The position numbers were made by a program, and so were the translations under genes. From Eledone cirrhosa (lineage: Eukaryota): a stretch of DNA of 64,000 nucleotides. Of the stretch, positions 1-64,000 are shown one piece after another. The DNA lies in contig OZ024750.1 in NCBI GenBank assembly GCA_964016885.1, positions 4,464,001 through 4,528,000 on the forward strand, given 5' to 3'. Below the pieces are notes generated by a model that made no database searches, was not told the origin of the DNA, and saw only the letters and a list, made by a program, of their open reading frames with translations. Within the stretch, counting starts at the first letter, position 1. Each line of letters starts with the position of its first letter.

Positions 1-2694
1 ACCTGCATAGGTGTGAGCTGTAACATACATACATACAAAATGCTCTATAAACGCCGTATGTTAATATGGCGTCCCTACGATTCTTTCAGGAGTTACGGGA
101 CCATCCATCCAACCATAGCATTGTTACTGTTGATATTATTTTTGTTATTAATGTTGTTGTTATTAGAAAATATATATATTTTTTGTCATTGTTATTCTGT
201 AAGAAACTAATACAGTTGACATCATTGTTGTTGTGGTTGTTGTTGTTGTTATTGCTGGATATTTTGTTGTTTCGTTTTGCTCTTGTTGTTTGTTATCACT
301 CGTAAATAGATTTTCCTGTGTGTTTCCATTTGTTTTAAATCATTGTTTTCCCCTATAAACTTGCTGCATCATATAAACAGGAAACACGCTTTGAACTTCT
401 CTCTCGGCACTACTCTCCTTAGTAGAATGCAATGTAAGTTAGTTAACAAGAACGTCAGACGGGAAACAGAACCAGATAAGCGGAACAGAAGCAGAGACAT
501 TAAAATTTTACATTGCCCTCAACTTCAACGAACCTTATATGAAAGAAGGGGATAGATCGGACTTGAGAGAAACGCTATTAAGTTTAGTTCACAAACAAAT
601 ACCATATATGGAGTCGACCAAAGAAGAGAACAACTGACATATATGATAGATAGTTTTTGTAGTTTAGACTATTTTTCTTTCTTCTTTCTTTGCTGCATTC
701 ATGACACTTCTAGAAGTTTATGATTTCAGAAAAGGAAAAAATTCTTATTGTTTATAGAACATCCAAAGGAGTTTTAAATGTAATTAGAAAATCAGGTTCG
801 GCTGAAATTCCTCCCAACGTTTTTAGTATTTTAGATTAGAAGCGGAAATATATGTCCATACCGCTTGAGTTAATATTTTCTGACTTAGAATACTTTTTGT
901 TAAAACATTTTTCTACGTATTTCCTTTTTACAAATATCATTGAAATTTGCTATCCCCTGATTTTCGCATCGTTAATCAAATGAATAATAGGTTTCTTCTG
1001 GATGGGACGCCAATCTACTGAAGCTAACTTTCCCTCGTGAAAGATCTACCGCTCAGAACTTCTAAGCAACGAATCACTCCACAATTTTAGATGAAACCTC
1101 GTTTTCCCATGCCTGTATGGCGTATTAAAACTGTATCTGATTAAACCAATATCACCATAATGTCTTCATTCATTTTCAATAATCACAGCAGTTATAAATC
1201 TCATATGCCAATAAATTCAAATAATATGTTTATATTCGACGGGGTGCTATTTGCGTAAAAAAGAATTATTGTTTTACATACATTACTTAACATTTCGTGC
1301 ACAGATATTTTCATGAAGGAAAGAATTTTAGAGAAATACATAGTCATTAAATGATCAGGTAAATACAAATGAAACATTCAAATATAAATGCTATTGACAC
1401 TTTAAAAATCGCAGGAAAAGTTACCTTATCTTAACTTTAATAAAGAAAGGAGTGCGGGACTGTGTCCAGAATATATATTTTTACCCCGTTTGTAAAATAA
1501 GTTGGATTACTTTGAATAAATAAAGAATGAATATTACATAATTTATGTTCTAAATTTCATAACTTTTGATTAAGTATAAATAATGTTATTGCTTATTTTA
1601 AGATTCACTTTAAAATTTTCAAATGTCAACACTTCCGGTTAGCGATCGCTTATATAAACATTCATATATTTCCGTCACTAATTTTTTTCTTATATATAAT
1701 ATATATATATTTTTTAATGTATCATGGATTACTTTACTCATTACAGAAGACAGTGTAACGCAGACTTCGTTCAGTTTCTGTGCAATTCCGGTGTTATTTG
1801 TATCATATCTACATGCATATACACTTGCGTATAATATCAATATGCACACTACACATGCCAAGGGTGGTTTTTCTGCTTGTTACTTTAATAAACAAAACAT
1901 ATTTAAGTAATTTAATCTAAACTGTAACAGTATACTGTAAATGTAGAGTGCAACTTATAATTTTCTTTTACTTCATGTCTTCTAGGCTTTGATGGAAATA
2001 ATTTTCTCTTGATCTATACACATTGCATATTCATGAAAGGAATATTGAAACCTTTTACTAAGATTAATACTGGAGAATGTCACGAGTATTTTACAGATAG
2101 TATTTATTTGTTCGAAAGTAATTTTCATTGGAGTTAACCCACATAGATAGACTCACCCAGATATTTTAGAATGTTAAACAAACCACTTCTCAGGTATCAA
2201 TCATATTTTCTATGTTCATTTTTCTCGAACAATTTTATTATATTTTATATATTTACTCATTTATTTTATTAAGTTATTTTGCTGTTGGTTCTGAGAACAT
2301 TTCATATTTGCATTGTAATGGCGGACGAATCCATTAAATGGTTATTTATGAGTGAACGGTCTATTGTAGGTGAAAGTAGATGTATTTACATAAATTGTTA
2401 CTTATGTTAGCAACGGAATTAATAGCAAGTAGAGGAGCTTAGTCAAGTAGAACATTTACTTTGAATTAGATACAAAAACTTAAACTCATAAAGGAGAAGA
2501 TATTGAGGGTTGTCACGTTCAGGAATTCCTTGTAGCACAAGTATTAAAGATATTACTTCGACGTGAAATTGAAAGAGGGTCTGTAGAATGCTAAACAAAG
2601 CCCCGATGATTTCCTTCGAATGAAACAGTTCTGGTCCTGTAGAACTGTAGAAGCCATTTCTATATTAAATTGGTTATATGTATGTATATATATA

Positions 2695-3297
2695 TCTTTA
2701 GTCGTTTTGGAAGCCTCAACAATGCAGATGGGTAAATCTCCGGGTAACAAGATCCGGTGGTGGAGAGAGAGATGTAAGTGAATGTAGGTTGAGATGTGTA
2801 GCGTGTAGAAGAATGTAGGAAAGAGCGTAAAGGATAAAAATAATAACACGAGATAGAGTTACCTTGGGAGAGATTTAATTGTCCCTATATATTTCAGATA
2901 CACATCCATCAACTGGGGGGGGGGGGTCCGGTGGGGGAGAGGTTGTCTGTCGGAAAGGTGCGAAACGTGTCCTCCGCTGTTCGTTGTTTTGAATAAGAAG
3001 CAGAAGCTATTCAAAACAACGAACAGCGGAGGACACGTTTCGCACCTTTCCGACAGAAGCCCCCCCCCCCCCCCCCAGTTGATGGATGTGAATCCGAAAT
3101 ATATAGGGACAATTAAATCTCTCCCAAGGTAACTCTATCTCGTGTTATTATTTTTATCCTTTACGCTCTTTCCTACATTCTTCTACACACTACACATCTC
3201 AACCTACATTCACTTACATCTCTCTCTCTACCACCGGATCTTGTTACCCGGAGATTTACCCATCTGCATTGTTGAGGCTTCCAAAACGACCTAAAGA
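2695..3297. mobile_element. ~300-bp-arm foldback element between (TA)n tracts (Penelope-like pLTR remnant?)
   Basis: 2695-2995 is the reverse complement of 3008-3297, with a few substitutions, one indel at the G/C run and a 12-nt spacer. (TA)n lies on both sides. A degenerate hammerhead-like motif is at 3073-3108. Confidence 0.7.
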
Positions 3298-3344
3298 AAT
3301 ATACCTTATTATTCCACAATGCTTCAAGCAAACTTCAATACTCT

Positions 3345-3347
<3 letters not shown>

Positions 3348-3392
<45 letters not shown>

Positions 3393-3480
3393 AAATAGAG
3401 TATATCTTGCCATAGAATAATATAAGATTGAATGTAGTCACTAGCCAAACTCATACAACAGAAACGGAAGCAGCACCAAG

Positions 3481-3566
<86 letters not shown>
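3348..3566. repeat. (TA)n and (CA)n microsatellites
   Basis: Direct inspection. Confidence 0.95.
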
Positions 3567-3568
<2 letters not shown>

Positions 3569-4225
3569 GCCACACATTTCGTATGCTACAAGAGCAAAAA
3601 TGTGCCCTGGTTATCGATTAGATGAATGCGCCATTAAAAAACTAATTAAACAAAGCATAGGATGTATCGATATTAACCACAAACACATAGTTATAAATAA
3701 ATAAATAAATAACAAAGAACTAAGCAAAATAACATAAACATCAACACTTATAAAGTAAAGAAAAATGTCAGGGAAGCCTCTCCATGGCTAATATCGCCCA
3801 AGACTAAACAGAGAATATGTGGATCAATATGAAAGCCTATGGTAGTTTAAAAACTCAGAAGTAAAGACGGCAATGAAAGATCTGATTTTAACTGATCGAA
3901 ATTAATGTCTAGCCACAAAAAATACCAAAAAGGGAATAATAAACTAAAAGCTAAACTTAACTATTGACTCTGCAAGCAATCAATACAAAGATAGAAAAGG
4001 TTACATCTTTAGCTATAAACACTGGGGAATATACGAGCACATCTACATGAAAACTGAGAGTAAATAGTATAAGCATGCAACATAGCATTAACGTTTCGGA
4101 CAATACCTCTTCCTCGCACAGAGGAATGTAATAACTATTGTATTGTAATAACTATTCTATATAGCTAGTAACAAAAAAGATAGGACCCACTATTAATAAG
4201 TAGTAAGTTGAGTTTTATTAATTCT

Positions 4226-4400
4226 TTCGGTAGAGGGTCAGACGTCATGCTTTGCAGCATAGAGTTACGGCTCTTTATGATCTGAGTTCAAATCTTACCA
4301 AGGTTAACTTTGCCTTTAATCCTTACGGGGTAGATAAAATAAAGTACCAGTAATACACTGGGGTAATTGCTGGCTTTGTGCCAAAAGTAGAAACAGTTAA
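4226..4400 (+). mobile_element. SINE family 1 (tRNA-derived, OR/Nin-domain-like), short-tail form
   Basis: Box B GAGTTCAAATC, core GCCTTT.ATCCTTACGGGG..GATAAAATAAAGTACCAG, tail GCTGGC.TTGTGCCAAAAGTAGAAAC. Confidence 0.85.
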
Positions 4401-4611
4401 TTATTTAAAAGTATAAAACAACCCTATGATTGTCATATAAAATATTAAAGTCATTTCTTTAATACTGAATATTTTCATAATGAACTGTCCACTAGTAAAG
4501 TTGGTATGATTTGCTTGAATTAACAAACCCACTTCCAGATATTACCAGGATATTAAGAGTTAAATATCTGAATATTTAATTCATACAAATACAATATCAT
4601 GCACACACATA

Positions 4612-4639
4612 GACACGTATATATGTATGTATGTGTGTA

Positions 4640-4724
<85 letters not shown>

Positions 4725-4776
4725 GTATATATATATATATATATATACACGTATATATATATATATATATATACAC

Positions 4777-4828
<52 letters not shown>

Positions 4829-4880
4829 ACACACATACATATATATATATATATATGTGTGTGTGTGCGTGTGTATGTGT
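4612..4880. repeat. (TA)n with periodic CACG interruptions, then (TG)n
   Basis: ACACGTATATA... unit recurs about 5 times. Confidence 0.9.
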
Positions 4881-5070
4881 TTGAGTGTGCAGGCATTTGC
4901 ACAAAGAGGTAGTTTTATTTATATTTTTACTACCTGAATTAAAAAAGATATAAAGTTTACGTTTCATATGACAGATTATTACCGTGTCTCCGTTTCCCGC
5001 CATTTGTAGGAATTTCTTTCATTCTTTCTTTCATTCTTTCTTTCTTCTTTTTATATGCTTAACATTTTTC

Positions 5071-5250
5071 ATTGGCAGTATCGGTAGAGGGTCGGACGTT
5101 ATGCTTTCCAGCATAGTTACGTCCCTTTACGATCTGAGTTCAAATCCCGCCGAGGTTGACTTTGCCTTTCATCCTTACGGGGTCGATAAAATAAAGTACC
5201 AGTAATGCACTGGGTAATTGCTGGCCTTGTGCCTAAAGTAGAAACAATTA
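5071..5250 (+). mobile_element. SINE family 1, near full length
   Basis: Box A-like TGGCAGTATCGG, box B GAGTTCAAATCCC, Nin/Deu-like core and tail; nearly identical to 54159-54343. Confidence 0.9.
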
Positions 5251-5691
5251 TTGCTATTGCTATTATTTTGCATATTTTGTAATTTTTATAACTGTCAATT
5301 TGTTTTGTTCATTTTTTTCCCTTTTAAATAAAGTGTAAACGGGCTGAATATATCTAATTTTTCTGCATGTTTATCTATCTACTTCCATCGGAATGTGTGT
5401 GGGAGGTTTTCAATGTTATCAGCAATCGCGTGTGTCACAGAAAGTAAGAAATAATAAGTACCACACACATGTTCAAAGCACAAAGCATAGGTCACATACT
5501 AGAATACAAATAGCTAGTATACCAAAAGCATACAACGTAAATACAAATATGCGTATATATGTAAATATGCATGCACCATAATGTACATATTTACACACAT
5601 GTACATATAATTACATGAGTGTAATGTGTGTGTATATATTCAAATATTCATATATGCTTAAATATATATTCATTTGTTTATAACACTCATA

Positions 5692-5753
<62 letters not shown>

Positions 5754-5756
<3 letters not shown>

Positions 5757-5810
5757 TACTTGGGGAGGGTCATATTTGTGTAATATTGCCAGAATTAATA
5801 ACAGAACACA
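5754..5810 (-). mobile_element. (TA)n-anchored family D terminus
   Basis: TTATACTTGGGGAGGGTCATATTTGTGTAATATTGCCAG is shared with 10300-10368, 18527-18690 and 30895-30920, each next to or near (TA)n. Confidence 0.6.
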
Positions 5811-5823
5811 TATATACATAAAT

Positions 5824-5909
<86 letters not shown>

Positions 5910-6469
5910 ATATATATGTATATAGTGTTTCTGAAGAAGACTGCTTTTCATTGTTCAATATACAAACACATATATACATACAACATATATATTTATATAT
6001 ATTCAATAATAAATATTATGTCACCATTGAATATTTGAAATTAGAAAGGGCAACCAGTAGCAAAACCTTACTTCTAATAATTTCAATGAATGGAAATTTA
6101 TATTGTTAAATATCGAACTTGGCATTTTCTGTTTGATTTTCCGTAATTATCAATACGTGTTGTTAATAATTTAACTATTTTATTTCAACAAGGAAGAATT
6201 ACACGTTATCGATGAGAATTGTTCACCTATGTCTCTAATATTCTCGTTTCATGATCAATTAATGAATTGGTGATAAATTATGGATTCTATTCTCGGAAAT
6301 GTTTTATAATCAATTGCGTCTAGACAAATTCTATGCGCAAACAAATAAAGAATGTACGCATAGGAAAACTTTAAATCAGAAGAAACTGTGCATAGCTTCT
6401 ACAAAAGGTAGTGCCTATCCTGAACACGCCTCTAGATCGATATAATCAAAGATGCTAATAAATATAAAA

Positions 6470-6722
6470 TAATTGTTTCTACTTTAGACACAAGGCCAGC
6501 AATTTTGGTGGAGGGGAAAGTCGATTAAATCGACCCAGTGCGTGACTAGTACTTGATTTTATCGACCCCGTAAGGATGAAAGGCAAAGTTAACCCGCCGC
6601 GGTTAACCTTGCCTTTCATCCTTACGGGTCGATAAAATCAAGTACCAGTCATGCACTGGGTCGATTTAATCGACTTTCCCCTCCACCAAAATTGCTGGCC
6701 TTGTGTCTATATAAGAAACCAA
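6470..6722. mobile_element. Inverted (foldback) duplication of the SINE family 1 3' half, long-tail form
   Basis: 6470-6594 is the reverse complement of 6601-6722; centre AACCCGCCGCGGTTAACC. Confidence 0.85.
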
Positions 6723-6934
6723 TAACTATAGAGTCTAGTGTATATAATTTATATTCAGTGAAGGCCATATTTGATATATAGCATTCGACGGCTTATTGAA
6801 TTTTAAGTTTATACTGTTGTAGAAATTTCATGTGTTATGTTGTGATCTATCCCTTTTTTGAAGAAATGGGTTTATCGATATAATCTAATCAAACATCAAA
6901 CGTAGTCATCTATAATAGAAATCTTACATGGATT

Positions 6935-7208
6935 GATGTCAACTCTTCTTATTAAGAACTGTATTGAAAAATACATATCATTTGGTCATTCCATGTGAGT
7001 ATCTTAATCAACCTTTGAACTTTTCAGTCGGCCATCGTATATTGTGATTCTAGAGCTGTGAAATCTTGTGAGCATTAATTTCAACTCTTCCTATTAATAA
7101 TTGCATTGTTTTTTTCCAGGGATTATGTTGAAAAAATACACTTTATTTGGTCATTTATTTGGTCATTTATTTGGTCAGCCTATGAACTGTTCAGCTGACC
7201 CTCGAATA
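6935..7208 (-). mobile_element. Two tandem fragments of a mariner-like MITE end
   Basis: Reverse complement reads TA.CGAGGGTCAGCTGAA.AGTTCATAGGCTGACCAA...TTTTTCAACATA; related to 27133-27260. Confidence 0.5.
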
Positions 7209-7338
7209 TACCCATTACATTTTGTCTGATGCTCGGTTCATTCGTTTCGTTGCTCAAAAGAAAATCTCAAAAGCATTAACTCATTCGTCCTTGACCCATC
7301 CCCCTATTGTGTTTGGGTAACTAAACGACTGGTGTGTG

Positions 7339-7373
<35 letters not shown>

Positions 7374-7395
7374 CCGTATATATATATATACGGAT

Positions 7396-7472
<77 letters not shown>

Positions 7473-7477
7473 TCAGA

Positions 7478-7672
7478 TAGGATGTGCCAAAAACCAACTT
7501 GGTCATTACTCACCAGAGTACTCGATACTTGGAGTAGTAGAGTGGGTAATATGAAAGGATTCAGGACCCCGACGGCTGAGCTCCGGCCATTTCGACAGCT
7601 AGATCCGAACTAAAGCCTTTAGCTGTCGAAACGGCAGGAACTCAGGTGTCGGGGTCCTGAATCTTTTCATAT
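7478..7672. mobile_element. Family B foldback element in microsatellite
   Basis: Arms 7549-7601 and 7620-7672; body ACCAGAGTACTC.ATACTT...GAGTGGGTAAT is shared with five other loci. Confidence 0.75.
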
Positions 7673-8321
7673 ATATGTGTGTGTGTGTGTGTGTGTGGGT
7701 GTGTGTGTATGCATGTATATACGTGGGTATGCGCCTACGTATGTATGTATGCATACATACATGTATGTATGCGAGTATGCGTGTGTATTTTCTTCCCTCG
7801 CGGCATAGAAGTGCACAGTTCAACAACTGCACCTTGTTATTTACTGACAGTAACAGACAGACAGACTGGTAGAGAGATAGACTGACAGACAGTCAGACAG
7901 ACAAACAGATAGACAGACAGACAGATAGACAGATAGACAGACAGATAGACAGATAGAGACAGACAGACAGACAGACAGATAAACAGACAGGCAGAGATAG
8001 AGAGACAGACAGAGATAGATAGGCACATATTTGTCATGTATTCATAGTCAAAACGCGGGAGAAATAAAGAGTAAAAAAAGAAAGAGAAAGCAGGGTGTGG
8101 GTGGAGTAAGAGAGATTGTGAGGCCGAGCACACGCCACTTGTATACGGCTTTGTCCAGCGAACAAGAGAGCCTCCTTGTATTTTAATCAATAGGTTTCTC
8201 ACCTGATATATAGGAACTGAAGGATTGACATGAGGGAGTGTCATTGCGTGGTTAAATAAGTCAGAAACATCGGATGGAAATACGTATATATATATGTAAC
8301 ATGATATGGGTTGCTTGTATA

Positions 8322-8632
8322 GGCACAAGGCCAGCAATTATCCAGTGTATTACTGGTACTTTATTTTATCGACCCAGCAAGGATGAAAGGCAAAGTTAAC
8401 CTCGGCGGGATTTTAACATAATAATGTTTTGTGATTTATGTACAAAGCCAGCAATTTTGGGGAAGGAAAAAGTCAATTAAGTCGACCCCAGTACGTTACT
8501 GGTACTTTATTTTATCGACCACGTAAGGATGTAAGGCAAAGCTAACCTCGGCGGGATTTGGACTCAGAACGTAAAGGGACGTAACTCTATGCTGCGAAGT
8601 ATGGTGTCCGACGCTCTACCGATACTGCCAAA
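8322..8632 (-). mobile_element. Two SINE family 1 copies (partial short-tail and full long-tail)
   Basis: Reverse complement of the core and tail at 8322-8415 and 8440-8632. Confidence 0.85.
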
Positions 8633-8800
8633 CGACGTCGAGGTACATTAAACAGTATTTGAAATGGAATGTTTTAATAAGAGGAAAATGGAAGAAAGTA
8701 AAGTATAAAATGAGTAGGAGAGACCCTGAGAAAAGGGGGGGCGTGTATAGAAGGGGTGGGAAGAGGAGAGAAGGGTAAGATATATATATATATATATATA

Positions 8801-9089
<289 letters not shown>

Positions 9090-9489
9090 AATAAAGTTAA
9101 GTAAGTGTTGAATGAAAAAGAGGGAGGAAATGAGAGTGGGAGGAAATACATAATGAGAGAGGGTGGGGGAGAAGACTTCCTTTTATGTATATATATAGAC
9201 AGGGTGGGGTGGGGGAGATGAATGAAAAGACAAGGAGTGGAGGGGAGGAGGAGGAGGAGGAGAAAGGCTTTCAAGGTAGATCAACAAGTCTATTATGTGT
9301 GACGAAGCAGAAATAACTGTGTGCGCGCACGCGTACGGCTGTGCCTGTGCGTGTGTATGTGAGAGTGTGTGCGTGTGCATGAGAGAGTGTGTACGTCTGA
9401 GAGTGTGAATGTGTGTGTGTGAGAGTGAGAGTGTATGAGTGTGAGAGTGAGTGCGGGTGCGTGTGTGCACGCAAGCGTTGAAATAGCTC

Positions 9490-9542
<53 letters not shown>

Positions 9543-9587
9543 ATAAGGAAAAGCGAAGTAATTTCAGATGTTCAAGTCCTTTAATAA

Positions 9588-9756
9588 TAATTGTTTCTAC
9601 TTTTGGCACAAGGCCAGCAATTACCCAGTACATTACTGGTACTTTATTTTATCGACCTCTGTATGGATGAAAGGCAAAGTTAACCTCGGCGGGATTTGAA
9701 CTCAGATCGTAAAGGGACGTAACTATGCTGGAAAACATATCCGACCCTCTACCGAT
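9588..9756 (-). mobile_element. SINE family 1
   Basis: Reverse-complement core, box B and tail. Confidence 0.85.
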
Positions 9757-9765
9757 AATAATAAT

Positions 9766-9839
9766 GCTGTGGTATATATTTCAATGGCGACAGTGGCCAC
9801 ACTGTTCCGTGCGCCAGTGTCGCGACATCGTCAGACAGC
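9766..9839 (-). ncRNA. Type I hammerhead ribozyme with long stem II and a mutated cleavage triplet (probably inactive)
   Basis: Minus strand: GCTGT CTGACGA TGTCGCGACACTGGCGCAC-GGAACA-GTGTGGCCACTGTCGCCATT GAAA TATATA CC ACAGC. Stem I is GCTGT/ACAGC; the U16.1 position is C. Confidence 0.65.
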
Positions 9840-10169
9840 TTGTTACATAATACGGTTATGTTTCCGAGGCAATCCAAATTGAATCGACATGGGAGCGGAC
9901 GAAGTATGTGCTCTCGGGTTCTTCGTCCGTTCCCTTGTGAGTACCAATTCACCCCTACCGGTCTGCGCAGGCGCAGATTCGAAGGAAGTTGTCCATTAGC
10001 TATCGCAGAGTTCAACGAAATTCGCCTAGGCAGTTCCCCCTTTCCACCAAACAATGACCTATTCAGGCCTGTAATATATAGCTTACTGCTAGCCACCCCG
10101 TCAGTGGCAGTCAGCCAAAAGCGAGTGGGGTTGGGAGAGTGTGATTATCAATACCACCCCACATTAAGC

Positions 10170-10368
10170 ATGGACAGTAGAATTGACCATCAACCTCAAG
10201 ATATATACCGTCGGTCAGTCAATGGCAACATTGAGGACCGAATAAATTAGATTACCGATATAAAAGACACAGAAGCGAAAAGCGAAAACCAACCAAACAG
10301 TGAGTGTGTTCTGTTATTAATTCTGGCAATATTATTACACAAATATGACCCTCCCCAAGTATAACAAT
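10170..10368 (+). mobile_element. Family D element (3' end near (TA)n)
   Basis: Reverse-complement homology to 18527-18690 and 5754-5810. Confidence 0.6.
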
Positions 10369-10411
10369 ATTTGTTCCGACACACGATTTCATATCAAAAA
10401 CTTCGCAAAAC

Positions 10412-10446
<35 letters not shown>

Positions 10447-10575
10447 GGAAAGTTATATTTAAATTGTTGGGTTACAACTAGTAAATATTTATAACTGATA
10501 TAAAAGCACTCGACAAATATTTGGAGTATATTTACAATATTAAATAAATGGAAACTATATTTATAAAACCATATT

Positions 10576-10641
10576 TATTTCATTATATATATTTCAGGGA
10601 TATCATATTAACAATATGCTATGCCTTCCTCAGACAAAATA
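10576..10641 (-). ncRNA. Minimal type I hammerhead ribozyme (mirror copy in the left arm)
   Basis: Reverse complement of 10805-10870. Confidence 0.72.
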
Positions 10642-10804
10642 CAATATAAACAGTTTTATAGATAAATAGATTCGACATACCGTAACAACATCTACTTGCA
10701 TTTGAGAAGGTTGATTTGGTAGACTACCAAATAAACCTTCTCAAATGCAAGTAGATGTTGTTACGGTATGTCGAATCTATTTATCTATAAAACTGTTTAT
10801 ATTG

Positions 10805-10870
10805 TATTTTGTCTGAGGAAGGCATAGCATATTGTTAATATGATATCCCTGAAATATATATAATGAAATA
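10805..10870 (+). ncRNA. Minimal type I hammerhead ribozyme
   Basis: TATTTTGT CTGAGGA AGGCATAGCATATT-GTT-AATATGATATCCCT GAAA TATATA TA ATGAAATA; predicted cut after 10862. Confidence 0.75.
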
Positions 10871-10921
10871 AATATGGTTTTATAAATATAGTTTCCATTT
10901 ATTTAATATTGTATATTTATA

Positions 10922-10955
<34 letters not shown>

Positions 10956-11004
10956 CATACATATATATGTATATATATTATATAATATTACACACGCCGA
11001 TGTT

Positions 11005-11097
11005 GTCTTTGCCTTTCATCCTTACGGGGTCGATAAAATAAAGTACCAGTAATGCACTGGGTAATTGCTGGCCTTGTGCCTAAAGTAGAAACAATTA
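11005..11097 (+). mobile_element. SINE family 1, 5'-truncated
   Basis: Core plus short tail, followed by (CA)n(TA)n. Confidence 0.85.
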
Positions 11098-11101
11098 TAT
11101 T

Positions 11102-11161
<60 letters not shown>

Positions 11162-11765
11162 ACGTAACTTCAATAGATTAGTAATTGCTTTTGGTTCTGT
11201 TCGCTTAAAACTATGTGATTGTATATTAGTGTCTCCCACCGAGTCTGTTGAGTGGTTGTCAGTCATGGTACTTACAAGAGCAACAGTCCTTATGAAAGGG
11301 TTAACCCTTTTGATAACAAACCACCTGCAACTTTCTCTGGTAATACTGCACAAAGCTGTTTTAAAGTAGCTTATATTTATTTAAAAATCTTCCAGCACAT
11401 TTTTATGTAAGGACCTTTATAATCCAAATACCAGCTTGATAAGGAAACAAGTTAGTTACATTGCTATCATAAATCTTTCCTAGCTGTCGAGACCTCAGGC
11501 GTCCTTGGACCTAGTACTGCGCCCCACCTCTACACACGCCTCCCCTTAAGCAAGTGTTTCGGCTCTTAACTTCTGAAACAGTTCTGAAAGTTCTGTTGTC
11601 GAAATTGTTGACAATGAAAAACAAACGTAATGAAGGGATAACAAATCGTCCTTGTATTATACGAGATTGTCGTTCAGCGAGAAGTGGACTACAAGTATAG
11701 AATGAATCATATTTAACTGGGTGATGTCTAAAAACATCTGACTGATAAAATGACATGTCAGTCAA

Positions 11766-12012
11766 TCATATTGATGGCCTCCCCACAGCCCCGGCGGACA
11801 GAATGGAGAAGGCGTTTCCCCGGCGGACGGCAAGGGAGACGCGCTGGAAAAGCCACTCCAGCTCGCGGGGCTCAAACCTGCGGCTGGCCAGCTCAGCACC
11901 TATGGTAGTGAGTAGGGGGGGGGGGTTAGCCCTAGGGCCGAGGAAGGACACCAGAAGTCTCCACTGCCAAGGGTGCAACCGCAAACCTGTCGGAGAGCGA
12001 CCGGTATTTATG
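11766..12012 (-). mobile_element. CRE-clade non-LTR retrotransposon, C-terminal restriction-like endonuclease fragment (frameshifted)
   Basis: Minus strand HKYRSLSDRFAVAPLAVETSGVL / LGPRA...IGAELASRRFEPRELEWLFQRVSLAVRRGNAFSIL* matches the CRE C-terminal pattern KY..L...F.P.AVET.G..G...L.QR.S.A.QRGNA..IL; the 3' UTR may extend to ~11370. Confidence 0.75.
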
Positions 12013-14123
12013 AAGTTGAAATTCGGCAATATTTGAGAAAATAAGAATGGGTTATTTGAGTTTTTTAAAAACCTCCATAGCTACACTTCATAAAATCAAT
12101 TTTCAGTTTGGTTGGCAGAAACTGTGCAGTTTTAGAGTTCCTATTTCAGAGACGTATAACTTTAAAATAAAATAAGATAAGTAATATAAGGAGAAAATAG
12201 TAGATAGATATTATTTGGCTTACAGCTGTTGAAAATGTGTGATCTAAATATAATTACAAAATTTAATTTAAAATTTGCTTTACACTCTTAGAAAATTATT
12301 TGGAAAGATTATATATTTAGTCAGCATTAATTCTTCAAATGTTCGACTCATTCTCTGTATTTTTTTTCAGTTTTTTCATATATATATTTAGTGTATGAAG
12401 GCACATGACATTGTGGTTAGAGCGTCGGGCTGACAATTATATATATATATATAATGTGTGTGTGTAAGTGTAATTTTTGCATTGGTGTATCTTGTATGAA
12501 GTAAAAAAATACTATTAACTGCGAAATTTATAATGCCCTCCATTAAACTACCCCTCGTTCACTCCACTACTAATTACTAACAACTTCATATATATATACA
12601 TATAAACATATATACATATATATATACACGCATTTATATATATACATATATATATATATACACACACACACACATATAAATATATATATACATACACACA
12701 CACAAACATATATATATACACATATATACACACACACATATATAAATATATTTATATACATACACATACACACACACACATATATTTATACATATATATA
12801 TATAATCATACATACTTCACACTATCACACGCATATCTCCATATGCCAACTTAAATGTAGTCATTACACAGATATTCCTTTAATAAATGGGTCCATATAA
12901 ACATACACTACTGAGAAAAATATTTTGCATAGATGCACAAAAGTTTCTTCAAAGAATTACGTAAGCATAGTAATGTGTATTTTTAATGTATGCTTGGATT
13001 TCTGCCTGTGCTTTGCATTCTAAATGTATAAAAATTATCTTTTTCTCCCATATCTTTGCAATTTTAAGAAGATAAATTCAATATGGCCACCAGATGTTGC
13101 TAATTGTGATATTTTGTTATATACAACCCCGTTTTTTGTTGTTGTTTGTTTGTTGTATGTCTTTAACCTGTACTTAGAATAAAATGGTTCTCTGAACGAA
13201 AAATTGAGTGTGAGAAAAATTGTTCCCGTTTCGTGAAATATAGAAAGAAAATTCTATCATTTGGGTCGTTATGTTATGCTTAATTAGTCATTTATGTCGA
13301 GTTATCTTCTGAAAATGGAGTTATCTAATATGAGCAGACTTTAAGACGATAAGAACCATTTAAAAGAAATTTGGCTGCCAAGTCAAGCAGATCTTAAGGA
13401 ACATATAAAGGTTACTCAGAGGATGACAACTGTAGTTTCATCTTTTTATTCCCTTGATGTTGTTTTTTTGTGTGGTTTTGTTGAGTATCTTTGGTCAGTT
13501 CTGAATAAGAGGCGTATTGCACGAAGGTAGACTATGGAGGGGAAAAGTGTTTTAACTGAACATGGTGTTTACAGATTTAGAACTCATAAATGTTTTAAAG
13601 AAAGTTTGCATAGGACGGTTTACATACCATTGAAACACTTTAACTGACTAGCCTATTCATTAATACTAAAGGATATCCAGTTGGATGAGCCAGTAAAGTG
13701 ATCGATTACGTGTTGAGGGGTTGCCAGTTGGTATTTGAACATCACGACTGTAATATGTCTTACAGTCATTCATTCAATACAAAAGCAAATATGGGGAAGG
13801 CCATGTTTTTCTAATGATGTGAAGATAAGCAAAAGGAAGCAGAGACCGTTTGTTAATTTTTTACTTTGAAGTTGAATATATAGAAGATAGTATTTATATT
13901 CGTTGGACATGATAATTTGTTGTTATGTTGAATATTGAATAAATGAATAAAGATACATATTGACTAAGACGCCGCTCAATAGGATCAGAGACAGTTACAC
14001 GGGGTGAGAAGTGAACACTTCTTAAACGCTCGGTTATGCCTGTGGCTGTGTATTTATATACACCCGCCTGAGTCCATCTCTAACTACGAACACTATGTGT
14101 ATGTGAGTATGTATGTACGTATT

Positions 14124-14201
<78 letters not shown>

Positions 14202-14242
14202 ATACATTTATGTCTCCCTCTACATTGTTTATATAAATATAT

Positions 14243-14290
<48 letters not shown>

Positions 14291-14544
14291 TGTATATATA
14301 TATGCATTGATACTTACACGCTCATACATAAACATAACTCTTACACGCACTCACACACATGTGCGTTTGAGTGTATACCAGCCTCATTCTCACATTCACA
14401 TACAAACATCAAACATACATACGCACACACAAGTTTGCGCGCGTGTGTGTGTATGTATGTTAACATACGTGTGTGTGTATGTATGTTAACATATCACGTG
14501 ATGCACGGCTGCATTTTACGGCTCTACCCATTAATTCAACTGTC

Positions 14545-14662
14545 CAACCATACAGTTATCTGGTGTAAGTGCTGTCTACAGATGCCAAGAAGTTCCATCA
14601 CATCTGGTGTCAGCAAACATCTTGTCAGCTTGGAGATGGACGACCAGTTCGCCTTTTTATGA
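14545..14662 (-). mobile_element. Decayed RTE-like LINE ORF C-terminus
   Basis: Minus strand IKRRTGRPSPS*QDV...ADTRCD resembles the RTE C-terminal GRP..TW.D motif; contains stops and frameshifts. Confidence 0.4.
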
Positions 14663-14750
14663 GCGTATGTGTAATGAGAATCAGTGTGTGCTTGTGTTAA
14701 TGTATATTTCAGTGTGTGTGTTTTTCGTGTATGTGTGCATATAGACGTCT

Positions 14751-14801
<51 letters not shown>

Positions 14802-15812
14802 CGACTAAGTGTGTGTGCGTATAGACGACTAAGTGTGTGTGTGTGTCAATATATGCCTGTTTCTTTGTAAGTCCCCGCCTTACGAACATCCTACTTAGTA
14901 ACCTCCGCAGATACGAACAGTCTCACGAAGAAAAAAAATTGTGTCTGAGTTCGTTTTTGTGGGGTCTTTCGGGCCCTGGGTTCCTTCTTTTGCAGCATTA
15001 AAAACAAACTGAAATCGTACTTACGGTATGGGATACAATTCTGCCTTCACAGTATTGAAAAAGACTTTTTTTTCTTTAAGAATTTATGGTCATTAGCTGA
15101 GGGCACAAATAAATTGCTACGGCCGTCTCTGGTGGGGGCCCCCACTGCAGGGTACCCGGGGCAATTTCCCTCTTTGTTCTCCCCTCATTATATCCGGCCC
15201 TGCTTGCTAACTGTCTTCTTTTCGTTCCTTTTTAATTCCTTATAATGTTTTTGCTGATAAAGATACTAATTCATTTGGTTAAAAACAAAATATTCACATA
15301 CTTGGAATGTGTCATTTGGAAAAATAAAACTGAAACAAAAAATATTTAAACTGACACAACATATCGTTCAGCCAGACGATGTAAAGTGTCAAATGTTTAC
15401 TGTTTAAACATTGTTTCTCTGAAAGAAAGCAAAGGAACAGAGAAAGGCGCTCAAAATAAAAAAAAAAAAAAAGAATTTAATATGAAAAAATTTGGGCCGT
15501 ATACAAATTCAGCAATTTTATTCAAGGCCGACCAATTTATATATAAGCGGGGGTGGCAATATTTAAAAATATATATATAACCCTTCAAGTGCAAATTACA
15601 TTATCGGGCTTGTTGAATTTCTAATGGAATTTATGTTCAGTTATTAAGTTATCACTTGAATTATATATCACGTGACAGTTATTTCCTTCGAAACATTTGA
15701 AGAATTATAATATGAAAGATATTAATAGTTGACATTTTTAGCTTTAATAAAATGAAATACAAACAATTTAATTTCAACAAGACTATCATTGTTATACACT
15801 GATGCTTAAAGC

Positions 15813-16325
15813 GGTGGGTTATCAGGATCGGTAGAGCGTTCGGTAAAATGCTTTGTGACATTTCTTCCTGCTCTTTATATTCTGAGTTCACATCATGTTG
15901 AGGTTAGCTTTGCCTTTTATCCTTACAGAGTCGATAAAATAAAGTACCAGTAATGCACTGGGGTTGATTTAATCGACTCCCCCCTCCCTGAAATTGTTGA
16001 CCTTGTGTCTAAATTAGAAACCATTATTATATACTCATACTTTGCCTTTCATCCTTACGGGGTCGATAAAATAAAGTACCAGTAATGCACTGGGGTAATT
16101 GCTGGCCTTGTGCCAAAAGTAGAAACCATTATCATAAACTGAAACAGGGTTCATACAGTCGTATGAACGTCAGCTCATTATGTTCTGAGTTCAAATATCA
16201 CAGAGGCCAATGCTGCTTTCATCTTCCAGGGTCAATAAAATAAAATATCAATCACGTTCTTAGATCGATAATTTCGACTTTCCCCTCCTCTTCAAATTGC
16301 TGGCCTAAATTAGAAACAATTATTA
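15813..16325 (+). mobile_element. Cluster of three SINE family 1 copies (two decayed, one truncated)
   Basis: Cores and tails at ~15813-16030, 16040-16130 and 16170-16325. Confidence 0.75.
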
Positions 16326-17182
16326 TCCCCTCATTTATTCGGGTTTGTGTCCACAGCCTGGCTGCTAGAGCCAAAACATTTTGGCTTCTGTAGTCTTCTA
16401 TGGACATACTTTTCATATACTTGTAAATACACATCTATGCCAATTCATAAATACATATTATTGGTTAGCCGTTCACTCTTCTCAATTCATTCACACTTTG
16501 CCAGAACACCAGATCTTAATTTTCATTCAAAAATTCCTCTTCCTTACCAATCGAACTTAATTAGGCCAAAAAGATATCAAGAAAAATTGGATGACTGAGA
16601 TTAATACAGAGAAAGAGAGAGATTAAGAAAGGGAGAGAGAGGAAGAGAGAAAGAAAGAGAGGGAGAGGGAGAGAGAGAGAGAGAAGGATTTTAGAGAGTA
16701 GACATAATAGAAAATGTTGCTATAGAATCTATAGAGGAGGAATAAAACAAGAACTAGACTAACACAAGAACTGATCTTACGTTGATGATGATGGTTTGAA
16801 TTGAAAAATACACGAAGAGTTACTCACTGACCACCTAATCCCATTGTTGTATTTCCAAATACTTTGAGAATAAACAAGTAATATTAATAAGCTAATATCA
16901 GAGACTTTATTGAAATATAATACTGGACTGGAGTAGCATGTAAAACAATTCCTTTACATCTTATATTGAAACTTGTAAAGCAAACATGATTTCTAGTGTA
17001 TACGTGTGTGTATGTATGTATGTATTTGTGTGTTTATGTATGTGTGTGTGTGTGTTTATGGGTTTATGTGTGTGTGTGTGTGTGTATATATTAGTGTGTA
17101 CGTGTGTGTATTTATGTGTGTGTATGTGTGTGTGTGTTTATGTGTGTGTGTGTATATATACATATCTGTATGTGTTTATGTG

Positions 17183-17225
<43 letters not shown>

Positions 17226-17242
17226 GTGTGCGAGTGTGTTTA

Positions 17243-17274
<32 letters not shown>

Positions 17275-17665
17275 GATATATATATGTGTGTGTGTACGTA
17301 TGTATCTCAACTGCCTGAACATAATACCTATTCTATTGAACAGGTATTTGCAGAGATAATTACACTTAAGTTTCGTTTTCATTTGACGAGGAAACTCAGA
17401 TCGGAGGTCAAGCTAAACTAAACAAGGTTCAGCAAAGAATTCATGAGCCAAACAAAACACTTAGAGGAGGAAATCTTAACATTGCTTTACCAGTTGTTGA
17501 TGAAATAAGGACACAGTCAGGTACAAAGCCTGGGATGAATTGGAGCAGCTATTGTAGTTATAGCAACGTGTCTTTCGTGGAAAATGTTAGTTCCATTTTT
17601 CCTATAAACATTCCTTGCATTATCAGGGTATTAATATATTAATACGAGCGGATCAATTACACAGA

Positions 17666-17726
<61 letters not shown>

Positions 17727-17735
17727 TTTGGGGGC

Positions 17736-17834
<99 letters not shown>

Positions 17835-17925
17835 CGTATATATAACCTAATATATTCCTTCCATATACTGTACCGATTGTGTTGTTATTTCTGTTTACCT
17901 TTTACATATATACATACATACATTC

Positions 17926-17994
<69 letters not shown>

Positions 17995-18001
17995 GAGAGA
18001 G

Positions 18002-18103
18002 AGAGTGTCTACCAAAATTGTATGCATACTTTGATTCCTTGTACAGGATATATTTATTAGAATGGTGTTGAAGTATGTATACATTTTTTTTTGGGGGGGG
18101 GAC

Positions 18104-18109
<6 letters not shown>
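18002..18109. mobile_element. Tc1/mariner-type MITE (~105 bp), decayed
   Basis: Same TIR and inverted interior as 22794-22896; lone TIR pieces also at ~17720 and ~18843. Confidence 0.65.
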
Positions 18110-18159
<50 letters not shown>

Positions 18160-18268
18160 GTAATAATAATAAATGTAAAGACTAAAATCCAAAGCGGACT
18201 CGATAAGGATAAATATATATCGCTAAGGGTGAAAGCAGCGATTCTTTGCTTAAACTTTAATCTGTTAA

Positions 18269-18275
<7 letters not shown>
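18160..18275. mobile_element. Family C element, two pieces head-to-head between (TA)n tracts
   Basis: AATAATAATAAAT.T.AAGACTAAAATCCAAAG...GATAAGGATAAAT is joined to the opposite-strand piece AAGGGTGAAAGCAGCGATTCTTTGCTTAAACTTTAATCTG. Confidence 0.7.
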
Positions 18276-18354
<79 letters not shown>

Positions 18355-18526
18355 GTGTGTGTGTGTGTATATATATATGTGTGTGTGTGTGTATATATAT
18401 ATGTGTGTGTGTGTGTATATATGTGTGTGTGTGTGTGTATATATATATATGTGTGTGTGTGTGTATATATATATGTGTGTGTGTGTGTATATATATATGT
18501 GTGTGTATATGTATATATATATATAT

Positions 18527-18690
18527 TGTTATACTTGGGGAGGGTCATATTGTTATAATATTGCCAGAAATAATAACAGAACACACTCACTGTTTGGTTG
18601 GTTTTCACTTCTGTATCTTTTATATCTCCATAGTTAATTTATTTGGCCATCAACGTTTATCATTGATTGACCAACGGTTAAAAATACAGA
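18527..18690 (-). mobile_element. Family D element
   Basis: Homology to 10170-10368; ends in (TA)n. Confidence 0.6.
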
Positions 18691-18710
18691 TATAAACACA
18701 TATATATAGT

Positions 18711-18756
18711 CTATCAAAGTTCTTTCGTTGCACATCTGCAACATCATCAGTGGTAC
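18711..18756 (-). ncRNA. Minimal type I hammerhead ribozyme, partly decayed stem I
   Basis: Minus strand GTACCA CTGATGA T GTTGCA-GATG-TGCAAC GAAA GAAC TT TGATAG; perfect 6-bp stem II, 4/6 stem I. Confidence 0.55.
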
Positions 18757-18805
18757 TATTATATTTCCTCCTGTTGTATTGTATTGTATGTCTACGCCAT
18801 TTTTA

Positions 18806-18843
<38 letters not shown>

Positions 18844-18877
18844 CATTTGGGGGGACACCTCTCTCTCTCTCTCTCTC

Positions 18878-18988
<111 letters not shown>

Positions 18989-19509
18989 TGTAAATGTGTA
19001 TGCATGTGGGGAGGGGCCTTTGGAGTGATATTCAATACCAGGGTTATAGGAGTTTAAGGCTGATCCAGTGTCCTGTCACTCTGGAGTTTTCACCAGATAT
19101 AGCCGAGGAAACTCCAATGTACCAAGCTACTTGATCAGCCTTAATAATATACATGTATGTTGTGTGTGTGTGTGCGTATGTACGTTTTGTGTGTATATGT
19201 ATGAGTGTGTGTGTTTATCCCGTTAATTAAGCCCAAATACAAAGTACAATGGGTCTGATGCGAAAAAGGTCAGAATTTTTATTGAAATTTGCTTCTTTTT
19301 TTATTATTATTTGACGAAAAACAGGTCTTTTTCAGTTTTCTACGTAAATATTTTGATGTATAGCCAAATTGTACAGCAACAAAATGGCCGAAAGAATGAG
19401 AAGCCATTAATCCGTTGACAATAGTTGTAATCACTCGCCATACATGTTATTCTCATTGTTATATCAGACAAAGTATTTTACCTATGCTAGGGTTCTTACT
19501 AGGTTTAGT

Positions 19510-19950
19510 TTGTTGCTGCTGTTGTTGTTGGTGGTGGTGGTGCTGTCGACGTGTTTGTCCTTGTTGCTGCTGCTATTGTTGTTGTTGGTGGTGGTGGTGT
19601 CGACGTGTTTGCCCTTGTTGTTGCTGATGTTGCTGGTGCTGTTGTTGTTGTTGTTGTTGTTTGTGCTCTTGTTGTTGGTGCTGTTGTTGTTGTTTGTCTT
19701 TGTTGTTGCTGACGTCGCTGCTGCTGTTGTTGTTGTTGGTGGTGGTGTCGATGTTTTTGTCCTCGTTGTTGCTGACGTTGCTGCAGTTTTTGTTGCTGTT
19801 ATTGTTGCTGACGTTGCTGCTATTATTGTTGCTGACGTTGCTGCTGTTGTTGCTGCTGATATTGTTGTTGTTGGTGTGGTTGTTGCTGTTGTTGTTGGTG
19901 TTGTAGTTGCTGTTGTTGTTGGTGTTGTTGTTGCTGGTGTTGTTGGTGTT
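19510..19950. repeat. Degenerate (GTT/GCT/GGT)n trinucleotide minisatellite
   Basis: Recurring GTCGACGTGTTTG and GCTGACGTTGCTGC units. Confidence 0.85.
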
Positions 19951-20066
19951 TGTAGTCCAACTGAACTCTATCAAGTGTGCTGCATTCGCATTCAGTGGAT
20001 CGTCTTTATTCCTATGATTCTCCTGGGCTGTTATCTATCACCAACCATAATAATACCTCGTGTGTG

Positions 20067-20110
<44 letters not shown>

Positions 20111-20269
20111 AGTCTGTGTGTAAATGTTAAAGAGTTACACAGACAATCACAAGCATTCATACACACACACACACACACATTCATATATACACACACACAC
20201 ACATTCATACACACATGCACTAATGCCATGCTGCTATAATAAAAAAAAAGGTTCGCTCCCGAATCACGA

Positions 20270-20452
20270 GGTCCAAGGTTCTAACCCCGCAGTTGTCACT
20301 TTAAACAGTTCACTTTAAACAGTTGTTTCTCGCGAGTCGGGTCTATCAGCAAGACACTTTATTTCAAGTTGCTCCAGTCCACTCAGCTGGCAAACATGAG
20401 TTGTACCTGTAATTCGAAGGGGACAGCCTTCTTACATTCTGTGTCATGCTAT
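20270..20452 (+). mobile_element. SINE family 2-related decayed copy
   Basis: AGCAAGACACTTTATTTCA.GTTGCTCCAGTCCACTCAGCTGG core as in 43581-43866. Confidence 0.55.
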
Positions 20453-20462
20453 TTGACATCTC

Positions 20463-20630
20463 AGGGTCGGACGCCATGCTTTGACGCAAAGAGTTACGTC
20501 CCTTTACGATCTGAGTTCAAATCCCGCCGAGGTTAACTTTGCCTTTCATCCTTACGGGGTCGATAAAATAAAGTACCAGTAATGTACTGGGTATTTGCTG
20601 GCCTTGTGCCAAAAATAGAAACAGTTATTA
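20463..20630 (+). mobile_element. SINE family 1
   Basis: Box B, core, short tail. Confidence 0.85.
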
Positions 20631-20631
20631 C

Positions 20632-21203
<572 letters not shown>

Positions 21204-21432
21204 TATATATATTAGAAAGTGAGGTTGTTTTTACAAAATGAAAAATAGCCGAGGTGTCCTACACGAGTGAAAGTATAAGGAAAAAAGATGAAATCGAAAA
21301 TGCAACTGGAGTCTTTTTTAAAAAGATATATATATATTTATTTGGTACCTTTACCGGTTTCTCAGTTCTTCTGCTTTTCAAAAGTAGAGTTGAGATGGAG
21401 GGTCTGTGGTTTTATATATATATATGTATATA

Positions 21433-21466
<34 letters not shown>

Positions 21467-21691
21467 CCACGTGTTTGTTTGTCCCCCCGCCCTCTATATA
21501 TAGTTACGAAATATCTTACACACGGGAAAATAAAGCTGTACCGTACAATGCGTAAGAAAAATAGTACAACCGTTTAATATACTCATTCACGCACACGTGT
21601 GCACGTGAGTGTGCTTACACAGCCCCCCCCCCCACACACACATTTATACACATATACACACACGGCGGCGCGCATACACAGCTTTCCCCAA

Positions 21692-21725
<34 letters not shown>

Positions 21726-21780
21726 GAGATAGAGAGATAGATAGAGAGATAGAGAGATAGAGAGATAGAGAGATAGAGAG

Positions 21781-21825
<45 letters not shown>

Positions 21826-22164
21826 CGCGCACACAAACACATACACACGATCGCACATATACAAATATATATATATATGCACACACATGCACGTTCCCAA
21901 ACGCACACATAGCACACATACAAATTAGAGTTAATTTGAACTCGCAATGAACCCATCACAACTCTGACATCCAATTGACCATTTATTAAGGAACTCGCTG
22001 CGTTCGGAGTTTTATTATTTTTATTATTATTGTTTATTTCTTTTGTTGTTGTCTTTTCTTATTTTTTTATATTGCTTGGTCACTTTTACAGGAAGCCTGT
22101 TAGACAATATTCTACTCCTCCGATTGTTGGGAGGTTGCAGTGAGTATTAGTGGTGTTAATGGTA

Positions 22165-22497
22165 TTAGTGGTGGTGACAGTGGTGGTGAGAGTGGTGGTG
22201 GTGAGAGTGGTGGTGACAGTGGTGGTTAGTGGTGGTGGTGACAGTGGTGGTGGTTAGTGGTGGTGAGAGTGGTGGTGACAGTGGTGGTGACAGTGGTGGT
22301 GAGAGTGGTGGTGGTTAGTGGTGGTGAGAGTGGTGGTGAGAGTGGTGGTGACAGTGGTGGTGAGAGTGGTGGTGAGAGTGGTGGTGGTTAGTGGTGGTGG
22401 TGATAGTGGTGGTGAGAGTGGTGGTTAGTGGTGGTGGTGAGAGTGGTGGTTAGTGGTGGTGGTGAGAGTGGTGGTGACAGTGGTGGTGACAGTGGTA
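22165..22497. repeat. 12-bp-type minisatellite (GTGGTGGTGASA / GTGGTGGTTA)
   Basis: Direct inspection. Confidence 0.9.
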
Positions 22498-22793
22498 GAG
22501 ATTGTAAATGTAGTGGGAGGAAAGATGGGCTTTAAAATGAATGTTGTAACACAAGACCGATTGACAATAACAGCTGTCACAAGACCTCATCGGTCGAGTT
22601 CCTTCAATGTCATATCTTCGTTCATTTATTCTTTATTTATTTATTCTGGTTCTATTAAATTTAAATGAGGATGCACTCGGTGAGAAAAGGTCACGGGAGC
22701 AGATGTGTACTTGCTAATGCTTGTATGAATGTATAAATGTGTAAGTGAGAGAAAGTGTTGTGTATGTGGTCTATGGACATCAATAAACCTATA

Positions 22794-22896
22794 AAGGGTG
22801 TCCCCCCGAAAATGTATACACACTTTAACATCATTCTAATAAATATTGCTTGTACAGGTAATCAAAGTGTGTATACATTTTTGGGGGGACACCCTG
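22794..22896. mobile_element. Tc1/mariner-type MITE
   Basis: ~33-bp TIRs (C)AGGGTGTCCCCCC.AAAATGTATACACACTTT, flanked by TA on both sides. Confidence 0.8.
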
Positions 22897-23134
22897 TATG
22901 TGTAAATTCATATGTTTGTTGTTGGTTTTGTTGTTGTTACTGTTGTATAACCCCAGGTCAGTCCATATTAAGTGGACCTGTTATAAAAAGGATTCTATTT
23001 GTGACCCCACCCACCCCATTTTTGTCGTTATATCCAGGAGTGTCAAGTAATCTATTATTTTTATTTTATTTTTATTTTTGTTATTTTTATTATTTTGTAA
23101 GACGATAGAGTATGTTGCCTATTGTAGAAATCAT

Positions 23135-23530
23135 TAAGGATGAAAGGCAAAGTTCATCCTTACGGAGTCGATAAAATAAAGTACCAGTAATACACTGGAA
23201 TAATTGCTGGCCTTATGCCAAAAAGTAGAAACAATTATGTATATATATATATGGTAGTTATTCCGTAGCTAAATATTACCTAGGTCGTTAGTGGTCTTTA
23301 GGAAACGTGGAATATATTAAGAATTCAGCAAATATTATATAAGGGTGGATTGGCAGTATCGGTAGAGGGTCGGACGCCATGCTTTGTAGCATAGAGTTAC
23401 GCCACTTTACGGTCTGAGTTCAAATCCCGCCGAGGTTAACTTTGCCTTTCATCCTTACGGGGTCGATAAAATAAAGTACCAGTAATGCACTGATTTAATT
23501 GCTGGCCTTGTGCCTAAAGTAGAAACAATT
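23135..23530 (+). mobile_element. Two SINE family 1 copies (a truncated copy with a short 5' inversion, and a full copy at 23343-23530)
   Basis: Core and tail; TAAGGATGAA...TTCATCCTTA inversion at 23135-23162. Confidence 0.85.
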
Positions 23531-23742
23531 ACTATACAGAGAGAAAGTGAAGTCCTTAGACGTCAAAGAATCTGTGACGTATGCAAATTCATCAGTTTTA
23601 AGAATTAATATATTAACTTATTAATCAAGTAATATATTTTACGCAAATTTAATTTAATTCAATTTAATTTAATCCATGACATCTTCGCAAAGAAAGATAC
23701 CCTTAATGTTCAATTATATATGTATGTGGATATGTGTGTGTG

Positions 23743-23784
<42 letters not shown>

Positions 23785-24441
23785 CATAAACATAACATAT
23801 ATATATATATATATATATTATATTCATAGTATATATTTAGACATAGTCACATATGCATATATGTGTGGCTACCCTTCACGGTGTGGCTCAATGAAAAATT
23901 TAATTAAGCAAATAGTTATTAATCAGAGCTATATATATATATATATATATATACATACATGATATATACATAAACATGATATATATAGTGGCAGTACATT
24001 GACCTTTCCGCTCCTGCATTCTATCTTTACACACGGCACTAGACAAGAATGTTTCTTCATCATACACTCTCATCCGGGAATAGTTCTGTATGGCGCCAGT
24101 TCGTGATTTGAACTCGGGAATTTTATATTCTCCAAGTGAGAAGAACCCTCTGACGAAAGTCTTCTTCTCAATGAATTTCCGCGTGGATTATCCATTTATT
24201 TTGAGGTAAGGGTAATTATAGCAGGTACAGTGAACTTTTTAAAATTTATTTTAAAACTTTTTCTTATTTGCTATATATGTGTAGGTATGTATATTCCCTC
24301 TGATAGTTTTTATAAATATTGTACATAGATCTATAGAATATGCATACCAACTCTAACACATATATATCCTAGAAACGATCGTAAAATGCTGAATGTTTTT
24401 AATATAAGGAACTGTTTCTTTGTTTATTCATTATTTTATTA

Positions 24442-24523
<82 letters not shown>

Positions 24524-25199
24524 ATACACTCACATATATATATGTACTAAATTAATAGATTAATTAATTTATTATGATTCAATTAATTTTACTTTACTTT
24601 AACTAATTTCAATTTGAACTATGTCATGCTCAGAGAAAATAGACATGCCGGTATGTTGCGTGGATCCTTTTGGAAGCTAAGCCTTAACTTATTTAGTCGA
24701 GGAACCATTACTATAGAAAAGAAATACCCCAAAACAAACAGTTTTGCTCATGTACGTGCAGTACATATTACAAAAACTATAGAATCATACAAACACTAAC
24801 AAAGATGTGAAGGGGGAAATCTGAAAACTATACATGAAATATTATACAGAAGCATTGGGAGTAAAGATAATATCTATTGAAGATGAATAATTAAGGGATT
24901 ATAAATAGAAATACCTGGTCAGGCTACAGGTAGCAAATTGCTTTACTTTAGAAGAGAGATCTGGACTTCTTATGACATTTAAAATTATTATTTCTGAAGA
25001 TTCCTATTGTTTTAAATAAATTAGAAACGACCTACAGCCAATCCTTACACACATACACACGCATATATATAAACATATATATATAAATGGAATTAGGATT
25101 GGTGCTCTGAAATAGCGATGTATACATGAATGTATGTATAGTATATTTGGCAATATACTGTGTTTAATTAAAAACATTCTATAAGAATCCAGCTTCTAT

Positions 25200-25293
25200 A
25201 ATTTTCGGCGGAAGCAGGGGGTGCGTGGTTCTGATGAACGCCAACCAGTGTGAAACGAACAGTCAACCTCTCTCCCTTCTTTCGCCGAAAATA
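25200..25293 (+). ncRNA. Extended type I hammerhead ribozyme with canonical core and GUC cleavage site
   Basis: TATTTTCGGCGGAAGCAGGGGGTGCGT GGTT CTGATGA ACGC-CAACCA-GTGT GAAA C-GAACA-G TC AACC TCTCTCCCTTCTTTCGCCGAAAATA. Proximal stem I is GGTT/AACC, followed by an internal loop and distal stem I (25200-25212/25281-25293). Predicted cut after C25264. Confidence 0.82.
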
Positions 25294-25475
25294 AGTAAGT
25301 GACATAGTCACTAGTTTAAAACTGATAGCGTATGGTCTTCTAAATGTTTTTAATTAAACCTACGGTATATTGCCAAATATACATACTGTACATACTAGAA
25401 GGACTAACAAGCCACGCCCGTGATGGTCATGTTTAAGTATCAAGCAATGGCATTACTCGAAATCGAGTTGCAACC

Positions 25476-25688
<213 letters not shown>

Positions 25689-26011
25689 CCATCTATGTCT
25701 CTACATACATACATGCATGCGTACATATACACATACACACAGTATGTGTGTGCGTGTGATAAATAAAAGTGTGACTAACTGTAGAAAGTAATATTTTATT
25801 AGTGAGCGTATTATTAAGTATTACAGTATATATTTTCTTTTAAAATATAATGTATTGACGTTCGATTCAACGTAATTTCTTGCCACTTACTTTGTCACAT
25901 CAAAGTACCGGGCTATAGAATGTAGCTATGGAAATGGAAAATGTAATAATATACAGAATTAAATGATAAACTACGAATGGCTTCAAAAGGATTCTGGAAA
26001 CGCTTAATATG

Positions 26012-26081
<70 letters not shown>

Positions 26082-26172
26082 TAAGTACATACGTGTGTAT
26101 ATTATACACACACACATATATATATATATATTTATACACATATATGTATATATATATATGTGTGTGTGTATT

Positions 26173-26211
<39 letters not shown>

Positions 26212-27132
26212 ATATATATGGACAGTTCATACATACCATAGATCATGAATATTTTCGTCTTTTTCTTTATCCTCTCTTCCAAATATGATTTATCTGAAGT
26301 ATGGACTTTATAGTTATGTCTCTATACTCTTCAAAAAGGTTATTATACATAAAGTTTATTATTTTATATATTGGCAAATATATCTATTGATGACATTTAG
26401 TTGTGTCAGCATCAGGTTATAAAGTTGATTCATATAAAAAGGAAAACGTATTAATGCTAGCTTTGTTTTAAGTATTCGTTTCGTGTGCCGGTCCTTTTCG
26501 ATTTATTTTTTCCTTTTGCATCGGTTTTATTACTTGGATATTAAAATTGATTACACATTTCCCAGAAGTCTATTTCTTTTCTCCTCACTGTTAATATTTG
26601 GCCAGAGTGCAGTAGTATATTTAATTCATCTATGACAAACCAAGATAAATTATATTTGTTGATAGAAATTAATTGATTGAATGCCAATCATGTGAGCTCC
26701 TCTTGTTCTCATTTATCGAGTTCTTTATTTAGATATCTTCTCCCATTGGTCCCTTTAATATTTGAAATTTTTATTTTTATTTATATTTTTTCCTGTTTTT
26801 TTTGCCCCTTTTTTAATTTTTTTTTTTTTTTAATTACTTCTCTCACTAGCTCTTTTTGATTTCCACCTATAAGGAGTACTCAATACTTCCTATAGTCTGT
26901 CATGGCTTACTAGCTTTATACGGACGTTTAAATTGATTACATAAATAAATAAATAGATATAACCAATTGCTGAAGCCCTAGACTCTCAGGACTTCGGGTT
27001 CTCACTGACACGACAATATTTGATCCCATTACAAGAAAACTGTGGAGTCATTAGTATTTGCAGGCTCCAAAGCTTCAGACTAGTCAGCCTTATGAATATT
27101 AAGGCCTTGCTTTAAAACCAGGTTTTAAAATA

Positions 27133-27260
27133 TACGAGGTTCGGCTGAAAAGATACTCTCATGGAATGACCAAATGAGGTTTATTTTTCAACATAGTCCA
27201 TAGAAAGAAACAATGACCAAGATACTCTCATGGAACGATTAAATGAGGTTTATTTTTTAT
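27133..27260 (+). mobile_element. Mariner-like MITE end with an internal duplication
   Basis: TACGAGGTTCGGCTGAAAAG; AGATACTCTCATGGAA...AAATGAGGTTTATTTTT occurs twice. Confidence 0.5.
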
Positions 27261-27677
27261 AACTACATGATATAGCCACGTGAAGAATATGAAGAAAAAA
27301 ACTAAATGCGAAAATCTAAATATGTACACCACCGCAATTAAACGAAATAACCCACTCCACTGCAATAATTAAAAAACTAAATATTTAAAATACTACACTC
27401 CGCCCCCTCACAAAATAAACTATTACTCCATATATTTACTGCTCCAGCAATCAACATTAATAATTAATTAGTTAACTGACAACCATTTTATATCATTTAT
27501 TGCATTTTACAAAGGTTTCAATTCTTAGTGAAACTTGTATGTATGTATGTATGTATGTATGTATGTATATATGTATGTATATATATGTGTGTATATAGTT
27601 ATGTTTAATTGTCAGCATAATCTTCGTGTAGTTCAGCATATATTTGTGTGTGTGTGTGTGTATGTATATGTACATGT

Positions 27678-27772
<95 letters not shown>

Positions 27773-27897
27773 CGCAAATAAACACACACACACATATACA
27801 CTCACACGTATACATATATATACACAAATACACACACACACATATACACTCACACGTATACTTATATATATATATATTTACATACATATATATATTC

Positions 27898-27941
<44 letters not shown>

Positions 27942-28239
27942 TATATATACATACATAATGTATGTATATAAACATGTATTAACAAATATTTCTCCTCGGT
28001 ACGTTTTATATGATGCAATTAATTTCATTCACTTCTCAAAATAAATTGTCTATGTAACTGAAATTTCGGTGTTAATTGCTTTAGATGTGACACGATTAAA
28101 TTACTGGACTTCAGCGATTCTTTGTATTTCACAAAGTCTTTTAACGTTGCTACATCGCCATTTTAACTTTTAGTGAATGGTTCTGTGAATAGAAAATCCC
28201 TGCAAGTGTTTACGTTGCAAATATTATGTTAATAACGAT

Positions 28240-28450
28240 AATTGTTTCTACTTTTGGCACAAGGCCAGCAATAATCCCAGTGTATTACTGGTACTTTATT
28301 TTATCGACCCCCGTAAGGATGAAAGGCAATGTTAACATCTACCGATACTGCCAATCCACCGCCAATCGATGTTAATAACGATAATGCTTTCTTATTTAGG
28401 TATAAGATCAATAATTTTGGGACAGAGAAGAAAGTCGATTAAATTGACCA
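28240..28450 (-). mobile_element. SINE family 1, internally deleted copy plus decayed tail
   Basis: Reverse-complement tail, core and head. Confidence 0.75.
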
Positions 28451-28802
28451 AGTATCAAGGGTATTTTTGAGTACTGTCATCACTGAGGGTTAATATCTAC
28501 CTCTACAACGGGGGGGGGGGGGGAATATTAGGCAGTGACACGTGTATAAACCAGCAGGTGCTCGCTGGTCTACAGTTAAGCTCCTTGGAATGACAGTCAT
28601 GATCAATGCTATTTGCCAGCAGACTTGAAATCTGACAGCAATTTAGTTCAGTACAAAAGGTAAGAAAAATATTATCCCTCGGTACTCAATAAATCTATAA
28701 AAAAATATTAGTATATAAATGTAAAATGAGTAACTACTGAACCACCTACACCCTCCCCGCCTTCTGTTCTCCCCAACTTTTCCTTACATTATTCTTTCTC
28801 TC

Positions 28803-28990
28803 CGGTGGATTGGTTGAATCGGTAGAGGGTCTGACTCCATGCTTTGCAGCAAAGAGTTACGGCCCTTTATGGTCTGAGTTCAAATCTCGCCGAGGTTAAC
28901 TTTGCCTTTCACCCTTACGGGGTCGATAAAATAAAGTACCAGTAATGTACTGGTAATTGCTGGCCTTGTGCCAAAAGTAGAAGCAATTAT
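28803..28990 (+). mobile_element. SINE family 1, full length
   Basis: Head, box B, core, tail. Confidence 0.88.
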
Positions 28991-29760
28991 TCTTACATTT
29001 CGCTTTCATAAACCGCAGGGACTTATTTTGTTGCATAGTGATCAAATAAAGAAATTTTAGTTTGACAGCGCCTGTTTTAGCGTAACGAGTTATTTCGCTA
29101 ATAATTCGTATAATATAATAATAATTTAGTTTTTTTTAATGCTTCATGCTTTAAATGTACTATTAACTTACCTAATTACAGTTTAACGAATATGAAAAAT
29201 ATCAATAAACGCTCAAAGATAACATTTGGAAATTATATGACTGTCTTTTTCATTCTCTTTTTCCTTCTTTACATTAAATATTAAGAAACAAACACCGTCA
29301 GAATTTCCAAGGAATTACTTTTTAAGTGATCTAATAATAGCTTTAATGTTCATTATTTGTGTGTTTATAAGTCTGCCATGTTATACCGAGGAAATATCTA
29401 TACATTATAGATTACTGACTGTATATATTGTTGTTACAGTAAGTGTGGCTTTTCCCTTGAACTACTTTGGTGGTGGTGATTTTCTATGGAGAGATCTTAG
29501 TTCTACTTTCTTTGCTCCTAGTGGAGCTTTGGCAGAATCGGTCGAGTGACAAATTTAATCGCTTTTTTTAATAAGTTAAAACATCATTTTTCAGAGGTTT
29601 ATGCTAATTTTCAATTTAAAGAGGGGAACTTAGATGTCTGTAATTTCAAGAAAGGTTTTCAGATATCTTTTGGAGCTTTGAGGACCTGAGAGATTGATAT
29701 AGATAGTAGATAAAAGGTATGGTGTCAGAGTGGATAACATGTTTTATGTTAACGTCTAGT

Positions 29761-30040
29761 GGAGTCGTGTGGCCTAGTGGTAAGGGTGTTGGACATACGA
29801 TCATAAGGCCATGGGTTCGATTTATGGGCTGGGTTGCGCGTTGTGTTGTTGAGCAAAACACTTCATTTCATATTGCTCCAGTATATTCAGCTGGAAATGA
29901 GTGCCAGCTACAGCTGGGGGTTTAGCCCTGTGATGGACTGGTGTCCTGTCCAGGGGGGAAGTCTTGTACTCTCAGTCGCTTCACGACACGAAATCGGGAT
30001 AAGCACCGGCCTAACTAGCCTTCTGGCTTAAGATAGACTT
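29761..30040 (+). mobile_element. SINE family 2 (tRNA head, CORE/Meta-like middle, V-like block)
   Basis: Box A TGGCCTAGTGG, box B GGTTCGATT, GCCCTGTGATGGACTGGTGTCCTGTCCAGGG; homologous to 43581-43866. Confidence 0.8.
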
Positions 30041-31794
30041 GTTTTTCAATTAGATTCCTTTTAATGTTCAAATGTATTCGTTGCAAATGCAGACAGCATT
30101 AAAAACCTAAGTTATATTCTAGCATATGGTAAATTCATAGCAGTAATTTATACCTGAGAATTTTCATAAAATTTGTATAAGAAATATCGAAAAATTTCAC
30201 CGATACGTCATCTTAGACTGCATAACATATCGAACACATATTTTTCTTCGGTTAATTTATTTGTTTATTGATTAAACTTAGCAGAAAATTGTTGTTTTTT
30301 TTTCTTTTTTCTTAATATATTTACTTGTCTGAAAAAAAAAACAAAAAAAAATTTAAATGAAGATAAAAGAAAAATATATAAAAAAAATTGTAATATTGGC
30401 ATTTCGCCTTATTAACTACTTCATCCTGTCTGGTGATCTGTTTCGTGTGAACATGGAAGATTTTCTAATCGATTAACGATAATCTTAATTGTGCATTGTA
30501 AATGGTAGAAGTACGAGAGTGCTGTCAAAGGATATGTAGGCTAGAGCTTCTGCACTAAAATGTTAAAATAACAAAAATCAAAAGCAAAACAATATAACTT
30601 CTAACGAGAAGCCCTTAGAGCAAAATAGATTTCTATTTTTCTTTTAATTTATTTTTACATACAACATAGCCTCGTGTTTTTTGATTTAATAGAATAATTG
30701 GTTGATATTTTTTTTTTATAATTTAAATGGATAAACCTAGAAATAGTAAGAAGAAAGAATATACCTCCTAGTGTAGATATACATATATATATATACATAT
30801 ATACATATATATGTACACACACATATATATATATATAGATATGTATATATATATATATTTCGTTTCTGAATTTGTTTAGCAAGATTCTTTATCTGAAATG
30901 ACCCTCCCAAAGTATAACAATATATATATATATATATATATACATACATATATAAGTCTAGAGATGTCTAGACTTGTAGGCATTATATTGTTGTAACGCA
31001 TTTCCTACTGTTCCACTTGCTATTCTTTTCTGTCACCTCGGTGTTGTTGCTGGTGTTCTTTTTGTTCCTATTATACACATATATATATATATATACACTC
31101 ATGTACCCATTTATGTATACAGTTTATATATATATATATATAAACTCTGTATACATAAATGTGTACCTGAGTGTACCATGCATGTAACTGGATATATTGT
31201 AGGAAAGTTATTCGAATTTGTCAAGTGTAAACTGAGGAATTTCACCGTGAAGTTTCATTTTTTTTACTCTAGTGAAATTAATCTTAGTAATAGCAGATGC
31301 TAGATAGTAGATAACTAACTACGGGAAAGGTGATACAGATCCTGCGAAGTAACTCCTAGATATTTTTACACTCCGTGTCAAACGACAACTTGTCACTGAG
31401 ACCGTAATCAGTCAACTGTGACAGTTATCTAGAGTGAATAAATGGATTTCGGCCGCAGTTATATTGGCTGCCGCCGTCGTGTCGTTTGGATGGTAAGCTT
31501 ACAGTGTCAACACAGATCACTCTATTGTCTAGCAAGCGGATATATTTATTCATACTTCGTCGTTCTTATCACAGATTGATCTAAGTCAAAGTGCACGGTG
31601 GGGGTCGTACGATAGTCAGATAATCACATTATTCTTCCATCATGCAACACATTTTTTTCTTTTTTGTCGATAAAACGAAAGTTAAGAAACCCACTCTTCA
31701 TTATCCAATGTGGTCCTTCCACACATAATTCATACACAGGGAAGAAATTATGATCAATACATAAAATTGAGTGATATATATATATTAGTCATTA

Positions 31795-32212
31795 TTGTGT
31801 CAAAAGTAGAAACAATTATTAGAGGGTCGGACGCCATGCTTTGCAGCATAGAGTTACGCCTCTTTATGAACTGAGTTCAAATCCCGCCGAGGTTAACTTT
31901 GCTTTTCATCCTGACAGGGTCGATAAAATAAAGTTCCAATAATGCCCTGGGGTCGATTTTATCGATCTTCTCCTCCTCTAAAATTGTTGGCCTTGTACCT
32001 AAATCAGAAACCATTATTATGGCCGTGGATTAGCAGTATCGGTAGAGGGCCTGACGTCTTACTTTATAGCAAAGAGTTACGGCCCTTTATGATCTGAGTT
32101 CAAATCCCGCCGAGGTTAACTTTGCCTTTCATCCTTACGGGGTCGATAAAATAAAGTACCAGTAATACACTGGATAATTGCTGGCCTTGTGCCAAAAGTA
32201 GAAAAAATTATG
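31795..32212 (+). mobile_element. Tandem SINE family 1 copies (tail remnant, long-tail, short-tail)
   Basis: Units at 31795-31820, 31821-32020 and 32022-32212. Confidence 0.85.
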
Positions 32213-33044
32213 ATGGCCGTTAAGTCTCATCACCTATGTAGCTTCATATACAGCGAGATTCTGCAGTTTCACTCATAAAGCATTGGTCAAGCCAGGTATA
32301 TAGTAGGTGTGATTGAACCCGAAACCAGGGGATAAGGAAGATAACTTCTTAACCACAAAATCATACCTGTATGACGATAATAATGTTATATCCCTTTTTA
32401 TCAACTTTCATAAGTAAAGATCTCACAGCACACCTAACTGAAACCAACTAGTGAAAGTAATGTATGAACCCATACAGTCTGCTATAAAATAGAAGGTTTA
32501 AGACAAGTGGGGAGGGAGAGACAGAGATAAACAGCGCAATTCTTTCTCATTAATGGAAGAAAGATTTTTGTCAGTAGAGGCATTCCGAGAAATTCTTTTA
32601 ATGTTTGTTTTTCCGTCTATTTTTTTCTTATTGTTTTGCTTATACATGAATGAGGCCCCTTGTTTTATGAATAATTCCCTACAGAAATATAATTAAGAGG
32701 TCAATTATAAAGATAAAACACAAGTATTAATAAATTGCTATATAATGGGACAAACATGAAGCCACGACATGGTTGTAAGATCTATTAGAAATAACAAGAA
32801 TTATACTAGTATTATACCACTCCTGCTTGAAAATGAGGAGATATTGAACAATGTAATACTAGATATAGGATATCCGCTAAAAAGAGATGAGAATTGCGAT
32901 TAGAATAATTTTGATCATATATCCTTTTGATCAGAGGTAGTATTGGTTTTAATACTAGCTCATGGATGTTATCCAACTAACTTGCTCGGGGTCTATCCAG
33001 GGTCTCCTGTCGGTTGGTTTTGTCCGTAAAATCTATCCATTAAT

Positions 33045-33215
33045 TGGGTGGATTGGCAATATCGATAGAGGGTCGCACGCCATACTTTGCAGCAAAGAGT
33101 TATGGCTTTTATGGTCTGAGTTCAACTTTGCCTTTCATCCTTACGGGGTCGATAAAATAAAATACCAGTAATGCAGTGGGATAATTCTGGCCTTGGCCAA
33201 AAGTAGAAACAATTA
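33045..33215 (+). mobile_element. SINE family 1 with a small internal deletion
   Basis: Head, core, tail. Confidence 0.8.
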
Positions 33216-34089
33216 ATTGTATGAACACTTTTTTAAAATTATCATTTAGAGATTTATAAAAACATTGATATTAGGGCTGACTTGGAGATACGTTATTGAT
33301 GGTTAACGAAAACCTGCCTTTTTTCTTATGAACAGATCGTAAACCTTTAAAATAACTGTCACAAATATGTAGTATTTAAGTAGAGAAACCTTAAATCGTT
33401 TTTTTTCTTTTCAATTAAGGTTACCTCGTTACATAATATTCCCAAGCTCCTCAACTATCTGAAGACCGAACAAAAATCTGTAATACGCATTTCTAAAGTA
33501 ATCTTTTTTTTTTTTACAAAATATAGAGGAAGAAACGATATGTTTAAGGTTTGGTCAGGCAGGTTTGGATTTTTTTAAAAATCATGAATAAATGTATAAA
33601 TAAATGTATTAAAAAAATGTCCCAGCATGGCCTCAGCCGGATGGCTGGAACAGGTAAAAGAGTAAGAGAGTAAAAAAACATAGTAATAGAAGAGAGGGCG
33701 ACATTTTCATATGGAAACGTCAAATCTGTGTTTAAAATTTGTTGAAAGTTGCGGATGTCTGAAGACATTGTCGCCGTCCTTATCATCACCATCACCATCA
33801 CCACCATCATCACTATCACCATCACCATCATATAACAACAATCACCACCATCACCACCACCATCACTATCACTATCACCATCACCATCATATAACAACAA
33901 TCACCACCATCACCATCAACCTATTATCATTATTACATGTTCTTCTCTCTCTCTCTCTCTCTCTTTCTCTTTCTCTTTCTCTCTCTCTCTCTCTCTCTCT
34001 GCTATGTTGGTGACAGATGAAATTTCCTCTCTGTAGGAAACGGTGGAGTAATTGCATTTGCCACACATTTACTTACACACACATATCCC

Positions 34090-34113
34090 ATCACACACAC
34101 ACACACACACACA

Positions 34114-34177
<64 letters not shown>

Positions 34178-34178
34178 G

Positions 34179-34216
<38 letters not shown>

Positions 34217-34364
34217 GAAGGCAAATGCAATTATTGCAAAATTTCTACGCTACTCAGAAAGGAAATTATATATGTATGTATAGACACACATATGAATGTA
34301 TATGTACGTATATATATATATATATATACATGCATATATATACATATACATACATATGTACATT

Positions 34365-34406
<42 letters not shown>

Positions 34407-34436
34407 AACATGCATACATATATAAACATGCATACA

Positions 34437-34496
<60 letters not shown>

Positions 34497-34533
34497 CTTA
34501 TATATACATATATATATACATATATACACTCAT

Positions 34534-34588
<55 letters not shown>

Positions 34589-34622
34589 CACATACATATA
34601 CATATACATGTATATATATATG

Positions 34623-34659
<37 letters not shown>

Positions 34660-34660
34660 G
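34090..34660. repeat. Compound (CA)n/(TA)n/(TACA)n microsatellite field
   Basis: Direct inspection. Confidence 0.9.
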
Positions 34661-35081
34661 ATGAATATTATATAAATGAATAAATAACGAAAACAAATAT
34701 AAATAAACGCTTAAAATGGGGCATTAGGAAACCATTACATAGTAGAGAAGGGGATGGTGTGGTGGTAGAGCGGTTAGAGTTACGTTACATGACTGCATCA
34801 GGTTGTCTGTTGAATACTGACTATCAAATAACTGCCATCTTTCATTTAATTGTTTAAACTTACTTCCTCTTGTAATTCTCAGATTAAATCGCAGATTCGG
34901 CCCCACTAAATTACTATGTATGTTTGTATTCACATCTGCATACGATATACAGTATTCTGGACAGGTTGATTCTTTAAAGTGGATCCCATTTTTTCAAATT
35001 TCATAAAACTACGGCATTATAAGATTTAAACCACTTAGTTAGAAGCGGCTTATCTCTCTCTATTTATCTCTTTCAATAATA

Positions 35082-35174
<93 letters not shown>

Positions 35175-35237
35175 TAAAACAACAGATTAAAGTTTAAGCA
35201 AAGAATCGCTACTTTCACCCTTCACATTTATTATTAT

Positions 35238-35273
<36 letters not shown>

Positions 35274-35313
35274 TTATATATATATATACACACACATATA
35301 TGCGCATAGACTC

Positions 35314-35345
<32 letters not shown>

Positions 35346-35763
35346 ATCTGTGTAAAAAAATTACTAGGCCTGTATTTTCTACTACACAGCTCACATACAA
35401 TCCCACCAAATCATACACCAATACATAACACGACACGACTCCACCACAACTCTGCTACACCGCAAACACGATTTTAGATCTCTCTTAGCCTTCTCACGTG
35501 TTCCAGCTGACTGTATTGCAGGAAACTATTACATATTTAATTTAATTAAAACTAAAATCCATTAAACTCTTATCCTACAAGGTTCAGTAATGCACCGTTG
35601 TGAAGTCCGTGTCATGGCCAGCTGCCTAGATTGCCAGATGGCAGCACCGGGCCTTACATATACTAATGGGATTGGTCACCATATACTCAATATATAGTTT
35701 TTAGAATTATTTATATATTAGTAGCAATACATTTGCAATTGAGTATTACATACAACCGTAAAC

Positions 35764-35910
35764 TATTTCGACAGCTATATAGCTGTCGAAACAGCTTGAG
35801 CTCTGCCGTTGGGGTCCTGACTCTTTTCCTATTACCCACTCTGCTATCCAAAGTATCGAATACTCTGGTGCGTTATGGTCCACCTGGTTCCTTACCACAC
35901 TTCCTTCGTT
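35764..35910 (+). mobile_element. Family B element with a short 5' foldback, ending in (TA)n
   Basis: TTTCGACAGCTATATAGCTGTCGAAA palindrome, then the family B body. Confidence 0.7.
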
Positions 35911-36010
35911 ATATATATATATGTAGCACCAGGAGGTGCTATCAAGTTAGACATGGCCTAGGCCAATACTGTCCAAAACCTATCAAAGTTATCCGAAAGG
36001 GCTGGAACTA

Positions 36011-36104
<94 letters not shown>

Positions 36105-36755
36105 GATATTGTTGCTAGTAACATCGATATTCACTGTTCAACGTCGAGATATTAGACTGCTATATTTCTAGAATTTGTCATTTGTTGGTCGATGGATTGA
36201 AACTGTTGTAGAGGAAAGCAGAACGCTCTTCTCATTTGTATCAGCTTTTATTGTCTTAATTTACGAGGACGTTTTACATCAACGGTCATTTGAGAATAAC
36301 TTCCTTTGTTTAATAGAACTATATAATAGTTACATAAATCATTTTCATGGTAATTAATTGTGACAGGATAAAGAAATCAACAATCATTGTATTTGAAAGG
36401 AACGAATGTTTAAGAATCATACAGAAGCAGTCTATTCACTGGAGATTCTAGTAATTTGTCTCTCAATTCTAAACTACCATTTGCCTAGCAGAGTGGTTGA
36501 GATAAACAAGCAATCATACAACAACCAGCCTCCATTACAAAAGAGGTTGAGAGCGGGAGAATACCACACAATAAAGAGCCACGATGATAAAAGAGTACAA
36601 TAAAAGAGTTACTATAGAATGTAGAATGAGATATTCTATATAACATCTGGTTTGTTTACTTTACTATTTTCTGTTCAAGTGGTTTTCTTGGTAAATTTAC
36701 AGTTTATAATGTGCGTGACAGAATTACAGAATATCAGAGTTTAGTCAATGAAATA

Positions 36756-36865
36756 TTCTTCTTCTTCTTCTTCTTCTTCTTCTTCTTCTTCTTCTTCTTC
36801 TTCTTCTTCTTCTTCTTCTTCTTCTTCTTCTTCTTCTTCTTCTTCTTCTTCACACGCACCCCATG

Positions 36866-36896
<31 letters not shown>

Positions 36897-36906
36897 ATAG
36901 ATATAT

Positions 36907-36960
<54 letters not shown>
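36756..36960. repeat. (TTC)n then (TA)n
   Basis: Direct inspection. Confidence 0.95.
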
Positions 36961-36965
<5 letters not shown>

Positions 36966-37668
36966 TATAAATGAAAGGATTACAAAGGAGAATATAGTCC
37001 GTTAGAACATGTTTATACAAAAGCACGTACGTACGTTTCGCCATATGTGTATATATATATATATGTGTGTGTGTATACATATATATATATATACAGAGAA
37101 ATATATATAAGCCTAAGAAAGAGGCCAATTTTAAACAGATTATATAAAATATGATTATGAAATGAGATTTACGTAAGTGTTTTCATGCTGTATTACTGAT
37201 ATCAGTCAGTCGATTGAATAATAAAGCTCTAGAATTGTCGAGTTGCTTGATATGATAAGGAAGAAAATGGTAGTAATGAATTCAATTGTCTACTTCAACA
37301 TGACGAATCTACTTGAACAAAGTTAAATAAAAGCTATCCACGTATTTTATTGGCACATTCATGAGCAGCTAATGCAGTTATTTACTACATAATACTTGAT
37401 AAGTCTTATATTCTAATACGTCGAAGCATTTATCTATTTATCTGACATGATCTGCTGTTAAACTGGAGTAAAAGTATTTCAGTTTTGTTCCTTTAACTAG
37501 TTATACTGATTCATACAAGAGCGATGTTCTATGTTCTTTGTCACGGTTTACAGCTTATGTCGTGCAGACACAAGTTATGTGAGTACACACACACGTATAC
37601 ACAAGCACACATACACAATGTATATATATTTAATTTATATGAGCACACACACACACGCATACACAAGC

Positions 37669-37712
<44 letters not shown>

Positions 37713-37968
37713 TCATACAGGTTAATAGAAAACATATAGGCACTTTTGGTGATATTCATTGATTCATTTATTAAATACTGGAAGGTTTTACATGAATTTC
37801 GAGGCGTTACATTAACTGCCTATGAAATTTGTATTATGACATAAAACCATTATTCTACACTGCTCAATGATACTCACCGTATCCCTTCAGAGAAAATCCA
37901 GCTGAGAATGGTAATAAAAACGCGTAAAGCGATGTTTCGATACAAGTTCTTACCCTTTGCACACATAA

Positions 37969-38018
<50 letters not shown>

Positions 38019-38440
38019 GATAAGCTCATACCCTATTAACCGGAGCGAAAGCTCTATTTTTCACCTTGGTCAGAAGCTCTACTAGTTATGATAATACAAG
38101 ATTTCACAGCTCTAGCATCACCCCTTTATAGTCAGCCAATGAACCTTTTAGCCAACCCTTGTATAGGGATCGATCCACTATTGTTTTGATAATTTCCTTG
38201 TTTCATAAAATTAGATTATATTTATTGAGATATCTCTCTCATAAAAAGTAAAAATCCTTCAGATTAGAAGAATATTTTTACCGACAAAAGTACAAAGAAC
38301 TGTGGTTAATGAATTTCTTGGAATGTTAAGAATGGCTCAAATGATTATTGTAATGTCATTAATTAGAAGATCAATTATTGATAGGAAAAGGCAAGTGATT
38401 AATCATTTGTCTACGTATCTACTATTATTATCATTTCAAA

Positions 38441-38660
38441 GGGCGGTAGATTGGCAGTATCGGTAGAAGGTCGAACGCCATGCTTTGCAGCAAAGAGTTA
38501 CGGCCCTTTATGGTCTGAGTTCAAATCCCACCGAGGTTAACTTTGCCTTTCATCCTTACGGGTCGATAAAACAAAGTACCAGTAATGCGCTGGGGTCGAT
38601 TTAATCGACTTTCTCCTCCCCAAAATTGTTGGCCTTCTGCCTAAATTAGAAACCATTATT
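38441..38660 (+). mobile_element. SINE family 1, full-length long-tail form
   Basis: GGGCGGTAGATTGGCAGTATCGG head, box B, core, GTCGATTTAATCGAC hairpin, tail. Confidence 0.9.
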
Positions 38661-39317
38661 TGTGAGCTCAGTACTTTATAAAATCAGTGTCGAGACTCCT
38701 TTGCACAAACTGCAGTAAAAGATAAACGCCGAAAATAAAAACGTCCACCTTTTTTTAATTATTATCAACAAAAGGAGTTATAAATCGATTTGAAGCTGCC
38801 AACAAGAATAAAGACAGTGGAATTCTTCTCCATGTGGCCAATTTTCTGAAAACTGATAAGACAGACACTATTTAGAGAACTGTCAGTTGTATAGAATTTT
38901 GAAATAAAAGAGAGAAAAATGAAATATATAAAATAAATTATTCAGATTCCTTACATAGAAAATATTCAAAGATGTGGAAACTGAAACGAAATCATCTTTT
39001 GCTAGATTCAGCATTTTCATTGAAGAAAAAAAAAATCTTTTTCATTATTAAAGTTGTCTATCTGTACCGACTAAATTTCATTAGTTTCAGAATTTATTTA
39101 CGCTAGACAGTGATGCTTTCGGTCATAAAATATCTCCTCAGTTTAAAATTTATGACTTTTCAAAAGAAAGTATCATTTAGCCAAGTAAAAATGTGTTGTT
39201 GATATTAGAAGTGAAGAAAGTCTGTTGATTTATTACGTGTTAACTCAGAATCGTCTACAGTGAAATATTCAGTTTCGTGTTGTTAAAACTAACTTGCTAT
39301 TGCATTGTTGTATAAAT

Positions 39318-39630
39318 GGGTAGAATCGGTGGAGAGTCGGACACCATACTTTGCAGCATAGCATTATGGCCCTTTACGATTTGAGTTCAAATCCCGCCGA
39401 GGTTAGCTTTGCCTTTCATCCTTACGGGGTCGATAAAATAAACTACCAGTAATGCACTGGGGTCGATTTAATCGACTTTCCCCTCTCCCCAAATTGCTGG
39501 CCTTGTGTCTGTAGTAGAAATCATTATTGTATCGACCACTGAAAGGATGAAAGGTAAAATTGACCTCGAGAGGATTGGAACTGGGGACATAAGGATCCCC
39601 AAGCATTTTGTTCGATACTCTAACGATTCT
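39318..39630. mobile_element. SINE family 1 (+, 39318-39525) and an older inverted partial copy (-, 39530-39630)
   Basis: Core on both strands. Confidence 0.75.
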
Positions 39631-41043
39631 TAATGTTTATAAATGATAATTTCTAACTTAGATACACGAGTAAAAATCTTGGTAGAAGTAACATTCGATT
39701 TGTTCAATCCTGGTTCTTTATTCAAACCTATTTTATTGATAGCCATCCTAAGGATGAAATGCAATGTCGAACTCTGCATGATATTTTATCACCGAAAGTA
39801 TAAAGACGTAAATACGAACCACAGACTTTCCTTTCTACAATTTTATCATGTGTGACAAAAGTATTGTAAACCTAGACACACAGGCTTTTTAAACAACTAT
39901 TTGAAATAAAGAAAGGTCTTGTTTACAAAGTGGGCGTTCAATGTCATTACTCAAACTATTTTCTCTCAATTTAACGAGTGTTTTTCTTGTTGCTTCCATC
40001 CATCGTGTCAATAGCCTTTTTATGTGAGTTTTGTAAATTTGACTAAGGAAGATTCTGACGGAGGGGAACTCCCAGGCTAAATCGTATTTCATTAACTTAT
40101 TAACATAAACAATTTCCAATAATATATCTTATAAATAAACAAGCTTTAGCGGAGATCAAATAGAAACGAACAGATATTCTGATTAGAACGCCATGAAGGT
40201 TTTTCACACGTATATCACCTACAAGTTTATCAATAGAAAAACGAAGCTGTTGAGTGAGATTGAAATTATATAAGCAACTTTGCATACGAATACTTTATTC
40301 ATTGGTTTATATAGGTTAGAAATTGGGGAAGATGCTGGAGGTGGTGTTCGTGTTTTTATTGCGAGTTCAATCAAGACTAATCTCGTTTTACTTGTTGAAA
40401 AACTATCTGCGGTTGCCGGGTTGAAATATCAATTTCAAATAAAATCGTTTTACCTCAAATTCATCATCACCTTAAAAAACGTACACACCACGATGAGTAT
40501 GGGCACCCTACTCATATACTATCGAGTCCCAAATAATAGAGGGAGTAGGAGGGAGGGGGTCGGGGGCGATGGACATTTTCTAAAATTCTTATAAATGGGG
40601 GGGTGGAAGAATAAATAGAAAAAGAGGGTTGGAAATCGGTAATTGTATAGTGTACATAAATCTAGGATTTCTTGTAATGTTCTTTTTTTTTGCATATATA
40701 ATGTTTTTAATGTCAAATAAAATTATTTTTAGATTCTCCAGCTGCTGTATCGATATGAATCACTTACAATAAAATTTCCCTGGAGATAGATTAGCAAAAT
40801 TTAATAGGGGGAAGGGGTTTGGAATACAAGCAGGGGAAGGGGGTATTGAAGACCTGAGACTACTTATAAATTTTTAAAATAATTTATTAAGTTTTCATAA
40901 TTAATTATATAAATAATGAATGAAAGGGGGGGGGGTAAAGAAGGGCAGATCTGGCTGTATGGGGAAGTGAAGGAAAGCACTATAAATGCCATAAATGAGA
41001 GGAAAAGGAGGGAAAGATCAATGACTATTTAGTCTTTATATAT

Positions 41044-41080
<37 letters not shown>

Positions 41081-41148
41081 GAGATTCAGAAGATCCCGTT
41101 AAGGGTGAAAGCTGCGATTCTTTGCTTAAACTTTAATCTGTTATTTTA

Positions 41149-41210
<62 letters not shown>

Positions 41211-41217
41211 GTATATA

Positions 41218-41587
41218 TTAAAGAGTTAAACAAGATTCAATGAGTATATCAAAGAATGAGTTTTACAGTAGATTGGAAGCACTCTACAGGAAAAAAATTA
41301 TTTTCCAGAGTTATATATATTAAAATACAAATATTAATAAAATAGATGTTATTTTGATCAATTAAATTTTATTATACATATTTCAGAGGTACAGCAGTAC
41401 GTCCTCATCAGACGTACTGTTGTACCCCTGAAATATGTATAATAAGATTAAATCTTAAACATTTAACATCTCAGGGTATGTCATGCATCATTATATTTTG
41501 TCTGATGAGGGCGTACTATTGTACCTCTGAAATATGTATAATAAAATTTAATTGATCAAAAGAACATCTATTTTATTAATATTTGTA

Positions 41588-41592
<5 letters not shown>
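41218..41592. mobile_element. Hammerhead-bearing foldback element between (TA)n tracts
   Basis: 41320-41413 is inverted against 41500-41592; an extra partial unit at 41414-41446; same family as 51061-51485. Confidence 0.8.
41495..41547 (+). ncRNA. Minimal type I hammerhead ribozyme
   Basis: ATTTTGT CTGATGA GGGCGTAC-TATT-GTACCTCT GAAA TATGTA TA ATAAAAT; predicted cut after 41540; a mirror core on the minus strand at 41366-41413 has truncated stem I. Confidence 0.75.
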
Positions 41593-41641
<49 letters not shown>

Positions 41642-41730
41642 TATATATATATATGTGTGTGTCTGTATAGATTTCTATGTCTATATACATGTAAAGATGT
41701 ATATATATGGAGGAAGTTATAGTTCACTTG

Positions 41731-42543
<813 letters not shown>

Positions 42544-43580
42544 GTTATATAGATGTAGTCGTCCATACATGCATGCTTATATATGTTTGTGTGTGTGTGC
42601 ATGTGTGAGCACAAACACGCACCCATGTACACACACAATGGAAAATTTGAAATATATTCATAGGAATTCTTTCGAGTATCTCCGGGGATTTATTCTGTGA
42701 ACTAGAATAGTTTTTCTCGGAATATATCAGAAGTTGTGGAGTCTTGGTGAGATTTAATGATAGAAGGCTAAAGTCAGAGCTTGACGAATCAATAAACTAG
42801 AATCGAATATAAGTTATAATAATAATAATAATAATAATTTCATTGTACTAATTTATTTACATTATTCTTAACTCCGAAGCCAAAAAACATTCGGTTTTCT
42901 AAATAGAATATTAGTCTACGACTCCATTTATACCATAAACGTGGTTATGTCTTTGCGTGTAATTGTTCTCACGCCCCACATAACGACGTATTATCTTCGC
43001 CTTTTCCCATTGCCAGGGAACGTGTCCACGAACCAAAGTATCGTCTTCCTGTTTTCCTTCGGTTGCAACGTTTTTCGAAATATTTACTTTTGCGTTCACA
43101 GATTGACTTTTTCAGTTTCGAAAGATCCCGTTAAGGGTGAAAGCAGCGATTCTTTGCTTAAACTTTAATCTGTTATTTTAATAAATAAATATATACATAT
43201 ATATAATGTTGAATTTGTGTATATTTATACGTTTACGTTCAGCAATAATGTGTGAGCGAATTCAGTTGCAAAATAGATATGTTTTAAAAGGACCGGAAGT
43301 TGTTTACAAAATGACACCAAACGGAAATGTCATCCATATTCTTTTTAAAACACTTGAAAACTGAAAAGGCGGAAGCATAAAGCAATCCCTGCAGATGTCG
43401 CGAAATTGTTTGCATTTCACAGTGTTTAACTTAAAGATAAGTTGCTAGCATGTGGAACTGATTGAATTTTAAATGGAGAAAACATCGCCACTAGACTCTG
43501 GTTTAACATATGACTCAACAAACACTGCAATAATGTTATTAGATGTAAGCAGATATAATAACAGTAGTCTTAACAGCAGT

Positions 43581-43866
43581 GGAGGCACGTGGCCTAGTGG
43601 TAAGTGTGCTGGACATACGATCATAATGTCGTGGGTTCGATTCCTGGCTTGCGTGTTGTGTTCTTGAGCAAAACACTTCATTTCACGTTGCTCCAGTATA
43701 CTCAGCTGAAAATGAGTACCAGCAATAGCTGGGGGTTTAACCCTGCGAGGGACTGGCGTCATTTCCAGGTGAGGGTCTTGTACTCTCAGTCGCTTCACGC
43801 CATGAAACCGGGATAAGCACCGACCAAATGAGCCTTAAATGGCTTAAGACAGACTTTAGACTTTAG
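43581..43866 (+). mobile_element. SINE family 2, full length
   Basis: Box A TGGCCTAGTGG, box B GGTTCGATTCC, TTGTGTTCTTGAGCAAAACACTT core, AACCCTGCGAGGGACTGGCGTC block, (AGACTTT)2 tail. Confidence 0.85.
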
Positions 43867-43941
43867 TCATAAAAACAAAGATAAACCCCACCCCCACCCA
43901 CCAAAACAAAACAAAGAAAGCATCAATATAAACACTTACTA

Positions 43942-44620
43942 ATAATTGTTTCTACTTTAGGCTCAAGGCCAGAAATTTGAAGAGGAGGGGTAAGTCGATT
44001 AAATCGAACTCCAGTGCATTACTGGTACTTTATTTTATCGACCTCGTATGGATGAAAAGCAAAGTTAACTTCGGCGGGATTTGAACTCAAAACATAAAGG
44101 GACGTAACTCTATGGCACGAGGCAGGCTGCCCAACGCTCCACCAACTACCACCAATCCATCGCCCATTTCTAATAATAATTGTTTCTACTTTTGGCACAA
44201 GGCCAGCAATTACCCCAGTGTATTACTGGTACTTTATTTTATCGACCCCGTAAGGATGAAAAGGAAAGCAAACATCGACGGGATTTGAACTCAGAACATA
44301 AAGGGCTGTAACTCTATGCCGCCAAGCAGGTTGTCCGATGCTCCATCAATTACTGCTAATCCACCGCCAATTTCTATTAATAATTGTTTCTACTTTAGGC
44401 ACAAAGCCAGCAATTTACCCAGTGCATTACTGGTACTTTATTTTATCGACCCCGTAAGGATGAAAGGCAAAGTTAACCTTGGCGGGATTTGAACTCAGAA
44501 TGGCAAGGGACGTAACTATGCTGGAAAGCATGGCGTCCGACCCTCTACCGATACTGCCAATCCACCGCCCTAACATGGCGTCCGACCCTCTACCGATACT
44601 GCCAATCCACCAATTTCTAT
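43942..44620 (-). mobile_element. Tandem array of three SINE family 1 copies plus a partial head duplication
   Basis: Units ~43942-44165, 44175-44368 and 44380-44570; head repeat 44574-44612. Confidence 0.88.
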
Positions 44621-44977
44621 TAATAATAGTCGTTAAAACTTATAACTAGACATGTTTGAAACTGAACGATGTAAAAACCACAACAGACTTCATAATTTCT
44701 AATTCAGAATCACATGCTGTTGTCATCTAGGTGGTATTGATTGTTGCGCAACAACACCTTTGCAGCACGGCTATTTCTGCATTGCAGTAGCAGTCACATG
44801 AAAGAGATAAAAAATAGATGAATGGTTTTGTGTTTTCAAGACCTTCGTACACATACATGCCACATATGATATCAACATCGGACATTTAACGTAGCTATTT
44901 TTAAAATGTCTCCATTTTTTTTCTATTTATTTTATATGATATACACACACACGCTCACAAACCCACCCACACACACA

Positions 44978-44979
44978 TA

Positions 44980-45013
<34 letters not shown>

Positions 45014-45266
45014 TATGTGTATATATATATATATATATATATGCATATATATATATATATATATATGCATATATATATATATATATATATATGCATATAT
45101 ATATATATATATATATACATATACATGCATATATATATACATATATATATATGCATATATATATATATGCATATATATATATATGCATATACATATATAT
45201 GCATATATATATGCATATATACATATATGCATATATATATATGCATATATATATATGCATATACAT

Positions 45267-45300
<34 letters not shown>

Positions 45301-45397
45301 GCATATATATATACATATATATATATGAATATATATATATATATGCATATATACATATATATACATATATACATATATATATGCATATATATATATA
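44978..45397. repeat. (TA)n with periodic TGCA/TACA interruptions
   Basis: Direct inspection. Confidence 0.92.
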
Positions 45398-46464
45398 TGG
45401 GGTGATAGGGAAAGAGTCTGGGAGAGAAAGAGAGAGATAGTTAGACAGACACATATATATGTAGTAGTAGTAGTAGTGGTGGTGGTTGTGGTAGTAGTAG
45501 TAAAGTTATACTAGTAAATTCGTTTATTTCCCAAGTACATGAACGGCGAAAGGGAGATCAAATGGTTTCTACCAGTGATTAAAAGTGGTTTCACGTTGTG
45601 ATCTGTCGGGAGGGTTTCCCTCTCTTTTGGGTGTTCAACCTTATTAAACAATTCATTATTTCACTCTAACACATACATAGGAACAGACTGGAACCTATTC
45701 CTCTTTTACATTTACTTTTGTTTCTCGGAAGATGCCATAGTAACTGCTTTTCCTTTCAATTTTGCCAAGACATAGTTTATTTTCTCATTACCTTCCAGCG
45801 ACTTTCTAAGGATTAAAACAACTTTTCTCGGCTTACATTCTATCTAGTGGCCAGTTATCAATTTATTTAACAGTAATACCACGGGTTATACAATAATTAA
45901 GTCATGTAGTGTATATATGGTTGGTTGAATAAAGATATTTGCCTATCGGCCGAAAATTCTAATGGGTTTGGCACTTTGCCATTATGAAACTATGAAAGTG
46001 AAATAGTGATGACTTCTTTTGACGGAAAGGGTAGAGGCTGTTTTGTTTATGACTGCAGTAAATGGGAGAAATTCCAGGGGGAATCATTTTGATCGCTTGC
46101 AAAGAAGTTTATTAAGTTAAATACTGGAAAATCAAATCTAATTATGAAGAAAGTCTTATAAATTTGTTCGTGAGTAATTCAAGAATGAACAAAATGGAAA
46201 CTTTTATTTATTTCTAATCCGGAATTTCTTTTCTTTTATTATAGGTTCCCCATGACATCTAGCTCCTTTGGTCCCTTATAGTGACAGGTTTATACAGTTT
46301 TACAGCATTTTAGGGTCCATAATAGAGTCCATCTTGTGGTTTAAGCTCTAATAAAATTCAAGCAAGAACTATAACATATTATACCGTTTATTGATTGTAA
46401 AGATGGTTTATATCTTCTACCAAATCTTCCCATTTCTCTATTTACTTCATCAGAAAGATCCTTT

Positions 46465-46795
46465 CAAGAGTATTTATTGCCCAACGGTCTAAATGAAAAC
46501 ATCACTGTAGAAATTCTATCTGAAATTCCATGTGGATTCAGAAGGTATTTTGTCTCCGATACATCCCAGGGGAATGGGGAGAGTAAACAAAGTCTTCTGT
46601 GCGATCTTCGTTGATTTCACGAAAGGATTCGACACTGTGAATCCACTGAGCCTATGATAGGTACTCAAAGGTTCCCACGTATGACAGAATTCGGAGGCTC
46701 AGATCGCATAAATGAGCTCTTGTCTGCTCAGTTTGATGTTACAGTTTATCAAGAAGAGTTACGTACTTGAACTAACGTTATCTGTTTATTTTCGT
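46465..46795 (+). mobile_element. Decayed RTE-clade LINE reverse transcriptase fragment
   Basis: ITVEILSEIPCGFR (46501-46542, cf. ILPESQCGFR), FCAIFVDFTKGFDTVN (46595-46642, cf. FVDLTKAFDTV), then a remnant resembling F.V..GVKQGCVLAPTLF; contains stops and deletions. Confidence 0.75.
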
Positions 46796-47642
46796 CAGCT
46801 ATTTAATGGTTAAAGGTTATTGCCAACACAATATTTACTCAAAATCTGTTATGTATAAAAGAAAAAGCATCAACCTCGTGAGATTTGAACTCAAAATGTA
46901 AAAGGACGGAAGCAAATATTATAAAGTATTTAGTGCAACATTTTCACTTACTCTACAGCTAATTAAAAAAAATGAATATAAGTATTTAAAGCTGCTTTTT
47001 AATTTTTTCTTGCACTGTATGGACATAATACTTTCTGGTATAAAATCACCAGAAAATTAACTGTTCATAAAACAGCTATGAATCAAATCTTACATGTTTA
47101 TTAGACAGAAACTCTAAGAATACACAAATGTTAACAAACATAGTTGTTTGCTAAGCTGAAGCTTGCAAATGAATAGCATATTGTTATGGCTGTCCAGAAC
47201 GAAGAACGTGTAACATACTAATTTGCACAAGCATTTTATCCTTATCTTTAAGTCTATAAATATGATATGTTTATTTTTCATATCTATGTAATGTTTTTAA
47301 CACTGCAATACAAATTATTAATCAAGTCATTATCAGTCTTTTTACAATGTTCATGGCATCAGTACCGTTGTTAGATAAGTTGATTGTCTTACAGAGTTAT
47401 GTATACTAAATACGGCAACTGTATGCTATATAAAATAATACATTAATACATAGACTAGTCAATGAAAAGATGCTACTATGAAGAGAGATAAAATAATGTG
47501 CAATTGTATTTCATAATACTATGTCAAAAAGATACGGGTTGTGGCAAATACCAGCCCTGTTACTGAAGAAGAAGGTGGATATGTATGATGTAGACATACT
47601 AAATAAAAGGGGAAGAAAAATGACTATTTCAAAGGGTCTTTG

Positions 47643-47713
47643 GACGGCTATTTCTGGAGTCCAGAAATAGCCGTCGAAACGGCTTGAGCTCTGCCGTCGG
47701 GGTCATACTTTTT

Positions 47714-47716
<3 letters not shown>
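47643..47716 (+). mobile_element. Family B element with a 16-bp 5' foldback, ending in (TA)n
   Basis: GACGGCTATTTCTGGA-G-TCCAGAAATAGCCGTC GAAACGGCTTGAGCTCTGCCGTCGGGGTCATAC. Confidence 0.7.
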
Positions 47717-47757
<41 letters not shown>

Positions 47758-47775
47758 GTGTGTGTGTGTGTGAAG

Positions 47776-47840
<65 letters not shown>

Positions 47841-49204
47841 AACATATAAAGATGAAAAGATTTGTGTATAAGAGAGAAATAGAGCAAAAGAATGCAAGCA
47901 AGGAATAGTTTAAGACAGAGATTGAAGGAGGAAAGCAATGTAGTGAATTTGGCGTCACAAAATTACATTTCTGTCTTTACATTTTCTTCAACTGTTTGCC
48001 TGCTCACACTCATTTGAAAATTCAGTCTTTCTACATATCTTTTCCCGAACCGATCCCTTTCAGCCCCAAGGGGAGCTCAAAGTCAAGAAGTTTTCCTTTA
48101 TTGGTTATATTAGGATAGAAATGTTTGTCTGTGGCAAATTTTATTAAAATTCTTTGAAACACACACACAGTCTCACTTATTATATTAATACAGAGATATA
48201 GAGAGACAAACTCAGATTTTTTAATACATTTATCTACACTTGCATATAAGAAACATTACATAACGTAGCATATAAATTATTTTGACTCTATATAGGATTA
48301 TATATTTACTCTGGCTCAAAAAAACAATCTTGGTTTAAACCCCCTAGAGAGAGAATGTATATTGGTAGGGTGTGTTAGATGTTCTCGTACTTTTATCGTC
48401 AAACCTATATTACCGAATGACTAATTGTGAAATTCTGCATTTAAGTATTAATTTCTACTAAAGTTCTTGCCTGCTCCTAAGCGCACCGTAGCAGAATAAT
48501 ACATATTTAGGTTAAAATTGTGATCCGTTGGGTGTCCTAAATCCAAAATTAATTTAGAATAAGTATAAAAATACATCCTAATATAGAATTAATATACAGA
48601 TACATTCGGCATGTTATAATGCTATGACAAATAATATATTAGTACGAAAGAAATAACAACAAAATAAAGATTACCAGGTAAATAACTTTTTCCTTACCTT
48701 CATCTTACAGTCCATTTTGCATTGTTTAGCCTTATATTACTTTCCACATTATATATTATATACAATGCTTCAAGCAAACTACATTTTATTAAAAATAAAT
48801 AAATTAGGGGAAAATATGTCTATGTACCTTTAAGGCCTCTGTCAGTCAGGGTTCATCATGTATCAGTTTGGACTGACTATTTTTTTATATGGAAGATCCA
48901 CTTTTGCTTATACAACAAGTCTTCTTGGGTCACGACTCTAATATTGTCTAAAGGAACAACTGGAGTCTTAATAGTTTGTTACTAATCTTATTGTGGCTGA
49001 ACTGAGAACATAAAGAACTGGAACAAATGCAGCAAAATATTTTGTCCAATTCTCTAACAATTCGGTGAATTCCCAACCTTATGTGTGTGTGTGTGTGTGT
49101 GAAAGCTCACACCTATGCAGGTTTAGCTGGCCTCCTCCAAGGTATATCACGTTTGAGGTATCTTGGGTGATTTAAAGATAGGGATCCCAGTCCTATCATC
49201 TCAT

Positions 49205-49335
49205 TTCTACAGCTGGAGCAACGTGAAATAAAGTGTCTTGCTCAAAGAAACAACACATCGCCCGGTCCGAGAATTGAACTCAAAAACTTTCGATTGCAAG
49301 CCCAATGCTCTAACCACTAAACCATGCGCCTTCAC
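49205..49335 (-). mobile_element. tRNA-derived SINE head and core (family 2-related)
   Basis: Minus strand GAAGGCGCATGGTTTAGTGGTTAGAGC...GAGTTCAATTC...TTGAGCAAGACACTTTATTTCACGTTGCTCCAG. Confidence 0.7.
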
Positions 49336-49527
49336 CAACCTTATGTATGTATGGATGGATGTTCTTCTGGTTTTATAATTTTATAAATTTTTACCAATAA
49401 AGAGAGAATCGGTTTCTAACATAGATGCATGCATGTATGTATGTATGTATGTATGTATGTATGTATGTATGTATGTATGTATGTATGTATGTATGTATGT
49501 ATGTATGTATGTATGTATGTATGTATG

Positions 49528-50132
49528 TCAGGTCACCAGTGGTGCTACTGGTAACATGTATCCCAGTACAACCTGACTCATGGTCGGGTCGTTGGCGACT
49601 AAACTGGCAACCCCACCAAGGTTTCTTGGTGAGGAGGGTGACTTTGGACATCCTGCAGGAATAAAAACAAAACCTGTCAAAGGGCAAAGGAGCTCTTAAG
49701 AGTCAATGGCCATCAAAATCACCGGGAGAGATGACCCCTTAGCCTTTGTCAAGGCAGAATTCTAGGGGAAGGAAAACTCTGATATAACACCTGCAACCCT
49801 GATGGTATCCAATGATGTTGACTTGTTCTTCTTTTTGGTAAATATCATCTTGGTTAAGAGAGTGGGACTGGCTTTGTGCAGTGCCTTTGCTCACTATAAA
49901 AGTTTCACAGCACAGGCATTGTTTTATATCTGGAGATCTCTCTGCACTTGTCGTCACATGGCACCATGGGCCCAGCACTATGTGTCAATAATTGTCACAA
50001 GTGTAGTGTTTGTACCAGAGTTTTCAAGTCGCTGGCTGGACTAAAAGGTCACACTCGTTCAGCGCATCGGTAGGGGTTCTCCTACATGGATATAAAGTAG
50101 TGGCCGTACTCGAAAACGAGTTGGCAGCCACC
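49528..50132. mobile_element. GC-richer insertion between (ATGT)n and (AGGT)n; probable LINE (RTE-like) 5'-UTR material
   Basis: CTAGGGGAAGGAAAACTCTGATATAACACC at ~49762-49790 resembles a motif recalled from RTE-type 5' regions; sharp microsatellite boundaries. Confidence 0.35.
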
Positions 50133-50273
50133 ATGTATGTAGGTAGGTAGGTAGGTAGGTAGGTAGGTAGGTAGGTAGGTAGGTAGGTAGGTAGGTAGGT
50201 ATGTGTGTATGTATGTATGTGTTTGTGTGTGTATGTATGTATCTACGTGTCTATGTATGTATTAACGAACGTA

Positions 50274-50304
<31 letters not shown>

Positions 50305-50321
50305 GCGTGTGTGTACCTATG

Positions 50322-50352
<31 letters not shown>

Positions 50353-50723
50353 ATTAGTAAATATTTAAGTTTTTCTAATTATAAACTATACATTATACAA
50401 AGCAGGAGAAAATCTGACCTCAGGTGACATATTTCCTTATAGTTGTCTTCATGCTGGGTCTAAGGTCGTAGACATTGTCTTAAATCATAACCAGATGATC
50501 AACGAGACAGGTCAACATCGATAACATTGATTTGCTGTCCAGATTTCAAACATCACTAGATGTCTTTAGATGTAATTAAAGCTTTGTTTTGCTAACTCCC
50601 AAGACGGCTATAATGAAGGGTGTAGCGTTTTTAGTGGACGGATGCTATTACAGATATGATTTCCATTCTTGTACTTCTTACTGCGTATGATGCAGTCATT
50701 TATACATACATGCATACATACAA

Positions 50724-50795
<72 letters not shown>

Positions 50796-50862
50796 ACAGA
50801 GGGGGAGGAAGGTAAAGACCAGACTACGACGCCAGACGGTGTGTATATATATATATATCAGA

Positions 50863-51003
50863 TAGGGTGTGGTAAAAAACCAGGTGGACCATAACCCACC
50901 AGAGTACTCAATACTTGGGGTAGTGGAGTGGGTAATATGAAAAGATTCGAACTCGGATCTAGCTGTCGAAACGGCCGGAGCTCAGCCGTCGGGGTCCCGA
51001 ATC

Positions 51004-51008
<5 letters not shown>
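50863..51008. mobile_element. Family B element, two pieces head-to-head in (TA)n
   Basis: Body as 7478-7560, then the inverted piece GGATCTAGCTGTCGAAACGGCCGGAGCTCAGCCGTCGGGGTCC. Confidence 0.72.
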
Positions 51009-51065
<57 letters not shown>

Positions 51066-51195
51066 AAAGTTAAACAAGGTTCAATGAATAAATCAAAGAA
51101 TGAGTTTTAGAATAGATTGGAAGCACTCAACAGAGTTATTAATATTAATATTAATTCAAAATATTAACAAAAATAGAATTTCTTGTGATCAAGTA

Positions 51196-51262
51196 TATTT
51201 TATTATACATATTTCAGAGGTACTGAGTTAACTTCAACAGTACGTCCTCATCAGATAAAATA
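51196..51262 (-). ncRNA. Minimal type I hammerhead ribozyme (mirror copy)
   Basis: Reverse complement of 51380-51446. Confidence 0.77.
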
Positions 51263-51379
51263 AGATGATGCATGACATACCCTGACATAGTAGATAGTTA
51301 AGATTCAGTCATCGTTCAGTCATTCTACCATGACTGAATCTTAACCATCTACTATGTCAGGGTATGTCATGCATCATCT

Positions 51380-51446
51380 TATTTTATCTGATGAGGACGT
51401 ACTGTTGAAGTTAACTCAGTACCTCTGAAATATGTATAATAAAATA
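51380..51446 (+). ncRNA. Minimal type I hammerhead ribozyme
   Basis: TATTTTAT CTGATGA GGACGTACTG-TTGAAGTTAACT-CAGTACCTCT GAAA TATGTA TA ATAAAATA; perfect 8-bp stem I; predicted cut after 51438. Confidence 0.8.
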
Positions 51447-51485
51447 TACTTGATCACAAGAATATCTATTTTGTTAATATTTTGG

Positions 51486-51559
<74 letters not shown>

Positions 51560-51601
51560 TCATCATCATCATCATCAGATGTAATTATGAGCTTTGTGTC
51601 G

Positions 51602-51633
<32 letters not shown>

Positions 51634-51832
51634 CGAAACTGGACGTGTTAACTTCTGTGTATATAAATAATTGTGTACTTCATAAGAATGTCTACAAATG
51701 GGTAACAGTAAACAATGGCAATTTATAAATTGTGCAAGACGTCTACTGGCGATCTTCAATAATTTATTTGTACACAAATTACTTACGTATACATAGACAA
51801 GAAACTATACATCCTAGGCATAGGTGTTTAAA

Positions 51833-52134
<302 letters not shown>

Positions 52135-52173
52135 TAATATATATAAAACTAAATATATATATGTATAAGATAT

Positions 52174-52237
<64 letters not shown>

Positions 52238-52309
52238 AGTGAAATAACAGGAGGCCAAATATGTTGAATTTTTTTAATTTTTTATTTCTCCAAACACTGC
52301 ACATTTCAA

Positions 52310-52595
52310 GATATATATCTTCCGCAATCTTTCCCCCGTGTCTTGGAGACATTGGAACGGGTTTAGGGCACTGCCTGTGCCTACCAGGCAATAGGAGTCC
52401 ATTCTACAACAAACATTTCAACCAGGACACCAACATGAAGATATATATTAGGCAAGTATGAAATTTGTAGAAAAAAACCCCAACAAATTTCTACAAATTT
52501 CATAGTTGACGACCCAATATATATATTTCCGCAATCTTTTCCCATGTCTTGGAGACAGTGGAACGGGTTTAGGGCACTGCCTATCCCTACCAGAC
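52310..52595. repeat. ~75-bp direct duplication enclosing a 17-bp-arm inverted repeat
   Basis: TTCCGCAATCTTT...GGGCACTGCCT.T.CCTACCAG occurs twice; TATGAAATTTGTAGAAA/TTTCTACAAATTTCATA lies between the copies. Confidence 0.75.
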
Positions 52596-52905
52596 TAAAC
52601 AGTAAAACAAAACAATAATTTTAAAAAAAAGGTTGTCAATGTCTCCGAGAAATACATGACGTAATCACATCTCATCTGCCCCACAAGTGTTTCGGAATCA
52701 TCATTTTATTTTCTATATTAGTATATATATATATTTTAATGTCTTGCAGGTGCGTGAAAAATATTTGACCGGATTTTCTTGTTGTTGTTGTTGTAGTAGT
52801 AGTAGTAGTAGTAGTAGTTCTTCTTCTTCTTCTTCTTCTTCCAAGCATCTTTCGGCGTCAAGACATCATTAACTGCTTCACTCTTATCACTAAAACACTT
52901 GACAA

Positions 52906-52965
<60 letters not shown>

Positions 52966-54158
52966 CATTTGATAGTCACTCAGACATCATTTCATTTTAA
53001 TTAGCTGCTCATTTAATGTCTATTAAATCAGACACAGTTCTTAGTTCTTATTAGGTGAGAGACAGCCCCTTTAATTATATAACTGCACCAAACATTTGCA
53101 CTGTTGCACTACAAGACACTGCGCACAACTATTTAGGACTGCTTATATTATATGACGATGTATTGTTTTTTAGGGCAACAGTGGTAGTAGCATAGCAAAG
53201 GTTTATCTTTGATCAAATGTAAAGTTTCTCGCTTAAACACATGAAAATAGAAAGAGAGGCTTCAAAGACATTTTACATGTGAAATTCATTCTAAAATAAA
53301 CATACATCAACCAATTAATAAACTGACTTAGACGATTCTTCATATATTCAAGCTGGCAGTTACACACATACATATATACATACATACACACACACACACA
53401 GACAAATATATACACACACATATATATACACACACATACACACATACATACACACTCACACACATACATACATACATATATACATACCCACACACACACA
53501 CAAACATACACCATACCACCAACACTCACTCACTCTCTCTCTCTCTCTCTCTCTCACACATACTAAATATATATACATATATACACGACGCACACGCATA
53601 TACATAAAATATATATTTCTGAATATATATACAAAGGCTTATAGATATCTGTGTGTGTGTGCATAGATACACGCATGCATTTAAGTATGTATATATATGT
53701 ATGTATATATGCATGTATATATATATGTATGTATATATGCATGTATATATATATATATATGTATGTACGTATGTATGTATGTACGTATATATGTATGAAT
53801 ACATGTATGTATATATGTATGTATGTATGATTCTTCTGGCCATTATTATTTGCAAAAATTCAAAAGCAACATCAATCGTTATTTTTTCTCTCTTTGAATC
53901 ATATTCTCTTTGTCTTCCATATTTCCCTTCTCAGCAACTCCCTGCATTTTAGTGGCTTTATCGCTCTGCTTGAAGTTAATAAATCTAAAAAAAAAAATGA
54001 ATTCTCCCTGTAAAAAGGGAACTAATTTCAAACAAAGAAACAAACCTCCATCGCAAGAGATTTGATACACAAAAATGTTGAGTGTCATATTTCAAGCTTT
54101 ATAAAAGTCTTGATTATTTTTACTTGTCCACTTACAGATTATATTTATTATCTGTGTA

Positions 54159-54343
54159 GGTGGATTGGCAGTATCGGTAGAGGGTCGGACGCCATGCTTT
54201 TCAGCATAGTTACGTCCCTTTACGATCTGAGTTCAAATCCCGCCGAGGTTGACTTTGCCTTTCATCCTTACGGGGTCGATAAAATAAAGTACCAGTAATG
54301 CACTGGTGAATTGCTGGCCTTGTGCCTAAAGTAGAAACAATTA
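54159..54343 (+). mobile_element. SINE family 1, full length
   Basis: Head, box B, core, short tail. Confidence 0.9.
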
Positions 54344-54874
54344 TCTGTGTAATAGCTGATCAATTTCTTTGCCTGAAAAATAACTTTTCAGATTTTAATT
54401 TAGACGTTAACTAACGTAGCCAGGTCCACCATAATTACTGGTATAAAGGTAGATTTATAATCTAGGTGTAGAAGCTAAAGGTTTCAATGCAGTTGTCCAA
54501 AATTATCGTCGAGTTTGGAAGAAATGTTTATATCTATCTGCGAGGTCGATAACCTCTATGCCAGCACATCTCAAACATATCAGCCCGGCTATGTTTTCAT
54601 CTAGAAAAAGTTTTCATGGGTATGTTCCATTAATATTCCTTATGGTGATGTATATATGTATATGTGTATACATATACATATATAGAGAGGGAGAATAAGG
54701 AAATACAAGGTTTAGATGATAAAATCCTTTATTGATAAGGCCTTATTCTAAAAATACTCCGTCACTCCTATGTGGAAGGTGCACGTCGAGTTCTCGAATT
54801 GAATTACATTAATATTTTACCGTATACACACACACACATACACATACACACACACACATATATATATATATATA

Positions 54875-55193
54875 TCTTTAGGTTTGTTGGTTCACCACAG
54901 GATAGAATTGGTCATTCCGTATGGTCAATCCTGGTGTAATATTGTGGAGAGTACTCCTGGTGATATCACCGGATTCATATGGAACCCGGTCTGCTGACAA
55001 ATTGTTCACAGTTGAAAAATGGTTTAATTAGGAATAAAAGAGTATTAGTAATTGTATGGGTTAGTATTCAGTTGTGATTTTAAGTTTTTAACCACAACTG
55101 AATACTAACCCATACAATTACTAATACTCTTTTATTCCTAATTAAACCATTTTTCAACTGTGAACAATTTGTCAGCATTTTCTATTCCGTTTA

Positions 55194-55197
<4 letters not shown>
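54875..55197. mobile_element. 85-bp-arm perfect foldback element between (TA)n tracts
   Basis: 54992-55076 is the reverse complement of 55093-55177. Confidence 0.75.
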
Positions 55198-55247
<50 letters not shown>

Positions 55248-55248
<1 letters not shown>

Positions 55249-55408
55249 CGGAGGAGGTGTGGTAAGGAACCAGATGGACCATAACGCACCAGAGTACTCA
55301 ATACTTAGGGTAGTAGAGTGGGTAATAGGAAAATGTCTGACCCCGACGGCAGAGCTCAAGCTGTTTTGACGGCTTGAGCTCTGCCGTCGGGGTCAAACAT
55401 TTTCCCAT
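55248..55408. mobile_element. Family B foldback element in (TA)n
   Basis: Arms ~55328-55364/55369-55405; body nearly identical to 8801-8920. Confidence 0.8.
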
Positions 55409-55514
55409 ATATATATATATATATATTTATTTATTTATTTATTAAAATAGATTAAAGTTTAAGCAACGAATCGCTGCTTTCACCCTTGACGGGATCTTCT
55501 GAAACATGTATATA

Positions 55515-55577
<63 letters not shown>

Positions 55578-55616
55578 ATATTAAATAAATGGAAACTATA
55601 TTTATAAAACCATATT

Positions 55617-55676
55617 TATTCTATTATATATGTTTCAAGGCTACCACATTTTGGTACGCTATCATCAGATAAAATA
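55617..55676 (-). ncRNA. Minimal type I hammerhead ribozyme, decayed stem II
   Basis: Minus strand TATTTTAT CTGATGA TAGCGTACCA-AAATG-TGGTAGCCTT GAAA CATATA TA ATAGAATA; downstream sequence shared with the 10533-10913 arms. Confidence 0.6.
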
Positions 55677-56333
55677 CGAAGTGTGTTTAATAAACTTTGA
55701 CATAACCAAGGAGAATATACCTTAACGGTTCAAGTTATCCTTGGATATACATGTATGTATATATATATATGTGTGTGTGTGTATTTAAGGGTTAAAACTC
55801 CTTAAACTGTTGGGATATTATATTTGCGGATGTTCTAGTCTATAAAGGGATGCCACGAAGCCCTAATCGTAGCGATTAGTATTTCATGGCATATCTTTAA
55901 TAAACTGGTATAAATTTCTTAGAGGAAGGCGGTTCGTAGAATGCAATAAGGCTCTAAACAAAATATGACAACTTCTCAGCCACAGGTAACATCGTTACTA
56001 AGTCTAAAAGACAATAAACTACGTCAGATGTCTAGAGATAAGGAGACAGCTGTCAAAGAACAGATGTCGGTAAAGAGTAAGAAAAATGTTAGAATTCTTA
56101 GCTAAAGATGTCACTGTAGCTTAATCTCATGATTACCCAGTCTCACACAATAGTCCTCATCACCTTCTCAGAAGGATGCTAGTCATTACGATATACATCT
56201 CAGTTCTCATGACAGCCACTGTTCGTTCCGGTTGCCAGTAGGATTCTTTTTTTTTCTTTCCAAAAATGAGGGGAAGTCGATCTTCAGAAATCTTTAAAGA
56301 TTGAACACATGTGACTGATACAAGCGTTTCATA

Positions 56334-56650
56334 TAATTGTTCCTACTTTTAGCACAAGGCCAGCAACTATTCCAGTGTATTACTGGTATTCACATGTGTG
56401 AACACAACCGATTTCTTTCAAATAAAGTGGGATATGGAGAGAGAGAGAGAGAGAGAGAGAGGAGCAGTAGATATGAGGAAAAGGGAATGAGGAAACGATA
56501 AAGAGTTCTAATCCCACCGAGGTTAACTTTGCCTTTCACCCTTACGGGGCCGATAAAATAAAGTAGCAGTCACGCACTGGGGGCGATTTAATTGACTTCC
56601 CCTCCCCTCCCCTAAAATTGCTGGCCTTGTGCTTAAATCAGAAACCATTA
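56334..56650. mobile_element. SINE family 1 tail (-, 56334-56388) and 5'-truncated copy (+, 56505-56650)
   Basis: Core and tail homology. Confidence 0.75.
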
Positions 56651-56916
56651 TGATCGTAAGTCCAACATACTTACCACTAGACCACCCAACAACAACAACA
56701 TATATAATGAAATCAATAAACTAACAAACTACGTCAACAAACAACAAAAGCAGCCCAATGACGACAGCAAGCTTATTTAGTTTTACGTATGTGCCGACCA
56801 TTGCTAAGCCAGCTAAGCTAAATCTTAATCTCTGACCCATACTGTATGTATATTGGCCTCACTGTGACAAAACTACGACTAATCAACGATTGATAGATAA
56901 AGAGATATGATAGATA

Positions 56917-58470
56917 TGTTTCTTTATTAGCCACAGGGCACAAAAGAAGGGGACAAATACAAAGGGGGAAGTTTACATACAATAAAAACGTGTAAAATAC
57001 TATCACAAATGCAATTTAAAAATCAATCGATTTTCCCCAATAGGGGGAGACATTTCATATGGGTAACACATACACCCGAAAAAATGTGCAACCCTCATCT
57101 CCAGAAAGAGATATGATAGATAGATAGATAGATAAATTTCTTTATTAGCCACAAGGGCACAAAAGAGAGGGACAAATACAAATGGGGAATTTACATACAG
57201 GTATATGAAAATAAAACTATTAATAAAATAACAAATAACAATTGATATCCCCGATAGGGGGGAGGCGTTACACAGGGGTTGTACACACCCCGAAAAAATG
57301 TACAACCCTCCTCTCCAGGAGCACCAAGAGTGAGTACTCCCTTCCTCTCTTCCTCTTTTTCCTCAACCTACAGGCTTATATAGAGAGAAGGCCCAAACAC
57401 TCGGGCCATCTTTGCCACATTCACCCACCTTTTATAAAATTTGCTGGGGTACAGCACCTCTCTCTCCATCCTGATTCTTCTTCCAAAATGATATTTGAAA
57501 AAACGAATCAGTTGCTCGCCGGAGAGAAAAGTGTCTGACCTCAGCCTTTTAACCTCATCCACCATACAACCTCTTTCACCATAGCCACAACACATAGGAA
57601 AAGACAGACAGATAGATAGACAGACAGATAGATAGACAGATAGAGAGATAGAGAGATAGGTAGGTGCATGCATGCACAAATGGATATATTTCTTTATTAG
57701 CCACAAGGGCGCACAAGAAAAGGGGACAATACAAAGATATACCGGGGATTTTACATACAGTCGTGTAAAAAATATAAAAACAAACAATTACAACAATCGA
57801 AATCCCCAATAGGGGGAGGCCCCACAAATGGCATGCATGGTCAAATAGGTAGAGAGCTAGAGAGATAAATGTGATAGATAGATTTCTTGACAGATAGATA
57901 GATGTGACAGATAGACAGAGAGAGAGATAGATAGATAGATGTGATAGATAGACAGAGAGATAGAGAGAGAGAGAGATAGATGGATTGGAGAGTGAGATAA
58001 ACAGACACACAGATAGATATATAGACATACATACATATAGATAGACATATATATAGATATATAGACATACATATAGATAGACATATATATAGATAGATAG
58101 ACAGACATATATATAGACATATATAGAGAAAACTTTCTTTTTATTTGCCACCAGGGCGTCAAAGAGTGGGACAAGTACAATGGGGGGGGGGTTACATAAA
58201 AAGGCGTCCTCAATAAGGAGGAGGCAATAACAAAATATAAAAATATAAAATATAACAAAAATAAATTGAATAACAAAATCCTCAATAGGGAGGAGGCGCC
58301 TTGGGGGGTCGCACACACCCCCGAAAAAAGTGTGCAACCCTTTCTCCTCAGGAGCACAGAGAGAGGGTGCTCCCTTGATCTTTCATCTTTCTCACCTACA
58401 GTCTGATGTAGAGTGAAGGCCCATTCACACAGGCCATTCTCGCCACTTTCACCCATCTTTCATAGAAACG
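56917..58470 (-). mobile_element. Four stacked 5'-truncated L1/Tx1-like LINE 3' ends separated by (ATCT)n-type microsatellite
   Basis: Copies ~56917-57106, 57137-57600, 57688-57825 and 58133-58470 share the tail (G)CCCT(T)GTGGC.AATAAA.GAAA. Copy 2 encodes FLCVVAMVKEVVWWMRLKG / LRSDTFLSGEQLIRFFKYHFGRRIRMEREVLYPSKFYKRWVNVAKMARV, similar to Tx1 ORF2 C-termini. Confidence 0.65.
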
Positions 58471-58579
58471 GCTTATATAGAGATTAGTGTCGGTGGCCAG
58501 CAGGCGAGGATTTTCATTAACTGAACAACTTCAACGTAAAGAGGAAGCAAAGCAAATTTAATGACTTACAACCACCTTT

Positions 58580-58622
58580 CACACCCACACCTACATACAC
58601 ACACACACCTACACACACACAC

Positions 58623-58692
<70 letters not shown>

Positions 58693-59007
58693 GCGTACAC
58701 ACACACGCGTACATACACACACACACACACGCGCGTACATAGACACAGACACACGCGCGTACACACACACACACACACTCATACATACACACACACGCGC
58801 GTACACACACACGTACATACACACACGTACACACACACACACACACGTACACACATACTCACACACGCGTACACACACACACACGAGAACGGTGGTTATA
58901 GTATTTTATTTTTTTGTATTTATTTTCGATGTGTTTATATGTATATAGGCGTTTGTATGCGTGTGTGTATGTATGTACGTGTGTGTGTTAGTATTTAAAT
59001 AGGTGTT

Positions 59008-59061
<54 letters not shown>

Positions 59062-59465
59062 TGTGCGCGTGTTTGTGTGTGTGTGCATGTGTGTGTGTGT
59101 TTGTGTCGTGTGTGTTTGTGTCGTGTTTGTGTTTGTGTGTTTGTGTGTTTGTGTGTTTGTGTGTGCGTGTTTGCGTTTGTGTGTGTGTGTGTTTGTGTTT
59201 GTGTGTGTGCGTATGTGTGTGTATTTTTGAGGCTTCAAGCTCCTGTGTGAGACGCGTGCCTTTTTTTTTACCGTGACATCCTTATAAGTACCAAAGTGAA
59301 GTATGATGGTGATGGTGATGGTGGTGGTGGTGATGATGATGGTGGTGGTGGTGATGGTGATGATGGTGATGATGGTGGTGATGGTGATGGTGATGGTGAT
59401 GGTGATGGTGGTGGTCGGTTGTGATGGTGGTGGTGATGGTGGTGGTTGGTTGTGATGGTGGTGAT
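58580..59465. repeat. Degenerate (CA)n, (TG)n and (GGT/GAT)n microsatellites
   Basis: Direct inspection. Confidence 0.9.
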
Positions 59466-59938
59466 GAGAAAAAGGAAGACAGAAAGAAATAGATGAAAGT
59501 AAAATATATGAATGGGAAATGAAGAACAAAAAATGAATGGGGAATTGATGAGAAGAATAGAGTTAAGAAATGTCTATAGTGTGTTTGTGTGTATGTACAA
59601 GTGTGTGTGTATATGTGCCTGTGTATGTATATGTGTGTATGTGTGAGAGACAGAGTGTGTGTCTGTATGTGTGTATATGCAAGGGTCTTGTTTCAGGGGG
59701 GTACCAGGGGACAAGCCCACCTCTCTTTTTCAAACGCCTATATTTTATTTTTGGTTTATTTGATATAATAAATTCTTTTTAAGCTTATTTATTTTATATC
59801 TGAACTTCATTTGAATATATAACATTTAATTAGCGTAAAATGTTACTTATGTGATAGGGTCCGGGAAAGGGACCATAGGCAATTTAAGTTCCTTTAAGAA
59901 TCAACAAATATTGGTTTGTCCCCCCTCACATTTTAAAA

Positions 59939-59989
<51 letters not shown>

Positions 59990-60252
59990 GTTGTTTTCTA
60001 ATTATTTGAATTCTTTCCATAAAGAAAGGGTTTGTTTCTACACAAAGAAGCAGATCTCTGTCACAGGAATTTAGATAACGATGGTAGAGAAGTACATATT
60101 GAATTTAAAACACACACACAGAACATATATATATATATGTTGTGTGTTGTGTGTGTGTGTTGTGTGTATATCGTGTGAAAAAAGATAACAAAGAAAGAAG
60201 AGAAAGGAGGAAAGAATGAGAACAAAAAAAACTTGAAAGGAGAAATATAATA

Positions 60253-60670
60253 GTGGTGGTGGTGGTGGTGGTGTTGATTGTGGTGTGGTGGTAGTGGTGG
60301 TGGTGGTGTTGATTATGATGGTGGTGGTAGTGGTAGTGGTGGTGGTGCTGGTGGTAGTGGTGGTGTTGATTGTGGTGTGGTGGTAGTGGTGGTGGTGGTG
60401 ATTATGATGGTGGTGGTGGTGGTAGTGGTAGTGGTGGTGGTGCTGGTGGTAGTGGTGGTGTTGATTGTGGTGTGGTGGTAGTGGTGGTGGTAGTGGTAGT
60501 GGTGGTGGTGGTGGTGTTGATTATGATGGTGGTGGTGCTGGTGGTCGTGATGGTCGTAATGGTGGTGGTTATGGCCTTGGTGGTCGTATTGGTGGTAATT
60601 GTAGTGGTGGTGGTCGTCGTTGTAGTGGTAGTGGTGGTGCTTGTGGAGGTCGTGGTGGTGGTGGTGGTGT
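60253..60670. repeat. (GGT)n-based ~95-bp higher-order repeat (~3 copies)
   Basis: GTTGATTGTGGTGTGG...GATTATGATGG unit recurs. Confidence 0.8.
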
Positions 60671-60822
60671 GAGCATGAGGTGACTACATATATCCGACGC
60701 TAATTGGAAACGATTTGGACAGAAGCTGTACCAACAGCTTGACTGAGATGTGGGAAGATGTCTGAGTGAAGGTTCTAGAAGTTTGTCGTCTTATTTCTTT
60801 CTCATTACTACCACCACCACCA

Positions 60823-61165
60823 CACCTCCACGTGAGCCCCACACCCTCCACCACCACACCTCCACGTCAGCCCCACACCCTCCACCACCACCACACCTCC
60901 ACGTCAGCCCCACACCCTCCACCACCACCACACCTCCACGTCAGCCCCACACCCTCCACCACCACCACACCTCCACGTCAGCCCCACACCCTCCACCACC
61001 ACCACACCTCCACGTCAGCCCCACACCCTCCACCTCCACCATCACCACCACCACCACCATCCACCACCACCACACCTCCACGTCAGCCCCACACCCTCCA
61101 CCTCCACCATCACCACCACCGCCACACCTCCACGTCAGCCCCACACCCTCCACCTCCACCATCAC
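60823..61165. repeat. ~37-bp minisatellite, ~8 copies
   Basis: CACCTCCACGTCAGCCCCACACCCTCCACCACCACCA. Confidence 0.92.
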
Positions 61166-62485
61166 CACCACCGCCACCACTACCAACAACAACAAATATA
61201 ACACCAACAGTCACATCTCCGTTGCTTGTGCGAGCTGTACACATACTTCACCCCACCCATCAGCCCCACCACAACTACCAACAACAACAAAAACAACAAC
61301 AACAACAGCTACATCACCTTTGCTTGCACGAGCCGTGCACATGCTTCCAACAACAACAACAGCAGCAGCAACACTACCAACAACAACAATAGTCACATCT
61401 CCCTTCCATATCCGAATCGTACGTATGCTTCAGCCCACCATGACCACCACCACCACCACCAACACCAACACAAACACCACCAACCACAACAACAACATCA
61501 ACAGCAACAATAACAACTACCACACCACCACCAACACCACCAACACCACCACCACCACCAATACCACCACCACCACCACCACCACCACTACCACTACCAA
61601 CCAACAACAATAGTCACATCTCCCTTCTATATACTTTACTATTAAACGGACAATCGGCGACCTATTAAACTAACTTGGCCGATGACCAGATTACAGCTGT
61701 TGAAACTAAATTTACTTCTCTCTACTACTTTTCTATTTTCTCCTCTTTCTTCTTCTTCTTCTTCTTCTTCTTCTTCTTCTTCTTCTTCTTCTTCTTCTCC
61801 CCCTCTCTTCTTCCCTCTCCCTTCATCACACGTGTCAAAGTGTGTGAATGACGGCCGAAGAACGCGGCAGTCCATCTTGCAAACCTTAAAGATTTTTTTT
61901 TTCTTGAAGGATTTACGAGCCAAGCACAATAAGCAAATGTAGCCACTTGGCGTTCGTTTGTTTGACCTAAAGGCTTCGTAGTATTATAGTAGTAGTAGTA
62001 GTAGTAGTAGTAGTTGTTGTTGTTGTTATTGTTTCAATTCTCTTTTTTTTTTCTTTTTGTTAGTTTTGTTGGTAGGAGACCAGCAATTGTTTCTGGTCAT
62101 CTTAGTGCTGACAGATAAAAAAAAACGGCACGAGTACATCTCAGTAACATTTCTTTATATATATATATATCTTTCTTTACAATTTTATCTCTCTTTGTTT
62201 CCCAGTCTCTTTTGACTCTTTCTCATATCTCTCTCTCTCTCTCTCACTCTTCTCTTGCATTATAAAGGAGTAAAAAATGTATAATAATCTTCAACCTTAA
62301 TCTCTTTTAGATTTAGCGCACCCTGCACCTCCCACCTCACCCCTACCACTCCAGTGTCTCCCATTCATAAAATACTTTCTGGAAACCGTCCCATCCTCAC
62401 TTAAAGGAGAGAGTCTCTATGTGATCACTGAAACTACTATAAATAGCAAGCAAATCTACCTAAGATAACATGGAAATATGCCTAT

Positions 62486-62537
<52 letters not shown>

Positions 62538-62646
62538 AGTATATGTTAGTTGTATATCAACACCTCAGTATGCAGGTTGGTTTGGTTACTCCGGAGTAAT
62601 GCAAAATAAAATAAAATAAATAAGTCAAATGTTTAAAATTTATCTT

Positions 62647-62699
62647 CTGCTATATATATTTCGGTGACAGCCATCTTTGGCTGTGACCTCTTCAGGCAG
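62647..62699 (-). ncRNA. Minimal type I hammerhead ribozyme
   Basis: Minus strand CTGC CTGAAGA GGTCACAGCCA-AAGA-TGGCTGTCACC GAAA TATATA TA GCAG; 10/11-bp stem II; reads toward (TA)n at 62484-62535. Confidence 0.8.
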
Positions 62700-62765
62700 T
62701 CCGAATTAGTGTGGTATAGACAAGTACATATGTTGTTGTCTATACAACATATGTCTATACAACAT

Positions 62766-63140
62766 ATTACTGGTACTTTATTTTATCGACCCCGTAAGGA
62801 TGAAAGACAAAGTTAACCTCGGCGGGATTTGAACTCAGATCATAAAGGGCCGTAACTCTATGCGGCAAAGCATGGCGTCCGACCCTCTACTGATACTGCC
62901 AATCCACCGACATTCAGCTATATATATCAAATACATTTCAACGATCATCGTTATATCTTAATTCAGGCATAATATATCAAAGACTACACAAATTAATGTG
63001 ACCTTCCTTTTTTTTTTTTACATGGTAGGTGATTATTTGAATCCCGCCGAGGTTAACTTTGCTTACGGGGTCGATAAAATAAAGTACCAGTAATACACTG
63101 AGTAATTTGCTGGCCTTGTGCCAAAAGTAGAAACAATTAT
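62766..63140. mobile_element. Two SINE family 1 copies, divergent (- 62766-62910, + 63037-63140)
   Basis: Core, box B, head/tail homology. Confidence 0.8.
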
Positions 63141-63509
63141 TTGAAAGAGGTTTGCTTGGCTTCTATTTCTAGCAGATTATATGACCACACAGTGAAGGCC
63201 TCTATGGCTTTAAGTGATGACTCCTTTAACGGACGTTGGTACTGTTGAATTATCTACACTACCCCACCACAACCCTCCAAGAAAACGCCATCATATCTTT
63301 ATACCAGGACTGATACTTCATTAACATACTTGTGAGTATCTTGGGTGTGAAAATCTTGATGCCAGAATAAGTGACAATATACATTTGTTTATTTATTTAA
63401 TTAGAAAGTATTTATTCCCGGAGTTTGATCACACTCGTCTCACAAACCCTATTGACTTAACTACCTGTCACAATTACCTGCTGACCGCCCTTCTCCACCA
63501 TCACACACA

Positions 63510-63658
63510 CTATCTCAGTCTCTCTCTTTCTCTCTCTTTCTCGCAGACTTTCTATTTGTCACTTTCATTTTTTCATTTTTTATCCTGCATCTCCTCTCAA
63601 CTTCCCCCTCTCTCTCATTTCTCTCAGGTTTTGTATTAAACTCTCATTTTTCTCTACC

Positions 63659-63748
<90 letters not shown>

Positions 63749-63870
63749 ACAAGCTTTGTATTTGTCCCTCATTTCTCCAGCACCACCACTCTCCTCTCTC
63801 TCTTTCTGTCTCCCCCTTTTCTCTCCTCTCTCTCCTTCACTCTCTCTCTCCCCCCTCTCTCTCTCTCACG
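63510..63870. repeat. (CT)n and polypyrimidine tract
   Basis: Direct inspection. Confidence 0.9.
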
Positions 63871-64000
63871 ATCTATTCCGCTGTTTGTAGACCCTTCAAA
63901 AAGCAGCATGTGCAATCTTTTTTCTTCTTTTTCTCCTTAATACAGTAGTACGCCCGCCTCAGAACAACATCTGCAAGTGTTTCCACTAATCACAAAATCC

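Follow-up and report, generated by a model that had tools for sequence, protein, structure and literature searches.

A type I hammerhead motif in Eledone cirrhosa lies within a two-armed copy of a retrozyme family with Penelope-type insertion ends

The hammerhead and its surroundings

The window analysed is a stretch of 64,000 nt of contig OZ024750.1, and the features at the locus under study are listed in Table 1. The motif has the CUGANGA, GAAA and NUH core elements of the type I class and helices I to III, with helix I open. An earlier note on this DNA had claimed an intact extended hammerhead with a canonical core and a GUC site. This was borne out when the motif was parsed base by base, and the strict motif was found in none of 100 block shuffles of the window (a looser match of any sort was found in 3 of 100). 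The claimed stem I layout and 6-nt loop II are seen in the sequence and on folding, and stem III does have 2 bp. The extended stem I, with its long distal helix beyond the internal loop, has a z score of -3.18 and was equalled in stability by 1 of 200 shuffles. The sequence at 25227-25268 is a genuine type I hammerhead, with a predicted cut site after C25264.

Table 1. Features of the insertion and its hammerhead (window coordinates; c, position in the unit counted from the cut site)
Feature	Position	Strand	Details
(TA)n microsatellite at left junction	25063-25088	.	Likely insertion target; TA repeats follow most 3' ends of the family
Inverted, 5'-truncated arm	25089-25175	-	Unit about c71-c169; 'long' 3' end, tail of about 30 nt
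Direct, 5'-truncated arm of the ~315-nt unit	25176-~25395	+	c226 through the cut site to about c128; 'short' 3' end
Extended stem I enclosing the hammerhead	25201-25291	+	Distal helix, internal loop, proximal 4 bp
Type I hammerhead	25227-25268	+	GGTT (25227-30), stem I 5' strand; core CTGATGA (CUGAUGA), 25231-37
Stem II of hammerhead	25238-51	+	ACGC-GTGT, one G.U; loop CAACCA, 25242-47
GAAA core stretch	25252-55	+	Hammerhead motif scan
Helix III of hammerhead	25255-25263	+	2 bp (A-U, C-G), loop GAACA
Predicted cleavage	after C25264	+	GUC cut site; AACC (25265-68) next
GTAAGT	25295-25300	+	Donor-like family sequence, no evidence of use

The Rfam comparison proposed in the earlier note gave a hammerhead-type match: HH9 aligns with 25213-25286 over all 77 model positions (E = 5e-4). 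The score of 24.1 bits falls below the gathering score of 52, and no Rfam family matches at its gathering threshold anywhere in the window. Another copy of the same repeat, L005, scores 26.2 bits against HH9. The geometry of loop II and stem I also aligns with HH9; several consensus contact bases differ. Most HH9-type consensus contact bases are likewise missing from the mussel retrozymes that have been described (PMC7229834).

The sequence is, as had been claimed, unlike that of the window's other ribozymes, which are of a different type. These are three foldback pairs of minimal hammerheads (10584-10862, 41370-41540 and 51204-51438) in which helix II is long and the loops of helix III read TATATA/TATGTA. 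Their motifs recur in the GIY-YIG loci L100 and L079, and they are likely to be other Penelope-derived elements. There is also a minimal hammerhead on the minus strand at 62651-62695 (CTGAAGA...GAAA, TATATA loop) that adjoins a TA microsatellite. Two tandem repeats lie in the window, one of 204 nt at 44011-44517 (2.5 units), made of a SINE-like repeat that is frequent in the window, and one of 214 nt at 56892-57318 (2 units).

The 315-nt repeat family

A genome search with 25150-25450 as the query gave 3,252 first-look candidates, and the closest of the 40 that were scored are 92-95% identical over 25176-25386. The helix III 16-mer of the family has 1,047 exact matches in the genome (control, 2), so the copy-number check called for earlier gives at least 1,047 copies; the corresponding 16-mer of the window copy has one match, itself (control, 3). 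Two sets of loci were examined, L001-L030 being the best hits to the window copy and L032-L061 the first 30 exact 16-mer matches on one contig. In all 30 best-hit loci the shared sequence ends at the unit edges, other small repeats excepted.

The unit is non-coding and about 315 nt long, successive cut sites in the trimer L054 being 315 nt apart. In L054 and L005 units are arranged head to tail, with the 3' end joined to 5' sequence and no ORF; most sampled copies are monomers or short arrays. There is no Penelope-type ORF adjoining the family unit in any of the 61 loci L001-L061. A single type I hammerhead, a unit within the range of about 150-450 nt and both tandem and dispersed copies are the features of a non-LTR retrozyme unit, and the family has all of them.

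Stem I covaries among the 48 parsed copies, with GGCT/AGCT in 27 and GGTT/AACC in 6, and the cut site takes the GTT form in 23 of 69 copies. One subfamily (e.g. L012, L037, L049 and L056) has U10.1.U11.1 at the base of stem II together with a GUU cut site; axolotl HHR_Amex2 also has U.U at this position. The circular-monomer fold of L054 (-66.9) is near that of its shuffles (-60.8 ± 5.5). Loci L025 and L026 (G000:C1, 442.04 Mb and 441.70 Mb) are 99.6% identical over 3.2 kb including flanks and represent either a segmental duplication or an assembly duplicate. A window-wide repeat search was dominated by microsatellites.

There is a sister family with a unit of 310-311 nt (L036:1-870, L059:430-1340 and L107-L156) that is 66-70% identical to the 315-nt family over the whole circle. 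Its hammerhead has 19,077 exact matches (control, 0), giving at least 19,077 copies. The units form pure 310-nt arrays of up to 14, arranged head to tail and with an inverted junction, and there are no mismatches among 5-6 adjacent units. These arrays are very young. Helix III is a perfect palindrome and the cut site is GUA. The distal stem I is kept through a different paired sequence, the tail motif is kept too, and the circular-monomer fold (-67.8) is well below that of shuffles (-46.8 ± 4.2). A third type of hammerhead, in which stem II begins TTTCT, was seen at L097:685, L101:7633-7645 and L103:6266; it bears a weak resemblance to the sister family (E 0.04) and is possibly another related repeat.

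Insertion ends

The window copy is a single two-armed insertion (25089 to about 25395) in which the arm ending at the long site lies beside the TA repeat and is joined to the arm ending at the short site. The stretch 25089-25186 is the reverse complement of the downstream part of the unit, and 25136-25186 pairs with 25336-25386. The inverted arm leaves the hammerhead uncovered and the predicted fold of the hammerhead is unchanged when the arm is included. The claim that the ribozyme is not masked by antisense therefore stands, while the claim that it is not in a foldback holds in part, since an inverted arm is present. No clear target-site duplication was seen by eye at the window copy.

The 3' ends were mapped in 57 loci: 56 from L001-L061, from which five duplicates had been dropped, and L063. 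The 86 outer ends include four sister-family pieces, and BLAST blurs ends by about 10 nt, into TA repeats; with this resolution, 70 of the 86 fall into two clusters about 30 nt apart (42 at c121-140 and 28 at c164-171). Most of these clustered ends go straight into (TA)n, and the remaining 16 ends lie elsewhere. The sister family has end sites identical to these two. The 5' ends are variable, and an inverted arm is present in many insertions. Of the two-armed insertions, 15 with both ends clean were picked by hand (eight truncated or complex ones were left out); in 11 of these 15, a long end is combined with a short one.

Insertions of Penelope-like elements (PLEs) have been described as having 5' truncation, an inverted arm, a tail of 30-40 nt on one end and a bias to microsatellites (Craig et al., 2021, PMC8557442). 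In vitro, the tail has been reported to correspond to the sequence that separates two internal start sites of the RT, and hammerhead cleavage was dispensable for insertion (Frangieh et al., 2024, PMC11167929). The family has the same footprint, namely a tail defined by two 3' ends, an inverted arm, 5' truncation and an AT-rich target, and by analogy its ends agree with the published PLE insertions (PMC8557442) and with the pair of start sites seen in vitro (PMC11167929). Because the 3' ends lie off the ribozyme cut site, the priming of cDNA was likely set by a protein and not by the cut. The tail of about 30 nt, conserved between two families that are 66-70% identical, is a likely protein-recognition site.

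Origin of the window copy

Taken together, the data suggest that the window copy is very probably one 5'-truncated, two-armed copy of a non-LTR retrozyme, likely copied in trans by a PLE protein with RT and GIY-YIG domains, and likely a dead end rather than a ribozyme used by the host. The parts of this proposal that were observed directly are the family, its 315-nt tandem units, the fixed 3' ends, the inverted arms, the TA targets, the lack of an ORF and the changes in loop III. The remaining steps would be as follows. Tandem loci would be transcribed, and hammerheads would cut as pairs through a self-complementary helix III. The multimeric or circular RNA would then be bound by a Penelope-type protein, which would nick (TA)n and start cDNA at either of the two internal sites, to give one long and one short arm. 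As the window copy has one hammerhead, unit-length RNA cannot be released from it; cleavage of a read-through transcript by the monomer may still occur. By its sequence the family qualifies as a metazoan non-LTR retrozyme that would work like a non-autonomous Penelope derivative, with the window locus as a monomer derivative.

The earlier note had suggested a retrozyme or the 5' end of a Penelope element. A Penelope-related retrozyme agrees with these data. The 5' end of a coding Penelope does not, as there is no adjoining ORF and the 3' ends lie 130-170 nt past the cut. Neither the window copy nor 60 other loci has the ORF with RT and GIY-YIG between pLTRs that an autonomous PLE would have.

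It could still be argued that the copies are not a self-contained unit at all, and are instead the 5'-truncated pLTR ends of an autonomous PLE outside our sample. The footprints are identical to those of PLEs, and PLE pLTRs are reported to carry type I hammerheads (PMC4209133). The genome has many Penelope-like ORFs with GIY-YIG (PF01541), of which the best 150 of 10,596 candidates were scored, and a second Penelope-like family, for which the best 150 of 26,347 were scored; this sampling also counts in favour of such an element. No pLTR related to either retrozyme family was found with an nhmmer profile of both in the 75 PLE loci sampled (45 + 30), which represent a few families, and the lack of an autonomous helper with a related pLTR among them counts against the retrozyme reading. 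However, in the head-to-tail units of L054 and L005 the 3' end meets 5' sequence without an ORF, the sister family forms its long pure arrays, and none of the family copies at 61 loci runs on into an ORF. An origin as pLTR ends is thus unlikely.

The only strong match of the profile in the 75 PLE loci was at L063, with weak matches to the hammerhead core at L101 (E 0.04) and L169 (E 0.045). The L063 unit was not accepted as a pLTR, since other copies of the PLE at L063 stop at this TA tail and lack the unit; this looks like a unit inserted in the TA tail of another family. There is a 938-aa open ORF at L092:2808-5622 on the minus strand with RVT_1 (RT), a CxxC linker and GIY-YIG. The second Penelope-like family is of high copy number, and at G000:C5:12579810 and neighbours it has open frames of 905 aa with 95-98% identity. 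Long ORFs of these two types are candidates for recently active helpers.

The GTAAGT sequence

A consensus splice donor had been claimed immediately after the ribozyme. GTAAGT is present at the claimed position, which is about 30 nt past the cut site and not adjacent to it, and the hexamer occurs 14 times on the plus strand and 15 times on the minus strand of the window. It is found in 55 of 69 distinct family copies, which makes it a sequence inherited with the repeat and not a peculiarity of the window locus.

In the full unit there is a TTTCAG 121 nt downstream of GTAAGT, and an intron of Penelope type could run between the two in the family RNA. Retained 5' introns can occur in PLEs (PMC8557442; PMC4209133), and the acceptor-like motif is conserved in the sister family. 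The sister family, however, has ATACGT at the aligned donor position, and the conservation of TTTCAG is explained by its place in the conserved tail that separates the long from the short 3' end. A spliced junction has no match in the genome at up to 2 mismatches, a weak test because PLEs retain introns. The intron of D. virilis Penelope is described as ending 5' of helix I, on the opposite side from GTAAGT (PMC4209133). In the window copy TTTCAG is present in antisense only, in the inverted arm (25107-25112), and there is no sense acceptor. A true 5' splice site is very unlikely and the intron reading of the earlier note is not supported; GTAAGT is likely to be incidental and unused.

Changes private to the window copy

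The window copy differs from the column majority at 4.8% of positions, with 6 private positions in 207. Among 66 other copies the median is 4.2%, and 38 lie closer to the majority than the window copy does, so its divergence is ordinary. Three of the six private changes (25257, 25258 and 25261) lie in loop III. These abolish the self-complementary helix III of the family, the predicted homoduplex going from -6.9 to -0.5 kcal/mol. A fourth, C>T at 25249, gives the G.U in stem II and lowers its stability from -4.2 to -2.3 kcal/mol. Contigs from unlabelled sequencing runs have the family alleles at the private sites, and among the sequence pieces listed from these runs none bridges the loop III variant at 98%; the variant may be shared by other individuals or may be an error of the assembly.

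In nearest-neighbour energies, which ignore tertiary contacts, the active fold of the monomer is predicted to cost 4.2 kcal/mol in the window copy, the second lowest value of 48; the median for the other 47 copies that were parsed is 8.8 kcal/mol. The cost is lower because the family CAGA in loop III can no longer pair with the UCUG of the core. This gives some support, as a prediction, to the claim that this is the best candidate for activity. Cleavage of a monomer of the window copy in vitro is about as likely as not. Coral and mussel motifs are reported to cleave as monomers (PMC7229834).

A dimer route has been invoked for hammerheads with a short helix III (PMC4209133; PMC7229834), and in Xenopus one of nine predicted retrozyme dimers was reported to cleave in vitro (bioRxiv 10.64898/2026.07.22.740005). 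The suggestion that dimerization may be needed fits the family. It does not fit the window copy, where loss of the self-complementary helix III makes rescue by a dimer unlikely. When whole molecules were cofolded in pairs, none of the three copies used gave an active dimer fold, an uninformative result. At the window locus there is one hammerhead, whereas other family loci have the two in tandem that Li et al. (2026) call 'active'.

These changes bear on whether the host has taken over the ribozyme. One possibility is early domestication: through the change in loop III, a transposon ribozyme gated by dimer formation would have become a monomer that acts alone and cuts a host transcript at the locus, whether or not the donor is used. 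The core, with its GUC site, is intact, half of the private changes are in loop III, the active fold is predicted to be cheap, and the new loop III would fit a GNRNA pentaloop pattern. That the cluster improves the predicted monomer fold is unusual for neutral decay and was counted against the retrozyme reading. The probability of such a cluster in any stretch of 5 nt is about 0.016, calculated post hoc. However, a single multi-base mutation would explain the cluster without selection, an intact core is expected by chance in about 64% of cases at this level of private change, the divergence is ordinary and stem II is weakened by the private G.U. No host gene was seen (none of 45 window ORFs matches Pfam), although a location in a long intron would still be compatible. 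We give this possibility a very small chance.

A more specific form of the idea is that loop III of the family acts as a lock, pairing with the core in a lone copy and opening in pairs, and that the mutation cluster released the lock to give a stand-alone cutter of host transcripts, the first step of domestication. This is highly unlikely. HH9 and HH10 ribozymes are low-copy and conserved. The window ribozyme, in contrast to domesticated ribozymes of this kind, belongs to a repeat of more than 1,000 copies and falls short of the Rfam gathering score, and the earlier suggestion of a domesticated intronic ribozyme has no support. Any host role for it is a very slim prospect, and the locus is an ordinary one, with one copy of decayed age of an already known kind of element.

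Relation to known systems

The closest known systems are the metazoan non-LTR retrozymes of coral, mussel and axolotl (Cervera and de la Pena, 2020, PMC7229834), which have also been surveyed in vertebrates (bioRxiv 10.64898/2026.07.22.740005). As described there, they share with the present family a non-coding unit of 170-400 nt, low GC and a type I hammerhead, with a short helix III and a self-complementary loop, and they range from monomers to multimers in thousands of copies. The window copy differs in being a lone monomer that has lost the palindrome. The insertions of the family also differ: they have inverted arms, their 3' ends are fixed at two sites and lie in (TA)n, and they show no clear target duplication.

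The pLTR ends of EN+ PLEs, as described (PMC8557442; PMC11167929; Cervera and de la Pena, 2014, PMC4209133), have in common with the family 5' truncation, partial tandems, an inverted 5'-truncated arm, the 30-40-nt tail on one end, AT or microsatellite targets and a hammerhead upstream of the RT start sites. The family, in contrast, has no ORF, and its hammerhead has a canonical 4-bp stem II and 6-nt loop rather than the minimal form. The amniote intronic HH9 and HH10 ribozymes (Rfam RF02275) share the type I topology, the 6-nt loop II and the stem I internal loop with the window copy, which differs from them in its score (24 bits against 52), its high copy number and its ordinary divergence.

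Among the papers listed in the literature searches, none describes an octopus retrozyme in its title or the opening of its abstract. The link between Penelope proteins and retrozymes has so far been argued from co-occurrence and pLTR similarity (bioRxiv 10.64898/2026.07.22.740005), and the end map of this family is one more case for the copying of retrozymes by Penelope-type proteins. Loop III of the family and loop III of the window copy form a natural test pair for dimer gating in hammerheads.
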